Assembly: GCA_037310415.1 (NCBI GenBank) | Contig: CP147780.1 | Coordinates: 608,001 to 672,000, forward strand | Reading direction: 5' to 3' | DNA: 64,000 nt | Source: Candidatus Atabeyarchaeum deiterrae | GTDB taxonomy: Archaea > Asgardarchaeota > Atabeyarchaeia > Atabeyarchaeales > Atabeyarchaeaceae | Part shown: one piece after another, positions 1-64,000 of the stretch | Layout of the letters: each line of letters begins with the position of its first letter | Numbering within the stretch: position 1 is the stretch's first letter | Made by a program: the position numbers and the translations under genes | The notes under the pieces: generated by a model | What the model was told of the DNA's origin: nothing | Database searches by the model: none | Seen by the model: only the letters and a program-made list of their open reading frames with translations

Positions 1-302
1 TCTTCTCTACATTTACCCCCTCATGAAGTCGTGCGGTGAACCCCCAGTGAGTCTGGCAAGTCAAGCATTCTGGCAGTCCTTTTAGTGTGATCTTGCCAAA
101 ACATGTCTATATAGATTACGTTACACTTGAGACATTCACAATCCTCAGAAGAGCCTCGCGCCAAATCTATTCTTAGCTGAAACCATTGCAGGGCGTGGGT
201 TGAATGTCTCGTCGGTGGACCGATCATAGAATCAATAAAGAGACAGAGAGGATCAGGCGAGTCACGTACTTGTAGTGACCGACCCTGTGACTAGCCTCAT
301 TA

Positions 303-342
303 TCTTAGGATCGCACCTCTTCATCTTACCCTCAGGAAACAC
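303..342 (-). repeat. Degenerate duplicate of the atpB 3' segment (att-like scar)
   Basis: 37/40 nt identical to 4335-4374 (atp[14 protein letters not shown]); weaker frameshifted similarity continues leftwards to about 260. Confidence 0.85.
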
Positions 343-804
343 CCGACGACAACTCTTAGTTCTGCCAACCATCCTTTCCTAAGACAGAATTGCATCAACT
401 GGATGCAAGTGGTGAACTGCTTGTGTAGAGAAGAGACAAAAAGATGTGTCGAAGTCATCCATACGCTAGGCGCCGATGCTCAGCGAGACATAATGTAGGA
501 GCATCCTTTATGATCCGTCGATCTCAACGGAAACAACCTAGCATCAGAATCAATGAATTCGCAGAAATGAGTTCTGGACAGAAAGCTATATAGAAGGTAT
601 TCTATAACAAATAATGACCGCGACGAATGAAAACAGACCAAAAAGAGAATAAAGAAGAAACAATATAGTAGCGCGACGAGCAGCCCAGTTGGTTTAAGCT
701 CCGAATGGGGGTTAAAATGGGGAAATCAACAAAGAATTAGTGAAAACACACATAAATTAGACAGCTTTTCTTGATGAGAAGTAAGACAGAAAGGGGGTTT
801 CGCA

Positions 805-1224
805 TTGGAAAGACTTCCCAACACTGAACTATTGGCATTAGTTGCAAGCTATCTCGGAACAATAGAAGGGCGAAAGCGCTTTCAAAAGATCGTGTTTCTC
901 CTGAAGGAAGAGTCCGCGGTTCAATTCACCTATCCTTTCACTTCGTACCTTTACGGTCCCTACTCTTCAAGACTCCAAGATGACATCGACATCCTCGTAC
1001 GAACTGGCAATCTACAGGAAGAAAAGGCTGGTTCTCTTTTCCGCTACAAGATTACCGACCTGGGACGCAAGAATGCTCATCAAATAGAGAGGACATACAG
1101 GCAGCATCTCGCGAAAGATCTACGTGGCCACCTGAAAGACTTACAGCAACAGGACACCGAGGAATTGGTGAACCGATCGAAAAGAATAATGAACAAGAAA
1201 ATCAAACACAACATTTTCGCTTAA
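805..1224 (+). CDS. YwgA/SocA(DUF4065)-like winged-helix protein
   Basis: GRKRFQKIVFLL...F..YLYGPYS..L..DI motif; 11 nt upstream of the HD gene. Confidence 0.7.
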   Translation: MERLPNTELLALVASYLGTIEGRKRFQKIVFLLKEESAVQFTYPFTSYLYGPYSSRLQDDIDILVRTGNLQEEKAGSLFRYKITDLGRKNAHQIERTYRQHLAKDLRGHLKDLQQQDTEELVNRSKRIMNKKIKHNIFA

Positions 1225-1235
1225 GGCGAGAAGCA

Positions 1236-2570
1236 ATGTTTTGTGACCCTGAACTCAAGATCAGCATCCCATATGAATACGTAAAAGATCCAATTTATGG
1301 CTATATTAGAGTTTATGAGCACGAGCACAAGATCATCGATACCGAGTCGTTCCAGAGACTTAGACGTATAAAACAGCTAGCCGCGGCGCACTATGTATAT
1401 CCAGGTGCGACACACACACGCTTCTCTCACAGCTTGGGCGTAATGCACCTTTCAGGGCTCTTCGTCAAGCAGTTGCTTGAGTCCTGCAAGAATGAGATTC
1501 CAGATGATACTTTTTTGCGCTATTTCTTCTTAATGAGGCTATGGGGTCTCACCCATGATTTGGGACATGGACCCTACTCTCATACTTTTGACAAAGCGGT
1601 GCTTGAACATATGGGGATAAATCATGAATACATGTCCTCGAAGATTGTCGTGGATGACAATATTATTGCAGAAACCATAGAAAAAGATCTTAGCGACTAC
1701 GACATAAGACCTAAAACACTGTCAGAATACTTGGGTAAGACCCGAGAAGAATGGCCAAAGGGAGAGAAACTAGGTAACACACAACACAATGAATCATCCT
1801 TCTATTACGTACTGAAAGGATCTTATAGCACTGACATTATTGATTACTTGCTCAGAGACAATCTCTATACTGGCGCAGGGTATGGAAACTTCGACTGGCA
1901 ACGATTGATCTTATCTTCATGTCTACACGGCGATGAGGTTGCTCTAGACGTTAGAGCTCGTGATACGTTGGACGCTCTCTTGCTTTCGAGATTATTCTCT
2001 TTCAACACAATCTATTACCATAGATGGTCGAGAGCCGCGGATCACGTAATGAGAGTTTTCTTATCAAAAGCAAACAAGAAAATCGATCTGGCTGACTATG
2101 CCAACGATGTCGAGGAATATAAGAAGCTGGACGAGGAAAGCATTCTCCAAATGAGAGAACTCACTGACATCCCCGAGCGAAAAATGTTGCTTGACAGGGA
2201 AATACCCTTCAGAGAGATTGACAGACGCAAGATCCAGCTCTCCTCTGACATAGCGATTCTGGATGAAGATAACTTGAACTCTAAGCTCTCCGAGACATTG
2301 GAAAGCAGAATCCCTAGTGAAGCGTACTTTGTGGATACACCGAATTTGCCTTTGAACCCAATGAGGGATGAGGACGTCTGTATTGTTGACCACTCATCAT
2401 CGCCAACCGCGGTATGGCACGAGCCTGTCAGGAAAACATCTTGGGGAGAAGTACCTTACTCCGTTTGGATAGTACGACTATACCTAGACAAAAAATATGA
2501 AAAGAATGAGGAAGATGTAAAAAGGGCGTTTCAGGATGCTATCACAGGTAAGAAGGGATCACACTTCTGA
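1236..2570 (+). CDS. HD-domain phosphohydrolase (SAMHD1/YwfO-like dNTPase)
   Basis: DPIYG, FQRLRRIKQL, YPGATHTRFSHSLG, HDLGHGPYSH and DIIDYLLRD motifs. Confidence 0.9.
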   Translation: MFCDPELKISIPYEYVKDPIYGYIRVYEHEHKIIDTESFQRLRRIKQLAAAHYVYPGATHTRFSHSLGVMHLSGLFVKQLLESCKNEIPDDTFLRYFFLMRLWGLTHDLGHGPYSHTFDKAVLEHMGINHEYMSSKIVVDDNIIAETIEKDLSDYDIRPKTLSEYLGKTREEWPKGEKLGNTQHNESSFYYVLKGSYSTDIIDYLLRDNLYTGAGYGNFDWQRLILSSCLHGDEVALDVRARDTLDALLLSRLFSFNTIYYHRWSRAADHVMRVFLSKANKKIDLADYANDVEEYKKLDEESILQMRELTDIPERKMLLDREIPFREIDRRKIQLSSDIAILDEDNLNSKLSETLESRIPSEAYFVDTPNLPLNPMRDEDVCIVDHSSSPTAVWHEPVRKTSWGEVPYSVWIVRLYLDKKYEKNEEDVKRAFQDAITGKKGSHF

Positions 2571-3266
2571 ATTAGGCCCCTTTTGGTCATGCGACGGTTC
2601 TAATGGTTTTTCTTCTTCATAAACTAGTTATGTAGGAACTGATGTTGATTCAAAGATTCTTGATCTACATCGTTGCCAGTTTTCACTTGTCAAGGAGCTT
2701 CGCAATAGTTCATCCTATCCGTTACTTGGGAATTGACCCTATAAGAGCGTGATTCTCGAACTCGCTAAACCTCGTGAGTATGGACGGTTCTGAACGTTTG
2801 AGAAGTGTGTGAATGCCAGATTTCATATACAGGGTAGCGGAGAGCTCAGTGAAAAAACATGTCGAATAAGAACGTCTGTTAACGCCCTAACCTAAGGTTA
2901 TAGAAAAGGCTATGCAGAAGGAAAATCGAATTCTTATCATGGTCACCCTTGGCAACTAGGGAGAATAGAAATAACAATGAACAAAGACAAGGGAAATTAG
3001 AGGAAACCATGAGTCCCTGGTGACCTTCCCTACGAGCACCATCGATGTACTCAGAATCCAAGAGAGAAGGTTAAGCGGTTGAGGACGCAGGACTATCGGG
3101 CGCCTCTCTCAGGGCTTTCTGCAAAAATGGTATAGGATGAACAGCCACGAATCGAGTAGTAGAAGAAGGCAAGATAAGTATGAGACTATTAATAATATCC
3201 ACGGAGTAGCAGGATTAGTGTGCGGTTGCGCAGGTTGTGATTGATCTATATTGATGGATTCTTCAT

Positions 3267-4052
3267 ATGCATGATTTTCTAAGGGTGGTTTTGTTGAGAA
3301 TGACTAAGCGGAAACATGTAGTAATCGTAGATACAGGATTTAGGCGACTGATTTATCCCTTGGATTCCTCGTTCATAAAGGATTTGGATCCAAAGCGTGT
3401 TAATAGTTGGATTGAGACTGGTTGGAGTATAGACAAGACTGTCATGCTTGAAATAGATTATCCAACCATTCCAGAATATCGTAGTCCTGAAGGCTCAGTC
3501 GCCTCGAACATATTCTCAGGCATAATATATGCATGGAACACGGGTAAATACTACAGGATAGTCACTTTTAGCAAGAGATATTTTGAAGAAGTCGACGAAT
3601 TTAACAGGAAAGTTGAAGTGTATCATGAGGGGCTTCATTTGAGAAGCTATGAGGACTCTCTGCTTACTGGCTCAAGACCTTTGACAGAAGACGATGTTGC
3701 AAGGGCAGAGGTAGAATATGTTAGAAAGACTTATGGTAATGAGGGGTTTGCTGCAAGGGGGAGACACATATTGACTAATGAAGAAGAGTTCAAGAAAGCT
3801 GATGCGATAGCGGGGGTTGTCGCTCTCCTATGGCTCAGAGAATACTTCGAGGAGGAGCAGGCAAGGTACAGCCCGGTATCTTTCTCCATCCCGTCAAATA
3901 GTGAGTTTGTCAACTCCATCAGAAAGACGCACTATTCGATGATGATTCAACCTGTTACAGCATTTTACAGAGCAGCATTCAACCTTGATCCGTCATTGAT
4001 CTTTAGACACTGTTTGAAGAAGATAAACCTGCGCAACGATTCTCCAGAGTGA
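3267..4052 (+). CDS. Hypothetical protein with HExxH (possible metallopeptidase)
   Basis: 261-aa ORF containing VYHEGLHL. Confidence 0.55.
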   Translation: MHDFLRVVLLRMTKRKHVVIVDTGFRRLIYPLDSSFIKDLDPKRVNSWIETGWSIDKTVMLEIDYPTIPEYRSPEGSVASNIFSGIIYAWNTGKYYRIVTFSKRYFEEVDEFNRKVEVYHEGLHLRSYEDSLLTGSRPLTEDDVARAEVEYVRKTYGNEGFAARGRHILTNEEEFKKADAIAGVVALLWLREYFEEEQARYSPVSFSIPSNSEFVNSIRKTHYSMMIQPVTAFYRAAFNLDPSLIFRHCLKKINLRNDSPE

Positions 4053-4272
4053 GGACCGAATTGCAGAAGGCGATACCGAAAGAAATGATAGAGCCTTTAA
4101 GAGCCAAGTATGAGAGCGAATGGCAGGAAGAGTGGGAGAAGGCAGTTCTAAGGATTATGCTGTTCACTTAATTCCTGTAGAATATGCACTAAATTACGCC
4201 CTACGGGAATACAACACAGACACACCTCGCAGGAAGGCCAAAAAAGAAGGGTCAGACAGCCAAAAAAGAGGA

Positions 4273-5775
4273 CTACGCAGTTGCTGACTGGGACATGTGC
4301 TTATACCTGTTCGCTTTCCTCGCAGCGTCAAGGGTCTTAGGGTCGCACCGCTTCATCTCACCCTCAGGAAACACAGACAACAAATCCCAGGCGAGATCAA
4401 GAGTCTGATCAATGCTACGATCCACATATTCACCTTGAGTGATAAACTTCCGCTCAAACGTATCAGCAAACTTCAAATACGCCTTATCCCGATCACTCAA
4501 AGCCTCCTCACCAATCACAGCAACTAAATCCCTGAAATCCATACCCTCACTAAAAGCATAATACAACTGATCCGACACTTCCCTATGATCCTCACGCGTC
4601 AACCTTTCTCCAGATTTTGTCACACCGATCCCCTCCTTCATCAACCGACTCAAAGACGGACGCGGGTCGATCGGGGGGTATATACCCTTGTGATGGAGAG
4701 CCTCAGAAATAATGAGCTGTCCCTCAGTAATATACCCAGTAAGATCTGGAACGGGGTGTGTGATATCAGAATGCGGCATCGTCAAGACTGGCATTTGTGT
4801 TATTGTGCCTTTTCTGCCTATTATGCGTCCTGCTCTTTCGTATATGCTGGCGAGGTCTGTGTAGAGGTATCCTGGGTATCCTCTTCTTCCTGGGACTTCT
4901 TCTCTTGCTGCGCTGATTTCTCGTAGGGCTTCTGCGTAGTTTGTCATGTCTGTTAGGATGGCTAGGACGTGTAGGTTTTGTGTGTATGCTAGGTATTCTG
5001 CTGTTGTTAGGGCGCATCGGGGTGTTATGATGCGTTCTATTGCTGGGTCGTCTGCGAGGTTTAGGAATAGGACTGTGCGTTCGAGTGCGCCTGTTCGTTC
5101 GAAGTCTTTGCGGAAGTATTGTGCTTCTTCTGCTGTTATGCCCATGGCTGCGAATACTACGGCGAATTGTTCTTCTTTGCCGAGTACTTTTGCTTGGCGT
5201 GCTATTTGTGCGGCTATGCGGTTGTGTGGTAGTCCTGCTCCGCTGAAGAGTGGTAGTTTTTGTCCGCGTACGAGTGTGTTCATTCCGTCTATGGTGCTGA
5301 TTCCTGTTTGGATGAATTCTCGGGGGTATGCTCGTGCTTCGGGGTTTATTGGGCTGCCGTTTATGTCCCACATGTCTTCGGGTATGATTGGTGGTCCGTT
5401 GTCTATGGGTTCGCCTGAGCCGTCTAGGGTTCTGCCGAGTATGTCGGTTGTTACTGGGATTTTTAGTGGTTCGCCTGTGAATTGTGCTTGTGTGTTTTTG
5501 GTGTCGAGTCCTGTTGTGCCTTCGAAGACTTGGACGATGGCTTTGGTTTTGGTGATTTCTAGGACTGTGCCTCTTCTTTTTTCTCCGTCTGGTGTGGTTA
5601 TGTTGACGAGTTCGTTGTATCCTACGCCTTGGACGTTTTGGATGATGATTAGTGGTCCTGTTACGTCTGAGATGGTTTTGTAGGTTCTTTTGGCGTAGAG
5701 TGCTGCTGCGGCGATGTGGGCGGCTGTGGCTGTTTTGGTGGCGCTTTCTTGTTTTTGTTGTTTGGTTGTTGCCAT
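4273..5775 (-). CDS. atpB: A/V-type ATP synthase subunit B
   Basis: [33 protein letters not shown] and [11 protein letters not shown] motifs. Confidence 0.98.
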
Positions 5776-6311
5776 GGGTGTGTTCTCCGTGTTGTTGTTT
5801 GAGGTGGTTGGGGTTTGGTTGATTGTGTGTGTCTTATAATTTTTGTGGTTTTGGTATCTGGTGTTTTGGGTTGGTTAGGGGAATGGGAGGGTCTGTAATC
5901 TTGGGTTTGGTGAGATTGGAGTTGAATGGTTTGGAGGGGGAATTGGACTTGAATGGTGGGGGTGTCGGGTTTTTTTGTGTGATTGTCTTTCTGTGTCTGT
6001 CGATGCTTTTTGTTGTAGGTTAGGTTGATCTTGGGTAGGAGGTGGGTAAGTATTTCTGGATGGTGAGGTTTGATGGAGGATTGGTGAGTACTTCCTTGTT
6101 GGCTGGTTTTTTCTTCTGTTTGGTTGGTGTGACGTGGAGCTCTCGATGAGTTTTGGTTAGGTGTAGTGTGTTTTGTTCTGGTTGAATTTGGAGAATGTTT
6201 ATATTTCAGTGCGTATTTTCTTTTTCGCGAATTGGCATAAGAGGAGATTTCACTTGTGCCGTTCGTTTTTCCGATTTGAAAAGGGTTGATTTTGGATCAG
6301 AGTGGGTGGCT

Positions 6312-7550
6312 TTGCCGAAGCGTAGTCAGGGGCGCAGGGTTAACGTTTGGGTTGCGTTGGCAGTTGTGTTGTTGGCTGTTAACATCGGTCAATTTGCGTT
6401 TTTTGTGTGGTTGCGGCCGAGTGTTCCGGTGGAGGATTCACCCATCCAAGTGGGGGACGTTACTGGTGTGAATAGGGCGAGTTTCCTTGGGAAGACGGTT
6501 ACGTTGGAAGGATACTTCGTTGGTGTGTTGGGGGGGAAATCGTTTCTCACTGCTGGTTTGGATGATTTTAGGCAGAATAGGATTCTTCCGTTGACGAGGT
6601 TTGTTACGATTGGGGGTGACCTTCCGCTGGATCTTTTGAATCAGACGGGTAGCCGCATCTTGCTGAAGGGGGTAGTTGGGATTGATGATTTGAATGCTAA
6701 TTTGACGCGTATTTCGTATGTGTCGCATAAGGTCGTTGAACCAAGTGCGCAGAATTATGCGCTGTGGAATTGGGATAAGCAGATTAGTATTCCTACGCCT
6801 CCGTTTCTGCAGCCGCATAAGTATGCGGTGTTGATGAGTGGGGGGTGGGATGCGGAGCACGCGTTTATGCGTTACTGGAATGATTTGAAATTCATGTTTG
6901 CTATTCTGACTGGGTATGGTTACAGTGGAAGTAATATTTTCGTTCTCTACAAGGATGGCGTTCCTGAGGATGCAGGGATATTTGTGAACGCTTCTTGCAC
7001 GTATGCGAATGTCGCTGCTGCTTTTTCGACTCTGCAGGCGAAGATGACGGATCTTGATGACTTGTTCATCTATACGACGAATCATGGGAACCCGGCGCTC
7101 TGCTTATGGAATCATGACGTACTGATTCCGTCTGACTTGGCGTCGATGTTGCAAGGTATCACGTGCCATGTCATGATCATCTTGATGCAGCAATGTTACG
7201 GGGGGGCGTTCGTACAAGATTTGAGTGGTTCGAACCGGGTGATTATGACCGCGGCGAATTCGAGTCAGTACTCATGGGCTTGCGACAAGGAAGGACCTTG
7301 GGATGAGTTTACGTACCATTTCATGGATGCGATGCGAGGGATGACCTTGATCGCAGACCCTGTGTTTGCAGACTACAATAGTGATGGGAAGGTATCCATG
7401 GTCGAGGCTTTCAATTATGCGCAGAGCATGGATAGTTGCGCTGAAATCCCCCAGTTTGATGATAACGGAGATGGCGTCAGTCATTCGGGATGGATGACCG
7501 TCGGCGGGGATGGCTATCCTGGTGGGCTCGGAGCTACGACGTTTCTGTAG
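6312..7550 (+). CDS. Membrane-anchored C13 (legumain/caspase-fold) cysteine peptidase
   Basis: N-terminal hydrophobic anchor; KYAVLMSGG, RYWND, TTNHG (His) and QQCYGG (Cys); EF-hand-like DYNSDGKVS. TTG start at 6312 inferred. Confidence 0.8.
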   Translation: MPKRSQGRRVNVWVALAVVLLAVNIGQFAFFVWLRPSVPVEDSPIQVGDVTGVNRASFLGKTVTLEGYFVGVLGGKSFLTAGLDDFRQNRILPLTRFVTIGGDLPLDLLNQTGSRILLKGVVGIDDLNANLTRISYVSHKVVEPSAQNYALWNWDKQISIPTPPFLQPHKYAVLMSGGWDAEHAFMRYWNDLKFMFAILTGYGYSGSNIFVLYKDGVPEDAGIFVNASCTYANVAAAFSTLQAKMTDLDDLFIYTTNHGNPALCLWNHDVLIPSDLASMLQGITCHVMIILMQQCYGGAFVQDLSGSNRVIMTAANSSQYSWACDKEGPWDEFTYHFMDAMRGMTLIADPVFADYNSDGKVSMVEAFNYAQSMDSCAEIPQFDDNGDGVSHSGWMTVGGDGYPGGLGATTFL

Positions 7551-7692
7551 ATGATTGTTGGGACCATTTCTCCATATTTCTTCTTTTGACAACGACGAGA
7601 GTTCCGTGATGTCGGCCCGAAAAGTTGCCTTGCTCCTATTCTCAGAGAAAACGCGCAGAGTTGTCAGCAGGGTTTCGGGGAAGGGATTGCTT

Positions 7693-10600
7693 CTAGGTGT
7701 AGAGAAGTGCGCCGACTGTTATATGGTTGACTAGTTTGTTGGTTTCGTTCTCGTTGAATGGTAGGGGTGTTATTCCCCGGAGATTGAGGAATGCAAGTGT
7801 TCTCTGTAGTTTTGTGGCGTCTTTTTTCCATGGTGTGATTATGATTAGTCCCTTTATTTGTTCCTTTTGAAGTTCTTGTCTTATTGTTCCTATTTTTGCT
7901 GTTGTGGTTGATGGGTTCATTGTGTTGTTCGTCCAGACCGTGATCACGTATTGGCTTTGGTTATTGTTTGTTGTCGTTGTTAGTAGTTCCATGTTTTGGT
8001 CTATCCACATCGTGTTGATTCCTTTGTTTCGGAGGTCTTTGTGTATTGTGGTGGTTATGTATTCTTGTAGTATGTTTCGGTTTTCGTGGTCTGTGACTTG
8101 GTAGTATATTCTTGTTGTCGCTTGGGGGTTTTGGTAGTCTGGTGCTCTGACATCCCCGATGAGGTCCTTGGCAATTAGGGGTTCTATGTGTTTGATTAGT
8201 TGTTCCTTTGTTTTGATGTTCAGTCTTCTTTGTAGTATGGTTTCATCGATTATTTCATGTTGGTGTTTGAAGGCTTGTTTCACATCATGCCATAGTTGTG
8301 TCTCTTCGGGTGTGAGTGACCGTTGGCTCAAATTAGTTCTCGTAACGTGTTGGTGTTCTGGTTGCTCCTCACGTAGTGTTGGTGGTGGTGTGTTCATGGG
8401 TGGATTGGATGGTGTGGGTGGCTGGTAAGCATTTGGGGTATGGGATGTCTGTTGCTGGTTGTAGGTGAATGTGGAGCGTGGTGAGTTGTTGGAGAGGCTT
8501 TCTGTTTCTAATTCATGTTTGTCGTTTTGAAGCTGTTTTGTTTGTTGTTTCGAGTCTTTCATTGCTTCTATTGCTTTGATGTAGGTTCTTAGTGCTTCTT
8601 TATAGTCGCCGGCTTGGTATGCTTCTTCTGCTCTGCTTTTCAGTATGCTTGTTTCTGGGTCATGTGCTGTTATTGATTGGTTGTGCTCCGCTGGATTGGG
8701 TTTCGCTGTTTCTGCGTCGTAGATTATCGGGTAGTTTACCATGTTGTTTGTTATGATGTCTCTGTTGCTCACTTTTGGTGGGTTTATTTCGCATGTTCTA
8801 ATCCTTATGGCTTTGGAGTGTTTGGGTGTGGTTATTATGGCTTCCATCTTGGGCATTGCTTTGAGGTAGTTGGTTTGTTCTTCATTTAGGTTTAACCATT
8901 TTGCTGCTTTTTCGCCATCTACTGTTGTTCTTAGGAATATCTTGGTTGCAGAGTTTGCTAGTATGTTTTGACTTATGTTTGGTCTTTGTGTTGAGATTAT
9001 TACTCCTTGTCCTGTCGCTCTGAGTAGTAGTACCATTTGCTCGGTTATGCTTGTTTCAGCTGTTGTTCTTTTGGTTAGTATTTCTGGTACTATGTCGAGG
9101 GCGTCATCGATTATGAGTATGTGTTTCAAGTTGTCTTGTATTCCCCGTTGCTGGGCGGCTGTGGCTACGTACTTGGTGATGATGCTTGATATGAGACGCA
9201 AGTCTTCTCCTGTGCCATTTGTCTTGATTTCGCTCAGATCTATTATCGCTCTTCGTTTGATCAAGTCATTGAAGTTCACGTTGCTCTCGTCTTGATTGAA
9301 TACTTCGCTCAGTGGAGTTCTTGTAAAGGAGTATAGACGGTTGAGTAGAGCTTGGATTGTTGAGTTTATTTGAGGTATCGAGGCTGAACCGCTTCTCTTT
9401 GCGTAGCTTTCGAGCCACTCATTGAATCCACTCCAGTTTCTTGTGGTTTTGTCTTCGGATGATCTTTGCCTGATCGGTTGGTCCCTTTCTTCGCCATGTT
9501 CCTGGTCTCTCTTGTCTGGAGACGTCTTTTGTGTTATGTAGGTTACTAGAACCTCATAGAAAACCCGTTCCATTTGAGCGCTTAGCTCTCTGTTCTGATC
9601 TGTGAAAAGCGTTGAGAATGTCTCTTTGAGTATCGTGAAGATCTTCTTTGCATGAACATCAGGTTTTTCCATTTCTGGGTCAAACAGGCTGATCTTCAGT
9701 GCAGCGGTTTTCGACGCTGGCTTAAGATAGACAACGTTGTCCACTGATTTCACGAGGGGTTTGTACTCGCCTTTCATCTCTATTAATGTCCACGCGATAT
9801 CATAGCGCGACAGGTTCTCAAGTATTTTCATGATCAGCCTTGTCTTGCCGAATCCTGTTTCACCAAAAATGACAGTATGTAGCTTGAGATCCTGCAGTTT
9901 GATTCTCATTGGGCAAATCTCGTTTTCACCGTCGAGTACTGTGCCGATTATTAACTCCCCGTCTTCAAGCTCCTCCATTGAGGGAACATGAAAGGCTGGT
10001 ATTGATGTCTCGGGGATGCCTGCAACATGTTGCTCTGGTAGAAGGATCAGTGTTGCTGCTACCCTTGAAGAAGCATTCAACGTTGTGAACCCTATCGTCT
10101 GCCTGAATAGAAGATTAGTTAGATGTTTCGCAACATGTTTTCCTTTTAGCTTTTCGCATTCAATCCCAACTCCAGGGTTTGAGTAAATTGCCTCAATACA
10201 AGCGTCACCTTTCTCTTGCATCGACTTTGTTTCCTCAGGGGTCTCGCCTCGGTAGGCAACATATGCCGAGATCTTCCAGTAACCAGAGAGCTGTGCATTT
10301 CTATCTTCGCTAGCCTCTCTTTTCTTCTCATCGAGTTCAAGTAGTAACCTCATGTTGGGTTCCGTTTTCGCTTTTTCAATGAGTCTTGATTCTGATGCTA
10401 TTGATGGGGGTTTTGTTGCCTCCAAGTGAATTGTCATTGAAGCGGTGAAGCGTTCTCTTGTAAATGTTGAGATGAATTGCTCAACTTGGTTCTTTGGCAT
10501 CCCAGTAGTTGAGTCTGGGTTGGCCCTCCCCTTCAGGGCACTTACGGCAACATAACGCACATCTGTCCCTTGAATCCTTTCTATCTTGAGGAGCCTCCCG

Positions 10601-11490
10601 CGCGCATCGCCGGTGAAAGTCGAATCCCGACCGAGAATTGATCTGTAAACGCTCCACAGTTGGTATCCTTGTAGAAATTCGATCTTGGTGTTGAATCTGC
10701 TTTGCATTATGCTTCTAAGCTTTTGAGCTTTCTCTTCGGCTACTTCTGCAGCATGTTCTGCATCTGGACTAATTGCCAATGTGAAGAATTCCACTGATGA
10801 TAGACCTTTCTCTACTGTAAACTCGACACTGAAATCTGGAACATTATTCCATAAGGAAGTCATATGAGAAAAGTTGACTATCTCCCCAACCGTTGTCTCA
10901 AAATCCCTTTTTTCGTGTGTATGAATCATTAGTCCTTTACCTAGCGGCTCCAATGAATTTGTTGAGCGACTCGCCAACTTGAGAATGCACAAGGCGAAAT
11001 TCTTGTCCTTGCCCTTGAGCACAAGAGTCTTGCCACGGTAGACTGCCAAATCTGTGGCAGGATCCACGCACTCACCGTCTATTTTGATGTTTCTCCGAGA
11101 AAAAGACATGGCGACTGACCCAAGCAATGCGAGGAATCCGGAAACCAGAAGGAACTGGTTAAACAATACTACTAATGTACCAGAAGGCGAGGGCAATCCT
11201 GTTAATGAATTGCTCAGGCAGGCGGAAACAATACTAACAACTACTATACTTAGGGAGACTATTGCTGCACACTGCGACTTCTTCTTGATGTATTTCTCTT
11301 CAAATAGTCGGTAGGCGATGTATGACATGACCACGATTGGCGATGTCGTTAGAGTTATTCCCAGTGTCTGTTGGTATAGGGACGCTTTTTCCAAACCAAG
11401 GAGTTGCGTGAGCAATCTCGCGATAAGCAAAATGAATACATTGACCGCGAGCAAAGAGATTACTGCGTTTCTGCCGTTGATGATAAGCAC
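7693..11490 (-). CDS. Membrane-anchored HerA/VirB4-like (DUF87) ATPase
   Basis: About 4 N-terminal TM helices, Walker A GETGFGKT, Walker B LIIDDA, ISTQRP motif, long C-terminal extension. Confidence 0.8.
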   Translation of the reverse strand: MLIINGRNAVISLLAVNVFILLIARLLTQLLGLEKASLYQQTLGITLTTSPIVVMSYIAYRLFEEKYIKKKSQCAAIVSLSIVVVSIVSACLSNSLTGLPSPSGTLVVLFNQFLLVSGFLALLGSVAMSFSRRNIKIDGECVDPATDLAVYRGKTLVLKGKDKNFALCILKLASRSTNSLEPLGKGLMIHTHEKRDFETTVGEIVNFSHMTSLWNNVPDFSVEFTVEKGLSSVEFFTLAISPDAEHAAEVAEEKAQKLRSIMQSRFNTKIEFLQGYQLWSVYRSILGRDSTFTGDARGRLLKIERIQGTDVRYVAVSALKGRANPDSTTGMPKNQVEQFISTFTRERFTASMTIHLEATKPPSIASESRLIEKAKTEPNMRLLLELDEKKREASEDRNAQLSGYWKISAYVAYRGETPEETKSMQEKGDACIEAIYSNPGVGIECEKLKGKHVAKHLTNLLFRQTIGFTTLNASSRVAATLILLPEQHVAGIPETSIPAFHVPSMEELEDGELIIGTVLDGENEICPMRIKLQDLKLHTVIFGETGFGKTRLIMKILENLSRYDIAWTLIEMKGEYKPLVKSVDNVVYLKPASKTAALKISLFDPEMEKPDVHAKKIFTILKETFSTLFTDQNRELSAQMERVFYEVLVTYITQKTSPDKRDQEHGEERDQPIRQRSSEDKTTRNWSGFNEWLESYAKRSGSASIPQINSTIQALLNRLYSFTRTPLSEVFNQDESNVNFNDLIKRRAIIDLSEIKTNGTGEDLRLISSIITKYVATAAQQRGIQDNLKHILIIDDALDIVPEILTKRTTAETSITEQMVLLLRATGQGVIISTQRPNISQNILANSATKIFLRTTVDGEKAAKWLNLNEEQTNYLKAMPKMEAIITTPKHSKAIRIRTCEINPPKVSNRDIITNNMVNYPIIYDAETAKPNPAEHNQSITAHDPETSILKSRAEEAYQAGDYKEALRTYIKAIEAMKDSKQQTKQLQNDKHELETESLSNNSPRSTFTYNQQQTSHTPNAYQPPTPSNPPMNTPPPTLREEQPEHQHVTRTNLSQRSLTPEETQLWHDVKQAFKHQHEIIDETILQRRLNIKTKEQLIKHIEPLIAKDLIGDVRAPDYQNPQATTRIYYQVTDHENRNILQEYITTTIHKDLRNKGINTMWIDQNMELLTTTTNNNQSQYVITVWTNNTMNPSTTTAKIGTIRQELQKEQIKGLIIITPWKKDATKLQRTLAFLNLRGITPLPFNENETNKLVNHITVGALLYT

Positions 11491-11627
11491 CCGTAATTCT
11501 AGTATAAAAGCAGCTGGTATTAGAACCCCTCATTTGGCAGAGACGGTCCCAAAGGCAGAATGAAGAAAGAGAGAACCTGTGGACAAAGTACACGCAAGCG
11601 TGGTCGACTTTTTTCCTTATTCTCGAT

Positions 11628-13424
11628 CTATGCCGTGGCAGCTATGCTTGATGTTGACTTGCTTAGTAGAGATTCAAACTGCTGATCCATTCTTTTCTCA
11701 ACTTCGTCAAAGACTTCTTTGATTTTTGATTGCTCAACTATTTTGAGTCGAGCTATTTCGTCGTAGGTGCCTAGCTTAAGCACCTCACGAATTGGTGCAC
11801 CTAGATTAACCGCCCTTTTCATGTTCTCGTAGAATTTGATTACTGCTCTCAGTAACCTGTAGGACTTTGTTGGATCACAATATGAGTCGACTGGATGCAG
11901 GGCTGATTGCATCAAGTAGTCTTCTCTGATCATTCGGGCCGCCTCCAAGATCACCTTCTCAGTTTCAGGCAACGCGTCAGGCCCCACAAGTTGAACGATT
12001 TCCTTGAGTTCCTCTTCCCTTTGCAGCAAGGTCATTGCCGTCTCCCTTATTGAAGCCCATTCTGGGCTGACTTTGGCTTCGAACCATTCTCTTAGGTTAT
12101 CCTGGTATAGGCTGTAGCTTTGAAGCCAGTTTATCGCAGGGAAGTGCCTTCGGGAGGCTAGGTCCTTGTCAAGCGCCCAGAAGACCTTAACAATCCTGAG
12201 TGTGTTCACCGTGACTGGTTCTGAGAAGTCCCCGCCTGGTGGACTAACTGCTCCAGTTACACTAATGCTACCAATGCGCTCCTTGGGCCCTAGAATCACA
12301 ACTCTTCCAGCCCTCTCATAGAACTCGGACAGCCTGCTCGCGAGGTATGCGGGATACCCCTCTTCGCCTGGCATCTCTTCAAGACGACCTGATATCTCCC
12401 TTAGAGCTTCGGCCCACCTTGAAGTGCTGTCTGCCATTAGAGCAACATCGTAACCCATGTCACGGAAGTACTCAGCCATGGTGATTCCAGTGTAAATGCT
12501 TGCCTCTCTCGCTGCCACCGGCATGTTACTGGTATTTGCTATCAGCACCGTGCGCGCCATCAGAGGCTCGCCAGATCTCGGGTCAGTCAGCTTGGGGAAC
12601 TCCTCTAGAACTTCTGTCATTTCGTTTCCCCTTTCCCCGCACCCGACATAGATTATTATCTTAGCATCGGCCCATTTGGCCAATTGGTGCAGCATCACGG
12701 TTTTTCCTGTCCCGAATCCTCCAGGAATGGCCGCAGTTCCACCTTTTGCAGTCGGGAAGAATGTATCTATGATCCTTTGACCAGTAACCAATGGTGTATC
12801 GGTACTCAACTTAAACTTAATGGGACGTGCTCTTCGAACAGGCCAAGTTTGAAGGAGCGCTATTTTATTCTCTCCACCGTCAGCACTCTTAACAGTGGCT
12901 ATTGTGTCAACCAGTTTGTATTTTCCCTCATCCGCAACTTCAACTAACTCGCCTGACATACCGTAGGGAACAATTATCCTGTGTGTTACAAGTTTCGTTT
13001 CTGGAATTTCACCAACTGGTGTTCCAGGCTCCACCTTTTCACTTTTTCTCAACAATGGAATGAAATGCCACTCAGTGTCGCGGGGCAGTGCCTCCGTTAC
13101 GACGCCTCTCCTTATGAAGTCGCCAACAGCTTCCTTGATTCTAGGCAGCGGCCGCTGAATGCCATCAAAGATCTGACCGATCAGACCCGGACCCAATTCA
13201 ACTGACAATGGTCGCCCTGTAGCGATAACAGCTTCCCCCGGTTTGATCCCAGCGGTCTCCTCGTAAACCTGAATGGTGCAAACATCTCCAGATACCTTGT
13301 TCACTTCTCCGATTAATCCTTCGTCCCCTACTCTGCAGACCTCGTACATCTTAACACCGCGGAGACCTTCGGCATCAACGACTGGTCCTGAGACCCTGAT
13401 TATTTTACCATTGATTTCTGACAC
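11628..13424 (-). CDS. atpA: A/V-type ATP synthase subunit A
   Basis: [31 protein letters not shown] and EEGYPAYL motifs; no intein. Confidence 0.98.
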
Positions 13425-13632
13425 AGCGGTTCACCTTAGTGAATTAGATTCGAGGTCATCTGGATAAGCAATAGTGGAGATGGATTAGATCACCCTTAAA
13501 ACAGTTACGGCAAGTCAAACTTATTTAAAGATTGTGAAGACGCTCTCCCCTTTGAGTCGTCAGCCATCGACTACATGATGGAGGGTTCATATATCATCAT
13601 CTCTAAGCAATTGTTTTAGAGGATAGAGTATC

Positions 13633-13980
13633 ATGCATCTCTCTGTTGAGAGACTTATGAGCACAGTTGCACTCCTGTCTTTGGCGATGGCAATTGCGCC
13701 CCGACTCTTCGTTGCTGGCTCGATATCTTCTCAGTCTCTTTACAGCCCAGTCGGCGAAGTATTGGATGATCTTCTTAGAGTGTGGATTGTTAACCTGATT
13801 GTGATCGCGCTTTCGGTGGATGATACGTCTCTTTCTCTGAGTATCATCCCCTTCCTATTCATATTTCCAGCTACACTTATAGTCTGTATGGCTGACAGTC
13901 AGGCGTTTTTGAGAATCATGGGATTGGCCCTTTTGACCATTGTGTTCGCTATAGCTCGGTACGTAGCCAATCTGGTTTAA
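13633..13980 (+). CDS. Hypothetical membrane protein
   Basis: 115-aa hydrophobic ORF filling the gap between atpA and the next gene. Confidence 0.4.
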   Translation: MHLSVERLMSTVALLSLAMAIAPRLFVAGSISSQSLYSPVGEVLDDLLRVWIVNLIVIALSVDDTSLSLSIIPFLFIFPATLIVCMADSQAFLRIMGLALLTIVFAIARYVANLV

Positions 13981-14163
13981 GGTCTTTTGAAGCCTGAGCC
14001 ATCTAGTCTGAGTTGGATTGTTCACTTTTATGCCACCCTCTTCAAACATTTAAAGTACCAGTCTACTGTGATTGTGGAATCAGTGTCTCGGTGGAGGTCT
14101 GAACTTCGCGCAAAGATAGGGGAACGAATAGAAGCCAGTCAGCCTCTAAGGACGTGAATAGAG

Positions 14164-14475
14164 GTGATATTGAAACTGACGAAGACTGCTCCCCTAGACA
14201 TAGAGGAAGTGCTTGCATCAAAGAGCAGAATCAGGATACTTAGAGTGTTGGCTATGAAGGGACCTCTTAACATCACTGAGATCAGAAAGTGCACAAAACT
14301 TAACTACAAATCCATATCCAGAGCCTTAGAGGCTCTCAAGCAGATGAGAGTAATCGGAGAACTATCCATAGATCGAACGCGCAACTTCCGAGTGAAAGTA
14401 GAGAATGCCGAGACCTCGGCGCTGGTGGAACTGATCAAACGCCTCGCCAATCTTGAGAGAACTCGTAGTGGATGA
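14164..14475 (+). CDS. Winged-helix (ArsR-like) protein
   Basis: IEEVLASKSRIRILRVL...LNITEI; similar to the protein at 61400-61777. Confidence 0.7.
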   Translation: MILKLTKTAPLDIEEVLASKSRIRILRVLAMKGPLNITEIRKCTKLNYKSISRALEALKQMRVIGELSIDRTRNFRVKVENAETSALVELIKRLANLERTRSG

Positions 14476-14630
14476 ATAGAACAGGAAAACAGATCCTAGA
14501 GCAGATGAACCTCATCTGCCTGAGTAGTTTACACCCAGCTAGCACCTAAAATATAAGACCTAAGAGCATCCTTATCAAATTGCGAGACAGATCTCCAAAG
14601 ACTCTTTCAAACATACTGGAGGGATAACTC

Positions 14631-15608
14631 ATTACAGAGGAATCTGATATTCAGGAAGAGAATTCAAAAGGCGTTAAGACTTTGACCGATCTCCCCGGTG
14701 TCGGTCCCGCAATCGCCAAGAAACTAGTTGAAGCAGGGTACCGCCGAGTAGAATCAATAGCAGTAGCAGCAGTCCAAGAATTATCAAAGATAGCGGACAT
14801 AGGCGCTAACACAGCTCAGAAGATCATAGAAGAGGCACGTAAGGTTCTCGAAATCGGCTTCGAGACAGCAGAAGAAATCTTTAAACGCAGAAAGAATGTA
14901 GGGCGAATCATCACAAGCTCGAAGAACCTTGACACACTCCTGGGCGGAGGAGTTGAAACTCAGTCAATAACTGAAGCTTACGGCGAATACAGAACTGGAA
15001 AAACCCAGATCGCTCACCAGTTATCTGTAAACATACAACTTCCAGTCGAAAAAGGCGGACTGGAAGCCGGAGCACTCTATGTAGATTGTGAAGGAACCTT
15101 CAGACCAGAGCGCATCTACCAAATGGCGCTCGGACAAAAACTCGACCCAACCAAGGTTCTCAAGAACATAATAATCGCAAGAGCTTACAATTCCGACCAC
15201 CAAGTCCTGCTGGTTCACCAATCCGAAGAATTCGTTGAAGAGAAGAACATCAGGTTGATAGTGGTCGATTCAATAGTCGGGCACTTCCGCGCCGAATATA
15301 TTGGGCGTGAAAGATTAGCAGAGCGCCAACAGAAACTAAACAGACATCTGCATGAACTGCAAAGGCTCGCCGACATACATGGAGTCGCAGTATTCGTTAC
15401 GAACCAAGTCATGGCTAAACCAGACGTTTTCTTCGGAGACCCCACTCAACCAGTTGGTGGTCACGTACTTGCACACGTGCCTCAGACACGGCTTTACCTC
15501 AGAAGATCTAAGGGAAACATAAGAATCTGCAGACTAGTCGATAGTTCATATCTACCGGAAGGCGAAGCAGTCTTCGTGATCACAGAAGAAGGAATAAAAG
15601 ACCAGTAG
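14631..15608 (+). CDS. radA: DNA repair and recombination protein RadA (probable AUU start)
   Basis: HhH LPGVGP, GEYRTGKTQ, VVDS, TNQV and GGHVLAH motifs; GGAGG lies 8 nt before in-frame ATT at 14631. Confidence 0.97.
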   Translation: MTEESDIQEENSKGVKTLTDLPGVGPAIAKKLVEAGYRRVESIAVAAVQELSKIADIGANTAQKIIEEARKVLEIGFETAEEIFKRRKNVGRIITSSKNLDTLLGGGVETQSITEAYGEYRTGKTQIAHQLSVNIQLPVEKGGLEAGALYVDCEGTFRPERIYQMALGQKLDPTKVLKNIIIARAYNSDHQVLLVHQSEEFVEEKNIRLIVVDSIVGHFRAEYIGRERLAERQQKLNRHLHELQRLADIHGVAVFVTNQVMAKPDVFFGDPTQPVGGHVLAHVPQTRLYLRRSKGNIRICRLVDSSYLPEGEAVFVITEEGIKDQ

Positions 15609-15656
15609 AGCCCCGTGAGGGTTCGCACTTCATTTTCTCTGCTCGAAAATCAAGCA

Positions 15657-15766
15657 TGGCGGGCCCGGAGGGATTTGAACCCACGACCACCGGCTGTCCG
15701 CAGATGCGCCAATTATCTCCAAGCACTTCGCAGGCCGGCGCCCTATCCTGACTAGGCCACGGGCCC
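15657..15766 (-). tRNA. tRNA-Arg(GCG) with 32-nt intron at 37/38 (15696-15727)
   Basis: Cloverleaf with CCA end; BHB helix CUGC/GCGG, bulges GAA and ACA. Confidence 0.95.
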
Positions 15767-15970
15767 TTCACGAGACAATTCAGTTAAAGACTAGATCGGT
15801 CAGAGTTTAATACCTTTTCTTTCTCAGAAAGCAACTCTCCGCAAATCCCTAAAAGCAATTATTGCAATACCAGTACCATAACGGGAGTAGTTACTTTCAT
15901 CCAGGCTAAGCTTCACCTTCTTCCTACAGAAAGACTGACTCCCACCCAGCACTGAGGAGTTGTAAGCGGT

Positions 15971-16729
15971 TTGGAGGAAGAGACACCATCAAGCACCTCA
16001 CACTTGAAGGAGATAACGCTGAGAATAAGAGTCGTTGAGTTTCTGAAACTGCTAAAGAGAACTCACACCTACAGAGAACTATCGCGCGCTTCGGGGTTAC
16101 CAGTTACCGTGCTAAACAGGTACATCAAAGGAAGAGTAATACCAAGTCAAGGCAGAGCCAATCTGTTGCTCAGAACCTTTCGAGACATGTTCGATCTGTC
16201 ATCGGAAGTGAAAGGCAGAATTGTTTTCGACAAGAATGGATATCTTGACAATACTCCCCTCCTCAGTGACACGCTGCTATCCCGGGCCATAGCAGGAGAA
16301 GTCGCAAAGAGATTTGCAAACAAGAAGATAACCAAGGTACTATGTCCCGCCGTAGACGGAATCCCCATCGCGGTTCATATCGCAAATGAACTCGGCGTCG
16401 ACTTAATCATCGCTAAGAAGGCAAAGGAGGTTGGCATTGAGAGTTTTATTGAGGAGAGTTATATCCCAAGTTATTCGGGAGTGATGATGAGTCTTTATCT
16501 CCCAAAGAAAGCATTGTCATCCAAGGACAAGGTAGTCATAATCGATGACGTCATTCGGTCAGGAGAAACCCAACGAGCACTAATCAATTTGGCTGACAAA
16601 GTTGGAGCAGCAGTCGTGGGGATATTCATCTTAGTCTCCATAGGCAACTTATGGGAAACAGAGCTGAAATTACCTTCTACGTGCCAGATGGAGATCCTTG
16701 TGAAACTGCCCGTACCGACTCATTCCTGA
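15971..16729 (+). CDS. HTH plus phosphoribosyltransferase protein (PurR/APRT-like)
   Basis: N-terminal HTH; PRPP-binding motif VIIDDVIRSGET. Confidence 0.85.
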   Translation: MEEETPSSTSHLKEITLRIRVVEFLKLLKRTHTYRELSRASGLPVTVLNRYIKGRVIPSQGRANLLLRTFRDMFDLSSEVKGRIVFDKNGYLDNTPLLSDTLLSRAIAGEVAKRFANKKITKVLCPAVDGIPIAVHIANELGVDLIIAKKAKEVGIESFIEESYIPSYSGVMMSLYLPKKALSSKDKVVIIDDVIRSGETQRALINLADKVGAAVVGIFILVSIGNLWETELKLPSTCQMEILVKLPVPTHS

Positions 16730-17214
16730 CCTATTCTTAAGAGAACTTTGCGCAACAATCCCACCAAAGAAATGATACCTTTCATAACTGGATCAGAAAT
16801 ACCTCTCCCAAACTCGAGTCTCAATGGTTCGATCCCTAGCACAACAACCTTTGCGTCCAACTCATTCTGCAAGTAGTCAATAAGAAGCGACAAAGGAAGA
16901 ACATGTGTAGAGAAACTCAAACCAGCTATGTCATCCTTCTCTACTATCCCAACGGAACCAGGCTGCAGCCCCATCTCCGCAACATCGACTATTAGTACAT
17001 GAGAAGGGTGATACTTACGAATGGCGGCAGTAAAATTCTCTGGTGTCGCCCCAGCTTCTATGATACGTACACCTCTCTGCAGATACCCTTCCTCCTTCAA
17101 CCGCCTAGCCAGCTCAACACCGCCTCCATCGTCGCCCTTAAGTTCGTTTCCCACACCTAGCACAAGCAGACGACTAGCCCCCCGTAATCTTTCTAACAAT
17201 ACATCTTCAAGCAA
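16720..17214 (-). CDS. hycI: Hydrogenase maturation endopeptidase (HycI-like)
   Basis: LGVGNELKGDDGGG, TPEN, VD and STHVLPL motifs. Confidence 0.9.
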   Translation of the reverse strand: MLEDVLLERLRGASRLLVLGVGNELKGDDGGGVELARRLKEEGYLQRGVRIIEAGATPENFTAAIRKYHPSHVLIVDVAEMGLQPGSVGIVEKDDIAGLSFSTHVLPLSLLIDYLQNELDAKVVVLGIEPLRLEFGRGISDPVMKGIISLVGLLRKVLLRIGQE

Positions 17215-17318
17215 CTACTCGAACACCACTAAACATTAAAAAGGCATCATCGCTGTTTTAATCTTGACCTTAACCCCGAGTCTCACTTTATAGGTTAACC
17301 TCCAAGAGGAAGAGCAAA

Positions 17319-17915
17319 ATGGCAGAAGAACCTTTTGGCGAGAAAAGCGAGGAAGAACCAGAAAAACAGGAAATTGAGGAAGCCCCGATTCCAGAGAAAC
17401 CCAAGGCTTTTCTCTCTGATTTACAGACCATCATAAAGAAAGGCGTGGAAGACGTATACAACCGAGGTTTCTACGGCACAAAACAAGAAGACGGAACGCT
17501 ACTGCTATCACCAGTAGAGACCATGTTCTCTCTTGAAAGAAACAGAATCGAATTACACGACGAGAGGACTGGAACTCAGATAGATCTCTACGAGTACCTG
17601 CAAAGACTATATGACAAACACCAAGATCTGTGGACACAGTACCTAGTCTACAGAGACTTAAGAAGCAGAGGATACATCGTGAAGCAAGGTCTCAGTGAGG
17701 AGATCCCTTTCAGAGTGTATCCGAGGGGGAGCGAAATCGGCAAAGACACCTCCAAGTATCTGATCTACATAGTTAAAGAAGGCGTACCGATCGAGTTAAG
17801 CAAACTCGACAAAGCAACAACGACAGTAAAAGGCATAGGAAAGAAACTAATACTCGCCGTACTCAACAGACAAGGGGAAGCAACTTATTACCAGATCTCA
17901 CAAGTAAGCATTTGA
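17319..17915 (+). CDS. endA: tRNA-intron endonuclease, probably the structural (non-catalytic) subunit
   Basis: YLVYRDLRSRGYIVK..G..FRVY and KKLILAV motifs; catalytic Tyr and His positions replaced (GLSEE, KDTS). Confidence 0.88.
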   Translation: MAEEPFGEKSEEEPEKQEIEEAPIPEKPKAFLSDLQTIIKKGVEDVYNRGFYGTKQEDGTLLLSPVETMFSLERNRIELHDERTGTQIDLYEYLQRLYDKHQDLWTQYLVYRDLRSRGYIVKQGLSEEIPFRVYPRGSEIGKDTSKYLIYIVKEGVPIELSKLDKATTTVKGIGKKLILAVLNRQGEATYYQISQVSI

Positions 17916-17923
17916 AATTCAAA

Positions 17924-19072
17924 CTAAGGTTTCTTGGCTATGAATGAACTAGGCATTTTGATAACATCAGCCTTCACGATTCGATCCCTGATTTTCACCC
18001 CAACAATCGCACCCTTCTTCGCAAACTTCCTCTTCACGTACGCCACCGCTATTCCCTTTTCAAGAACAGGAGAGTACGTCCCACTCGTGACACGACCGAT
18101 CACTTGCCCTGCCCGAACGATATCGTAGCCACTTCGCGGAATTCCTTTGTCTAGGAGAATCAATCCGATTCGAAGACGCCTAATTCCCATCCGTCTCTGT
18201 CTGAGTAACGCTTTCTTACCAATGAAAGATTTTTTCTTGAACTTCACGAAGAATTTCAATCTAGCTTCCAAGGGGGTTGTATGCTCATCAATATCCTGAC
18301 CATACAAGGGCATACCAGCCTCCAGTCTAAGAGTATCTCTGCAGCCCAATGCACAGGGCTTTATCCCGAATTCCTGCCCTGCGCTCAATATGGCTTCGAA
18401 TAGCTTAACCGCCTTAGCAGATTCATGAAATGGAACGCCGAACACACAAACCTCGAACCCGTCCTCACCAGTATATCCCGTTCTCGAGATCAGAACATTA
18501 AGCCCTCCAAGCTCAGTTTTCTTCACCGCAAATCTGGAAATCTCGTCAAGCTTCTCTGCAGTTAATTTCTGTAGAGCCGCTTCAGCCTTCTGCCCTTGCA
18601 CCGCAAACATGGGAGTAGAATCCGAGATGTTTTCGACTAGGACGTCGTACTTCTTGCTGCGTTTCATGACCCAGTCGAGATCCTTTTCTCTGTTAGAAGC
18701 ATTTACAACAACATAGAATTCATGGCGATCATATCGATACACGAACAGGTCATCAATTATGCCGCCATCAGGCCTGCACATCAAAGTGTACTCTGAGAGT
18801 CCCGTCTTTAGTCGTGTGAAATCATTCGTGGTCAAGTGGTTAATAAAGCGACGTGAATCTGGCCCAGTCACCTTGAATCTACCCATATGAGTTATGTCGA
18901 AGATGCCAACAGATTTTCTTACTGCCATGTGTTCTGCGACAATTCCAGTATTGTCGTACCAGAGAGGCATTTGAAAACCTGCGAATACGCTCATATGTCC
19001 CCCGTGAGAGACATGCCAGTTGTAAAGGTGGGTCTTCCGAGCCTCTTGCCCTTTGGACAAGGCAATCACCAC
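17924..19072 (-). CDS. gcvT: Glycine cleavage system aminomethyltransferase T
   Basis: FDITHMG, SRTGYTGEDGFE and RDTLRLEAGMPLYG motifs. Confidence 0.97.
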   Translation of the reverse strand: MVIALSKGQEARKTHLYNWHVSHGGHMSVFAGFQMPLWYDNTGIVAEHMAVRKSVGIFDITHMGRFKVTGPDSRRFINHLTTNDFTRLKTGLSEYTLMCRPDGGIIDDLFVYRYDRHEFYVVVNASNREKDLDWVMKRSKKYDVLVENISDSTPMFAVQGQKAEAALQKLTAEKLDEISRFAVKKTELGGLNVLISRTGYTGEDGFEVCVFGVPFHESAKAVKLFEAILSAGQEFGIKPCALGCRDTLRLEAGMPLYGQDIDEHTTPLEARLKFFVKFKKKSFIGKKALLRQRRMGIRRLRIGLILLDKGIPRSGYDIVRAGQVIGRVTSGTYSPVLEKGIAVAYVKRKFAKKGAIVGVKIRDRIVKADVIKMPSSFIAKKP

Positions 19073-19264
19073 TAATAGAACCTTGGGATTTGGTTATTAA
19101 CGATTTCTCATGAGTTTCCTGTTACAGAAGCTTAAGACAATTGTAAGGTGAGGAAAAGGAAAAGAGTAAGAGCGCTTCTTCACTAGACCCCGAAAGACAG
19201 ATGTCACTTCGTGTACCATATTTCAACCGTTGTTGGTTGTGCCCTGAAACAGGAGGAGATAAGA

Positions 19265-20077
19265 CTGGAGATAATCCCCATACATCCTGGCATGATAGAA
19301 TTCAATGATAACGTGATCGAGAGAATGCTCCAAGCACTGAACAAAGATGGATTTAGAATTATGGACAGCGACATTCTAGCCGTCACTTCAAAGGTGATTT
19401 CAGTATCAGAAGGACGAGTCGTAGAGTTAGACAAGGTTACTCCTTCCAGAAAAGCTTACAGTCTGTCCAGGAAATACAAAGTACTGCCCGAGATAAGCGA
19501 ACTCATAATTAGAGAGGCGGATATGATAATTGGAGGCATGGATGGAGTCATCCTGACTATCAAGAACAACTCACTTATAGCGAACGCTGGCATAGACAAA
19601 AAGAACGCTGGGCAAGGAAAAGTCGTTCTGCACCCACGTGATTCACCCAAAGCAGCTAAACGCATAAGGACAGATATCCTAAACAAGACAGGGAAAAAAA
19701 TCGGAGTCATCATAGCCGACACCAGAACCCAGCCTCTTAGAATAGGAGTTATCGGAATAGCTCTAGCTGTTAGTGGCTTCGAGCCAATAGTTGACGAAAG
19801 AGGCAGATCGGATCTTTTTGGCAGACCACTGCAGGTGACTAAGAGAGCGTTAGCAGACCAACTGGCCACAGCCGCAGAGATCTTGATGGGTGAAACAAAC
19901 GAATGCACGCCAGCTGTTCTGATCAGAGGTGCACCCGTGACCTTGAATGATCTAACACCATTGCCCAAGATGCAATACGTACCCCCTGATGAGTGTTTCT
20001 ACACAAAGATACTCTCCAGACTAAGAAGAAGATCACAGAGCAAAGACGTCAAACCACACAGAGATAGAAATGCATGA
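19265..20077 (+). CDS. cofE: Coenzyme F420-0:gamma-glutamyl ligase family protein
   Basis: TSKVIS, ANAGID, PLR.G, DLFGRPLQVT and ADQLA motifs; start uncertain (CTG 19265 after GGAGG). Confidence 0.88.
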   Translation: MEIIPIHPGMIEFNDNVIERMLQALNKDGFRIMDSDILAVTSKVISVSEGRVVELDKVTPSRKAYSLSRKYKVLPEISELIIREADMIIGGMDGVILTIKNNSLIANAGIDKKNAGQGKVVLHPRDSPKAAKRIRTDILNKTGKKIGVIIADTRTQPLRIGVIGIALAVSGFEPIVDERGRSDLFGRPLQVTKRALADQLATAAEILMGETNECTPAVLIRGAPVTLNDLTPLPKMQYVPPDECFYTKILSRLRRRSQSKDVKPHRDRNA

Positions 20078-20119
20078 GGTTATCTGCTGAAGCGATTTAC
20101 AAGCGGGTGAAGAAGGAAG

Positions 20120-22249
20120 GTGCCTAGATCGAAGACAGGGAATGGATTCAGTTTGATCATAGCAGAGAAACCAGATGCCGCAAGACGCATAGCAGCTGCT
20201 CTTAGTCAAGCGACTCTTGACAACCCAAAAAGAGGCGAACTGCCACTTTACGAGATTAACAGAAACGGCGACAGAATAAAGGTCATGTCTGCGCTTGGTC
20301 ATCTTTACACATTGAAGCAATCCGGAAAAGGATGGGATTACCCAGTTTTTGAAATGGAGTGGGTACCAAAGTATGAAGTAGAAAAGTCTTCTATCGATAC
20401 CAAACCGTTTATAGAGAAATTCCGCGAGCTCTCAGCAGATGCCGAATCGTTCATTGTAGCAACAGATTACGATATTGAAGGAGAGACAATAGCATACTGT
20501 ATACTCAAATACGCGTGTGGCGAGGACGCTCTGAACAAGGCTAGAAGGATGAAATTCTCGACCTTGACGGACAAAGAACTGATCGAAGCCTATGAGCACA
20601 CGGCACCTCAAATCAACTTTCGAATGGCTGAAGCCGGGGAAGTCAGGCACAGAGTCGATTGGCTGTTTGGGATAAATATCTCTCGAGCCATGATTCTTGC
20701 CATAAAGCATGGCACAGGTAAATACAGGACCATGAGCACAGGACGTGTTCAGGGACCAACTCTTACATACATAGCCAATAGGGAAGCAGCAATAAGAAGC
20801 TTCGTACCGACCCCGTATTGGACGATCAATGCAGAGGCACAGATCAACGGAAAGATCTTTCCATTGGCTTACTCAAAGAATCGGATTTCCACCAAGAGCG
20901 AAGCCCTGCAAATCATTAACCAATGCCATAATAAGAAAGGCAACATCAAGGAGATCGCGAAGAGCTATCTCAAGATCCCCCCTCCATATCCATTTGATCT
21001 AGGTTCACTTCAGGCTGAAGCATACAAGTTGTTTGGCTTTGCCCCAAGCAGAGCGCTGTCGATAGCAGAGAGGCTGTACCTTGCCGCACTAATCTCGTAT
21101 CCAAGGACAGGAAGCCAGAAGATCCCCCAGTCAGTAGATGCGAGAGGCATCTTTCAATCCTTAACTCAACTCCCACAATACAAGTCACTTGCGACGGAAC
21201 TGGCAACTAAGGAGAAACTGGTTCCAAATCAAGGAAGTAAGGATGACCCAGCTCACCCACCAATAACCCCAACAGGAATATTGCCACCAAGGAACGGACT
21301 GCTAGAACCTGAGAGGAAGCTCTATGACCTAGTGGTTCGGCGATTCATGGCAGTTTACGGCAACCCCGCAACAAGTGAGAACATCACAGCAAGTGTAGAT
21401 ATTGATGGGCAGACCTTCTACCTTAAGGGCAGAAGGATATTTGAGATAGGCTGGGTGAAGTTTTATGGGCCCTATTTCAGAACTGAAGAAATCTTATTGC
21501 CTGAGTTACAAAAAGGGCAACCCATTGAAAAGATACGCACACACATCGACGAAAAATCCACTAGTCCTCCCCCAAGATACAACCCTAGCTCGTTGTTGAA
21601 GCTCATGGAAGAGCAAGAAATCGGGACAAAAGCAACACGAGCAGAAATAATGGATACTCTAGCACGACGCGGGTATGTGACTGGTGAGCGCATAGCTATA
21701 ACCGAGCTTGGTTTCGCTGTCGTGGATGTCTTGAGAAAATACGCACCACAGGTGCTCTCCGTTGACATGACCCGACAACTTGAGAAAGATATGGAGAGAA
21801 TCCAATTTGGAGAACTTAGGGGGGAAGAAGTATTTTCGAAAGCCGTATCGTTTCTTAAACCGATTCTTCGAAATTTCAAAGCGATGGAGAAAACAATCGG
21901 AACTGATCTGGATAAGGCTCTGCAGAAAGTCGTCAGAAAGTCAACTGCGATTGGGGCTTGCCCAGTGTGTAAAACAGGGCAGCTTATTATTATAAAATCA
22001 AAGAAGACAGGAAAAAGATTCATAGGTTGCACGAATTACCAGAACGCCCTGTGCAGATTCAGCGCGCCACTTCCACAGTCTGGCGCAATCCAGACGACGC
22101 AAAAACCTTGCCAGTCTTGTGGGTTCCCCACCATCATAGTAAGAATGAGAGGAAAACGACCATGGCAACTCTGCATCAATGGCAAATGCGAGAGAAACCT
22201 CAATAAGCGAGCCGCAAAGACTGCCACTCCGCCCGCTCCATCTGACTGA
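20120..22249 (+). CDS. topA: Type IA DNA topoisomerase
   Basis: IIAEKP, ATDYDIEGE, GRVQGPTL and ISYPRT motifs; C-terminal Zn ribbons. Confidence 0.96.
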   Translation: MPRSKTGNGFSLIIAEKPDAARRIAAALSQATLDNPKRGELPLYEINRNGDRIKVMSALGHLYTLKQSGKGWDYPVFEMEWVPKYEVEKSSIDTKPFIEKFRELSADAESFIVATDYDIEGETIAYCILKYACGEDALNKARRMKFSTLTDKELIEAYEHTAPQINFRMAEAGEVRHRVDWLFGINISRAMILAIKHGTGKYRTMSTGRVQGPTLTYIANREAAIRSFVPTPYWTINAEAQINGKIFPLAYSKNRISTKSEALQIINQCHNKKGNIKEIAKSYLKIPPPYPFDLGSLQAEAYKLFGFAPSRALSIAERLYLAALISYPRTGSQKIPQSVDARGIFQSLTQLPQYKSLATELATKEKLVPNQGSKDDPAHPPITPTGILPPRNGLLEPERKLYDLVVRRFMAVYGNPATSENITASVDIDGQTFYLKGRRIFEIGWVKFYGPYFRTEEILLPELQKGQPIEKIRTHIDEKSTSPPPRYNPSSLLKLMEEQEIGTKATRAEIMDTLARRGYVTGERIAITELGFAVVDVLRKYAPQVLSVDMTRQLEKDMERIQFGELRGEEVFSKAVSFLKPILRNFKAMEKTIGTDLDKALQKVVRKSTAIGACPVCKTGQLIIIKSKKTGKRFIGCTNYQNALCRFSAPLPQSGAIQTTQKPCQSCGFPTIIVRMRGKRPWQLCINGKCERNLNKRAAKTATPPAPSD

Positions 22250-22255
22250 TTACTC

Positions 22256-22525
22256 TCAGAATCCCCCTTCTGAGCCCTCTCTGAGCAGATACTCCGCAAC
22301 TTCAATGACCCATTCTCCCGAACTACCGTTTGCCGCAAGCGACTGAAGGTAATTGCGCTTGACGAGCGCTCCATATGCCTTCAACCATTGCTGGTAGTGT
22401 TGCCGAACATTGTTAAGAGCCGCTTGGTGAGATTGACAGAAAACCTCCTCCTCAAGACCCAACATAGCCTTACAAATGCGACATCTCAGTCCATCTCTGT
22501 CAATGTGAGCATTCACTACAAGCAC
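22256..22525 (-). CDS. Small hypothetical Zn-binding protein
   Basis: CxxC...CxxH followed by WLKAYG...GEWVIEVA. Confidence 0.6.
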   Translation of the reverse strand: MLVVNAHIDRDGLRCRICKAMLGLEEEVFCQSHQAALNNVRQHYQQWLKAYGALVKRNYLQSLAANGSSGEWVIEVAEYLLREGSEGGF

Positions 22526-22632
22526 CTTACATCAGCCCATCTGTGGTGATCGTGTCGGCGAAAAACGCTAATATTACGTCAGATTTATAAACTTCACCAG
22601 TCAATGAGTTAAAGCCAAAGAAGAAGCTGAAA

Positions 22633-23079
22633 ATGTGGCGGCATGTCATGGTTCGAGTGTGGTGGCCGAAATTCATTAGGAGACCGAGATTGAGGCTAAG
22701 CAAGCCAGGCTTAAAATTGCCTCAAAAACCCTCAGGCTCTACCATGTTTGTCTTGTCCCTCGTGTTTGTGTTGTTCGTCTTTGGTGGAGGCGTCTGGGAT
22801 CTCGTCAACAGAAACATCCTGCGACCGATGGGTAGCGACTCATCCGGTAATCCACTGCTGATCTATCCTGGCCTTGATTACCAGTTCATCATAGAGGGAA
22901 TCGTCGCCAGCGTCATGATTTTCATTGGTTTCATGGGGTTTGTTATCTTGTACCAAAGTACGCGCCACGTGTATAGACCAGGCTATGCAAAGCTTCTACT
23001 TGTCTCAGGTATAGTCCTCGTCTTTATGTCCTACCTACTCATGACCGTGATGTTGACTGCCAAGTTCTCGAGTGGCTAA
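22633..23079 (+). CDS. OST3/OST6/OSTC(DC2)-like oligosaccharyltransferase accessory subunit
   Basis: 3 TM helices; GGGVWD...P.G...QFIIEGIVAS pattern. Confidence 0.75.
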   Translation: MWRHVMVRVWWPKFIRRPRLRLSKPGLKLPQKPSGSTMFVLSLVFVLFVFGGGVWDLVNRNILRPMGSDSSGNPLLIYPGLDYQFIIEGIVASVMIFIGFMGFVILYQSTRHVYRPGYAKLLLVSGIVLVFMSYLLMTVMLTAKFSSG

Positions 23080-23098
23080 TAGAGGACTCTAAGATTTC

Positions 23099-23671
23099 CT
23101 ACCAAGGTACTTTCTTAAGCCCCATGAGGTAGCTCACCATGTTTGTTACCAGGTGAATCAGAGGCGTCAGCACGACTAAAATCAAAGCATACTCCGCTTG
23201 AAATGGAAAAGTCAAGGACACAAAAACGAAAGCGCCAAACAGAAATGTAAGCTGATCAAGAAATGGAGCGGGCGCGCCTCTCCTTAAACCCATTCTTCGT
23301 TTAATGAATGAGCCGAGTAGATCTCCCATGAGCGCTCCTAGAGATATCATAAAAGCTCTCAATGGTGTGCATAGAAGGGTGGCAATTGAGATTGCAGACA
23401 GGTTCGTGAGCTCACTAAGGTAGTTTATTGCCCACAAGGAAATAAACGCTTCAAATACTCCGACAAGAATACCGCCGATCAATCCTCCTGCAAAGCCTCT
23501 AATTGTTTTTCCGTCACCAAAGATTCTACGCCTATCTACAAATGATCGACCGAAATCTATTGGGGATCCTCCGCCCACTAGTACAGGCACGGCGTTTGCC
23601 ACATATGCCGGAAAAATAAACCAAAGTGAAAAGACTACTGTGAATATGTCCATCTTCAGAGTATCCTCCAC
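23099..23671 (-). CDS. carS: CDP-archaeol synthase
   Basis: PAYVANAVP, PIDFG, GDGKT, GDLLGSFIKRR and LDQL motifs. Confidence 0.95.
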   Translation of the reverse strand: MEDTLKMDIFTVVFSLWFIFPAYVANAVPVLVGGGSPIDFGRSFVDRRRIFGDGKTIRGFAGGLIGGILVGVFEAFISLWAINYLSELTNLSAISIATLLCTPLRAFMISLGALMGDLLGSFIKRRMGLRRGAPAPFLDQLTFLFGAFVFVSLTFPFQAEYALILVVLTPLIHLVTNMVSYLMGLKKVPW

Positions 23672-23707
23672 GATTCGCTAGTTAAGCTCCAAATCAGGAC
23701 GCCGATT

Positions 23708-24400
23708 CTAGGATGCGCCCAACTCATTAAGTGAGAACTCAACCGACACCCCGACAGGCAATCTGTTGTGTTTTTCGAGTATCACTTTTCTCATTGAGGA
23801 ATCAATGAACCTTTCAAGTCTAAGTTGAACTCTACACCAAGGGTCCACAACCTGAGCAGCCACAGGAGAAAAACCCTCTTTGGGATCCTTGAGAGGATCT
23901 CCCTTTGCCTGATTCAAGACTATGGCGACAACATCAAAACGTTCTGCCACATGCATCATCACAGCCATCTGCCTACACATTTCCATGTTGATACAGACAT
24001 TCTCCTCTCGATCGAGACCCACAGAATATCTATACAGGGATCCAGCGGAGTCAAGGACAATTAACTTCACTTCTTCCTTGACCAGCATCTCAACTGAGTC
24101 AATTGCATCAGACTGATCGGAGAAGGATTGTGGAGACAAGAGAAGGAAATGTGACATATCAATGTTGTTGAATCTGGACGAAATTTGGAGAAAACGTTCC
24201 CTAGGGAAGGTTGATTCCGCTTCTATGAAGATTGCTTTCCAACCCCTAGATATACAGTTCAGGGCACACTGTAATGCTATGGATGTTTTCCCGGAACCAG
24301 CGACACCGTATATGTGGGTCAAGATGCCGCTTTCAACCCCACCACCTAGAAGGTTGTCTATCGGCTTGCAGAGTGTCTCAATAAGCACCAATGCGCTCAA
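23708..24400 (-). CDS. radB: RadB
   Basis: Short RecA-family protein with GVAGSGKT, LDS and C-terminal LEKH. Confidence 0.9.
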   Translation of the reverse strand: MSALVLIETLCKPIDNLLGGGVESGILTHIYGVAGSGKTSIALQCALNCISRGWKAIFIEAESTFPRERFLQISSRFNNIDMSHFLLLSPQSFSDQSDAIDSVEMLVKEEVKLIVLDSAGSLYRYSVGLDREENVCINMEMCRQMAVMMHVAERFDVVAIVLNQAKGDPLKDPKEGFSPVAAQVVDPWCRVQLRLERFIDSSMRKVILEKHNRLPVGVSVEFSLNELGAS

Positions 24401-24507
24401 CCTCGATCACTTTTCGATTCTATTTCAATCAACCATGGGATCATGGTCACATTATTGGAGCCATTGGATCAGATAGGATCGAGGATAAATGACAGTGAGA
24501 TGGCTCT

Positions 24508-26586
24508 TTAGCTTTTTGAAGATGAACCAGACGAATAGAAGTCATTCAACTCCTTAGATATTGCTCCGTCTACGTCAGAAAGAATCTTGTATGACTCGCG
24601 GATCCAAGAGGGGAGCAACTTGATACAAGGAGGCTTCGCGAATCTGTGGTCCAAGAAGAGAACAACGCCTCTGTCGTCAACCGATCTGAAGGCTCTTCCT
24701 GCAGCTTGAGCAGCCTTCCTGAAGGCGGGTATATTGTAACCATATTCTTTGCCTCTATTCGGGAACTTGCTCTCATAGTAGTCAATCGATGCTTTCACTC
24801 GGGGTGTAGGCTTGGCGTAAGGAACGCCAACAACCACCACTGTGTTTAGAAGGTCTCCTGGCAAATCGAGACCCTCAGAGTTCCTCCCTCCTTGAACACC
24901 AAGCAACACTCCTCCACCGCTTGAAGCGCTTTTGCAGAATGATTCAATCAAAACATCGTTCTTATTCGAGGTAGATTCGGGTTGTTCCTTGAATACGGGT
25001 TTCTCCAGAAGGCTCTCAAGACCTGCATTGACCAATCCATTAAGAACATCGTACGATGCAACAAAAACACCTGTGTTGATTGGTGTCGAATTCACCGCTT
25101 CGGAGATACGCAGCGATAGCTTCTCATACATAGAGAGAGATCGATCGCTGAGCGCTGTTGAAACACCTCTGCAAAACACTATGTTAATATTCTCTCTTGG
25201 AAATGGGCAGCCAAAAACTTGACTCTTTGTGTCAGCTGGCAGACCTGCGACATCTACATAGCATTCGATCGGCTCCAGCGTCCCAGACATACTGATGCTT
25301 GAGTGAACTTCAGCAATAACATGGGATGTTATTTGGCTCGGATCAAGGCAGACGATCTCAAGGTTGGCTCGTCTGCTCCCGCCGGCATCATCATCGGATT
25401 TCGTACTTGTTAGGACGTGGACATAGTGTTGTTTAGTGGAAGTTTCCAGCCATCTCATGAGAAAACCGGCGAGATGGTGAACACTCGACCTTGGCAGCTT
25501 GCCTTTCTCAAGAAGAGATTTCTTGATGGACTCACCAGATTCATGTAGGGAAACAAAAAGAGTCTCTAGTTCATCAAGCCCAACTCCATGTTCCCTAGCA
25601 AGTTTCTCGAGTAATACCACACCAGGGAGAGCGACTTCCCTCTCGGGCGCATTGTCTCGTATGTTTTCAACGACCGTGCACACACTCTCGATAAATCTTC
25701 TCGCATGCGATAGTCCAAACCTCCTAGCTTCCTGACCCGCTCCCCTTAAAGCGGCCGTACTCATTCTTTCACTGGCCATGTTGGCGGCGATATCTGGAAG
25801 ATTGTGAGCTTCGTCCATCACTAGAATATAAGAAGAGAGCGGCCGCTCGAAACTCTTGAGCAACGACTGTCTGATTTCATCATGAAGGAGGTAATTGTAG
25901 CTCATTGCAGCGACATCAACTTTGCCCACAATAAGCTTTGCCAGTTCATAGGCACAGAAGCCGTGCACTTTGCTTATCTCTGCAATCTCGTTGAATAGTG
26001 TCGGTTGCCCACTGATTCTTCTTATGACATCTTGAAGATCTTTCCTGTTGGATCTCAATTTCTCGAAGAACTGGCACGATCCACGCTTCTTTAACTCTCC
26101 GCAGATTTCCATTGCAGTCGTAGCATCCAAAGAATAATCCAATATGAGTTTGTTGAAGCATGCCTCGGATCTCCCGCGAATGGAGATGCCGCTCACACCA
26201 CCAGAACACTTCTTGCTGACCACCTTAAGCTCCTCAATTGCTCTGTCACACTCCTTATGGGTCCGCGCAACATAGAGTATTCTGAACCCATTTTCGCTCA
26301 CGAAGGGCAAAGTAGCGGAGAGAACGCCGATAGTCTTTCCTAGACCGCTTGCCGCTGCGACGGCCACATGTTGACCCAGTTTAACTGCTTCGTGAACCAT
26401 GTTTATGAATTCATCTTGGTACAGCCGCACCGATGAATAGGGGAAATAGCTCAAGGGAGTAGGGAGAATAGGCACTAAGGACACCTTTCCTTGCATCATT
26501 ATATTATTGAACAACCAACTATTATAATGCCCTTCTAATGATTCCATGTTAGTTTGCCAACACGTAGCCGAAAAACAAGTCAGCAA
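24508..26586 (-). CDS. XPD/DinG family Fe-S DNA helicase
   Basis: ASGLGKT, Cys cluster, MDEAHN, SGTL, SEGLD and QAAGRAFR motifs; true start likely near 26474. Confidence 0.92.
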   Translation of the reverse strand: MLTCFSATCWQTNMESLEGHYNSWLFNNIMMQGKVSLVPILPTPLSYFPYSSVRLYQDEFINMVHEAVKLGQHVAVAAASGLGKTIGVLSATLPFVSENGFRILYVARTHKECDRAIEELKVVSKKCSGGVSGISIRGRSEACFNKLILDYSLDATTAMEICGELKKRGSCQFFEKLRSNRKDLQDVIRRISGQPTLFNEIAEISKVHGFCAYELAKLIVGKVDVAAMSYNYLLHDEIRQSLLKSFERPLSSYILVMDEAHNLPDIAANMASERMSTAALRGAGQEARRFGLSHARRFIESVCTVVENIRDNAPEREVALPGVVLLEKLAREHGVGLDELETLFVSLHESGESIKKSLLEKGKLPRSSVHHLAGFLMRWLETSTKQHYVHVLTSTKSDDDAGGSRRANLEIVCLDPSQITSHVIAEVHSSISMSGTLEPIECYVDVAGLPADTKSQVFGCPFPRENINIVFCRGVSTALSDRSLSMYEKLSLRISEAVNSTPINTGVFVASYDVLNGLVNAGLESLLEKPVFKEQPESTSNKNDVLIESFCKSASSGGGVLLGVQGGRNSEGLDLPGDLLNTVVVVGVPYAKPTPRVKASIDYYESKFPNRGKEYGYNIPAFRKAAQAAGRAFRSVDDRGVVLFLDHRFAKPPCIKLLPSWIRESYKILSDVDGAISKELNDFYSSGSSSKS

Positions 26587-26645
26587 CTCCGAACTATTGT
26601 CAAATTAGAAATTGGCGCCAACAACGCGGGGAATGTGAATAGAGT

Positions 26646-27011
26646 ATGACTCTAATACTTGGTGAAGAAAAGTGCGACGCAGGCGGAACGGTAGTCTCAG
26701 TATCTGTTATTGGTCTCGAAAACGCCTCGATTGTTCTTGTGACGGACAACAGAAATCAGTACCGAGTTGGAGCTATAGCACTCGCTACGCCAACTTCCGA
26801 GAGGATCGGACAAACCGGACCAACGGCAGTCACCTTGATAGGGGAAGACCGAGAAATTTTGGCCAAAGTTCTTGCTGCAAAGACATCGGCAGACACTGGA
26901 AAGATGGCGCTCTCAATAGTCGGTTTGAGAGAATATGACAATGAAGCAGCAGCCTCAATAATGAAGACGGTTCAGAACATAGTTTCGAAAAGCCAGAGAA
27001 GATTTGCGTGA
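26646..27011 (+). CDS. Hypothetical protein, possibly proteasome assembly chaperone 4-like
   Basis: 121-aa beta/alpha pattern (LENASIVLV...RVGAIALATP); family call is tentative. Confidence 0.5.
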   Translation: MTLILGEEKCDAGGTVVSVSVIGLENASIVLVTDNRNQYRVGAIALATPTSERIGQTGPTAVTLIGEDREILAKVLAAKTSADTGKMALSIVGLREYDNEAAASIMKTVQNIVSKSQRRFA

Positions 27012-27095
27012 TCTGGAAGCTACCCAAGCGAGAATTGGGTTCCGAAGAAGCATAATGGTGAGCTCGAACGTAGTATCGGTAGCCTGCAATATGAG

Positions 27096-28379
27096 TTGAG
27101 AAACATGACGAAAGCCTGGGGATTCATCAAGTGCCCGATTTTTAATTACATTCACATAAATCGTTTAGAAAAAGATCTAATAGACACCTATCCTTTCCAA
27201 AGGCTGAGAAGGCTAAGGCAACTGGTAGGGGCAGAGTATGTATATCCAGGAGCTTGCCATACTCGTCTTGAACACTCACTAGGAGTAATGCACCTAGCGG
27301 AAGAGCTTTCGACCAACATGGCCAAGAACGGAGAACTGACAAAAGACGAGATTCAGGAGGTCAAAATAGCTGCCCTCCTTCATGATGTGGGTCACGGACC
27401 TTTTTCTCATGTCTTTGAGCCAATACTAATGAAGAACCTTCATAAGACACACGAAGACATGAGCACATGGATCATAGGAAAGACTGAGATCGCCCAAATT
27501 CTGAAAAACGAAGGAATCGACCCGACCAGAGTCGGCGAACTGGCTGTCGGAAGGCTTGACAGGACAGAGAAGAGGTATCTGAACCAGATAATATCGAGTA
27601 CCGTAGATGTTGACAAGATGGACTTCGTTGTTAGGGATACGTATCACACTGGCGCAGAATATGGGCATGTTGATATTTTCCGCCTGATATACACAATGGA
27701 CACAATGGACAACAACATAGCCATTGACCTCACGGCATTGACAACCCTTGAAACCTTCATTCTCGCGAGAATAGAGTCCTTCAGGGCAATATACTTCCAC
27801 CGTGTCTCGAGAGCGGTCCAGATCATCCTTGAGAAGGCTATGGACGCCGCGAAAGATGAACTCGGACTAACGAGTTTCGCAGACGTCGATGATTACCTGA
27901 AGCTAGACGATTATACAATGTGGACTCGACTTAAACAGGTGGATGGAAGCAAGCAGATCATCGATATGCTCGAAAGAAGGGTACTCTTGAAACAGGCTTA
28001 CGAGAAAACTTTCCTTGCGAAGGACGAGATGCTAACAAGTGTTCTGACAAATGGGAAGGTTCGGGGGGAACTTGAGAATGAAATTGCCAAGACTGCAGGC
28101 CTTGCGACCGAGCAGGTAATAATCGACGTTCCTTCCCTGCCCTCGGTTGCTACTTCACATGCCCTGCCTCCAGAACAAATGGAGATACCTCTCTTCTACA
28201 AAGACCCTGCAGGTAAGAAACACCCCCGCAAATTGAGTGATGCTTCCAGAATAATAGATGTTCTAAGAGGCTATATGAACATAGTCAGAGTCTACACGGG
28301 CCGGGAAAACAGAGAAGCGGTGAGAAAAGCCTCGGAAAAAATACTTGGGAAGCCCCAGTCACTCGAAATATCATATTAG
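27096..28379 (+). CDS. HD-domain phosphohydrolase (SAMHD1-like)
   Basis: FQRLRRLRQL, HTRLEHSLG, HDVGHGPFSH and DVDKMDFVVRD motifs. Confidence 0.93.
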   Translation: MRNMTKAWGFIKCPIFNYIHINRLEKDLIDTYPFQRLRRLRQLVGAEYVYPGACHTRLEHSLGVMHLAEELSTNMAKNGELTKDEIQEVKIAALLHDVGHGPFSHVFEPILMKNLHKTHEDMSTWIIGKTEIAQILKNEGIDPTRVGELAVGRLDRTEKRYLNQIISSTVDVDKMDFVVRDTYHTGAEYGHVDIFRLIYTMDTMDNNIAIDLTALTTLETFILARIESFRAIYFHRVSRAVQIILEKAMDAAKDELGLTSFADVDDYLKLDDYTMWTRLKQVDGSKQIIDMLERRVLLKQAYEKTFLAKDEMLTSVLTNGKVRGELENEIAKTAGLATEQVIIDVPSLPSVATSHALPPEQMEIPLFYKDPAGKKHPRKLSDASRIIDVLRGYMNIVRVYTGRENREAVRKASEKILGKPQSLEISY

Positions 28380-28427
28380 GCGATATCAAACGGGAAGAAG
28401 TGCAGATCAGAGCGATAGAGACCATTC

Positions 28428-28766
28428 CTATTTTCCCACAACATATGAGCGGACTTCTTCCCAGAGTTCTTTGCGCAATCTGGCGATATCATGTAACTCG
28501 ACTACTTCAGCATCTTTGATGGTGTTCTGAAGCTGTACGACGCTGCCCACCGCGCTGACATTTTCGACGTTGATGGGAAACTCAACATCTAGCCCCTTGA
28601 CAATCAGTTCAACTCGAAGTTCCGGAAGAGCAACTCTTATACTCCTCACAATGCCAACGATCCTAGCGGCTCCGTCTATCACGGCTCTGCCTATCAATCG
28701 CCCTGGCATCGAAAGCTCATACAATTCAGCCTCTGTCTGAGATTTAGTATTCTCGGATGACGCCAA
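28428..28766 (-). CDS. PRC-barrel domain protein
   Basis: LIGRAVID..ARIVGIV...VSAVGSVVQL. Confidence 0.7.
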   Translation of the reverse strand: MASSENTKSQTEAELYELSMPGRLIGRAVIDGAARIVGIVRSIRVALPELRVELIVKGLDVEFPINVENVSAVGSVVQLQNTIKDAEVVELHDIARLRKELWEEVRSYVVGK

Positions 28767-28828
28767 CTTAATACCTCCAACTACTCTGCGAACATAGTAA
28801 TAATAAACGGTAATGTCAAACTATCTTT

Positions 28829-29431
28829 TCAGTTTTTCTGGGATTGTTGGAAACCCTTAACAATGAACACCTCTTCATCGCACCCAGCAGACTTGGCCTC
28901 GAAGTTGATTAAATTCGAGATGATTCTGACTAGATCCTCTGGTGTCGTTCTTCCTAATCCAGCCATTCGAGATACCTTCATCGAGGAAGAGATTAATGAA
29001 ATCCGTAGAAGATAGTGATCCGAGAGCAAACTTGCCGTTCTGCCCGCCTTCAAGTACCGATAGTTAATGTAGACTATGAAATCCAAAGATGAGAGGGTTT
29101 GAGACAACTCTGAAATGCGTTTCACTTCATGTTCATCTACGTAGTTGAAGTATATGCCCTCAGCTATTCCTGCTTCGAAGAACCTCTCTACCGAGAGAGT
29201 TCCCGAATGTCCTGCTGCCGATGTATTAAGACGATCCTTGAGAGTGTTCAGTTTCGCAAAACTATTGGCGATCAGGGTTACGACTTTGTCGTTAGACACT
29301 AGAAGCGAAAATCCAAGGTCAAGAAGAGAGAAACGAGGAAACCCATCATAAGACCCAAGTTTGCTCATCTGATTTCTCAACCCTATGTCAATGGGGGTTT
29401 TCCAAGTTTCGTAGGACTTTGATAGCCTCAA
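28829..29431 (-). CDS. Hypothetical protein
   Basis: About 200-aa ORF in the same strand cluster as its neighbours. Confidence 0.6.
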   Translation of the reverse strand: MRLSKSYETWKTPIDIGLRNQMSKLGSYDGFPRFSLLDLGFSLLVSNDKVVTLIANSFAKLNTLKDRLNTSAAGHSGTLSVERFFEAGIAEGIYFNYVDEHEVKRISELSQTLSSLDFIVYINYRYLKAGRTASLLSDHYLLRISLISSSMKVSRMAGLGRTTPEDLVRIISNLINFEAKSAGCDEEVFIVKGFQQSQKN

Positions 29432-29744
29432 GGAGTGCTAACACCAACTTCGTCAACTGATATAGTTTCGAAGGGTCCTCGGTTTTTCTGATCTCAACTT
29501 CAACGGCCTTTAGCTTTTTCAGGATTGTTCCTGATAAAACAGGAATCGTTGCCTCGATGCTGCCAACATCTGAACGGTTACCAGGGGTGGTAATGGAGGA
29601 TGGTTCTTTAGACACACCACACTTCACACAGAATGTGTTGCCTTCAAATCTAAACATAGGTGAATTGCATACAGGACATGTCTCCTGTAACATAGTAGCC
29701 CCAGACCTCAGCAACTCAGCCATTTTCTTTATTACTTCGACCAT
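29388..29744 (-). CDS. UPF0148 / Sjogren-scleroderma autoantigen 1 family Zn-ribbon protein
   Basis: KKMAELLRSGATML..CPVC..P.F....FCVKC. Confidence 0.9.
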   Translation of the reverse strand: MVEVIKKMAELLRSGATMLQETCPVCNSPMFRFEGNTFCVKCGVSKEPSSITTPGNRSDVGSIEATIPVLSGTILKKLKAVEVEIRKTEDPSKLYQLTKLVLALLEAIKVLRNLENPH

Positions 29745-29876
29745 TAATCAAGGACACCTTCACAGAAAACACTTTTATCGCCAATAGTACTCTGGAACAG
29801 AGTGAACTTAGCATACCTTATTATATATTTCATTGCTAAGATTTAGAGGACGCACTCTAACCGAGGGAGAAGTAAC

Positions 29877-30155
29877 ATGAGTAAGAGAGCAGCTCAGAAG
29901 TACCAGCAAACAGTTGATGAGGTCGTCCAGATACTAAACGGCATAATAAGACCCGAGGCACAAATACCGAGGAATATCAAAAGAGCAGCCAGCACTGCTA
30001 TTGGACAGCTTCAGACAGGAAAGGGAAGCTATGCGTTGAAGGCTTCAAATGCAATATCAGTTCTGGAAGAGGTCTCACAGGATCCAAACTGCCCTCCGTA
30101 CGCAAGGACGATGATCCTACAGGTTCTCGCTAAGCTTGAAACGATACGGGACTGA
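29877..30155 (+). CDS. UPF0147 family protein
   Basis: IPRNIKRAA...AISVLEEVSQDPNCP.YART. Confidence 0.92.
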   Translation: MSKRAAQKYQQTVDEVVQILNGIIRPEAQIPRNIKRAASTAIGQLQTGKGSYALKASNAISVLEEVSQDPNCPPYARTMILQVLAKLETIRD

Positions 30156-30169
30156 AGTAATTAACGAAC

Positions 30170-30309
30170 GCGGGGGTGTCCGAGCTTGGTCAAAGGAGGT
30201 AGACACTATAAAGTGACCTATGCTCAGGACCTACCGGCGTAGAAGGCTGTCATTTTCGTGGCATAGCCTGCGTGAGCCTGCGAGGGTTCGAAGCCCTCCC
30301 CCCGCACCA
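30170..30309 (+). tRNA. tRNA-Leu(CAG) with two BHB introns (30203-30221 and 30243-30275)
   Basis: Removing both introns gives anticodon arm GTAGG-CTCAGGA-CCTAC and variable arm GGCGTAGGCC; CCA encoded. Confidence 0.93.
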
Positions 30310-30438
30310 TTTATAATAAGAACTCATTTTACCATGCCCTGCAACACTGGGACGGGTGAACTAGATATGAATGTTCACTAGGAGAGCTCGCAGTGAATCC
30401 TATTTTATCATGTAGCAGAAACGGACAGTAAAAAAGAA

Positions 30439-30635
30439 TGGCGCCGTGGACCGGACTCTCCTAGCCGACATCATCAAGTCATGAATCAGCTAATTTGAAC
30501 CGGTGCTCCCCGAAAGGGGAACGGGATCTCGAGTCGAGGCGCGTCACACAGACGCACAGTCCCGCGCCTTAACCGGACGTCGTCGGTTAACAACCTCGCT
30601 ACGGAGCGAGAGTATTAGCCTTTGGCTACCACGGC
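30439..30635 (-). tRNA. tRNA-Ser(CGA) with three introns (30579-30621, 30533-30558, 30456-30493)
   Basis: Spliced product GCCGTGGTAGCCAAGTCCGGTTAAGGCGCGGGACTCGAGATCCCG...TTCAAATCCGGTCCACGGCGCCA. Confidence 0.9.
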
Positions 30636-30779
30636 ACCAACAGTACGTTCTGACCCATTAAGAGAAACTATTAGCCAACGCTCTTTTAAAATACTTTCTG
30701 AAAGGAATTGCTTTTTAATAGATTTGAGCAATTGTTATGGGCTATAATCTCGCTCCATATAGAACTGCAGGAACCTTTT

Positions 30780-32318
30780 ATGGGGAACCAATTGAGTTTG
30801 AATCAGCGACGGCAAGACGCTGTACGAGTTTTGTTGAAGGCAGGTGTTCAGTTGAGCCCTGATGCTCTTAATTATCTGGATCTGCAACCGGATCCCGTTC
30901 ATCTTGCCTCTAAAACGCTGGCAGAGCTAGATAGAAGAAAAACCAAGCCGCTAATCATTACTAGAAACATGCTTGAAGAGATTGTGCCCATTCCCTCGCC
31001 AAAATACCCGAAGATTATTGATTTCAATGACCCGATCAGTCCAGTCAACGACAAGAGCATTGATGTAACCCCATTCGTGGAAGTAATGTCCTCGCTCTAT
31101 GAAGAATCATCGGCCCAAGGGAAGCTGGAAAACTTCCTAGCTTATTTTCGAAACCGTTACGAGAAAATGGTGAAACTGTTCAAAGCTAGGAAAGATGCCC
31201 TCGATGCAATTAGCATCAATGAAGTGGCGAAAGTGGGCGAAGGTAAAGAAGCAAGAGTCATCGGGCTTGTAACGTCCAAAAGAGAGACAGATAGAGGAGT
31301 AACGATTCTGGAACTCGAAGATCCAACTGGAGTTATCTCTGTGCTGATATCGACTATCAATGATAAGTTATACAACAAGGCTTCTAGAGTACTACTTGAT
31401 CAAGTCGTCTGTGTTGAGGGAGCTGCAAGGGATCAGAAAACGATATCGGCGAAAGACTTGAACTGGGCAGACGTTCCTTACGATCGAAGACCGAATAAGG
31501 CAAAGGAACCGGTTTACGCAGTGCTCATGTCAGACATACACTATGGTAGTACAAAATTCCTCAGAGACAGATTTGAGGAATTCATGGATTGGTTAAAGGG
31601 AGAAGGACCAACAGATCAAGCTTCAAGAATAGCGAGAAACATAAGATATTTGATCATAGCAGGTGACTTGGTCGACGGAATCGGCGTATATCCCAAACAA
31701 GAAGAAGAACTTGAAGTAAAGGATATATACGAGCAATATAGGCAACTTGCCGAATACATCAAGAGGATTCCGCAGAGTATTGAAATTATAGCGATCCCAG
31801 GAAACCATGATGCAACGCGCCTAGCGCTTCCACAACCACCAGTTCCAGACAGTTATATGAAGGCGATAACAGGATCCTGCACTAACTTTCGTATGCTGGG
31901 AAACCCTGCTTTTGTCAAGATCCACGGAGTAGAGATTCTCGTCTACCATGGGAGGATCATCGACAACATTCTCTCCACTCTTCCTGAGATCAGCAGCAGA
32001 ACTGTGGGTCAAGCGCTTCAGGAACTTGTACGGTGCAGGCATTTGGCTCCAACTTGGGACCCGAACAATCCAATAATCCCTTTGGACGAGGACTTGCTTG
32101 TGTTGGAGAGAATACCCGATATCTTTCATACGGGACATATCCACGTAAACGCGGTGTCTCAATACAGGGGAGTACTTACTGTTAACTCGGGAACGTTTCA
32201 ATCACAGACCTCATACCAAAGAGCGATGGGTGTGAAACCAACACCAGGCATAGTTGAGATTGTGAACCTTATGACATTAAAAGCCTCTCAGATTCAGTTT
32301 GGTGTCGGGGCAGAATAA
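30780..32318 (+). CDS. polB: DNA polymerase D small subunit DP1
   Basis: OB fold; SDIHYGS, AGDLVDGIGVYP, PGNHD, HLAP and GHIH motifs. Confidence 0.96.
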   Translation: MGNQLSLNQRRQDAVRVLLKAGVQLSPDALNYLDLQPDPVHLASKTLAELDRRKTKPLIITRNMLEEIVPIPSPKYPKIIDFNDPISPVNDKSIDVTPFVEVMSSLYEESSAQGKLENFLAYFRNRYEKMVKLFKARKDALDAISINEVAKVGEGKEARVIGLVTSKRETDRGVTILELEDPTGVISVLISTINDKLYNKASRVLLDQVVCVEGAARDQKTISAKDLNWADVPYDRRPNKAKEPVYAVLMSDIHYGSTKFLRDRFEEFMDWLKGEGPTDQASRIARNIRYLIIAGDLVDGIGVYPKQEEELEVKDIYEQYRQLAEYIKRIPQSIEIIAIPGNHDATRLALPQPPVPDSYMKAITGSCTNFRMLGNPAFVKIHGVEILVYHGRIIDNILSTLPEISSRTVGQALQELVRCRHLAPTWDPNNPIIPLDEDLLVLERIPDIFHTGHIHVNAVSQYRGVLTVNSGTFQSQTSYQRAMGVKPTPGIVEIVNLMTLKASQIQFGVGAE

Positions 32319-32332
32319 TATGATTTCCTGTG

Positions 32333-33586
32333 TCATAAGGTGTACTGGCGGGACAGTTTGGGGATGTAGCTTGAAACATTCTTTATCTTCTCATCTTCCT
32401 CGAGAACTTCCTTGACCTGATTCTGCGGCACCAAGAGCTTTATCTTCTTGGTCCTCCCATACCGACCCTTGCTTTCCACTTTGGCGTTAATTATCCCTAG
32501 CATATCCAGCTCATTTACCAGATCGCCAACACGCCTCTGTGTAAGCATGTCTAGTCCCAATTTTCCACAGAGCTCACTGTAAACCTCGAAGACACTTCCC
32601 GTAACTACCTCTTCCTCACCCTGTTTCTCCAACAAGTACGTGGTGTAGAGGACTAACTTTGATTGCAGCGGCAGAGTCCTCAAGGTCTCCGTTACTGTGT
32701 CGTACTCTATGCGTCCTTGAGCGGAGCGAACGTGTTTCTCGCTAACTTTGCGCTCGCCAGCTCGTTCACACAGGTCTCCAGCAACCCTCAGGAGATCTAA
32801 CGCTCTGCGAGCATCTCCATGTTCGCGGGCCGCCAAGGCAGCACAGAGATTAATAACCGAATCATCAACAACTTGGTCACGAAAACCAATGGCGGCTCGT
32901 TGCTTCAGAATATCCTGGAGTTCAGTGGCAGTATAAGGCGGAAAGACAACCTCCTCTTCACTAAGGCTGCTGACTACGCGCGGATCGAGATAGTCTTTGA
33001 ACCTCAAGTCATTAGATATTCCGACCAAACTAACCTTACCTTGTTTCAACGAGGTGTTAATCCTAGTCAGCTCATACAGCACATCGTCTCCATCCTTCTT
33101 GACAAGCATGTCGATCTCGTCGAGGACGATTATAATAAGTTGTCTCTTGTCGCTAATCTCTTCCAAGAAGCGTCGGTAGACCTCATCTGTAGGCAAACCT
33201 GTGAAGGGGACATCTAGGCCGATCTCTTTGCATAGATTAGCAAGAACCCGGTAGTTGGTATCCACAACTCTGCAATTCACATAGGCTGCACTTAAAGCCA
33301 AACCATCAGGCTCGGAGACCTTCGTCTTGGCGGATAGATGCTTCAGGACGTACTTCGCAGCTGCTGTCTTACCTGTGCCAGTCTTTCCGTAAATAAATAC
33401 ATTGGAAGGAACGGATCCTTTGAGTGCGGAACTCAAGATCATTCCCAAGCGAGCAATATGCTCCTCACGGTGAGGGAGCTCATCAGGAACATAAGTAGCC
33501 CTTAGCACATCTCTATTCTTAAAAATAGTTGGGGATCTAAGAAAATTGTCGAAGATATCATCCAATGATTCTTTATCGCTCGCCAT
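32333..33586 (-). CDS. cdc6: Orc1/Cdc6 replication initiator (origin-associated)
   Basis: GKTGTGKT, LDEID, HGDARRALDLL and SKGRYGRT motifs. Confidence 0.97.
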   Translation of the reverse strand: MASDKESLDDIFDNFLRSPTIFKNRDVLRATYVPDELPHREEHIARLGMILSSALKGSVPSNVFIYGKTGTGKTAAAKYVLKHLSAKTKVSEPDGLALSAAYVNCRVVDTNYRVLANLCKEIGLDVPFTGLPTDEVYRRFLEEISDKRQLIIIVLDEIDMLVKKDGDDVLYELTRINTSLKQGKVSLVGISNDLRFKDYLDPRVVSSLSEEEVVFPPYTATELQDILKQRAAIGFRDQVVDDSVINLCAALAAREHGDARRALDLLRVAGDLCERAGERKVSEKHVRSAQGRIEYDTVTETLRTLPLQSKLVLYTTYLLEKQGEEEVVTGSVFEVYSELCGKLGLDMLTQRRVGDLVNELDMLGIINAKVESKGRYGRTKKIKLLVPQNQVKEVLEEDEKIKNVSSYIPKLSRQYTL

Positions 33587-33782
33587 CGATACTAACCCTC
33601 TCTATAACAACCTTCTGAAGCGCAACAAAAAAGGAAGGTTCAGCTAATTATAGTTTTGGGAGACGAATATAAGAATCCAGTAGTGCGGCAAAACGTCCAA
33701 GGATGGCAACTAGAAGCTTGTTAACGGGAAGGTAATACCTGACTGGAACCTACGTTCCAAACCTTCAGTGCGTTTACTGAGA

Positions 33783-34265
33783 CTAGCTTCTCGGCGCAAG
33801 CATCTTCTCAGCCTCAATAACCTCATTCTTTACCTTTTCGGTCCGCACGCGATACTCGTACCCGCCCGTGACATGATGCCGCTCCACAATGCCGTTGGAA
33901 GGATCGGATAGACGGTGGAGATAAGTCGAGACGGTACTGCTCCTCAGCTTTTGACTGAAGATTCTCTCGAACTCATCCTGAAGATCACGGGAGCTGAAGG
34001 AACCGTAGCGGAAATGCTTCAACAACAAGAACTTGACCTTGTCAATAGTACTGGACAAGCCAAGCTCCCCACCTTCAAGGTCAGTGGCCTCCTTACTTAG
34101 CCTCGAATCCTTTGAATCAGAGACGCTGGATGCCAAAACGCTTGAGATATATTCACCTATCGATTCAGAGAGCATTTTGGGTATCGCCCCTTCGAAGGTC
34201 ACGGTAACCTTTCCCCTCGTCTCAGGGTCAAAGACCTCTATCTTGATCAAGTTACTCTTAACCAA
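33783..34265 (-). CDS. Winged-helix protein adjacent to oriC
   Basis: FSSRDLQDEF...SSTVSTYLHRL. Confidence 0.7.
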   Translation of the reverse strand: MVKSNLIKIEVFDPETRGKVTVTFEGAIPKMLSESIGEYISSVLASSVSDSKDSRLSKEATDLEGGELGLSSTIDKVKFLLLKHFRYGSFSSRDLQDEFERIFSQKLRSSTVSTYLHRLSDPSNGIVERHHVTGGYEYRVRTEKVKNEVIEAEKMLAPRS

Positions 34266-34523
34266 AAGAAACTCACCGGGAGCACCAGAACCTCAGTAAT
34301 CATTCACAGTTAGTGAATTCACAGGTATTAAAGGCTAACTACAATACTCACAAACTAAGCACTCAAGAACATAACTGAAAAAGTATATCCAAAAATCAAC
34401 CGCAACAAGCGGATCTTGGGCAAGGGGGAAAAAGTCGAACACTATAAGTGGTGCGCAGAGGGATCCACTCACAACTGTGAAAAAATGGAATTGGAATGTG
34501 AAAGGATAATGAGGAGTCGACTT

Positions 34524-34544
34524 CTCCAGTGGAAATAGGGGGGT
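34524..34544 (+). promoter_or_regulatory. ORB element 1
   Basis: CTCCAGTGGAAATAGGGGGGT matches the ORB core plus G-string. Confidence 0.9.
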
Positions 34545-34689
34545 TAAGGAAAGCCATTTCCCGCCAAAAAGACTGAAAACAGCCCAGAATAAACAAACAG
34601 GACGACTCTTAAAGGGAGCCCAGTATTGATTTCACAAAAAGAAATTCACAGATTCACAATGGCAGCTGACACATCGCTTACTAGGTGGC

Positions 34690-34711
34690 ACCCCATCATT
34701 TCCAATAGAAC
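34690..34711 (-). promoter_or_regulatory. ORB element 2 (inverted)
   Basis: Minus strand reads GTTCTATTGGAAATGATGGGGT. Confidence 0.75.
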
Positions 34712-34871
34712 TGACCAGTTTAACTAGTTCTTGACTGACTATATGTTCAAAAGATTAGTTAAAATTATAGCGCAATCTTGATAAGAATAGATATATGCTA
34801 AACAAATCACTTTAAACTGGGCTCTCTTGCGCACTGGATATCAAACCTAACTCACCCGACACCCTTGCGAG

Positions 34872-34899
34872 GTTCCAGTGGAAACGACAGGGTAGGGGT
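34872..34899 (+). promoter_or_regulatory. ORB element 3
   Basis: GTTCCAGTGGAAACGACAGGGTAGGGGT. Confidence 0.9.
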
Positions 34900-35043
34900 C
34901 CCCATACTACCCGGATTGTTCTGACCTTATATGGACAAGTTCATCACTCAATACAGGAGACCACAATTCTTCTCCTAGATGCGACAGTCCCGGATCGCCG
35001 ACTACTGTCCTACTACACACTCGCTACCTGCCGTTTATTGTCT

Positions 35044-35190
35044 TCTTATGTAACATTGATACTAGACGTTACCTAAGACAATAGGACTGCTTCTCGACCA
35101 TTTGATCTGGCAGTACGCGAGTCTTCCGAGACGAAAAGCAGATAAGCCTTATCATCTGTTACATAAGAGGAGATGAGATGTTACCTAAGA
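35044..35190. repeat. Four copies of the 12-bp motif YGTTACMTAAGA
   Basis: Copies at 35044-55(-), 35067-78(+), 35157-68(+) and 35179-90(+). Confidence 0.85.
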
Positions 35191-35205
35191 GAAGGGAATG
35201 TTCAC

Positions 35206-35571
35206 ATGATGGGGTTGACTGAGAGGGTTGAGTTGCTGTTTGGCAGGAAGAAGCGGATCGCCAATGAGATGGCCGGTCTTGCGTCCGCATTTGGTATAGA
35301 CCAGGGCAAGCTAGAGACTGGTGGTTGTCTGCGACTGGAAGATGTATACTGTGTTAAGCGCGGCAAGAGATACGGTCCTTACGGCCCGTACTACTACCTT
35401 TACTTTCACCGGACAGAAAAGATGGAGAAGCGGTATGTTGGGAAGAGGGCGGACCGATTGAAAGTAAGACAGGAGGTTAATGGGAAGTTAAGGGAGCTCG
35501 AGGCAGAGTACAAGAAGATCTTATCAGTTGAGCGGAGGTTGGCGAAGGCGCTGGGAATGCCTGCGGTCTGA
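35206..35571 (+). CDS. Small putative DNA-binding protein with a C-terminal coiled coil
   Basis: KRGKRYGPYGPYYYLYF...KRYVGK motif; directly upstream of parA. Confidence 0.7.
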   Translation: MMGLTERVELLFGRKKRIANEMAGLASAFGIDQGKLETGGCLRLEDVYCVKRGKRYGPYGPYYYLYFHRTEKMEKRYVGKRADRLKVRQEVNGKLRELEAEYKKILSVERRLAKALGMPAV

Positions 35572-35665
35572 TGTCAACCATGAGACGTTTTGAGAAAGCT
35601 TTTCTATCTGTTCTGTTATCCACTTAAATGAATCTGGATTTGCTCAAGAATTGTGGTGTCTCTAC

Positions 35666-36436
35666 ATGAGCATTATGAAGATTGTCGCCCTGTGTAACCA
35701 GAAGGGTGGTGTCGGTAAGACGACTAGCGCTGTTAATCTCAGCGTTGCACTCGGCATGCTTGGGAAAAAGGTCTTGTTGCTTGATCTGGATCCTCAGGCG
35801 AACTCCTCTGTTTCATTTTTCGGTTTTGATGTGTTCAACGCTTCACTCTCAATGTACAATGTCTTAGTTGACGAGAAAGTTGGCGTCCGCGACGTCATCA
35901 GGCGGACGGAGGAGGGGATTGATCTTTTGCCATCAAACCTGAATCTTGCTGGGGCTGAGCTTGAGTTGACTGGTTCCATAGCGGGTGAGACGGCTCTTAA
36001 GGACAAGCTTGCTGCGGTGCAAAATGATTACGACTATACATTTATTGATTGTCCACCTGCTTTGAATATCTTTACCATTAACGCTTTGGTTGCGGCCACT
36101 GATGTTTTTGTCTGTATTCAACCATCGTTTCTGCCAATGGTGGGAACTGAGCAGCTAACTAGAACCATCAAGATTGTCAAAGACAGACTCAACAAGCAGC
36201 TTAGGATATCTGGTGTCATTCTGACCATGTGCGATGAGCGAAAGATTATCTCTCGAGAGTCTATCAACGAAATCAATCGCTACTTCAGTGACGTTGTATT
36301 TGAGGCACGGATACGAATTGACGTGAAACTTGAAGAGGCCCCCTCATACACAAAATCCATATTCAAATATGCGCCAGATTCACGTGGCGCTGAGGACTAC
36401 ATGAATCTGGCCAAGGAAGTGATTAGACGTGTCTAA
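35666..36436 (+). CDS. parA: ParA/Soj ATPase
   Basis: NQKGGVGKTT, DLDPQAN, IDCPP and EAPS motifs. Confidence 0.96.
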   Translation: MSIMKIVALCNQKGGVGKTTSAVNLSVALGMLGKKVLLLDLDPQANSSVSFFGFDVFNASLSMYNVLVDEKVGVRDVIRRTEEGIDLLPSNLNLAGAELELTGSIAGETALKDKLAAVQNDYDYTFIDCPPALNIFTINALVAATDVFVCIQPSFLPMVGTEQLTRTIKIVKDRLNKQLRISGVILTMCDERKIISRESINEINRYFSDVVFEARIRIDVKLEEAPSYTKSIFKYAPDSRGAEDYMNLAKEVIRRV

Positions 36437-37250
36437 TGAGAGTAAGCGAAGGCGGCTCGGCGCTACAGTTCTCGGCGAATTAGGTAAGCTGGCGAAGAGT
36501 TATGGAGTTCAAAAGATACCTCTCAACGAGATCGACTTGGAGGATCCGAAGTTTAGAACGCGGTACGACCTAGGCGAGAAACAGATTGTTGAGTTGGCAG
36601 ATTCCATTAGAAGTGAGGGTTTGATCAACCCTATTGTTGTGCGACGCAGGGCTGATTCAAAGTATCAACTGATATCTGGGTTCAGAAGGGTCGAAGCTGT
36701 CCGAAAACTTGGGGAGGACGCGGTTGATGCTATTGTGGTCAATGTTGATGATGATAGAGCCCTTAGAATTGCTGTCTCTGAGAACTTGAAGAGAAAGAGT
36801 CTCACACCTCTTGAGATTGGGTTGATGTGCGATAGATTGGTTAAAGAAGGTAGGTCCTATGATGAAGTCGGGCGGATGATGGGTCTTTCAGCCAAGCAAA
36901 TCCAACGTTATCTTCGTACATTGAAGTTGAATGAGGAAGTCAGGAAATCATTGAACGATGGAGCAATCAACTTTTTCACGGCTCTCGAAATAGGAAAAGT
37001 GGACGGCGCCGTCCAGTCTGCTTTATTAAAGAGGGTCTTGAAGGAGAAGCTGTCCACAAGGGACGTCTCCCAACTGGTGCAAGAAATGAGGAGAAGCGAG
37101 AAGAGAAAGAATATCATCGAGGATCTGCCTAACGTGAAGTTCAAGAAAGGTCAGATCATAATCGACTTGACTGGTGTTGAGTTGGTCAAGACTCTCAAAG
37201 CCCTTCTGAGGGAAGCTGAGAAGGGCACGATCCAGAATGCCATTAATTAG
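36429..37250 (+). CDS. parB: ParB/Spo0J family protein
   Basis: GLINPIVV, LISGFRR, ENLKRKSL motifs and HTH; overlaps parA. Confidence 0.93.
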   Translation: MSNESKRRRLGATVLGELGKLAKSYGVQKIPLNEIDLEDPKFRTRYDLGEKQIVELADSIRSEGLINPIVVRRRADSKYQLISGFRRVEAVRKLGEDAVDAIVVNVDDDRALRIAVSENLKRKSLTPLEIGLMCDRLVKEGRSYDEVGRMMGLSAKQIQRYLRTLKLNEEVRKSLNDGAINFFTALEIGKVDGAVQSALLKRVLKEKLSTRDVSQLVQEMRRSEKRKNIIEDLPNVKFKKGQIIIDLTGVELVKTLKALLREAEKGTIQNAIN

Positions 37251-37320
37251 CCCTCATACCGGTCGATGGTTTGACAAGGTTTATCAATCCGTATACTTTT
37301 TTGTATACGGGTGAAGTTCA

Positions 37321-37872
37321 TTGTTTGACAGGGCTTCTGAGCCTGAAGGTACAGCAGAATCCTTCAGAAAGCTCTTCAGTGACCCTATTGTGAAGAGGCT
37401 CTTGAAAGACTCTAACCTGACTAAGATACAATTTGAGACTCTTCTAATCAACTCGGTCTTTGATGAAATGGTTGGTAAAGACGGTGGAATGTATGACAAG
37501 AAGGCCAGCAGCAGGGTATACAAGGAATCCTTTAGAGCTTGGCACGCCAAGTCGTATCCCAAGGGTGTCTCCCGAGGTGCTTTCCGCCGTGTTCTCTTTC
37601 AAGCAAGTCGGAACGTGATCCGCTCCATCTACACGCTCTTCCTGCTTGGATACATAGGTATCTTGGAGACGCCAGGATTGCAGGGTTATATGGAACTATC
37701 TGAGATGGTGACTGAGTACAAACGCAAAATGGAGCAAAGACAACAAAAGAATCTGGTCAGAGAGCCACTTGGTGGAGAGGCCTTGAAACTGTTGGAGAAG
37801 AGTCTACTGAAGATAATCGACCAGTATGCATATCCGTTCACCGTTTTGGGTAAAGGAAACAATCGTGATTAG
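37321..37872 (+). CDS. Hypothetical protein
   Basis: 183-aa ORF (SNLTKIQFETL...GVSRGAF..VL.QA..NVIRSIYT) preceded by a TATA-like element. Confidence 0.7.
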   Translation: MFDRASEPEGTAESFRKLFSDPIVKRLLKDSNLTKIQFETLLINSVFDEMVGKDGGMYDKKASSRVYKESFRAWHAKSYPKGVSRGAFRRVLFQASRNVIRSIYTLFLLGYIGILETPGLQGYMELSEMVTEYKRKMEQRQQKNLVREPLGGEALKLLEKSLLKIIDQYAYPFTVLGKGNNRD

Positions 37873-37969
37873 TATTCCGTCCCGGATCCATTTCTGTAGT
37901 CTTGAACCGTTGAAGATGAAGGGTTGCTGACCTGTAAGATTACTCGGATTACCAAGTGGTGAGATCTGA

Positions 37970-38545
37970 TTGTACCAACTGCCAAGACCAGAGGATATTA
38001 AGCGGCTAAGAAAGGATGTGAGCCTCACTCAGATCGAACTGGCCAAACGAGCCAGGGTCAGTCAATCACTCATAGCCAGGATAGAGTCCGGAACGGTTGA
38101 CCCGCGTATGTCTACGCTGAGAAGAATTCTTGAAGTCATGAATGACTGCTATCTCAGTAAGAGCCCTCGGGTGACTGTCTCTCAGGTTATGTGTTCTCCC
38201 GTGTTCTTTGTCAAAGCTACAGACTTTGTGCATACTGCCATTGAGTTGATGGAGAAGCATGGTGTCTCACAATTGCCAGTAATGAAAGATGAATCTCTCG
38301 TCGGCACTATCAGTGAAGCCACAGTAATCCGGCATATATCCTCTGGAAAGAATGTCTTCAACTCTACGGTGAATGACATTATGGACGAGAGTCTGCCCTC
38401 AGTTCCGCCTTCCACAGGTATGGACGAAGCTTCTGAACTCATGTCCAGAGGACATCCTGCAGTACTTGTCGTAGATAGGGGAAGAATCGTAGGTATCGTG
38501 ACAAAGATCGATCTTATAAGTCACCGTTCCCGATACAAAAAGTAA
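37970..38545 (+). CDS. XRE-HTH plus CBS domain regulator
   Basis: LTQIELAKRARVSQSLIARIESG followed by a CBS pair. Confidence 0.92.
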   Translation: MYQLPRPEDIKRLRKDVSLTQIELAKRARVSQSLIARIESGTVDPRMSTLRRILEVMNDCYLSKSPRVTVSQVMCSPVFFVKATDFVHTAIELMEKHGVSQLPVMKDESLVGTISEATVIRHISSGKNVFNSTVNDIMDESLPSVPPSTGMDEASELMSRGHPAVLVVDRGRIVGIVTKIDLISHRSRYKK

Positions 38546-38564
38546 GCTTGGCAAAGGCAGGTTC

Positions 38565-39446
38565 TTACCGTAGTCTAAGGTACTTGTCCCATTGATGGCT
38601 AACCCATTTCTTTATCACGTCAACATCTTCTTTGGTTAAACCATCGTACCTTCCTTGTATCTTGAGGTACTCCTCTATAGGGGTTCTCTTTGCCGGATCC
38701 ACGAGATTCTTGCTTGGGCCAGTTAGTTCCAGTTTTTCGTTACTGATCTCGAAGAGGATCCACATCCCCGAGGTTATAGCTCTTCGTCCTACCTCCACAG
38801 TCAGGCTACCGTCACACAGCCATCCCGATGGACACGGAGCTAGTATATGAAGATACCTAGTCCCCTTTAGATCCTTTGCTTTTTTCACTTTGTCGTACAA
38901 GTCCCTAGGATAGGATGGACATGCTGTTGCAACATATTCGATCTCGTGAGAGGCCATAATCATAGGAAGATCCTTTTTTTTCTCCCGCTTCCCCGTCGGC
39001 GTAGTCGTAGTTTTCATGCCGTAAGGTGTCGCTCCAGAACGCTGGATTCCTGTGTTCATGTATGCCTCGTTATCATAGCATATGTAAAGGAAATTCGTTC
39101 CACGTTCTGCTGCACCCGACAATGCCTGTATCCCTATATCGGCCGTTCCTCCATCTCCAGCCCATGACAGAACTGTAATATCATCCTCTCTTCTCGCCTC
39201 CAGTGCAGCCACTATTCCTGAGGCTGCCGCTGCGGCTGCAGCGAATGCGATGTTGAGAGTAGGAATGTCAAGGGCAGATCTTGGGTATAGCCCTTGGATC
39301 ACGCTTGTGCAACAAGCAGGCACGACCATAATCGTCCTATTTCCAAGGGCCTTCAAGGTATATCTAAGTGCAAGAGTTGCGCCACAGCCGGCGCATGAAC
39401 TGTTTCCTGGTAAAAGTAATTCCTCTTCTGGAAATCCGAGTATCAT
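38565..39446 (-). CDS. porB: 2-oxoacid:ferredoxin oxidoreductase beta subunit
   Basis: CAGCG, GDGGTADIG and YDNEAYMNTGIQRS motifs. Confidence 0.93.
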   Translation of the reverse strand: MILGFPEEELLLPGNSSCAGCGATLALRYTLKALGNRTIMVVPACCTSVIQGLYPRSALDIPTLNIAFAAAAAAASGIVAALEARREDDITVLSWAGDGGTADIGIQALSGAAERGTNFLYICYDNEAYMNTGIQRSGATPYGMKTTTTPTGKREKKKDLPMIMASHEIEYVATACPSYPRDLYDKVKKAKDLKGTRYLHILAPCPSGWLCDGSLTVEVGRRAITSGMWILFEISNEKLELTGPSKNLVDPAKRTPIEEYLKIQGRYDGLTKEDVDVIKKWVSHQWDKYLRLR

Positions 39447-39453
39447 CTTCCTG

Positions 39454-40653
39454 TCACGCTCCCTTTTTTAGGTCAAACCATTTCTCTTCCTCTTTCGTTC
39501 CACCTTTCTCGAGCAACTTTATCGTCTCCTGGAAGATGGTTACCTGGTGGCTTGGGGTAATGTCTCGGCCTCCTAGACCAAGTACGAAACCAAATACCAA
39601 TGGTTGCTCTTTCAATCCGTAGAGCGCCCCCTTTGTCTCGGTAAACGCTGCGCCTCCAGATCCATAGGATATATCTCTATCTAGGACTGCGAACGCTTTC
39701 ACATGCTCTGCGAGGCTTCTTAGCTCATCGCGTGGAAAAGGTCTGAACATTCTGAGTTTTGCCGCTCCCACTTTGTTCCCCGCGTCTCTTAGCTCGTCAA
39801 CAGCTGCTCTTGCCTGAGCTGCCAGGGTACCCATGCTTATCATTACGACTTCTGCATCTTCGCAGCGATACTCCTGGATCAATCCGTCGTAGGTCCTTCC
39901 GAATTTGCTTTTGAACTCTCGATCGACTTCCCTTAGCGTCTTTCTGACATTTTCCATCGCTTCGTGAGCGAAGTATCTGTGCTCCATATACGAGGGGACA
40001 TTCTCCCCTTCTGTTCCATCCATATTGAGACTCCCTATCGTCATCGGGTTATCAACATCGAGCAATAGATGTTTCTTGGGATCGTGAGGTATGAATTCAT
40101 CAACATCTTCTTGGTTTGGGAGTTCCAATGGCTGTGAGGTATGCGAAAGTATGAAACCGTCCAAGCATATCATTGAAGGTAGAAGTGTCTGTTCAGAGAT
40201 TCTATAGGCTTGGATTACTGTGTCGAATATCTCTTGATTGCTTTCGACGTAGAACTGTATCCAGCCTGTATCTCTCTGCGAGATCGAATCGTTATGATCT
40301 ACATGGATGTTCCATGGCCCAACTGCCCTGTTTACTACACACATGACAACTGGCAGTCGCATCATGCTGGTCCAGTGAAGCATTTCATGCATGTAGAGTA
40401 ACCCATGTGAGGACGTTGCTGTGAATACTCGCGCCCCGGCTGCCGAGGCACCTACACACGCTGCCATGGCGGAGTGTTCCGATTCCACTCTCACGTATTT
40501 TGCTTTCATTTCACCCTTCTCAATTATCTTAGCAAGCCCCTCAACTATTGTGGTCTGAGGAGTAATCGGGTAAGCTGCAACAACCTCAACTCTTGCAAAC
40601 CTTGCCGCTTCAGCAGCAGTATAGTTACCTGTAGTGACTATTATTCGGCCCAT
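39454..40653 (-). CDS. porA: 2-oxoacid:ferredoxin oxidoreductase alpha subunit
   Basis: YPITPQT, ESEHSAM and TATSSHGL motifs. Confidence 0.93.
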   Translation of the reverse strand: MGRIIVTTGNYTAAEAARFARVEVVAAYPITPQTTIVEGLAKIIEKGEMKAKYVRVESEHSAMAACVGASAAGARVFTATSSHGLLYMHEMLHWTSMMRLPVVMCVVNRAVGPWNIHVDHNDSISQRDTGWIQFYVESNQEIFDTVIQAYRISEQTLLPSMICLDGFILSHTSQPLELPNQEDVDEFIPHDPKKHLLLDVDNPMTIGSLNMDGTEGENVPSYMEHRYFAHEAMENVRKTLREVDREFKSKFGRTYDGLIQEYRCEDAEVVMISMGTLAAQARAAVDELRDAGNKVGAAKLRMFRPFPRDELRSLAEHVKAFAVLDRDISYGSGGAAFTETKGALYGLKEQPLVFGFVLGLGGRDITPSHQVTIFQETIKLLEKGGTKEEEKWFDLKKGA

Positions 40654-40656
40654 TAC

Positions 40657-40938
40657 CTATTCACTCTCCCTCTTCATCTCTATTGCCTTGGACTTGCACT
40701 CTCTGGCGCAAATCCCACATCCCTTGCAGTAGCTAAAGTCAATCTCGGGTAGGTCACCCTTACCTTTTGATATTGCGGCTTCTGGGCAATATTGCCAGCA
40801 TAACATGCACTTTTTGCATTTCTCGTTGGTTATTACGGGTTTGAAGGTTCTCCAGAGACCTGTTTTTCCGCCTGCTCCCTTCGTGGGCTCTGCGTACTCT
40901 GTTATTTGACTGTTTTTTCTCTCTGTTCCTTTTCGCAT
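40657..40938 (-). CDS. porD: 2-oxoacid:ferredoxin oxidoreductase delta subunit
   Basis: TGLWRTFKP and two [4Fe-4S] motifs. Confidence 0.93.
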   Translation of the reverse strand: MRKGTERKNSQITEYAEPTKGAGGKTGLWRTFKPVITNEKCKKCMLCWQYCPEAAISKGKGDLPEIDFSYCKGCGICARECKSKAIEMKRESE

Positions 40939-40957
40939 TCGCCTTCACCTTCTATGA

Positions 40958-41560
40958 CTACTCCCTGACGGCAATCTGCTGACGCGGCAAAGACAGTCTC
41001 TTATAAGCCTCTTCTGTTGCTCTGGAGTTCTTTTCTCCGACTTCGCCTTTCCACTCCTCAAGAACGGCTCTGCGTATGCTTTCCAAGGATACCAGTTTTG
41101 TTGCTTTCGAGAATGCTCCAAGCATTGGGGTACTTACTACAGGCTGTCCAGCGAGAATCAGACCGAGTTCGAGTGATATTCCGGTCGCGTCGACAACGAA
41201 CAGATTAGTATCACTTAGGTCAAGATCACTTGAATGCTTGGTTGTGTTCACAATCAAAAACGTATCGGACTTTGCTCCCTCCAGTACGTTTGTGATCTTC
41301 ATTATGGTGGAATCGAGCACGATCACAACGTCAGGATTGTATATCTGACTGTGAACCAGGATTGAGTCTTTTGATATCCTAGTAAATGCCTTTATTGGAG
41401 CTCCTCTTCTCTCTGCTCCGAAAAATGGGAAGGCTTGCGAATCCTTGAAGTTGTTGTATATTGCTGCTTTGGCTAATAGATTGGCCGCTGTAACAGCTCC
41501 TTGCCCGCCACGTCCATGCCATCTTATTTCCCAAATCTTTTCCGCCATGATATCTGGCAT
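40958..41560 (-). CDS. porG: 2-oxoacid:ferredoxin oxidoreductase gamma subunit
   Basis: HGRGGQGAVT and FGAERRGAP motifs. Confidence 0.93.
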   Translation of the reverse strand: MPDIMAEKIWEIRWHGRGGQGAVTAANLLAKAAIYNNFKDSQAFPFFGAERRGAPIKAFTRISKDSILVHSQIYNPDVVIVLDSTIMKITNVLEGAKSDTFLIVNTTKHSSDLDLSDTNLFVVDATGISLELGLILAGQPVVSTPMLGAFSKATKLVSLESIRRAVLEEWKGEVGEKNSRATEEAYKRLSLPRQQIAVRE

Positions 41561-41905
41561 CTCCGTACCTATTCCACAAAAAACACGTGAGGCGCTGACT
41601 TCTTGCTCGGTCTGGAGAAAGTGTTTGATCTTCTATCCAAGTAACATTCCCGTGCTTGAGTCGGAGGTTAATCCCTCTTTCTCTCTCCAACATCCATTAG
41701 AAGCTATTGTTATAAATCAATTATTAGTTTATGTTTGTTCATTCCTCATGTATGCACAAAGAACTTTCGAAAGACAAATATTCGAGAATAAATTGCATAT
41801 TTCCATAAGTGCATCAGTCTTTTGTCACCGATTTTGTGAGCGTGCTCCGCTGATAGCTATGCTAAACCACGATTTGCATGAATTGGCAACTTCGTCGGAG
41901 AGTGA

Positions 41906-43741
41906 TTGCTTTTGGGAGAAGAAACCGTTTCGAGTATGTACAGCAGACTTTTCAAGCTGCCTCGCCTATCTAGAATCGTAGTTATTGGGATTCTAATGTG
42001 CGCTGCCATGGATCTTCTTTTTGTTCTCAGCTTTCTTCATCCATTAAGTGCGCCTTCCTCATTGCTGGATATCCTTGAGAGTTCCCTGTTCGGTTTTGTT
42101 CTCCTAATTGGAGCGTTTCTGATTTCATCTGTTCTGACCCTTGGCGTGTCTAGGAGGATCTCAAAAGTGATGAACTTCAGGAGAGCCCTCGGTGTCTCAC
42201 TTTTCTCGCTGACTTTCACTACCACTGTTTTTCTGATCGGTTGGGTTCTCTATTATGTAGGATTCTCCAGTCTTTTGCCTGATTTCTTCATTTTTGGGTT
42301 AGCAGCTGGCTTTACTATCAGGTTGTTGGTCGCTCTCGTCACGGTCAGTGGCAACTACCTTGGCGCTATAGCTGATTCTCTCGTTCAACCGCTGCTCGAG
42401 TTTTTCCTGCTTCTTCCCGTCGCTAGTACTGATCGGCTCCTAATCTTCCTGTCAACTCTCCTTATCATACTTGCCATCTTCGCTGTCCTCACATCCGCAT
42501 ACGTCAGAGCAATCGGTTCTCAACTAAGGCGACTTACTGGTGTCGATGGTCGCGTCTTTTTCAGATCCTTCCTCAGCGAATGGAGTGCTGGCACAGGGGA
42601 CCAACTGGAAGAAATCATTGGAAGGAATTCGGTGAGAAAGGACTTGAGATTTGCCTGTTTTTCCTTTAGGAACAAACGAGGAAGAATGAAAGCTATAATG
42701 ATTGTTCCGACTGTGCACCCAGGGCCATTCAAGGGAGTAGGTTCGAGTAATCTTCCGGCTTATCTGATGCGCAAATTGGAAGAGGATTTCGATTGCCCCG
42801 TAGTATGCGCACATGGTCCAAGCACGCATGGAGAGAACTTGGTGAAGTCAAGCCAGTGCAAAGAAGTCTACAAGGAGATACTTGCGGTTCTGAGACAAAA
42901 GTCTACTCCATCCAAGTATTCAAGCCAACTCGCGAGGGCGACAGAGGATGGGGTATCAGTCGCGTGCCAGATCTTCGGGGGTCTTGCTCTTCTGATAGGT
43001 AGTTCGTCATCCTCTCTTCCCATCGATGACATAAGCCTTGCAGTAGGGGACAATGCAACTTCAGCGGCAAGGAGGTCTGATATAGAGGCTTTTTTCGTTG
43101 ATTCCCATAGTTGTGTTAATCCTGAGAGCGATGATATTTGGCCGAGTTCAAAAGTCAGCGAGATGATTGTCAAAGCTTCCCAGAAAGCTGCCCATGAGGT
43201 CTCCAAGTTCGGTAGGGAACCTTTCAGGATCGGAGCTGCAAAGATAAGGTCGACCGGCATATCGAGAGTCGATGGAATGGGAGAAGAGGGAGTATCGGCA
43301 ATCGTGATCCAAGTAAACGAGAAGAGTATTGCATATGTTCTCTTCGATTCAAATAACATGGTGCCTAGCCTAAGGGATCTGCTCAGAAGCGAACTGGTCA
43401 AAACAGGTTTCGACTCTGTTGAGGTTCTCACCAGCGACACTCATTCGACAAGTGCTTTGACCCCGGGTAAAATAGGATATAACCCGCTGGGATTCTCCAC
43501 TTCCCACGACCAGATCCTTCAGCTCTCGATTTCAGTGGCCAACAAGGCCAAGGAAGACGCAGAGACTGCAGTCGTGAATGCGCGCATCGGGGTCCTAAAA
43601 GGTGTCAACGTTGCCGGCGAAGAAAACATGCAGAACATTCTGAGAGGAATAAGGAACTCGATTAGAGTTGCGAAGAAACTCGCTCCAATCTCGTTTGGTG
43701 TTGCGGTATTGCTGAGCATCATTGTAGTTGTATTGACTTGA
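41906..43741 (+). CDS. DUF2070 family membrane protein
   Basis: Multi-TM N-terminus; HPGPF..VGSSNLP, DSH, DSNN and TSDTH motifs. Confidence 0.88.
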   Translation: MLLGEETVSSMYSRLFKLPRLSRIVVIGILMCAAMDLLFVLSFLHPLSAPSSLLDILESSLFGFVLLIGAFLISSVLTLGVSRRISKVMNFRRALGVSLFSLTFTTTVFLIGWVLYYVGFSSLLPDFFIFGLAAGFTIRLLVALVTVSGNYLGAIADSLVQPLLEFFLLLPVASTDRLLIFLSTLLIILAIFAVLTSAYVRAIGSQLRRLTGVDGRVFFRSFLSEWSAGTGDQLEEIIGRNSVRKDLRFACFSFRNKRGRMKAIMIVPTVHPGPFKGVGSSNLPAYLMRKLEEDFDCPVVCAHGPSTHGENLVKSSQCKEVYKEILAVLRQKSTPSKYSSQLARATEDGVSVACQIFGGLALLIGSSSSSLPIDDISLAVGDNATSAARRSDIEAFFVDSHSCVNPESDDIWPSSKVSEMIVKASQKAAHEVSKFGREPFRIGAAKIRSTGISRVDGMGEEGVSAIVIQVNEKSIAYVLFDSNNMVPSLRDLLRSELVKTGFDSVEVLTSDTHSTSALTPGKIGYNPLGFSTSHDQILQLSISVANKAKEDAETAVVNARIGVLKGVNVAGEENMQNILRGIRNSIRVAKKLAPISFGVAVLLSIIVVVLT

Positions 43742-43857
43742 CCTCTATCTCAACAGCAAAGCTCAGCGGGAGTAATCTCTTAGGAATCTCTTGGGACTCC
43801 TAGCCCCTGTATTTTGAGGATAGATTTATTTCTTTGAGCTGGCTTATTTGACTTCGC

Positions 43858-44142
43858 GTGGTTCTGAAGATGGAGGAGTCAAAACCCAGATTATCTGCGA
43901 TAGGGTTGCTGAGCGAGTGTGTGGGCAAAAGAATTAGAGTAATTGTTAAAGATAATTTTGGGTATGAGGGCACACTCTCCGCACTCTCTGATTCTCCTCC
44001 GTCCTTGTTTCTCGCTGACGCCGAGGCTTTCGTTATCAGGACTACAATCGCAGATCCCGTTCCGAGAATAGTCAGCAAGGAGCGGAGAAGCTCGATATTC
44101 GTGAACTTGGATTCCGTCCTGAGAATCGAGATACCCGACTGA
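43858..44142 (+). CDS. Sm/Lsm-like protein
   Basis: VGKRIRVIVKDNFGYEGTL...SIFVNLDSVLRI. Confidence 0.7.
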   Translation: MVLKMEESKPRLSAIGLLSECVGKRIRVIVKDNFGYEGTLSALSDSPPSLFLADAEAFVIRTTIADPVPRIVSKERRSSIFVNLDSVLRIEIPD

Positions 44143-44168
44143 AAGACTATACCGGGTCACGATTCTCA

Positions 44169-44357
44169 TCAGAATGGGAGTATCCCGTAGAACCTTAGCC
44201 ATGCCAGTATCACAACTACTATTAGCCCGACTGAAATGGCAACTACTACGGTAGGGCTGAACTTCACGCCTTTCATTTCGTCTTGGAAAAACCTAATCAG
44301 CCCAGCGCCGGTCGCTGGCATGACTCCTTCTTCTCTTCGTCTTCTTCTGCTGGACAT
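44169..44357 (-). CDS. secG: Preprotein translocase Sec61beta
   Basis: PATGAGLIRFF....GVKFSP followed by a TM helix. Confidence 0.93.
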   Translation of the reverse strand: MSSRRRRREEGVMPATGAGLIRFFQDEMKGVKFSPTVVVAISVGLIVVVILAWLRFYGILPF

Positions 44358-44524
44358 TTCAGTACTCCTCCAGATCGATTCTGGCTACGTCCTTGGAGTA
44401 TGGGATCCATTATTAAGGTTACTGTTGCAGCCGTTCTACCGTTTGCGGGAGAAGAAAGGTTAAATTATGTATTCTGAAGAATGTGTCATATATAACCCCA
44501 ACACGAGTTTCTTTGGAGGATGTA

Positions 44525-45900
44525 ATGAACTTGGAGACAGATTCGTTGCGGCAGACCTATTCTAGAGTCAAAGACTTGCTGCGCGAACATCACAAATGGT
44601 TTGACAATAGCATTCCATTGATAGCAAGTGAGAATGTTCCAAGTCCTGCTATCCGTGCAGCTATCGTTTCAGACTTTGGCAACCGGTATGCTGAAGGCTG
44701 GCCTGGAGAGTGAATGCTCGTTCGGTCATGGTATGAGCATTCCCCAGAAAGCGCGTCTACGCCGGTACCAAATATATCGACCAGGTTGAACTGATCTGTG
44801 GTGAGTTAGCTAGAAGGCTCTTCAAGGCTGAGTTTGCAGATGTTAGGCCGATCTCGGGCGTCGTAGCCAACTTAGCGCTTTATACTGCCTTCACTGAACC
44901 AGGGGACAGAATGCTGGCCTTGCCAATCCCCTCTGGTGGCCATATTAGCCATGCAAAGAAGGATCTTGGCGGAACTGCGGGAGCCGTACATGGACTGAAA
45001 GTCCGATACTTTGAATACGATGAGAAAGAGTTCAATATTGATGTTGACGAAAGCGTCAAGCGTATCAGAAAGATGATCAAGAAAGGAAAGGTCATTAACC
45101 TTCTCATGTTCGGTGCGAGCGTCTTTCTCTTTCCTCACCCCGTCAGAGAGTTCAGAGACATCGCGGATGAAATGGGCGCCTTCATAGCGTACGATGGTGC
45201 CCATGTCGCTGGACTGATTGCTGGAGAGCGCTTTCAAGATCCTCTAAGGGAAGGTGCCGATGTCTTTTCTATGAGTACCCACAAGACATTACCAGGACCA
45301 CAAGGCGGTGCTCTACTCTCTTGGCAGAAGTACGGCGAACGCATAAAAAAGGCAGTTTTCCCGGGATTAACAAGCAACCATCATCTGAACACGGTCGCTG
45401 GGAAGACCATAGCTTTTCTTGAAATGCTGGCATTCGGCAAGGAGTACGCTGGGCAGATTATCGCAAACGCGAAGGCACTCGGACAAGCTCTCCATGAGGA
45501 AGGTTTCAATGTTCTTGCCGGACATAAGGGATTCACTGAGTCACACACTCTCTTGGTCGATGTAACAAACACTCCTCTCAAGAATGGTCATGCTTGCGAG
45601 AAGGCATTGGAAGCTGCGAACATCATCATAAACAGGAATCTCTTACCTTGGGACATAAGGGAGGGTCGTAACTATCTAGCTCCTGGAGGAATAAGGCTAG
45701 GCACCAGTGAGGTCACAAGGATCGGTATGAAAGCATCAGATATGAAACAAATAGCGACTTTCATGAAACGGGTTATCTTTGATCACAAAGATCCATCTGC
45801 CGTGGGTCAAGAAGTGGAAGGCTTCAGGCGATCTTTCAAGAAAGTCAAGTATTGCTTTGAGTCCCAGACGGGTGCTTACGAGTATTTCGACATAAAGTGA
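44525..45900 (+). CDS. glyA: Serine hydroxymethyltransferase, split by a 41-nt intron (exons 44525-44708 and 44750-45900; 444 aa)
   Basis: LIASEN and NRYAEGWPG in exon 1; ERVYAG, GGHISH, YDGAH and STHKTLPGPQGG (PLP Lys) in exon 2. Confidence 0.95.
44709..44749 (+). other. BHB intron in glyA mRNA
   Basis: Central helix CUGG/CCAG, bulges AGA and AAA, inner stem GAAUGCUC/GAGCAUUC; standard cuts restore the frame. Confidence 0.88.
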
Positions 45901-46042
45901 TGTGAGGATCGACATCCACTATAGTTCTTAAATACTATTAGACCTTCTTTATCTATTGTAGAGGGAGACTAGAGATACTTTTTCATTTGTGAGAACAGAA
46001 CTATGAAGTTCAGTATGCCAACTTGTTACTGGAGGTTTTCAT

Positions 46043-46882
46043 ATGACTAAGGCTCAAGAAGTAATGTCGGCCAGTCCTATTACAATAGAAGTGCCCGGCA
46101 GCAGAAAGGAAGCAATGGACATTATGGTCAAGAATGACTTAACGTGGTTGCCTGTCGTGAAGAAAGGCACCAGGCTGCTGGTGGGAGCGGTATCCCGTTC
46201 TGATCTCATGAGCAAACCCGAAGAGGATCAATTAGCTCTTCTCATGAAAAGAGACCCAGTCGCCATTTCACCGGATGCTGATATCAAAGAAGCCGTCAGA
46301 CTGATATTAAGCGACAATCTTACTCGGCTACTGGTCTGCTCGTCGAAGAAGGAGCTTATCGGGGCACTCACGGTTACTGACATAGTTCACAAGGTTGTCA
46401 TCGAGACCGACAAGACAAAGATCATTAAGCCCTATGTTGAGCGAACCCTAACCTGCGTATGGTCAGGGACGCCCCTTCCTGTAGCTTATCGCATAATGAA
46501 ACTTTCGCATTATCGAGCTCTTCCCGTCCTAGACGACAAGGGCGAGTTAGCAGGAATAGTAGGTGAGTCAGACTTCTTGTCGGTTAGCGAAGAAGTCCAT
46601 GAAGAGAAGATCTCAAAAACTACTGCTGACAGCGAGGGAACCGATTGGGATTGGGACACTTCAGACAGAATAATAATCGCTAAACGGAAATTGAAAATAC
46701 CCGACAAACCAGTAGAGACTATTATGATCAAGAATGTCGAGACAAGTGTCGAACAAGCTAGTGTTGCAGAATGCGCTCTGAAGATGAAGCGGCTCGGAAT
46801 AGACCAATTGCCAGTTCTCGACGCCAAGGGCTCACTGAGTGGCATGATAAAAGATGTCGATCTCTTGAAGGCCTTAGTATGA
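46043..46882 (+). CDS. Four-CBS-domain protein
   Basis: Two CBS pairs with repeated LPV and G.I motifs. Confidence 0.92.
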   Translation: MTKAQEVMSASPITIEVPGSRKEAMDIMVKNDLTWLPVVKKGTRLLVGAVSRSDLMSKPEEDQLALLMKRDPVAISPDADIKEAVRLILSDNLTRLLVCSSKKELIGALTVTDIVHKVVIETDKTKIIKPYVERTLTCVWSGTPLPVAYRIMKLSHYRALPVLDDKGELAGIVGESDFLSVSEEVHEEKISKTTADSEGTDWDWDTSDRIIIAKRKLKIPDKPVETIMIKNVETSVEQASVAECALKMKRLGIDQLPVLDAKGSLSGMIKDVDLLKALV

Positions 46883-46902
46883 CAGTTTGGCTATTTATTA
46901 AG

Positions 46903-49900
46903 CTACTTCGCTATGCTAAAATCCGTCAGTCTCTTCTGAACTGGGGTCTTGCCTTCAAACACGGATGTCAAGTTCTGCTCAATCATTTCAATTCTTTGTG
47001 CAAACATTGCGCCCACATCGTAGTCTTTCACTATTCCTGAGGCTAGATCGAAGTACTTTATTACAGTATTTCTCGACACCGTTGTTAGGATCTTTCCGCC
47101 GCAACGCAGACAATGACCAATCAGCGGTACTCTCCGATACTTGGCGTTACATTTCATGCATCTGAACTTCTGTGAGGTAAACGCTCTCAGACATCCAAGT
47201 AAATCTGGGATTAGATGTGTCTCGAGAACCTTTCGTGCGACATCTGAAGAGTCAACAGCCCTTATCCTAGTTGCGATTGCCAATTGAGCTTTCAGCTTCA
47301 TCTGGGTCGATTTCTGCAAAGTGTAAGAGCTCCTTCTGGGTCCGCCAGCTATATCATTAGTAGGGTGAGAGAAACTGAAGCCTACATATTGCTCGGGCTT
47401 TCCAAGCCTCTTGGATACGATTTCCATAATATCTTCTATGCTTTTCGGATCTGCATGTTCGAGGGTCTTTTGATAAAACTCTAGGGGATAATCTGACATC
47501 AAATCAAAGCTATGTGCTTCATCATCCACTTCCTCAGGGTCTACGGCTGTCGACACTATCAAAGGTGCATCCATCATTCCTCCTCTGCTGCTGGGGAGAT
47601 ACGACTTTGAGAAATTCAGTAACGCGTCCAGAGCTAGTATTACAGAATCCTCATCGCCATCGCAATTCCTTCTTTTCGCCGCATGCCAGTATGGATGCGC
47701 GAAGCAGACAGAAGTTTTGGTGAATCCTACTATTCTGCCAACTATTCCGACTGAAGTGTGAGGCGCTAATCCGATTGCCAGATGACCCACCAAGTCTTCT
47801 GCAGTATTGGCTCTGTAGAATGGCTCAAGCCCATAGACTCTTTTCAACAGATCATCTACGAATTTGGATACTCTTAGAAGATATTCAGCACATTCACTCG
47901 GTAGTATTATATCCTGTACCTTCAACTCCAGTATCTGATCCTCGCTCACAAGCCTATTGCCAAGATTGTCCGCTTCATACCCTAGTTCAGTTAATACTTC
48001 GACACTGACATTTGCTTCCCGGGCGGTGAAGTGAGTAAGCGGCGCATCAGTTGCATCGTATCTCGTGGTTCCATCTTTGAAAACGTAGAGAGAGTATTTA
48101 GCTCTCAATATCGCCTTTTCCAGCAACTCAGGTTCTTTGCCTCTGCTTGTGAGGCCCTGTACGCCTTTTACATCCCTCGGCGAACTACCTGTCTTCATTG
48201 TTGCGTCAGCGAATAGCTTGTGAATGTCTATTTCCCTTTTGCGATATGGACTAGTTGTCCCCCCACACTTGGGACATATGTCATCCTCGCTTGTCATCAT
48301 CTGACAACGCGTACATGTCCTCACAATAATCGTGCTGTTCCCACAGTTTTGGCATTTGCAGTAGAGTGTCTCCTCTCCACAGTGAAGGCATTTTCTTCTG
48401 GCCAATTCGACTTTAATTACTCTCTTTTCTGCTGCCTTGTTTATGCTTCTGCTGATTCCTCCTTCCAGACCCACAGGGAATAAACCGTGGACTGGAGGTT
48501 TCATCTTCCTTTCCATAGCTTTCTCGGGTCTTCCCATCCTAGCTCCTATGTAGACGGGGGCCTTTTTTCTGAGAATAAGTCCAGAGAGTTCTCTAATCAG
48601 TTCATACACATCATCGGTCTGCTTACATCCTATGGTTTTCGTGAATATCGCCATTATTTCGAACAGGATCAAATGGTGTTCGGAGAGTTCGATTCTTTCG
48701 GGGAAGCTGTCAAATGGAATTCCCAGTTTTTCGAGAACGTTGAGCGTATTCTTGTCTTTTGACAGCTGCAAAACTTGTCTGTGTCCCTTCAAAGCAAGGG
48801 TCCCATTTTTCAGTGCCTCTCTTAGAAGCAATAGCTCACTGACTACTATGTCGTGCCAGAAATAGGTGAACCTTGGGTGCAGAGGAATCCCTAGTTGCCT
48901 AGCGAGTCTTAGGGTTTCATGAGCCGTGGGTCTTGCCGAGAAGGGCTCGGAAGATAGTTCTCGAAGTCTCTCCTGAGATATGCCTATCGATTGGCTGGCC
49001 AATAACAAGTTCTCGGCAAACCGCGTTTTGATTGCCCCAGTTGCTTCCTTCTGCCACCATTCCTCGCAATATCCTGATTCAACGAGCGGGTGATTGTTCT
49101 CTAGAAACTCTCCGTAAGCAACCAACATGTCGCCCAAGAAGAGTATCTCAGCAATCTTCCCGAGGCATTCTAAGGCTTCGCTTTGGCTGTCTACTGCTTT
49201 TACACTTCCGTCTGTTAGTTTCACGATGGGCCCTTCAATGCTACTGACAGGGAGGGCGATTGCCCCTTTTCCAGGTCGTTCGACCGCAAGTTGTGTTCCT
49301 GGCGCAATGAACCCATCCAATAGAACCATAGTTGCTGGGTTCAGCCCGATGGCTGCCAACCCAGTGTTCCGTGACCTACCGTACCTTAGTCTGAATCCTC
49401 CGACGCGGGAAGGATACGAAAAGACAGGTCTCCCTGCGATAACTTCAGATAAGTACTTGGGGTTTGGTTTTATATTCTTTCTGTCATCGCTCTTGTCGCG
49501 TTTCTCGTTTGTTCTTAGCTCATCAAGCCACTCCCAGCCTTCCCCGCCGATCTTGTCGATTATCTTCTTCAGTTTGGGTGCCTTCGAGATCACTCCATCA
49601 TTGAGTACGAGTATGGCTCCACCGCGCAACTTGTTTGTTCCTATTCGAGGTAGGTCGCGGTGGCCTGAGACTTCAAGTTGCTCGGTCGGCTCACCTGTTA
49701 CTTCAATTGGCAGATTCTTGGCAGTCTTCCGGATTTCGTCAGCACTGGACGGATACTGAAGATGGGTCACCTGTCTTCTGTATAATTCGATTTCTTCTAC
49801 AAATCGCTCAACCTCGTCCTCTGTCGGATCGTATTTGTCAAGGTGAAGCAGTTTTCTAATGAAATCCCCCACTAGTACTGTCTGTGCAGCCTCTGTTCCT

Positions 49901-50343
49901 CCTGATGCACGAATAGGACTTGCGAAGTATATTGCTAAGTAGTTGCCACCATCTGATCTCCTTTTTATCCTAACACTGGCAATTCCTTCAAGTGGGCTAG
50001 TTGTGACTCCCTCGTTCAAGATTGCAAGTGATGTCCTTATAGCTTGTTCAGCAGCTTTCTCGTCGTCATCAAACCTGCCAAACTTGCCGTAGATTATCTC
50101 TTCTGAGATTTTAAAGGCTATTTCCTCACGGGAGAGTTTCTTGTTGAGTTCCCTTATTCTTTGGGCTACGTTGTCTGGTCCAACGAGACTCTCTACACGC
50201 GCAGCCAAGTCATGGGCCCTAGCTATTTCGGGTTTCTCGCTTGGATCTAGTCCCTTGGCGCGAGCTGTCTCAGCTATGCCGTACAGTTTCCTCATTTCAT
50301 ATTCGAGAGCGTCGAAGTATGCCTTCGTATCGGTGTAAGTCAT
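46903..50343 (-). CDS. polC: DNA polymerase D large subunit DP2
   Basis: PIRASGGT, GGFRLRYGRSRN, RMGRPEKA and HAAKRRNCDGDED motifs; no intein. Confidence 0.98.
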   Translation of the reverse strand: MTYTDTKAYFDALEYEMRKLYGIAETARAKGLDPSEKPEIARAHDLAARVESLVGPDNVAQRIRELNKKLSREEIAFKISEEIIYGKFGRFDDDEKAAEQAIRTSLAILNEGVTTSPLEGIASVRIKRRSDGGNYLAIYFASPIRASGGTEAAQTVLVGDFIRKLLHLDKYDPTEDEVERFVEEIELYRRQVTHLQYPSSADEIRKTAKNLPIEVTGEPTEQLEVSGHRDLPRIGTNKLRGGAILVLNDGVISKAPKLKKIIDKIGGEGWEWLDELRTNEKRDKSDDRKNIKPNPKYLSEVIAGRPVFSYPSRVGGFRLRYGRSRNTGLAAIGLNPATMVLLDGFIAPGTQLAVERPGKGAIALPVSSIEGPIVKLTDGSVKAVDSQSEALECLGKIAEILFLGDMLVAYGEFLENNHPLVESGYCEEWWQKEATGAIKTRFAENLLLASQSIGISQERLRELSSEPFSARPTAHETLRLARQLGIPLHPRFTYFWHDIVVSELLLLREALKNGTLALKGHRQVLQLSKDKNTLNVLEKLGIPFDSFPERIELSEHHLILFEIMAIFTKTIGCKQTDDVYELIRELSGLILRKKAPVYIGARMGRPEKAMERKMKPPVHGLFPVGLEGGISRSINKAAEKRVIKVELARRKCLHCGEETLYCKCQNCGNSTIIVRTCTRCQMMTSEDDICPKCGGTTSPYRKREIDIHKLFADATMKTGSSPRDVKGVQGLTSRGKEPELLEKAILRAKYSLYVFKDGTTRYDATDAPLTHFTAREANVSVEVLTELGYEADNLGNRLVSEDQILELKVQDIILPSECAEYLLRVSKFVDDLLKRVYGLEPFYRANTAEDLVGHLAIGLAPHTSVGIVGRIVGFTKTSVCFAHPYWHAAKRRNCDGDEDSVILALDALLNFSKSYLPSSRGGMMDAPLIVSTAVDPEEVDDEAHSFDLMSDYPLEFYQKTLEHADPKSIEDIMEIVSKRLGKPEQYVGFSFSHPTNDIAGGPRRSSYTLQKSTQMKLKAQLAIATRIRAVDSSDVARKVLETHLIPDLLGCLRAFTSQKFRCMKCNAKYRRVPLIGHCLRCGGKILTTVSRNTVIKYFDLASGIVKDYDVGAMFAQRIEMIEQNLTSVFEGKTPVQKRLTDFSIAK

Positions 50344-50574
50344 ATCACACACCGTCGGGTCCTGAAACCAGATGTTCAGAGCATGTTTTTATTGTGAGAA
50401 AATGGCTAGCATGTTTTCTTTTTACTAGACTTTCATATCTTAAGTGTGATTGTGATCAACGATGTGCCGATCCAGCGAGTGAGCATGTAACAGCCAATCT
50501 TCGCGTCCCTCTTCCTGAACGAGTACCTGCACACTCTACATGCACTCCAAGAACTAATGAATTAGATCCTGCCT

Positions 50575-52857
50575 CTATAAACTGTTCGATTGGCTTCTCA
50601 ATCCGTGCTGAGGCGATACTAAGCTGTCACGTCTCTCGTTCCTCAGAGTGACATTATCTTTGTAGATCTCGTCGAAAATCTTGGTAGTCAAATCGATGTC
50701 AATCTCGCTTCTGTTTGCTAATGTCTCAAATAGTGATCTGTATCTGCTAATCTCATTCTCAAATGCCGATTTAGAAAGAACTTCGAATTCCTTTATTGCG
50801 TTCAATGACGGTGTCTCAAATAAGTCGGTTCTGCTCCCCAATTCATCAGACGATGGATCCCACCTAAAGATGTCCAGCAACTGGACAGAATTAGATGAAA
50901 AGTCGATCATTCCAGTGGTTTGTTCATCCTTTTTTACTTCACATATTCTGACAACTTTGCGCCTCTCGATTGATTCGAGACCGATGCCAACTTTCTTCAT
51001 GTGGATTATTATGCCTATCTGATTAAGACATATAGGGGGTATTTTGTGGTGAATGACCCATCTCAGAATCGCTTGCTCAACTGAGCCGGCATGGCACGTT
51101 TGTAGACCCGTTAACCCCGCAGAGAGAGCGTGAAACATGGCTCTACTATGTGATGCCGTCTGGATTTCGCCCAAATATATTACGTCAGGCGTTCTGTGCA
51201 GAAGAGAGATGATCTCTCTACCTTTGCTTCTAAGCCCCTTTGCCTCCTCAAAGGGCTCGACTCTGAGTCGCACTTGGTGTTTTCCGAGGTCTCTTTGAGG
51301 AATACTCTCAATTGCATCTTCTATCGTTATTTTCCTCCAGTTTGGAGGAGTGAGTAGGTCAAGTGCATTCGCAATCGTTGTCTTTCCTGATCCAGGCTCT
51401 CCCACTGCGACTATGTTTGTTTTTCTCAGGATACAGAAGTAAAGGTATGCAGCTGCCTCTGACGACAATGTCCCGTTTCTTATCAAAGAGATCAAGGATA
51501 GACGTTTCATATCCAACTTTCTTATGTCAAGATGAAACCCGTCTGCGGCTAGAGGTGAAATGTCTATGGATGCTCTTACTGTGAACTTCTTAGTCGCTAT
51601 CTCAGTTTTAATAGACGGGTTCAGGCGATCGAGTCGGAAACCACTTTCTGCTCTCACCCTCGTTTCGATTCTTTTGAGCTCCGAAGCCGATAGTGTTATG
51701 CTAGTTCTGCATCGTCCTCTAACTCTATGATCCAAGTACACGGAGCTGCCTGGTTGGTCGATGAAGAACTCCTCGACTTGTTCATCAATTAGGAAAGGCG
51801 CGATTGACTCAATTCCAATTGACATGTAACAACACAGTTCTGCTATTGAGGACGAGACATCCCCTGCAAGTTCTGGATATCTCTCTCGTATGAGTTTCAG
51901 GGCTTCCCGTTCCCTTGTTCGCATTAGCTCACTTAGACTTAGAAATGTGTGGCTTGAGGTAATGTTGGGGGTATCCCTTATCTCTGCCGTGATCTCTCCA
52001 ACGATTGTGCGCAGACTGTCGTCCTTGTCGATCAAGGAGCATACTGTATACAGATTCTCGCATCGATTCTGATCGACCGATATAGTTACAGTGAACGGAC
52101 CGACTTCATATTCTTCGGCTGGTGTGAATCCCTTAACTGATTGCGCTTTTTCCGAAGAACGTATTCTAGGCACAATGATTGGCTGAAAGAAGTGACCATA
52201 CACTGTCTCCCTTTCATTTTCACTGTAACCTGATTTCTGTTCCAGGAACTTGGATATCAAGGTTGATTTGAGAAGATGTCGCTTTGCTGACTCTAGGAAA
52301 TTGAAGTATGTTTTCCAGCATGGAAGTCGCAATCGTTTCATTCTCTCCCATGACCGCTTCTCACCTAGGATACCTATGTAACTTCCAATAGGATCGCCAC
52401 TCAGATCTTCTTCCCCGAATGTTTCATTGGCAATTACCCTTCGCTTCTTTGGGCACGCTTTGTGACTTTGGCATCTACAACTGGAGATGCTTCTGCTCAA
52501 TTCATCGAGTTCCAGACCGATCTTGTTCACAATTTCAGAAATTTCGTTTATCATCTGTGTCTGATTATGAGTGTACAGTCTTGTTTTAGAAGATGAGATT
52601 ATCGCGATCTCGTCCACTGCTCCTCCCGCAACTCTGGTTCTGAGATGGTTCACTATGCGGGTGAGGCAGGCACGATTGGCTGACGGATCAGGGATCGCCG
52701 AATAACCTGCGCAGATGCTGTCCTCGGGTTTTCTACATAAGACTAGGAGTCTTTTGTCTCTGGGCTGAACTCGGTTCCCTTCACTAGTCTTGTCTTTTAC
52801 TGTTATTCTACAATAGTGTTGTCTACTCACCAATTTGATCATGCTCTGCAAGATCAT
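50575..52857 (-). CDS. Type II/IV secretion (VirB11/TadA/FlaI-like) ATPase
   Basis: GEPGSGKTT, ITIEDAIE, PDVIYLGEI and TCHA motifs. Confidence 0.9.
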   Translation of the reverse strand: MILQSMIKLVSRQHYCRITVKDKTSEGNRVQPRDKRLLVLCRKPEDSICAGYSAIPDPSANRACLTRIVNHLRTRVAGGAVDEIAIISSSKTRLYTHNQTQMINEISEIVNKIGLELDELSRSISSCRCQSHKACPKKRRVIANETFGEEDLSGDPIGSYIGILGEKRSWERMKRLRLPCWKTYFNFLESAKRHLLKSTLISKFLEQKSGYSENERETVYGHFFQPIIVPRIRSSEKAQSVKGFTPAEEYEVGPFTVTISVDQNRCENLYTVCSLIDKDDSLRTIVGEITAEIRDTPNITSSHTFLSLSELMRTREREALKLIRERYPELAGDVSSSIAELCCYMSIGIESIAPFLIDEQVEEFFIDQPGSSVYLDHRVRGRCRTSITLSASELKRIETRVRAESGFRLDRLNPSIKTEIATKKFTVRASIDISPLAADGFHLDIRKLDMKRLSLISLIRNGTLSSEAAAYLYFCILRKTNIVAVGEPGSGKTTIANALDLLTPPNWRKITIEDAIESIPQRDLGKHQVRLRVEPFEEAKGLRSKGREIISLLHRTPDVIYLGEIQTASHSRAMFHALSAGLTGLQTCHAGSVEQAILRWVIHHKIPPICLNQIGIIIHMKKVGIGLESIERRKVVRICEVKKDEQTTGMIDFSSNSVQLLDIFRWDPSSDELGSRTDLFETPSLNAIKEFEVLSKSAFENEISRYRSLFETLANRSEIDIDLTTKIFDEIYKDNVTLRNERRDSLVSPQHGLRSQSNSL

Positions 52858-53908
52858 TTGAGAAGACGGAAGGTTGGCTTTGCTGCTTCCCGTCAGAAAG
52901 GATGCAATGCTTCTTGAGGAGGGAGCAGAAGTGGTCTCTCAGACTATACTCAGCCGTACCCGTTGCATTTGCAAGCGTTCGTTGCGTCAGAACAGGTTTC
53001 GTACCCCTCTCTTGCGATAGCCTCCTGTCTGCGGCGTATACGGTTGAAGCGGCTAAGATGAATGGATTGCGGCCTCCCCTTGCTGCCATACTCATAACCC
53101 TGAAAATCGACAGGGCAATAGACAGGATGGTCGATTGATATTCTCCCACGTTCAACTTCGCATCATCCAACTTACGTCGTATTTCTGGTTGAACGACGAC
53201 GCTGGAAAGGATTCTGTTGAGATATTCCTCGCTTCTTCTGACGTGCAATCCAGTTCCCAGTCTGCTCTGAAGTGTGGGTAGTTCTCTTACCACGCTTCTC
53301 ACATTCACTCTGTGACCCAAACCTCTGAACACTTGAGTTAGTTCTTGGATGGTGATGGGTGCGCATTCCTTGAACTCTCTTACAGCTATGAAAAGGCATG
53401 TTGCTACGGTTATTAGCCTGTTACTTATTTCTTGGCGCAGTTTGGAAGAGGTGATCTTTCTGTAGTAATAGGCTGCCCTGTTTCTGACATTGTCGGACAG
53501 CCGTAATAGAACGGAGGCTCGATTGAGGATACGTAGTGCATTGTAGTCCGTTTCCCTCTTATCTGTGCGAGACTTCAGGTCATAATTGTATTTTAATCTT
53601 CGGAACAATGCTTGGTTCTTTGATGAAAGCGGTTGGCCCTGAGAATCGCAGAAATAGCTCTTATTGTGATAGTCAATGTAGCTGCCGAGACTGTCGACTA
53701 TGTGTAACCTGTTCCCAAGCGAAGAATGGGATCTCTCGCCATTACCAAGGGTGTCAATCAGATATGAACAAGTGCTGTACTCTGGTTGCATCAATTCATC
53801 TGAAACCACGAGTCCGCATTTGCTGCAGACATACTCTCCGTTTTCCAAGAGTATTTTACCTTGGCATTCAACGCACCTGTCTCTTTGTTCAGGAAACTCA
53901 GCTGTCAA
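52823..53908 (-). CDS. tfb: Divergent transcription initiation factor IIB
   Basis: Zn ribbon CVEC...VCSKCGLV and two cyclin repeats (GRNP..LAA). Confidence 0.85.
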   Translation of the reverse strand: MTAEFPEQRDRCVECQGKILLENGEYVCSKCGLVVSDELMQPEYSTCSYLIDTLGNGERSHSSLGNRLHIVDSLGSYIDYHNKSYFCDSQGQPLSSKNQALFRRLKYNYDLKSRTDKRETDYNALRILNRASVLLRLSDNVRNRAAYYYRKITSSKLRQEISNRLITVATCLFIAVREFKECAPITIQELTQVFRGLGHRVNVRSVVRELPTLQSRLGTGLHVRRSEEYLNRILSSVVVQPEIRRKLDDAKLNVGEYQSTILSIALSIFRVMSMAARGGRNPFILAASTVYAADRRLSQERGTKPVLTQRTLANATGTAEYSLRDHFCSLLKKHCILSDGKQQSQPSVFSNDLAEHDQIGE

Positions 53909-54064
53909 TCTGTTTCTTCACCAACAGAGTGATCGGAGTTGTTCCTGCTAATCCTTATTGGGGAAAACGAGTAAGATGTAAGTTACAGTTGGTCACTTCA
54001 AAAGGTAATAGAATAGCAATAGGACGACGCTGAGAACTTTGATTGGCTCTGCCTTTCTCGTGCA

Positions 54065-54240
54065 ATAGCGCCTTTCTGATGAGTGCGATTCTCCAGACTA
54101 TAACGATTGAGGTTCCGTACCTTTCAGCTGGGATCATGATAAGAGGACAGTTACCCTCTGATCATGCGATTGAGTGCCATAGCTTCCTGCATGAATGCAT
54201 GAGCATGATTCTGGGAGCAAGCCGAGGAACTAGGCGCAAT
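54065..54240 (+). ncRNA. Candidate structured K-turn-containing ncRNA
   Basis: Terminal stem GCGCCT/AGGCGC, TGATGA opposite CCGA, nested stems and a long internal hairpin. Confidence 0.4.
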
Positions 54241-54301
54241 CTGTTATAGGTGCTGAAGGGTTGAAGTGATAGGGTTCTCGCAGATAGCTTTATAGATTAG
54301 G

Positions 54302-54763
54302 ATGATCTTTCATGTCGAAGGAGGAATCACAATGCCAGAAGATGCGGCCGTGAGAGGTTTCTTCAAAGAACTGGCTTCTCTTATAGGATCTGCAGTTGTG
54401 GCTACTACAACCGGTGGAAAAACTTACTCCGGCGAATTGAAAGGTTACGATCCTAACTCTTTGAGCGTATGCTTGGCGGGTGCCAAGGACAACGAGGGAA
54501 AGAATTTTCACAGACTGATAATTAACGGCTCAATTATTAGAGAAATAATCAAGGCTGAGGAGCCATTCGATTTAAGGACTCTCGCAAACGAGATTCAAAG
54601 AATATTCCCTCCGGGGGAGGTCAAATACTTGGAAGAGGCCCGCGTGATCCAAGTTCTTGACAAAATCAAAGTCACCGAGTCAGGGGTTGAGGGTTCAGGT
54701 CCTCTTACAGAAAGAGTAAAGATGATCTATGATAAGTTCATTCAAGAGAGAAGCAGGAAGTAA
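54302..54763 (+). CDS. Lsm family RNA-binding protein (SmAP3-like)
   Basis: Sm fold plus C-terminal domain (FDLR.LA..I..IFP...KIKVTESGVEGSGP). Confidence 0.88.
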   Translation: MIFHVEGGITMPEDAAVRGFFKELASLIGSAVVATTTGGKTYSGELKGYDPNSLSVCLAGAKDNEGKNFHRLIINGSIIREIIKAEEPFDLRTLANEIQRIFPPGEVKYLEEARVIQVLDKIKVTESGVEGSGPLTERVKMIYDKFIQERSRK

Positions 54764-54813
54764 TGCAAGAGGGTTCCATCTATTCACGGGCAAGACAGGA
54801 TTGTGCTTGTGTT

Positions 54814-55572
54814 TCAGGTTGCCTTATCTGCTCTTGAATGTTTGCCTGTCCCTGTACGCCTAGCTGCAATAAGCCCTACTTTGGCCCCTGGAGGGGCGTT
54901 TCTGGAAACTGTGGTTGGTGCTCCTTCATGTTGGTGTTGCCCTCCACCATGCGGGTGGGCTACTGGATTCATGGCAACTCCTCTTACTATGGGCCACTTC
55001 CAAGCTTTGGAAAGGGAAAGATGGTACTTCTTACCAGCCTTAACAAAAGGTTTTTCTATTCTGCCTCCGCCAGCTACGATGCCGATAGTTGCTCTGCACG
55101 ACGGGTTGAAAGTCTTCATCGCGCCTGACGGGAGTTGTACAAGGGTCCCAGCATTAGTGTGGGTGATTACGGATCCATAGGTTCCAGAGGATCTTATGTA
55201 CTTGCCTCCGTCACCCGGCTCTCCTTCGATATTGAAAACGGGGGTCCCCTCTGGCACGATTGAGAGAGGTAGAACATCTCCTTGCGAGAGGGTTTTCCGC
55301 GCTGAGGAGGAGCTTCCAACAGTTATAGGTTGATTCAACCGAAGACCTTCACATGCTGGAAGAAGCACTTGAGTCCCATCATCGAATCTCACCATCGCGA
55401 GGGGTGCACCCCTACCTGGATCGTGAAGAATATCCTTCACATGTCCCCTAAGGTAGGACGCTTCGCCTCCATGAAGAGGTGGGTATTTCGCTTCGCCGAG
55501 ACGTCTATGGGTAGGCGATCGGAATGTTGAAGTTCCTCTACCCTTCCGTTGCACAAGGATTTTCTTGCCCGT
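54814..55572 (-). CDS. rpl2: 50S ribosomal protein L2 (probable ACG start)
   Basis: (M)GKKILVQRKGRG, HDPGRGAP and WPIVRGVAMNPVAHPHGGG motifs. Confidence 0.97.
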   Translation of the reverse strand, partial: TGKKILVQRKGRGTSTFRSPTHRRLGEAKYPPLHGGEASYLRGHVKDILHDPGRGAPLAMVRFDDGTQVLLPACEGLRLNQPITVGSSSSARKTLSQGDVLPLSIVPEGTPVFNIEGEPGDGGKYIRSSGTYGSVITHTNAGTLVQLPSGAMKTFNPSCRATIGIVAGGGRIEKPFVKAGKKYHLSLSKAWKWPIVRGVAMNPVAHPHGGGQHQHEGAPTTVSRNAPPGAKVGLIAARRTGTGKHSRADKAT

Positions 55573-55606
55573 GTTGGAACACCCTCATTCTGCTACTTTC
55601 TCAGAT

Positions 55607-55867
55607 CTAGAATACGCCAAGCTTCGTAGCGATATCGCTGGCCTTGAATTCAGGTCTTAGAGTGATGTATGCTTTCTTTTCCCCTGTAGGAAGGATCGTC
55701 GTGTTAACTTTCATTACCTTGATTGCGTAGAGTCTTTCTATTGCCCTACGGATCATGTGCTTATTGGCCTTTCGGGCCACTATGAAAACTAATTTGTTTT
55801 CCCGCTCGATAGTTTCAAGGGCCGCTTCCGTGATTACAAGTCTCATGATCAAGTCTTCGCTGGTCAT
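55607..55867 (-). CDS. rpl23: 50S ribosomal protein L23
   Basis: ENKLVFIV...KVNT...GEKKAYITL. Confidence 0.96.
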   Translation of the reverse strand: MTSEDLIMRLVITEAALETIERENKLVFIVARKANKHMIRRAIERLYAIKVMKVNTTILPTGEKKAYITLRPEFKASDIATKLGVF

Positions 55868-56670
55868 TGATTACCACCGCTACTTAGCCAATCAAGCGTC
55901 TTCAATCTGCTTAATGCTGACTCTGACCAGATAGTGAGTCGCCCTGGATGTGTACCTGGTGCCAGGTCTTCCACGCCCAGGTTTGAAACTGAGACGACGT
56001 GGATACCTAGATTCCTCATACCTTTGATTTTTGAGCCTGGTTTCGATACTACCATCAAAGGACCACACGGTACCTTGTACTTTCTTCCTCTTCTTTTGCC
56101 CAGACCGCTTCTGACTTTCTTGCCATCCAGAACCCGCATTACGTCGGTCCATACGCCGAATTTCATTAAAGCTGCTTTTGCTTCTTGTGTCGAATTAACA
56201 CTCTCAATTTCGTCTACGCAGATTATAGGTAAGATCTTCACCTTATCATCAATCAGATGCCCGCGTCTCTTCACAGATTCCATTTCGCTTGTTAGAGCTA
56301 TTGCTGATCTTAATGCCAGCCGTCGCTCTTTCTTATTGATGAATTCTTTGACGCGCTTTTCCACCCGAGGCGGATGAGTCAGTCTGCCCCCTACTGTCAT
56401 GGGAGCGAAAGCTCCAGCCATCGCTTCTGGGTGAGAGGTTCCTCTTTTTCTAGGTACCCTTGCTAGATGCATGCCAGGTCCGCGAGAGTATGCAGTTGTT
56501 CTTTTGCCCGCCATTGGATCGACTCCATGGTGATGGAATCGAGCGGAGGCTGAGGATAAGACTGCTCTTTGGATCAAGTCTGGCCTTGGGGGTGTTTCAA
56601 AGACTTCTGGGAGCGTTATTCTTCTCACTGGGTTGCCTTCCAAATCTAGAACACTCACCGTCTTTGCCAT
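55864..56670 (-). CDS. rpl4: 50S ribosomal protein L4
   Basis: RPDLI, ARVPR and LAPGTHPGRLTIW motifs. Confidence 0.96.
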   Translation of the reverse strand: MAKTVSVLDLEGNPVRRITLPEVFETPPRPDLIQRAVLSSASARFHHHGVDPMAGKRTTAYSRGPGMHLARVPRKRGTSHPEAMAGAFAPMTVGGRLTHPPRVEKRVKEFINKKERRLALRSAIALTSEMESVKRRGHLIDDKVKILPIICVDEIESVNSTQEAKAALMKFGVWTDVMRVLDGKKVRSGLGKRRGRKYKVPCGPLMVVSKPGSKIKGMRNLGIHVVSVSNLGVEDLAPGTHPGRLTIWSESALSRLKTLDWLSSGGNQ

Positions 56671-56692
56671 CTATAACTCCTCCTAGAGTTTG

Positions 56693-57697
56693 CTATTCTG
56701 TTGCTGTGTTGTGGATGTGTAAGATGTGTGGTGCTGCTTCAGCGCCTTTTGGGCTGCCTCTTATCGGGAATCGCAGCTTAATGAGTCGCCTGGTTTCGCC
56801 TGGAACAGAGCCTTGGAAGAGCACATAGTCTCCCTTTACTACTCCGTACCTATTAATTCCCCCTCTAGCTGTAATCTCTTCCCCTCGGTCGCCCAGCTTC
56901 AAAATGCGCTTGTTGAATTCGACCCGATGATGATATCCGGTCTGCCCGGCTCTCGGAACAGTGTACATAACACTATGCGGACTGATAGGTCCAAGTGTTC
57001 CCACACCTCGGACAGTTTTCCTAGACTTCTTTTGGAGAACCTTCACGTTCCATCTTTTTACGGGTCCTTGGAATCCCTTACCCTTCGAGACTGCGATTAC
57101 GTCGACAAGGCCACCCTCTTTGAAAATGTCACGGATTCTAATTTCCTTGCCAAGAAGGGTTTTTGCATACTTGATTTGCTCCGAGATTGAGCCTCCACCG
57201 ACTTCGACCTCCATTACTACTGGTTTCTTTGAAGAAACTCCTGCCAGCCTTGGTTGGGTATGTGCCACTACTCTGATAGTATCCACATTGGTCAAGTCTG
57301 CGCTCAATTTTGCCAGCTTTTCTTCGGTCTTGGTATCTGAAGGCATCGGGAAATTACGTGAGAGATCCTCCTTCAAGTTCTTCGACCAGATCTCGTGTTT
57401 GCATCTTAGTCCATATGGAGTATGAATGTAGGCTCTCACTCCGCAAACAACTATTGGAGGACAATCTATGATAGTGGCTGCAACTTCCACTTCCCGTCCT
57501 CGCAATGGACTATGCGGGGCATCCTCCATTAGAATCACATGCGTCATACCAGCTTTGTAGCCAGCGAATCCTAATACTAAGGGCTCACCTGTGCGCGTCG
57601 GCCAGGTTCTGATACGTCCCCAAGGTTTAGATGCCCTTTTTCTAGGGAGATAGGCGAGCGAACCATGTTTGGGGGCGTGTTGTTTTCTATGTCCCAT
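56693..57697 (-). CDS. rpl3: 50S ribosomal protein L3
   Basis: HGSLAYLPRKRA, GYKAGMTH and KGKGFQGPVKRW motifs. Confidence 0.97.
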   Translation of the reverse strand: MGHRKQHAPKHGSLAYLPRKRASKPWGRIRTWPTRTGEPLVLGFAGYKAGMTHVILMEDAPHSPLRGREVEVAATIIDCPPIVVCGVRAYIHTPYGLRCKHEIWSKNLKEDLSRNFPMPSDTKTEEKLAKLSADLTNVDTIRVVAHTQPRLAGVSSKKPVVMEVEVGGGSISEQIKYAKTLLGKEIRIRDIFKEGGLVDVIAVSKGKGFQGPVKRWNVKVLQKKSRKTVRGVGTLGPISPHSVMYTVPRAGQTGYHHRVEFNKRILKLGDRGEEITARGGINRYGVVKGDYVLFQGSVPGETRRLIKLRFPIRGSPKGAEAAPHILHIHNTATE

Positions 57698-57861
57698 CGA
57701 GGGAGCCTCCTGTAGAAATATTACCTACGAAGAAGAAATCCAAGTGATAGTGCGGCAATTACTATTTGGCTTATAAACATAAGAGCAAGTACGCTTAATT
57801 TCCTTCCTGGGTTTGGATATACTCTTAAGTTATACGTCTTATGAATCTTCCGTATGTTTTT

Positions 57862-58770
57862 TCACATAATCAAATTGATGATGGCAAGTGTTGCGTGAAT
57901 TGCTTCTTCTGTTCTTACAGTCTGCGTCCCTTGATTGGGGATCATGTTCAAGCTGTAGTCTCCGGTGGTCTCGTCTAGACTTTCTCTAGCCAGTATCTCT
58001 TCCAGTCCCTCTTTTGGAGAGCCGAAAGCAACCAGGATCTTGCTCGAGTTCTTAAGCTCTTCCTGCAGCCTCTTTAGGACATCTTTTATTGGTGAGCCAG
58101 ACCTAGACGTTAGGATGTACAGATCGAATGTTCTTCTTTTCATGAAAGTTCCTAATGTCTCCTGTAACTCAGTTACTCTGAACCCCCAGTACCCGGGAAT
58201 CTCAGAGCGACTCACCAAATCTAGCTGGACATCATCTTCGCCTTTTCTTCTGACTCGGAAGCTTTGTCTCTTCCCTTTAGGGACCTTTTCTGAGCTTCTC
58301 AATGGCCTTCCCAGCCCTGCATCTATGAGGGATCCAGTCCTATCTTGAGCAATAGCAACCCCCTCACGGAATTCGCCATCGCGTAGAGCCGCTACAAGGC
58401 TGTTGGTTGGGTGATGAAGTGTGTTCAGAGGCGGGAGAACCCCGGCGTATTTCAGTACCGGTGACAATGGAAAAAGCCTTTTCCTTAGATATTGTGGCGT
58501 CTCTACATAGCGAAGGATCTGAGAAATCATACCCATTTCGTTTTTCTGTTCTCCATGAATGAGATCTGGATAAATGAATATCTCTTCGACGCGATAGATC
58601 GCGGAAGCGCGCGCGACTTGGCCTATCTTGAAGGTTTTCAATTGGAGTCCTGGAACATCCGCAATTATGGATGCAGGTATCGCTATGCTAACATGCGGTG
58701 TCGCCAAATCAAATCCTCCCATTCTATAGACTTCTCGGGGGTATGCTTTTGAATTTGTTGTGCAAGACAT
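57862..58770 (-). CDS. SPOUT-family RNA methyltransferase (DUF171)
   Basis: ETPQYLRK, FGSPKEGL and NMIPNQGTQTVRTEEA motifs. Confidence 0.92.
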   Translation of the reverse strand: MSCTTNSKAYPREVYRMGGFDLATPHVSIAIPASIIADVPGLQLKTFKIGQVARASAIYRVEEIFIYPDLIHGEQKNEMGMISQILRYVETPQYLRKRLFPLSPVLKYAGVLPPLNTLHHPTNSLVAALRDGEFREGVAIAQDRTGSLIDAGLGRPLRSSEKVPKGKRQSFRVRRKGEDDVQLDLVSRSEIPGYWGFRVTELQETLGTFMKRRTFDLYILTSRSGSPIKDVLKRLQEELKNSSKILVAFGSPKEGLEEILARESLDETTGDYSLNMIPNQGTQTVRTEEAIHATLAIINLIM

Positions 58771-58890
58771 TATTTCGAATAAAGTAAATGCACGTAATTT
58801 GTCTGTGACTGGTAAGAGTAGACCTCAGCAAAATCCCCAAGAGAGACGATATTCCGGGTTCAGATACTGATTTCAAATGAAAGCGTTTCC

Positions 58891-59523
58891 TTATTCTATG
58901 GTTGCATGACGAGCCTTCAGATCTTCCTCTTTCTTACCGAGTCGATGCATTAGTTCAGCGATGATACCATCGAGAAAAATCATGGCAGCCACTTCAAATT
59001 GAGTTCCGAGAGGTGCAAGTGGCTCATGCTCTCCCACTATCTGTCTCGAAATGTATGAGTTCTCTTGTCTGGTCATTTTCGTTCTACCAACCACGACTAC
59101 GATTTGGTCTGCTAAGTGCCCAAGAGGAGAATCAGGGTATGAGGTGACAGCTACGACCTTAGCTTGTCTCCTTTCCTTCGCGATTTTGGAAGACATTACA
59201 ACCAGACGCGTTGTGCCCGAGCCCGATATGGCGATTACGACGTCGCCTGAGCTGAGTATTGGAACTATGGTTTCGCCAGTCACATAGACCTGATAGCCCA
59301 GATGCATTAGGCGAATAGCAAAAGCCTTGCCAACAAGACCCGAGCGACCAGCGCCTACAACTAGTATCTTCTTGTCTCTTGCCCCCATGAGAATCTCGAC
59401 AATAGCTTCAACCTGTTGTGGATTAAGCTGATCAGCAGCTCTCTTGACAGACTCTACTATCTCATCCATTCCCCTCTTTACGAAGCTTGTCCCACTATCT
59501 CCTGTCATGATGCTATCCCCCAT
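58891..59523 (-). CDS. hxlB: 6-phospho-3-hexuloisomerase
   Basis: GAGRSG, RLMHLG, ISGSGTT, PLGTQFE and C-terminal HATIE. Confidence 0.93.
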   Translation of the reverse strand: MGDSIMTGDSGTSFVKRGMDEIVESVKRAADQLNPQQVEAIVEILMGARDKKILVVGAGRSGLVGKAFAIRLMHLGYQVYVTGETIVPILSSGDVVIAISGSGTTRLVVMSSKIAKERRQAKVVAVTSYPDSPLGHLADQIVVVVGRTKMTRQENSYISRQIVGEHEPLAPLGTQFEVAAMIFLDGIIAELMHRLGKKEEDLKARHATIE

Positions 59524-59860
59524 GAGCCACAGGCATTAGAGTGACTTCGTCTCCTTCCGACAGTCTTGTACTGATTCCATCCAGTACTTCTATATCTACA
59601 TCGTTAATAAGTATTAAAATGTCGCTTCTCATCGTTTTTCTGTCCTGCTGGAACAAGTGAGCTGCCATTGTCTCTCCATACATGGTAGCAATCGATCCAA
59701 GCAAATCCCCGACTGTTGCCTCAGCTTGAACCTCAATGATAGTCTCGTTCGGAGCGACTATGTTTCTCATCGTTGACAGAAACCTTATTCTTATCTTCCT
59801 CAGTTGCGCTTCACCCAAAATCCCCAATTCCTTGAAAATCGCTATCACAAAATATCGCAT
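59513..59860 (-). CDS. MoaD/ThiS/SAMP ubiquitin-like protein
   Basis: Beta-grasp fold ending PVAHGG. Confidence 0.9.
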   Translation of the reverse strand: MRYFVIAIFKELGILGEAQLRKIRIRFLSTMRNIVAPNETIIEVQAEATVGDLLGSIATMYGETMAAHLFQQDRKTMRSDILILINDVDIEVLDGISTRLSEGDEVTLMPVAHGG

Positions 59861-60037
59861 GGGGTTGATTGAAATCTCCGGAATGAAGAGCTGGTTTCTT
59901 GGTGGGCAACAATTCTATTCACTAATTTGATCGGAGTGATTTCCTTGCACTGGATCTGGGATCGTGGAAGACCTGCAAAAAATCGATCGAACCGATACGA
60001 CTTCTGTGAACAAGTTTCGGTCTAACTGATAACCGCC

Positions 60038-60280
60038 CTACTCCATTTCTTCTTCGGAGTCCACATTTCCTTCCTCTTCGTTGTGGCTCTCCCTCGTCTT
60101 GATCCGTGCTAGGCGCGTTAGGTAACCAGCAACCCCATTTCGGACTTTCTTGGAAGGAGTTAGCAGGACATTCTTCAGTTTTTCCTTGTTGCCAGGAAAG
60201 TCCGTGTTGAAGTAGTCTGGGTACCGCGTGTAGAGATTACGTGCTGTTCGCTTGACAGTGTCTGTTTTGACTTTGCCCAT
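60038..60280 (-). CDS. rps17e: 30S ribosomal protein S17e
   Basis: MGKVKT..VKR, DF..NK and SKKVRN.VAGY motifs. Confidence 0.96.
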   Translation of the reverse strand: MGKVKTDTVKRTARNLYTRYPDYFNTDFPGNKEKLKNVLLTPSKKVRNGVAGYLTRLARIKTRESHNEEEGNVDSEEEME

Positions 60281-60489
60281 TGGAGAGCACCTATCGTGTC
60301 TTTAAGATACTTCTAGGTAATCGCTTACGAGAGAACTATCTAATATGCTTCTGCTTTTATAATTCTATCGGTCACATGGTTCATAGGAGTCTCGCCACTA
60401 TACTCGTCTGATCTTGTTTTGATCGCATTCCAAGCGCGCATAGATTGACCGAAAAGATTTTGAACTAGATATGCTATCTTTGGATTCAT

Positions 60490-60604
60490 GCTCCGGTAGT
60501 ATAGTCCGGTCAAGTATAGCGGCCTCTCGAGCCCAGATAGGGAAAGCCGCGGACCCGGGTTCGAATCTTTCTATCTTGAGGTGAAAATCCCGGCCGGAGC
60601 ACCA
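60490..60604 (+). tRNA. tRNA-Glu(CTC) with two introns (60530-60544 at 37/38; 60566-60587 at 59/60)
   Basis: BHB helices CUCU/AGGG and UUCG/UGAA; CCA encoded. Confidence 0.94.
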
Positions 60605-60629
60605 ACGCACTAGAAGTTGGCAGGAGTTC

Positions 60630-60866
60630 TCACAGGTTGCCTCCGCCAAACATCCTTAGAAGATCGTTTTTTATTCGGTCGAGTTGCTGATATACCGAAC
60701 TGAGTGCGTCGCCAGACCAGCCAAGCACTTGGAGGACGAGTCCGATTATTATCCCTATAACAACGAGAGAGAGTCCTATTAGCATTCCTTCTTCTACAAG
60801 CGGAGAACCCCTCTTGTCCTTCAGTAGTCTCAGAATTAAACTCTTTTCTGCTTTGTTCGGCTTCAT
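60630..60866 (-). CDS. Flp-like type IV pilin
   Basis: Class III signal peptide DKRG|SPLVE (Glu at +5) followed by a hydrophobic helix. Confidence 0.75.
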   Translation of the reverse strand: MKPNKAEKSLILRLLKDKRGSPLVEEGMLIGLSLVVIGIIIGLVLQVLGWSGDALSSVYQQLDRIKNDLLRMFGGGNL

Positions 60867-60985
60867 TCTGGCTTCGCCGCAGACTAGTGTCTGCAGTGAT
60901 ATTTAAAGCCCAAGTTCACGGCGAGCCAGATCTTGTTTGACACCGTAAAACATTTATCTGCTCCGTCTTTGTTATCTAAAGACCT

Positions 60986-61142
60986 GCGGCCGTGGTCTAG
61001 ACAGTGCCTTCCAAAAACGAATAACCTAGAATGGTCTAGGACAGAGGAAACGAGACAGTTTCCATCCAAAGGCCTCCCAAGTCTCTAACCCAGATTCTCT
61101 ATTCTTGGGGAGGAAACCCGGGTTCAAATCCCGGCGGCCGCA
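60986..61142 (+). tRNA. tRNA-Gly(CCC) with three introns (61003-61031, 61045-61069, 61088-61115)
   Basis: Helices CUAG/CUAG, GGAC/AUCC and UCUC/GAGG with 3-nt bulges; spliced cloverleaf is normal; CCA not encoded. Confidence 0.92.
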
Positions 61143-61214
61143 CTCACATTCGGCATTGTTTCCTATCCTTTCAGTGCAAAAGGTTATTAAGCCATCAGCA
61201 ATTAGTGGAAATCA

Positions 61215-61272
61215 ACGATGATGACTCTGACCCCGCTGAAATTCGGATGAATGAAGATCTTGAGTTCTGAGT
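61215..61272 (+). ncRNA. C/D-box guide sRNA
   Basis: C box ATGATGA 61218-24, D' CTGA 61236-39, C'-like GATGA/ATGA near 61246-54, D CTGA 61267-70; BRE/TATA-like AAAAGGTTATTAA about 30 nt upstream. Confidence 0.8.
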
Positions 61273-61399
61273 CTCAGTTCAGTCTTAACGGATAAGTACG
61301 TCTGTTGGAGAATAACTTTTACTTCTCCCTCCCCTATTCTATATTAGTGCTTTCTCATTTCTATAGACTGGGAAACCCGTCGACTGGATACCATCAGTT

Positions 61400-61777
61400 A
61401 TGCTGATTCATGGGTCTGTACATTCACCAGACAGCGGAGGGATCAGTATCATGTTTGTCGGGTCAGAGAGAATCTTGGACAATAGGAACATGACTATACC
61501 TGTTGAAGAGATACTCTCTTCAAGGGGCCGTATCAGAATCATAAAGATGTTGCTCAAGAACGACGAGCTTTGTATTTCTGAGATTGTCAGGTTAACCAGG
61601 TTAAACCATAACTCAGTTGTTCAGCATTTGGATTTACTGAAGCATGCTGGGTTTGTCTACGAGAAGAAATTCGGACGGATACGGATTTATAGCATACGAA
61701 ATGAGAGTCTCATCGTCAAAGCAATGAAGAGTTTCATCTCTCTGTGGGGTTTTTCCAAGATGGAAATTCATAAATAG
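61400..61777 (+). CDS. ArsR-like winged-helix protein
   Basis: VEEILSSRGRIRII...ISEIVR.T.LNH...EKKFGRIRIY; true start is probably downstream (ATG 61490). Confidence 0.85.
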   Translation: MLIHGSVHSPDSGGISIMFVGSERILDNRNMTIPVEEILSSRGRIRIIKMLLKNDELCISEIVRLTRLNHNSVVQHLDLLKHAGFVYEKKFGRIRIYSIRNESLIVKAMKSFISLWGFSKMEIHK

Positions 61778-61827
61778 CCTTCTATGTTCTTTCTCTCACT
61801 ATCTAATCCAGCTAGGAGGAAATCAAT

Positions 61828-61986
61828 GTGCCATCGCATGGCTCGGTTGCAAAGGCGGGCAAAGTTAGGAAGCAAACCCCGAAAGTTGAAGGTGCGGACA
61901 GAATCAAGGCTTCACCGCGCGTGAGAGGCAGGCTAAACTACGTCAAGCGAATTCTTCACAATAGACCTATAGGCCAAACTACCTAA
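61828..61986 (+). CDS. rps30e: 30S ribosomal protein S30e (absent from the ORF track)
   Basis: GTG start after GGAGG; translates to MPSHGSVAKAGKVRKQTPKV..., 52 aa. Confidence 0.93.
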   Translation: MPSHGSVAKAGKVRKQTPKVEGADRIKASPRVRGRLNYVKRILHNRPIGQTT

Positions 61987-62057
61987 GCGCGTTGAAGAAT
62001 AAAGTAATGATGATGGGAGTTTTAGCTGTTATTTTGTAGCGCATAGGTTGATTAAGA

Positions 62058-63266
62058 TTGGAAGATAATGCTGTTGAAGAAATACTATTTGGGAAATCCG
62101 TCTTCAAGAACGAAGCTACGTTGCTTTCAGAGTACGTTCCTCCGAAACTTCCGAGAAGAGAACGGGAAGTCATGCGTTTGGTGCAGGATTTCAGACCTCT
62201 TCTCATAAGAGATGGCTCATTTGGTGTCAACATTGCGATAGTAGGCGAAGCTGGGGCAGGCAAATCGGCCCTTGCGAAATCTGTCATGGAGAAGATAGTG
62301 CCAGCTGCAAGTAAGAAGAACATCAGGATACTTTTCGAATATTTCAACTGCTATACTTTTCGTACAAAGAGTGCAATTCTAAGGAACATGCTAACTGAGC
62401 GCTTTCACGTGTTGAGTCGTGGGTTCTCAGACGAAGAACTCCTTAGCATGCTTATTAAGAGACTTGTTAGTGAGAACGCGAAACTTGTAATCGTAATAGA
62501 CGAGGCACCGATTCTTGGCGGCGAAGAAATCCTGAGTGTGTTGCATGCATCAGAGGTATATGGGTTTGGTCAGTCCCGTATTTCAACAGTTGTAATAAGT
62601 CGGCCATCCGAATGGAGATTGATGTTGAGCGCGCCTTTGTCAGGGCACATTCACGACCAGATAAATATGACTAGTTACAGCAAAGAGGATCTCGTTGAAA
62701 TTCTGCGTTACAGGGCGGATACAGCTTTTGTCCCTGGTACCGTATCTGAGGAGATCTTGGATATGGTAGCGCAGATAGCGGCAAGTACAAGGAACGCGAG
62801 ACACGGCATCGAAATGCTCTACCAAGCTGGCAAAAGGGCGGATTCAGAAGGTGGAACGGAACTGACAGCTGAAATGATAAGGCAGGCAAAGGAAAATGTC
62901 TATCCTGAACTAAGGTATGACATGTTCTATACTCTAAAGCCTCATGAGGTTCTGACTGCGCTAAGCATTGCTAGGATGCTAAAAACCAAAGGATCAACAT
63001 CCACAACGGTGGACGAATCCTTCGACTACTACCGTGTAGTCTGCGAGGAAGAAGGATTCTCGCCGCAGTTGAAGCCGACTTTCAGAAAGAATGTTAGTCT
63101 TCTGATCAATCTCGGATTCATGGGTCTGATCGTGGGCCCAGTGGAAAGAGGTAAACGAGGCAGACAAGGGAGAATAACACTATATGACATTCCGGCAAGC
63201 ATTCTTGAAGAGAGACTCCGTGATATTCTCGACCGATTCAAGAGAAACCCAAGTGGCACAGACTAG
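62058..63266 (+). CDS. cdc6: Orc1/Cdc6 paralog
   Basis: YVPPKLPRRE, GEAGAGKS, VIDE and NAR motifs; C-terminal wHTH. Confidence 0.9.
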   Translation: MEDNAVEEILFGKSVFKNEATLLSEYVPPKLPRREREVMRLVQDFRPLLIRDGSFGVNIAIVGEAGAGKSALAKSVMEKIVPAASKKNIRILFEYFNCYTFRTKSAILRNMLTERFHVLSRGFSDEELLSMLIKRLVSENAKLVIVIDEAPILGGEEILSVLHASEVYGFGQSRISTVVISRPSEWRLMLSAPLSGHIHDQINMTSYSKEDLVEILRYRADTAFVPGTVSEEILDMVAQIAASTRNARHGIEMLYQAGKRADSEGGTELTAEMIRQAKENVYPELRYDMFYTLKPHEVLTALSIARMLKTKGSTSTTVDESFDYYRVVCEEEGFSPQLKPTFRKNVSLLINLGFMGLIVGPVERGKRGRQGRITLYDIPASILEERLRDILDRFKRNPSGTD

Positions 63267-63268
63267 AA

Positions 63269-64000
63269 TCATGGAATAGGTTTCAACTGTTTTTGCCTCG
63301 AGTTCCTTAGAGTCTGATGATATGAGCCAGTCGCCTTTGCCACGAATATATTGTGTTTGGTGCGAATCATACGCACCTGTCTTCTTGAATGGGTGTCCGT
63401 GTCGCCTGTCAGAACATGTAGAGATCGGTCCCTACCGACGCCAAGCATCTCCCCCATCATTCGACCAGATTCTAGGATCTCGATTTCGCAGATCTCGCCT
63501 CTTCTGAAAGGTTTTGGATAGCTTTCCATCGGTCTTATTCCAAAGTCGGTGGGGGTCAGAATGAGAGGGTGAACATCATAGAATTTGCCAATAGCCTCTA
63601 TTTCACTCTGGAACTGTTTCATAGAGCAAGGCTTGAGACCTTTTACCTTCTTGCCATGTTTATGGATCAAGTAATTCTGAATGCCAAGCAAAGGCCACTC
63701 TGACCTATTCGCAATCTTCTTAACAAATCGCACTATCTTGGGAATCTCATCGTCGTTGAGACCAGGAACCCACAGCGGGGCTATAAGTAGTGAAACGTCT
63801 GACTCACATATCTTCTCCACGATATTGAGAATATGTCCAAGAGAATAACCTACTTCACCTGAAAGCTGTAATGCTTTCCCTGAATCCAATGCATTTACTG
63901 AGAGATTTATCCGAGAAAGTCCGGCCCGCTCCAGTTTATCGACTAGACTATCCGTCAATGGAACTCCATTAGTCTGGAGTGATATTGTCTCAACGCCAGA
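63269..64000 (-). CDS. Radical SAM protein with C-terminal TRAM-like domain (5' part outside window)
   Basis: QTNG, RINLS, APLWVPGLND, LGIQNY and KHNIFVA motifs. Confidence 0.75.
   Translation of the reverse strand, partial: SGVETISLQTNGVPLTDSLVDKLERAGLSRINLSVNALDSGKALQLSGEVGYSLGHILNIVEKICESDVSLLIAPLWVPGLNDDEIPKIVRFVKKIANRSEWPLLGIQNYLIHKHGKKVKGLKPCSMKQFQSEIEAIGKFYDVHPLILTPTDFGIRPMESYPKPFRRGEICEIEILESGRMMGEMLGVGRDRSLHVLTGDTDTHSRRQVRMIRTKHNIFVAKATGSYHQTLRNSRQKQLKPIP

What the first reader, a model, noticed from the sequence alone, without database searches (positions are those of the whole stretch)
44699..44760. tRNA-type bulge-helix-bulge intron inside the protein-coding gene glyA
Seen: SHMT homology stops at ...YAEGWPGE-TGA and resumes 41 nt later in another frame (RVYAGTKYID). 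Both frames contain a stop within the insert (44711 and 44734). The junction folds as a BHB: outer GC/GC pairs, 4-bp helix CUGG(44703-06)/CCAG(44744-47), 3-nt bulges AGA and AAA, and inner stem GAAUGCUC/GAGCAUUC. Cutting after the second base of each bulge, the established EndA rule, removes 44709-44749 and yields CCT GGA GAG CGC GTC TAC (WPGERVYAG), a full 444-aa SHMT. Known: cbf5 in crenarchaea is the classic archaeal mRNA intron. Inference: this lineage splices a metabolic mRNA with the tRNA machinery, so automated annotation would call a false pseudogene, and more such introns may exist genome-wide. It could couple one-carbon metabolism to EndA/RtcB activity.
Basis: partly seen in the sequence, partly recalled or inferred. 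Interest (0 to 1): 0.95.

Follow-up and report, generated by a model that had tools for sequence, protein, structure and literature searches.

The report
tRNA-type intron inside Asgard glyA
The serine hydroxymethyltransferase gene of this wetland Asgard archaeon is interrupted by a 41-base intron shaped like a tRNA intron, so its mRNA almost certainly has to be cut and rejoined by the tRNA-splicing enzymes, a process published so far for only one archaeal protein gene (cbf5).

Summary
glyA (SHMT) is split by 41 nt at window 44709-44749. [quoted passage not shown] Cutting after the second nucleotide of each bulge joins Pfam SHMT positions 4-55 and 56-399 without a gap and gives a 444-aa enzyme.

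The reading as a spliced BHB intron is strongly supported, but by computation only:
- Nine further copies carry an insert at the same site. These are two same-family genomes and seven metagenome contigs. Their hairpins differ in sequence and length (27-41 nt), the BHB frame is identical, and some stem changes are compensatory.
- Intronless close relatives read exactly the predicted junction, WPGERVYAG.
- Both exons are under strong purifying selection (dN/dS 0.04-0.12). This includes 53 codons just after the insert that have no start codon.
- An (alpha-beta)2 EndA and RtcB are encoded in the genome.
- Five other genes of this genome (valS, gatE, MTAP, a radical-SAM gene, a RuBisCO-like gene) are split the same way.
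- Other lineages carry BHB introns at two further glyA sites.

Public RNA data did not cover the junction, so splicing itself is not shown.

The papers I could search document such splicing only for cbf5. This scan has already noted the same phenomenon many times on other Asgard DNA. The proposed link to one-carbon regulation has no support.

The parts
44460..44467 (+). TATA-like box TTAAATTA upstream of glyA (inferred promoter element)
   Evidence: The block GGTTAAATTATG is identical in G000 and G002 and differs by one base in G001 (GATTAAATTATG), at the same distance upstream of glyA. Its function is inferred.
44515..44519 (+). GGAGG ribosome-binding-like motif, 5 nt before the ATG at 44525
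   Evidence: Read directly from the sequence. It is also present before the start in G001 and G002.
44525..44708 (+). glyA exon 1 (61 codons plus the first base of the junction codon GAG)
   Evidence: Matches Pfam SHMT profile 4-55 and 4bhd residues 9-55. dN/dS between intron-bearing genomes is 0.07-0.12.
44701..44702 (+). 5' strand of the short outer (exon-exon) helix GC, pairing with 44751-44752
   Evidence: invariant in the 4 sequences of alignment A1. RNAalifold extends the helix by 3 more pairs beyond a G.G mismatch.
44703..44706 (+). 5' strand of the 4-bp central BHB helix (CUGG, exonic)
   Evidence: Pairs with CCAG 44744-47 and is identical in all 10 site-A copies.
44707..44709 (+). 5' three-nucleotide bulge AGA, with the predicted cut between 44708 and 44709
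   Evidence: The cut rule is given in PMC4090602.
44709..44749 (+). 41-nt BHB intron
   Evidence: Its removal gives a gapless SHMT. The spliced junction equals that of intronless relatives L045 and L046. Homologous inserts of 27-41 nt lie at the same site in 9 other sequences.
44710..44743 (+). Intron hairpin (inner helix h'): G44710-C44743, U44711 bulged, an 8-bp stem 44712-19 with 44735-42, and a 15-nt loop
   Evidence: Searches show two compensatory pairs, G-C/A-U and U-A/C-G. One search shows unrelated hairpin sequences in L061 and L062 at the same place.
44744..44747 (+). 3' strand of the central helix (CCAG, intronic)
   Evidence: Invariant in all 10 site-A copies although it is non-coding and synonymous sites are saturated.
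44748..44750 (+). 3' three-nucleotide bulge AAA, with the predicted cut between 44749 and 44750
   Evidence: In G002 and five metagenome copies (L052, L055, L056, L057, L064) the bulge is AUA. A cut one base earlier there would create a UAG stop, so the cut after the second bulge base is the one that works.
44750..45900 (+). glyA exon 2 (last two bases of the junction codon, 382 codons, stop at 45898-45900)
   Evidence: Matches Pfam SHMT 56-399 at 6.6e-62 and 4bhd at 2.9e-118. There is no ATG/GTG/TTG in frame before 44911, yet codons 1-53 have dN/dS of about 0.04.
17319..17915 (+). Splicing endonuclease EndA, structural (beta-type) subunit, 198 aa
   Evidence: PF01974 hit of 70.4 bits. The ORF lacks the catalytic His seen in the second copy. 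The alpha-type copy is at G000:C1:215557-215811 (-), and RtcB is at C1:982706-984013.

Best explanation
The 41 nt at 44709-44749 are an archaeal bulge-helix-bulge (BHB) intron in the pre-mRNA of glyA, the only canonical SHMT of this Asgard archaeon. The organism is probably Atabeyarchaeia-2 from wetland soil.

Proposed mechanism:
1. The transcript folds so that exonic CUGG pairs with intronic CCAG. This 4-bp helix is flanked by two 3-nt bulges and by an intron hairpin.
2. The heterotetrameric (alpha-beta)2 splicing endonuclease cuts after the second base of each bulge.
3. RtcB joins the exons to ...CCU GGA G|AG CGC GUC... and probably circularises the intron.
4. Only the spliced mRNA encodes the 444-aa enzyme. 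Unspliced mRNA ends after 62 codons.

Shown here: the anatomy, the exact junction, conservation with covariation, selection on both exons, presence of the enzymes, and parallel cases in the genome.

Inferred: cleavage and ligation themselves.
For: 1. The join is gapless: Pfam SHMT 4-55 plus 56-399, and 4bhd residues 9-55 plus 57-421.
2. Intronless relatives at 81% identity (L045, L046), and more distant ones (L047, L048), read WPGERVYAG with no extra base. This is exactly the predicted spliced sequence.
3. An insert lies at the same site in G001 (38 nt), G002/LC30 (41), L052 (40), L055 (41), L056 (40), L057 (41), L064 (40), L061 (27) and L062 (32). All share the CUGG/CCAG helix and 3-nt bulges. 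Loops have diverged, and L061 and L062 have unrelated hairpins that still abut the bulge.
4. On four copies, 98% of cells are paired against 23-45% when partners are slid, and two pairs changed on both sides. RNAalifold finds the same helices on its own.
5. Between intron-bearing genomes, non-synonymous differences (pN) are 0.05-0.13 and synonymous differences (pS) are 0.6-0.8. This holds for exon 1, for the first 53 exon-2 codons (which have no in-frame start codon) and for the rest of the gene.
6. In six copies the 3' bulge is AUA. Only the cut after the second bulge base avoids a UAG there.
7. Two EndA genes (one alpha-type with the catalytic His, one beta-type) and one RtcB gene are present. 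Asgard (alpha-beta)2 EndA carries the loop linked to relaxed BHB use (PMC5829648).
8. Five other genes in the genome are restored by the same rule, four of them with matching Pfam coordinates: valS 2-73/75-414, MTAP 2-173/176-232, gatE, and the RuBisCO-like gene. The radical-SAM gene rests on the restored CxxxCxxC motif, because its first half gave no Pfam hit.
9. The published genome paper reports introns in 92-95% of tRNA genes (PMC11291895).
Against: There is no RNA evidence. The only RNA contig found lies on 45419-45620 and does not reach the junction.

The outer exon-exon helix has only 2 bp before a mismatch, and the inner helix has a one-base bulge. The motif is therefore slightly relaxed, and cleavage by this EndA is untested.

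The minimum-energy fold of the region is not the BHB and is not more stable than shuffled sequence (z = -0.72).

A second SHMT-family paralogue exists, so the gene is not strictly proven essential.

Covariation within the close clade rests on few, related sequences.
Confidence: 0.86

Rival explanations
1. The interrupted glyA is a decaying pseudogene carrying a short insertion, and the SHMT-like paralogue at G000:C1:82750-83808 does the work.
For: A second SHMT-family ORF of 392 aa exists (148.5 bits). It is also kept in G001 and G002.
Against: dN/dS is 0.04-0.12 on both sides of the insert, with synonymous sites saturated. The insert has been retained at the same site in 10 sequences from several lineages. 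The paralogue lacks the YAEG.PG.RYY motif (it reads HRYTAPDKFYMG) and scores lower. Single-function genes such as valS and gatE are interrupted in the same way.
Confidence: 0.03
2. The gene is expressed without RNA splicing. Either it makes two polypeptides (62 aa plus about 329 aa) that assemble, or the ribosome bypasses or frameshifts over the insert.
For: Gene callers do produce two ORFs. Translational bypass of about 50 nt is known in phage T4 gene 60 (general knowledge).
Against: There is no ATG/GTG/TTG in the exon-2 frame before 44911, yet the 53 codons before it are under strong purifying selection.

Frame 1 closes at 44711 and the exon-2 frame opens only at 44737, so no single frameshift can connect them.

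A hop would need matching take-off and landing codons. The codon before CGC is AAG in G000 and UAG in G002, against the take-off codon GAG.

Insert lengths of 27-41 nt vary in phase.
Confidence: 0.04
3. The insert is removed at the RNA level, but by something other than EndA and RtcB, for example another nuclease and ligase, or self-cleavage.
For: No enzyme assay was possible. The outer helix is weak.
Against: The only elements conserved across unrelated hairpins are the ones that define an EndA substrate: a 4-bp helix, two 3-nt bulges and an abutting hairpin. The cut-after-second-base rule lands exactly on the junction in glyA and in five other genes. At 27-41 nt the insert is far too short for a group I or II intron, and no Rfam family matches there.
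Confidence: 0.05
4. The 41 nt are an assembly or sequencing artefact.
For: None found.
Against: Homologous inserts occur in two curated complete genomes, in a MAG from another study (LC30), and in seven contigs from JGI, ENA and NCBI assemblies.
Confidence: 0.01

Closest known systems
cbf5 pre-mRNA BHB intron of Crenarchaeota (Aeropyrum, Sulfolobales, Desulfurococcales; Watanabe 2002, Yoshinari 2006, Yokobori 2009 = PMC2738675)
   Same: Both are short introns inside a protein-coding gene with a BHB motif at the exon-intron borders. Both sit in a host with a hetero-oligomeric EndA. Both show presence and absence among relatives, which implies gain and loss, and both are mis-annotated by gene callers.
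   Different: The gene differs (a metabolic enzyme, glyA) and so does the phylum (Asgard, Atabeyarchaeia). Here the intron is one of at least six in the same genome, and glyA carries BHB introns at three different sites in different lineages. Splicing of cbf5 was shown by RT-PCR and in vitro cleavage, whereas here it is inferred. PMC2738675 states that no gene other than cbf5 had confirmed splicing.
Archaeal pre-tRNA and rRNA BHB introns (canonical hBHBh' and relaxed HBh'/hBH forms; Marck and Grosjean 2003; PMC4090602)
   Same: The motif is identical (a 4-bp helix and two 3-nt bulges) and so is the cut position. The same EndA and RtcB enzymes act. The source lineage has introns in 92-95% of its tRNA genes, many at non-canonical positions (PMC11291895).
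   Different: The substrate here is an mRNA, so splicing decides the reading frame and competes with translation. No mature tRNA body is available to help recognition.
HAC1/XBP1 unconventional mRNA splicing in eukaryotes (IRE1 plus tRNA ligase/RtcB)
   Same: Both are spliceosome-independent removal of a short frame-changing intron from an mRNA, with an RtcB-type or tRNA ligase joining the exons.
   Different: The nuclease is IRE1, which recognises stem-loops rather than a BHB. That splicing is a regulated stress switch, and nothing here indicates regulation.

Membership tests
Archaeal BHB (EndA-dependent) intron in a pre-mRNA (cbf5 type) | A 4-bp central helix flanked by two 3-nt bulges on opposite strands | tested here: met
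   CUGG/CCAG with bulges AGA and AAA. The same frame is found in all 10 site-A copies.
Archaeal BHB (EndA-dependent) intron in a pre-mRNA (cbf5 type) | An inner (intron) helix continuing from the motif | tested here: met
   G-C pair, then a 1-nt bulge, then an 8-bp stem in G000. In L061, L062 and the site-B copies the hairpin abuts the motif perfectly.
Archaeal BHB (EndA-dependent) intron in a pre-mRNA (cbf5 type) | An outer (exon-exon) helix, as in the strict hBHBh' form | tested here: inconclusive
   Only 2 G-C pairs come before a G.G mismatch, with 2-3 further pairs after it. This fits a relaxed HBh'-like form, which (alpha-beta)2 EndAs with the L1 loop accept (PMC5829648).
Archaeal BHB (EndA-dependent) intron in a pre-mRNA (cbf5 type) | Cutting after the second bulge base restores an uninterrupted, homologous reading frame | tested here: met
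   Searches show the gapless join, and one search shows the identical junction in intronless relatives. The AUA bulge excludes the neighbouring register.
Archaeal BHB (EndA-dependent) intron in a pre-mRNA (cbf5 type) | The structure is maintained by compensatory change while the sequence drifts | tested here: met
   Two double changes occur in the close clade, and distant copies have wholly different hairpins. The sequences are few and related, so the strength is moderate.
Archaeal BHB (EndA-dependent) intron in a pre-mRNA (cbf5 type) | The cognate splicing endonuclease and RNA ligase are encoded | tested here: met
   EndA alpha-type and beta-type genes and RtcB are present.
Archaeal BHB (EndA-dependent) intron in a pre-mRNA (cbf5 type) | Spliced mRNA and/or an excised (circular) intron is observed | tested here: inconclusive
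   One RNA contig lies on 45419-45620 only, and the junction is not covered.
Group I / group II self-splicing intron | A ribozyme core of hundreds of nucleotides, detectable by Rfam | tested here: not met
   The insert is 27-41 nt, and the only Rfam hit in the window is a tRNA.
Programmed ribosomal frameshift or translational bypass | One slippery site joining two overlapping open frames, or matched take-off and landing codons | tested here: not met
   The two frames do not overlap (stops at 44711 and 44734). No matched codons exist, and the would-be landing codon is UAG in G002.
Intein | An in-frame insertion, a multiple of 3 without stops, encoding splicing motifs | tested here: not met
   The insert is 41 nt and has stops in both relevant frames.

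The most novel reading that the evidence does not exclude
glyA is one visible member of a dynamic population of EndA-spliced introns in the protein-coding genes of Atabeyarchaeia and other Asgard lineages, and possibly of Bathyarchaeia.

These introns are repeatedly gained and lost, even at three different sites of one gene. They appear to prefer a G/C-rich codon ending in A (GGA in four of the six cases here) followed by one more base. This places them inside glycine-rich catalytic motifs, and all six verified cases in this genome are phase 1.

If so, the closest prokaryotic relatives of eukaryotes routinely need mRNA splicing to express core metabolism and translation genes, and their gene catalogues are systematically under-called.
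Probability: 0.55. Interest if true: 0.9.

Novelty: new member of a known kind. Interest (0 to 1): 0.8.

Why it matters
In the papers I could search, protein-gene splicing by the tRNA machinery is documented in Archaea only for cbf5 of Crenarchaeota (PMC2738675). The genome paper for this lineage reports the flood of tRNA introns but says nothing about mRNA introns or glyA.

A housekeeping enzyme of one-carbon metabolism that can only be made after such splicing extends the phenomenon to Asgard archaea. The same holds for valS and gatE in this genome. Asgard archaea are the group closest to eukaryotes, so this bears on how interrupted genes and mRNA splicing could be tolerated before the spliceosome.

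There is also a practical consequence. Public annotations split this gene into two fragments. Metabolic reconstructions and completeness estimates for these lineages will therefore miss or miscall such genes.

Tried and rejected
1. RNA evidence. One RNA run held a 202-nt contig identical to 45419-45620, and three other runs held nothing. The junction was not covered, so this says nothing about splicing.

2. Genome-wide BHB scan plus ORF joining, with shifted-cut controls. One setting gave an excess (67 against 43-52). Other settings gave none (837 against about 880; 23 against about 21 for introns up to 70 nt), and a codon-usage filter did not help. I therefore give no genome-wide count. Only six cases were verified one by one.

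3. Internal control on this genome's tRNA introns. Removing single BHB hits rarely gave a tRNA that Aragorn recognises, because most of these genes hold several introns. This was uninformative.

4. The minimum-energy fold of 44690-44770 is not the BHB and has z = -0.72. Folding energy alone neither supports nor refutes the motif.

5. The intron is not a repeated element. There is no second copy in the genome.

6. Gain or loss. The maximum-likelihood tree nests the intronless L045 and L046 beside G000 (88/85), but the AU test does not reject a single intron-bearing clade (p = 0.22). The order of events stays open.

7. The taxonomy of contigs L058-L063 could not be obtained. Their nearest named SHMTs are labelled Bathyarchaeota, Jordarchaeaceae or Sigynarchaeota.

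8. G142's short open frame is an in-frame TGA, not an intron.

Full report
**Observation.** The window sequence at 44483-45903 shows an SHMT reading frame that ends ...RYAEGWPGE-TGA at 44711-13. It resumes as RVYAGTKYID... from 44752 in another frame, and that second frame is closed upstream by TGA 44734-36. Pfam SHMT (PF00464) matches profile positions 4-55 on the first piece and 56-399 on the second. The solved M. jannaschii enzyme 4bhd aligns residues 9-55 and 57-421. Removing exactly 44709-44749 therefore joins the two halves without gap or overlap. It gives ...CCT GGA G|AG CGC GTC..., and 444 aa from ATG 44525.

The inner helix also has one bulged U (44711) after a possible G44710-C44743 pair. 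The outer helix is short. Folding energy alone is unremarkable.

**Organism and machinery.** The window lies in a single-contig 2.757-Mb genome. Its same-family relatives are a 2.8-Mb complete genome (G001) and the MAG 'Promethearchaeati archaeon LC30' (G002). RNA runs that share words with it are wetland metatranscriptomes.

The paper describing Atabeyarchaeia (GTDB placeholder LC30) from wetland soil reports two complete genomes, of which Atabeyarchaeia-1 is 2.81 Mbp. It reports introns in 92-95% of tRNA genes, many at non-canonical positions (PMC11291895). By inference this genome is Atabeyarchaeia-2. Aragorn finds only 24 tRNA genes here, most with introns, which fits that picture.

The genome encodes two EndA-domain proteins. 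One is a 238-aa ORF with the catalytic histidine region. The other is a 198-aa ORF without it, and it lies in this very window at 17319-17915. One RtcB gene is also present. Asgard EndAs are described as (alpha-beta)2 enzymes with the L1 loop that goes with broad, relaxed-BHB specificity (PMC5829648).

**Comparative evidence at the same site.** G001 and G002 carry an insert at exactly the same place, of 38 and 41 nt. Further copies came from metagenome and assembly contigs: L052 (40 nt), L055 (41), L056 (40), L057 (41) and L064 (40). More distant SHMTs at 63-64% identity also carry one: L061 (27 nt) and L062 (32 nt).

All ten copies share exonic CUGG, the AGA bulge, intronic CCAG and a 3-nt 3' bulge (AAA, AUA, UUA or UAA). 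Loops differ in sequence and length. L061 and L062 have entirely different hairpins that still close directly against the bulge and the central helix.

On the four-sequence alignment A1, 98% of cells pair, against 23-45% when partners are slid. Two pairs changed on both sides: G-C to A-U, and U-A to C-G. RNAalifold recovers the same helices independently.

In six copies the 3' bulge is AUA. Cutting one base earlier would place UAG in frame. Only the cut after the second bulge base works in every copy. This is the textbook rule that follows from the tRNA geometry described in PMC4090602.

**Intronless alleles.** Two contigs at 81% protein identity (L045, L046; nearest named proteins 'Njordarchaeum') have an uninterrupted gene. 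So do more distant ones (L047, L048). They read ...GGC TGG CCC GGA GAG CGA GTC..., which is WPGERVYAG, the predicted spliced junction to the base.

In the SHMT tree the intronless pair groups with the intron-bearing clade (100/100) and sits next to G000 with moderate support. An AU test does not reject a single intron-bearing clade (p = 0.22). One gain is likely. Whether a precise loss followed is open.

Among 400 Asgard species genomes, 292 had a match at the E-value cut-off. Among the 150 best matches listed, only this family shows the short open frame at this site.

**Selection.** Between the three intron-bearing genomes, synonymous sites are saturated (pS 0.6-0.8) while pN is 0.05-0.13, giving dN/dS of 0.04-0.12. 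This holds for exon 1, for the first 53 codons of exon 2, and for the remainder. Those 53 codons contain no ATG, GTG or TTG in frame. They can only be translated if the insert is removed from the message. This rules out a pseudogene and an independently initiated second polypeptide.

A single frameshift cannot connect the frames because both are closed inside the insert. A ribosomal hop lacks matching take-off and landing codons.

A second SHMT-family ORF exists elsewhere in the genome. It replaces the YAEG.PG.RYY motif by YTAPDKFYMG and scores far lower. The interrupted gene is therefore the only canonical SHMT.

**Context in the genome and beyond.** I started from earlier first-stage notes of this scan and checked them myself. 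Five other genes of this genome are restored by the same rule:
- valS: 457151-457181, 31 nt, giving GIDRNG|LPIE.
- A radical-SAM gene: 919007-919059, 53 nt, giving CNLTCPWC.
- MTAP: 938160-938197, 38 nt, giving DVVG|MT.
- gatE: 2222226-2222266, 41 nt, giving CLVEA|DDEPPH.
- A RuBisCO-like gene: 2663481-2663508, 28 nt, giving GSGGG|IHAHP.

Four of these have matching Pfam coordinates on their two halves. The radical-SAM gene's first half gave no Pfam hit, so that case rests on the restored cysteine motif. All six introns, glyA included, are phase 1 and follow a G/C-rich codon ending in A (GGA four times). This regularity is worth testing, but the sample is small and was not drawn at random.

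glyA itself carries BHB introns at two further sites in other lineages:
- Site B lies 12 nt upstream (YAE|GW). The introns are 31-33 nt, with central helix GCGG/CCGU or CCGC, and occur in contigs L058-L060 and L063. They show compensatory stem changes.
- Site C lies at VAGK|A. The intron is 29 nt and occurs in Asgard genus g16 (G019, G029).

**What is missing.** I found no RNA read across the junction. The single RNA contig covers 45419-45620 only. My attempt to count such introns genome-wide from structure and open frames alone did not separate signal from chance.

**Comparison with the literature.** Full-text searches found pre-mRNA BHB splicing documented only for cbf5 of Crenarchaeota. One of those papers states explicitly that no other gene had been confirmed (PMC2738675). 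The Atabeyarchaeia papers and a 2026 preprint on Asgard tRNA introns do not mention mRNA introns.

Within this scan the same phenomenon has already been noted many times in other Asgard genomes, and some notes claim spliced RNA. Those are unchecked notes, and I used them only as leads.

**Verdict.** This is a real feature and very probably a functional BHB intron in glyA. It is a new member of the cbf5-type class, in a new gene and a new phylum. The idea that it regulates one-carbon metabolism is unsupported speculation.

Noticed in passing
window 17319-17915 (+) and 17924-19072 (-): The structural (beta-type) EndA subunit gene lies in this window, back to back with a glycine-cleavage T-protein (aminomethyltransferase-like) ORF. 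The proximity to one-carbon genes is probably a coincidence.
   Followed up: partly
window 15660-15766 (-): An Rfam tRNA hit spans 107 nt for a 71-position model, so the gene is interrupted. Aragorn found no tRNA at all in the window.
   Followed up: no
G000:C1:82750-83808 (L002 1483-2661): A second SHMT-family ORF (392 aa, 44% identical) keeps the PLP-lysine region (STHKSL) but lacks the YAEG.PG.RYY motif. It is conserved in G001 and G002. Its function is unclear.
   Followed up: partly
L058-L060, L063 (about positions 620-660 of each locus): In another lineage glyA has a different BHB intron 12 nt upstream of the G000 site (RYAE|GWVGERVY). It is 31-33 nt, phase 0, with central helix GCGG/CCGU or CCGC, bulges AAU and AGG, and a 9-10 bp hairpin with compensatory changes.
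   Followed up: partly
L031 about 2140-2170 (G019) and L030 reverse strand (G029): A third glyA intron site occurs in Asgard genus g16: 29 nt at HLVAGK|AV(V/A)FAEML. The central helix UGGG/ACCA has one mismatch, and the inner stem has at least 8 bp.
   Followed up: partly
L061, L062 (about 620-660): An intron lies at the same site as in G000, but with unrelated 27- and 32-nt hairpins, in SHMTs whose nearest named relatives are labelled Bathyarchaeota. An intact 441-aa protein (P0035) is sister to L062. The taxonomy of these contigs is unknown.
   Followed up: partly
G000:C1 457151-457181, 919007-919059, 938160-938197, 2222226-2222266, 2663481-2663508: Five further protein genes (valS, radical-SAM, MTAP, gatE, RuBisCO-like) are split by 28-53-nt BHB inserts. 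All are phase 1, after a GGA, GCA or CCA codon plus one base, and the intron's first base is A.
   Followed up: yes
L084 reverse strand, about 1480 (G142): The glyA of a Freyarchaeia-type genome has an in-frame TGA in place of the conserved Gly of YAEGWPGE. It could be a point mutation, an error or recoding. It is not an intron.
   Followed up: no
L055-L057, L061-L063 gene tables: Public gene calls annotate the interrupted glyA as two separate genes (53-87 aa and 329-384 aa), so protein databases hold truncated SHMTs for these lineages.
   Followed up: yes
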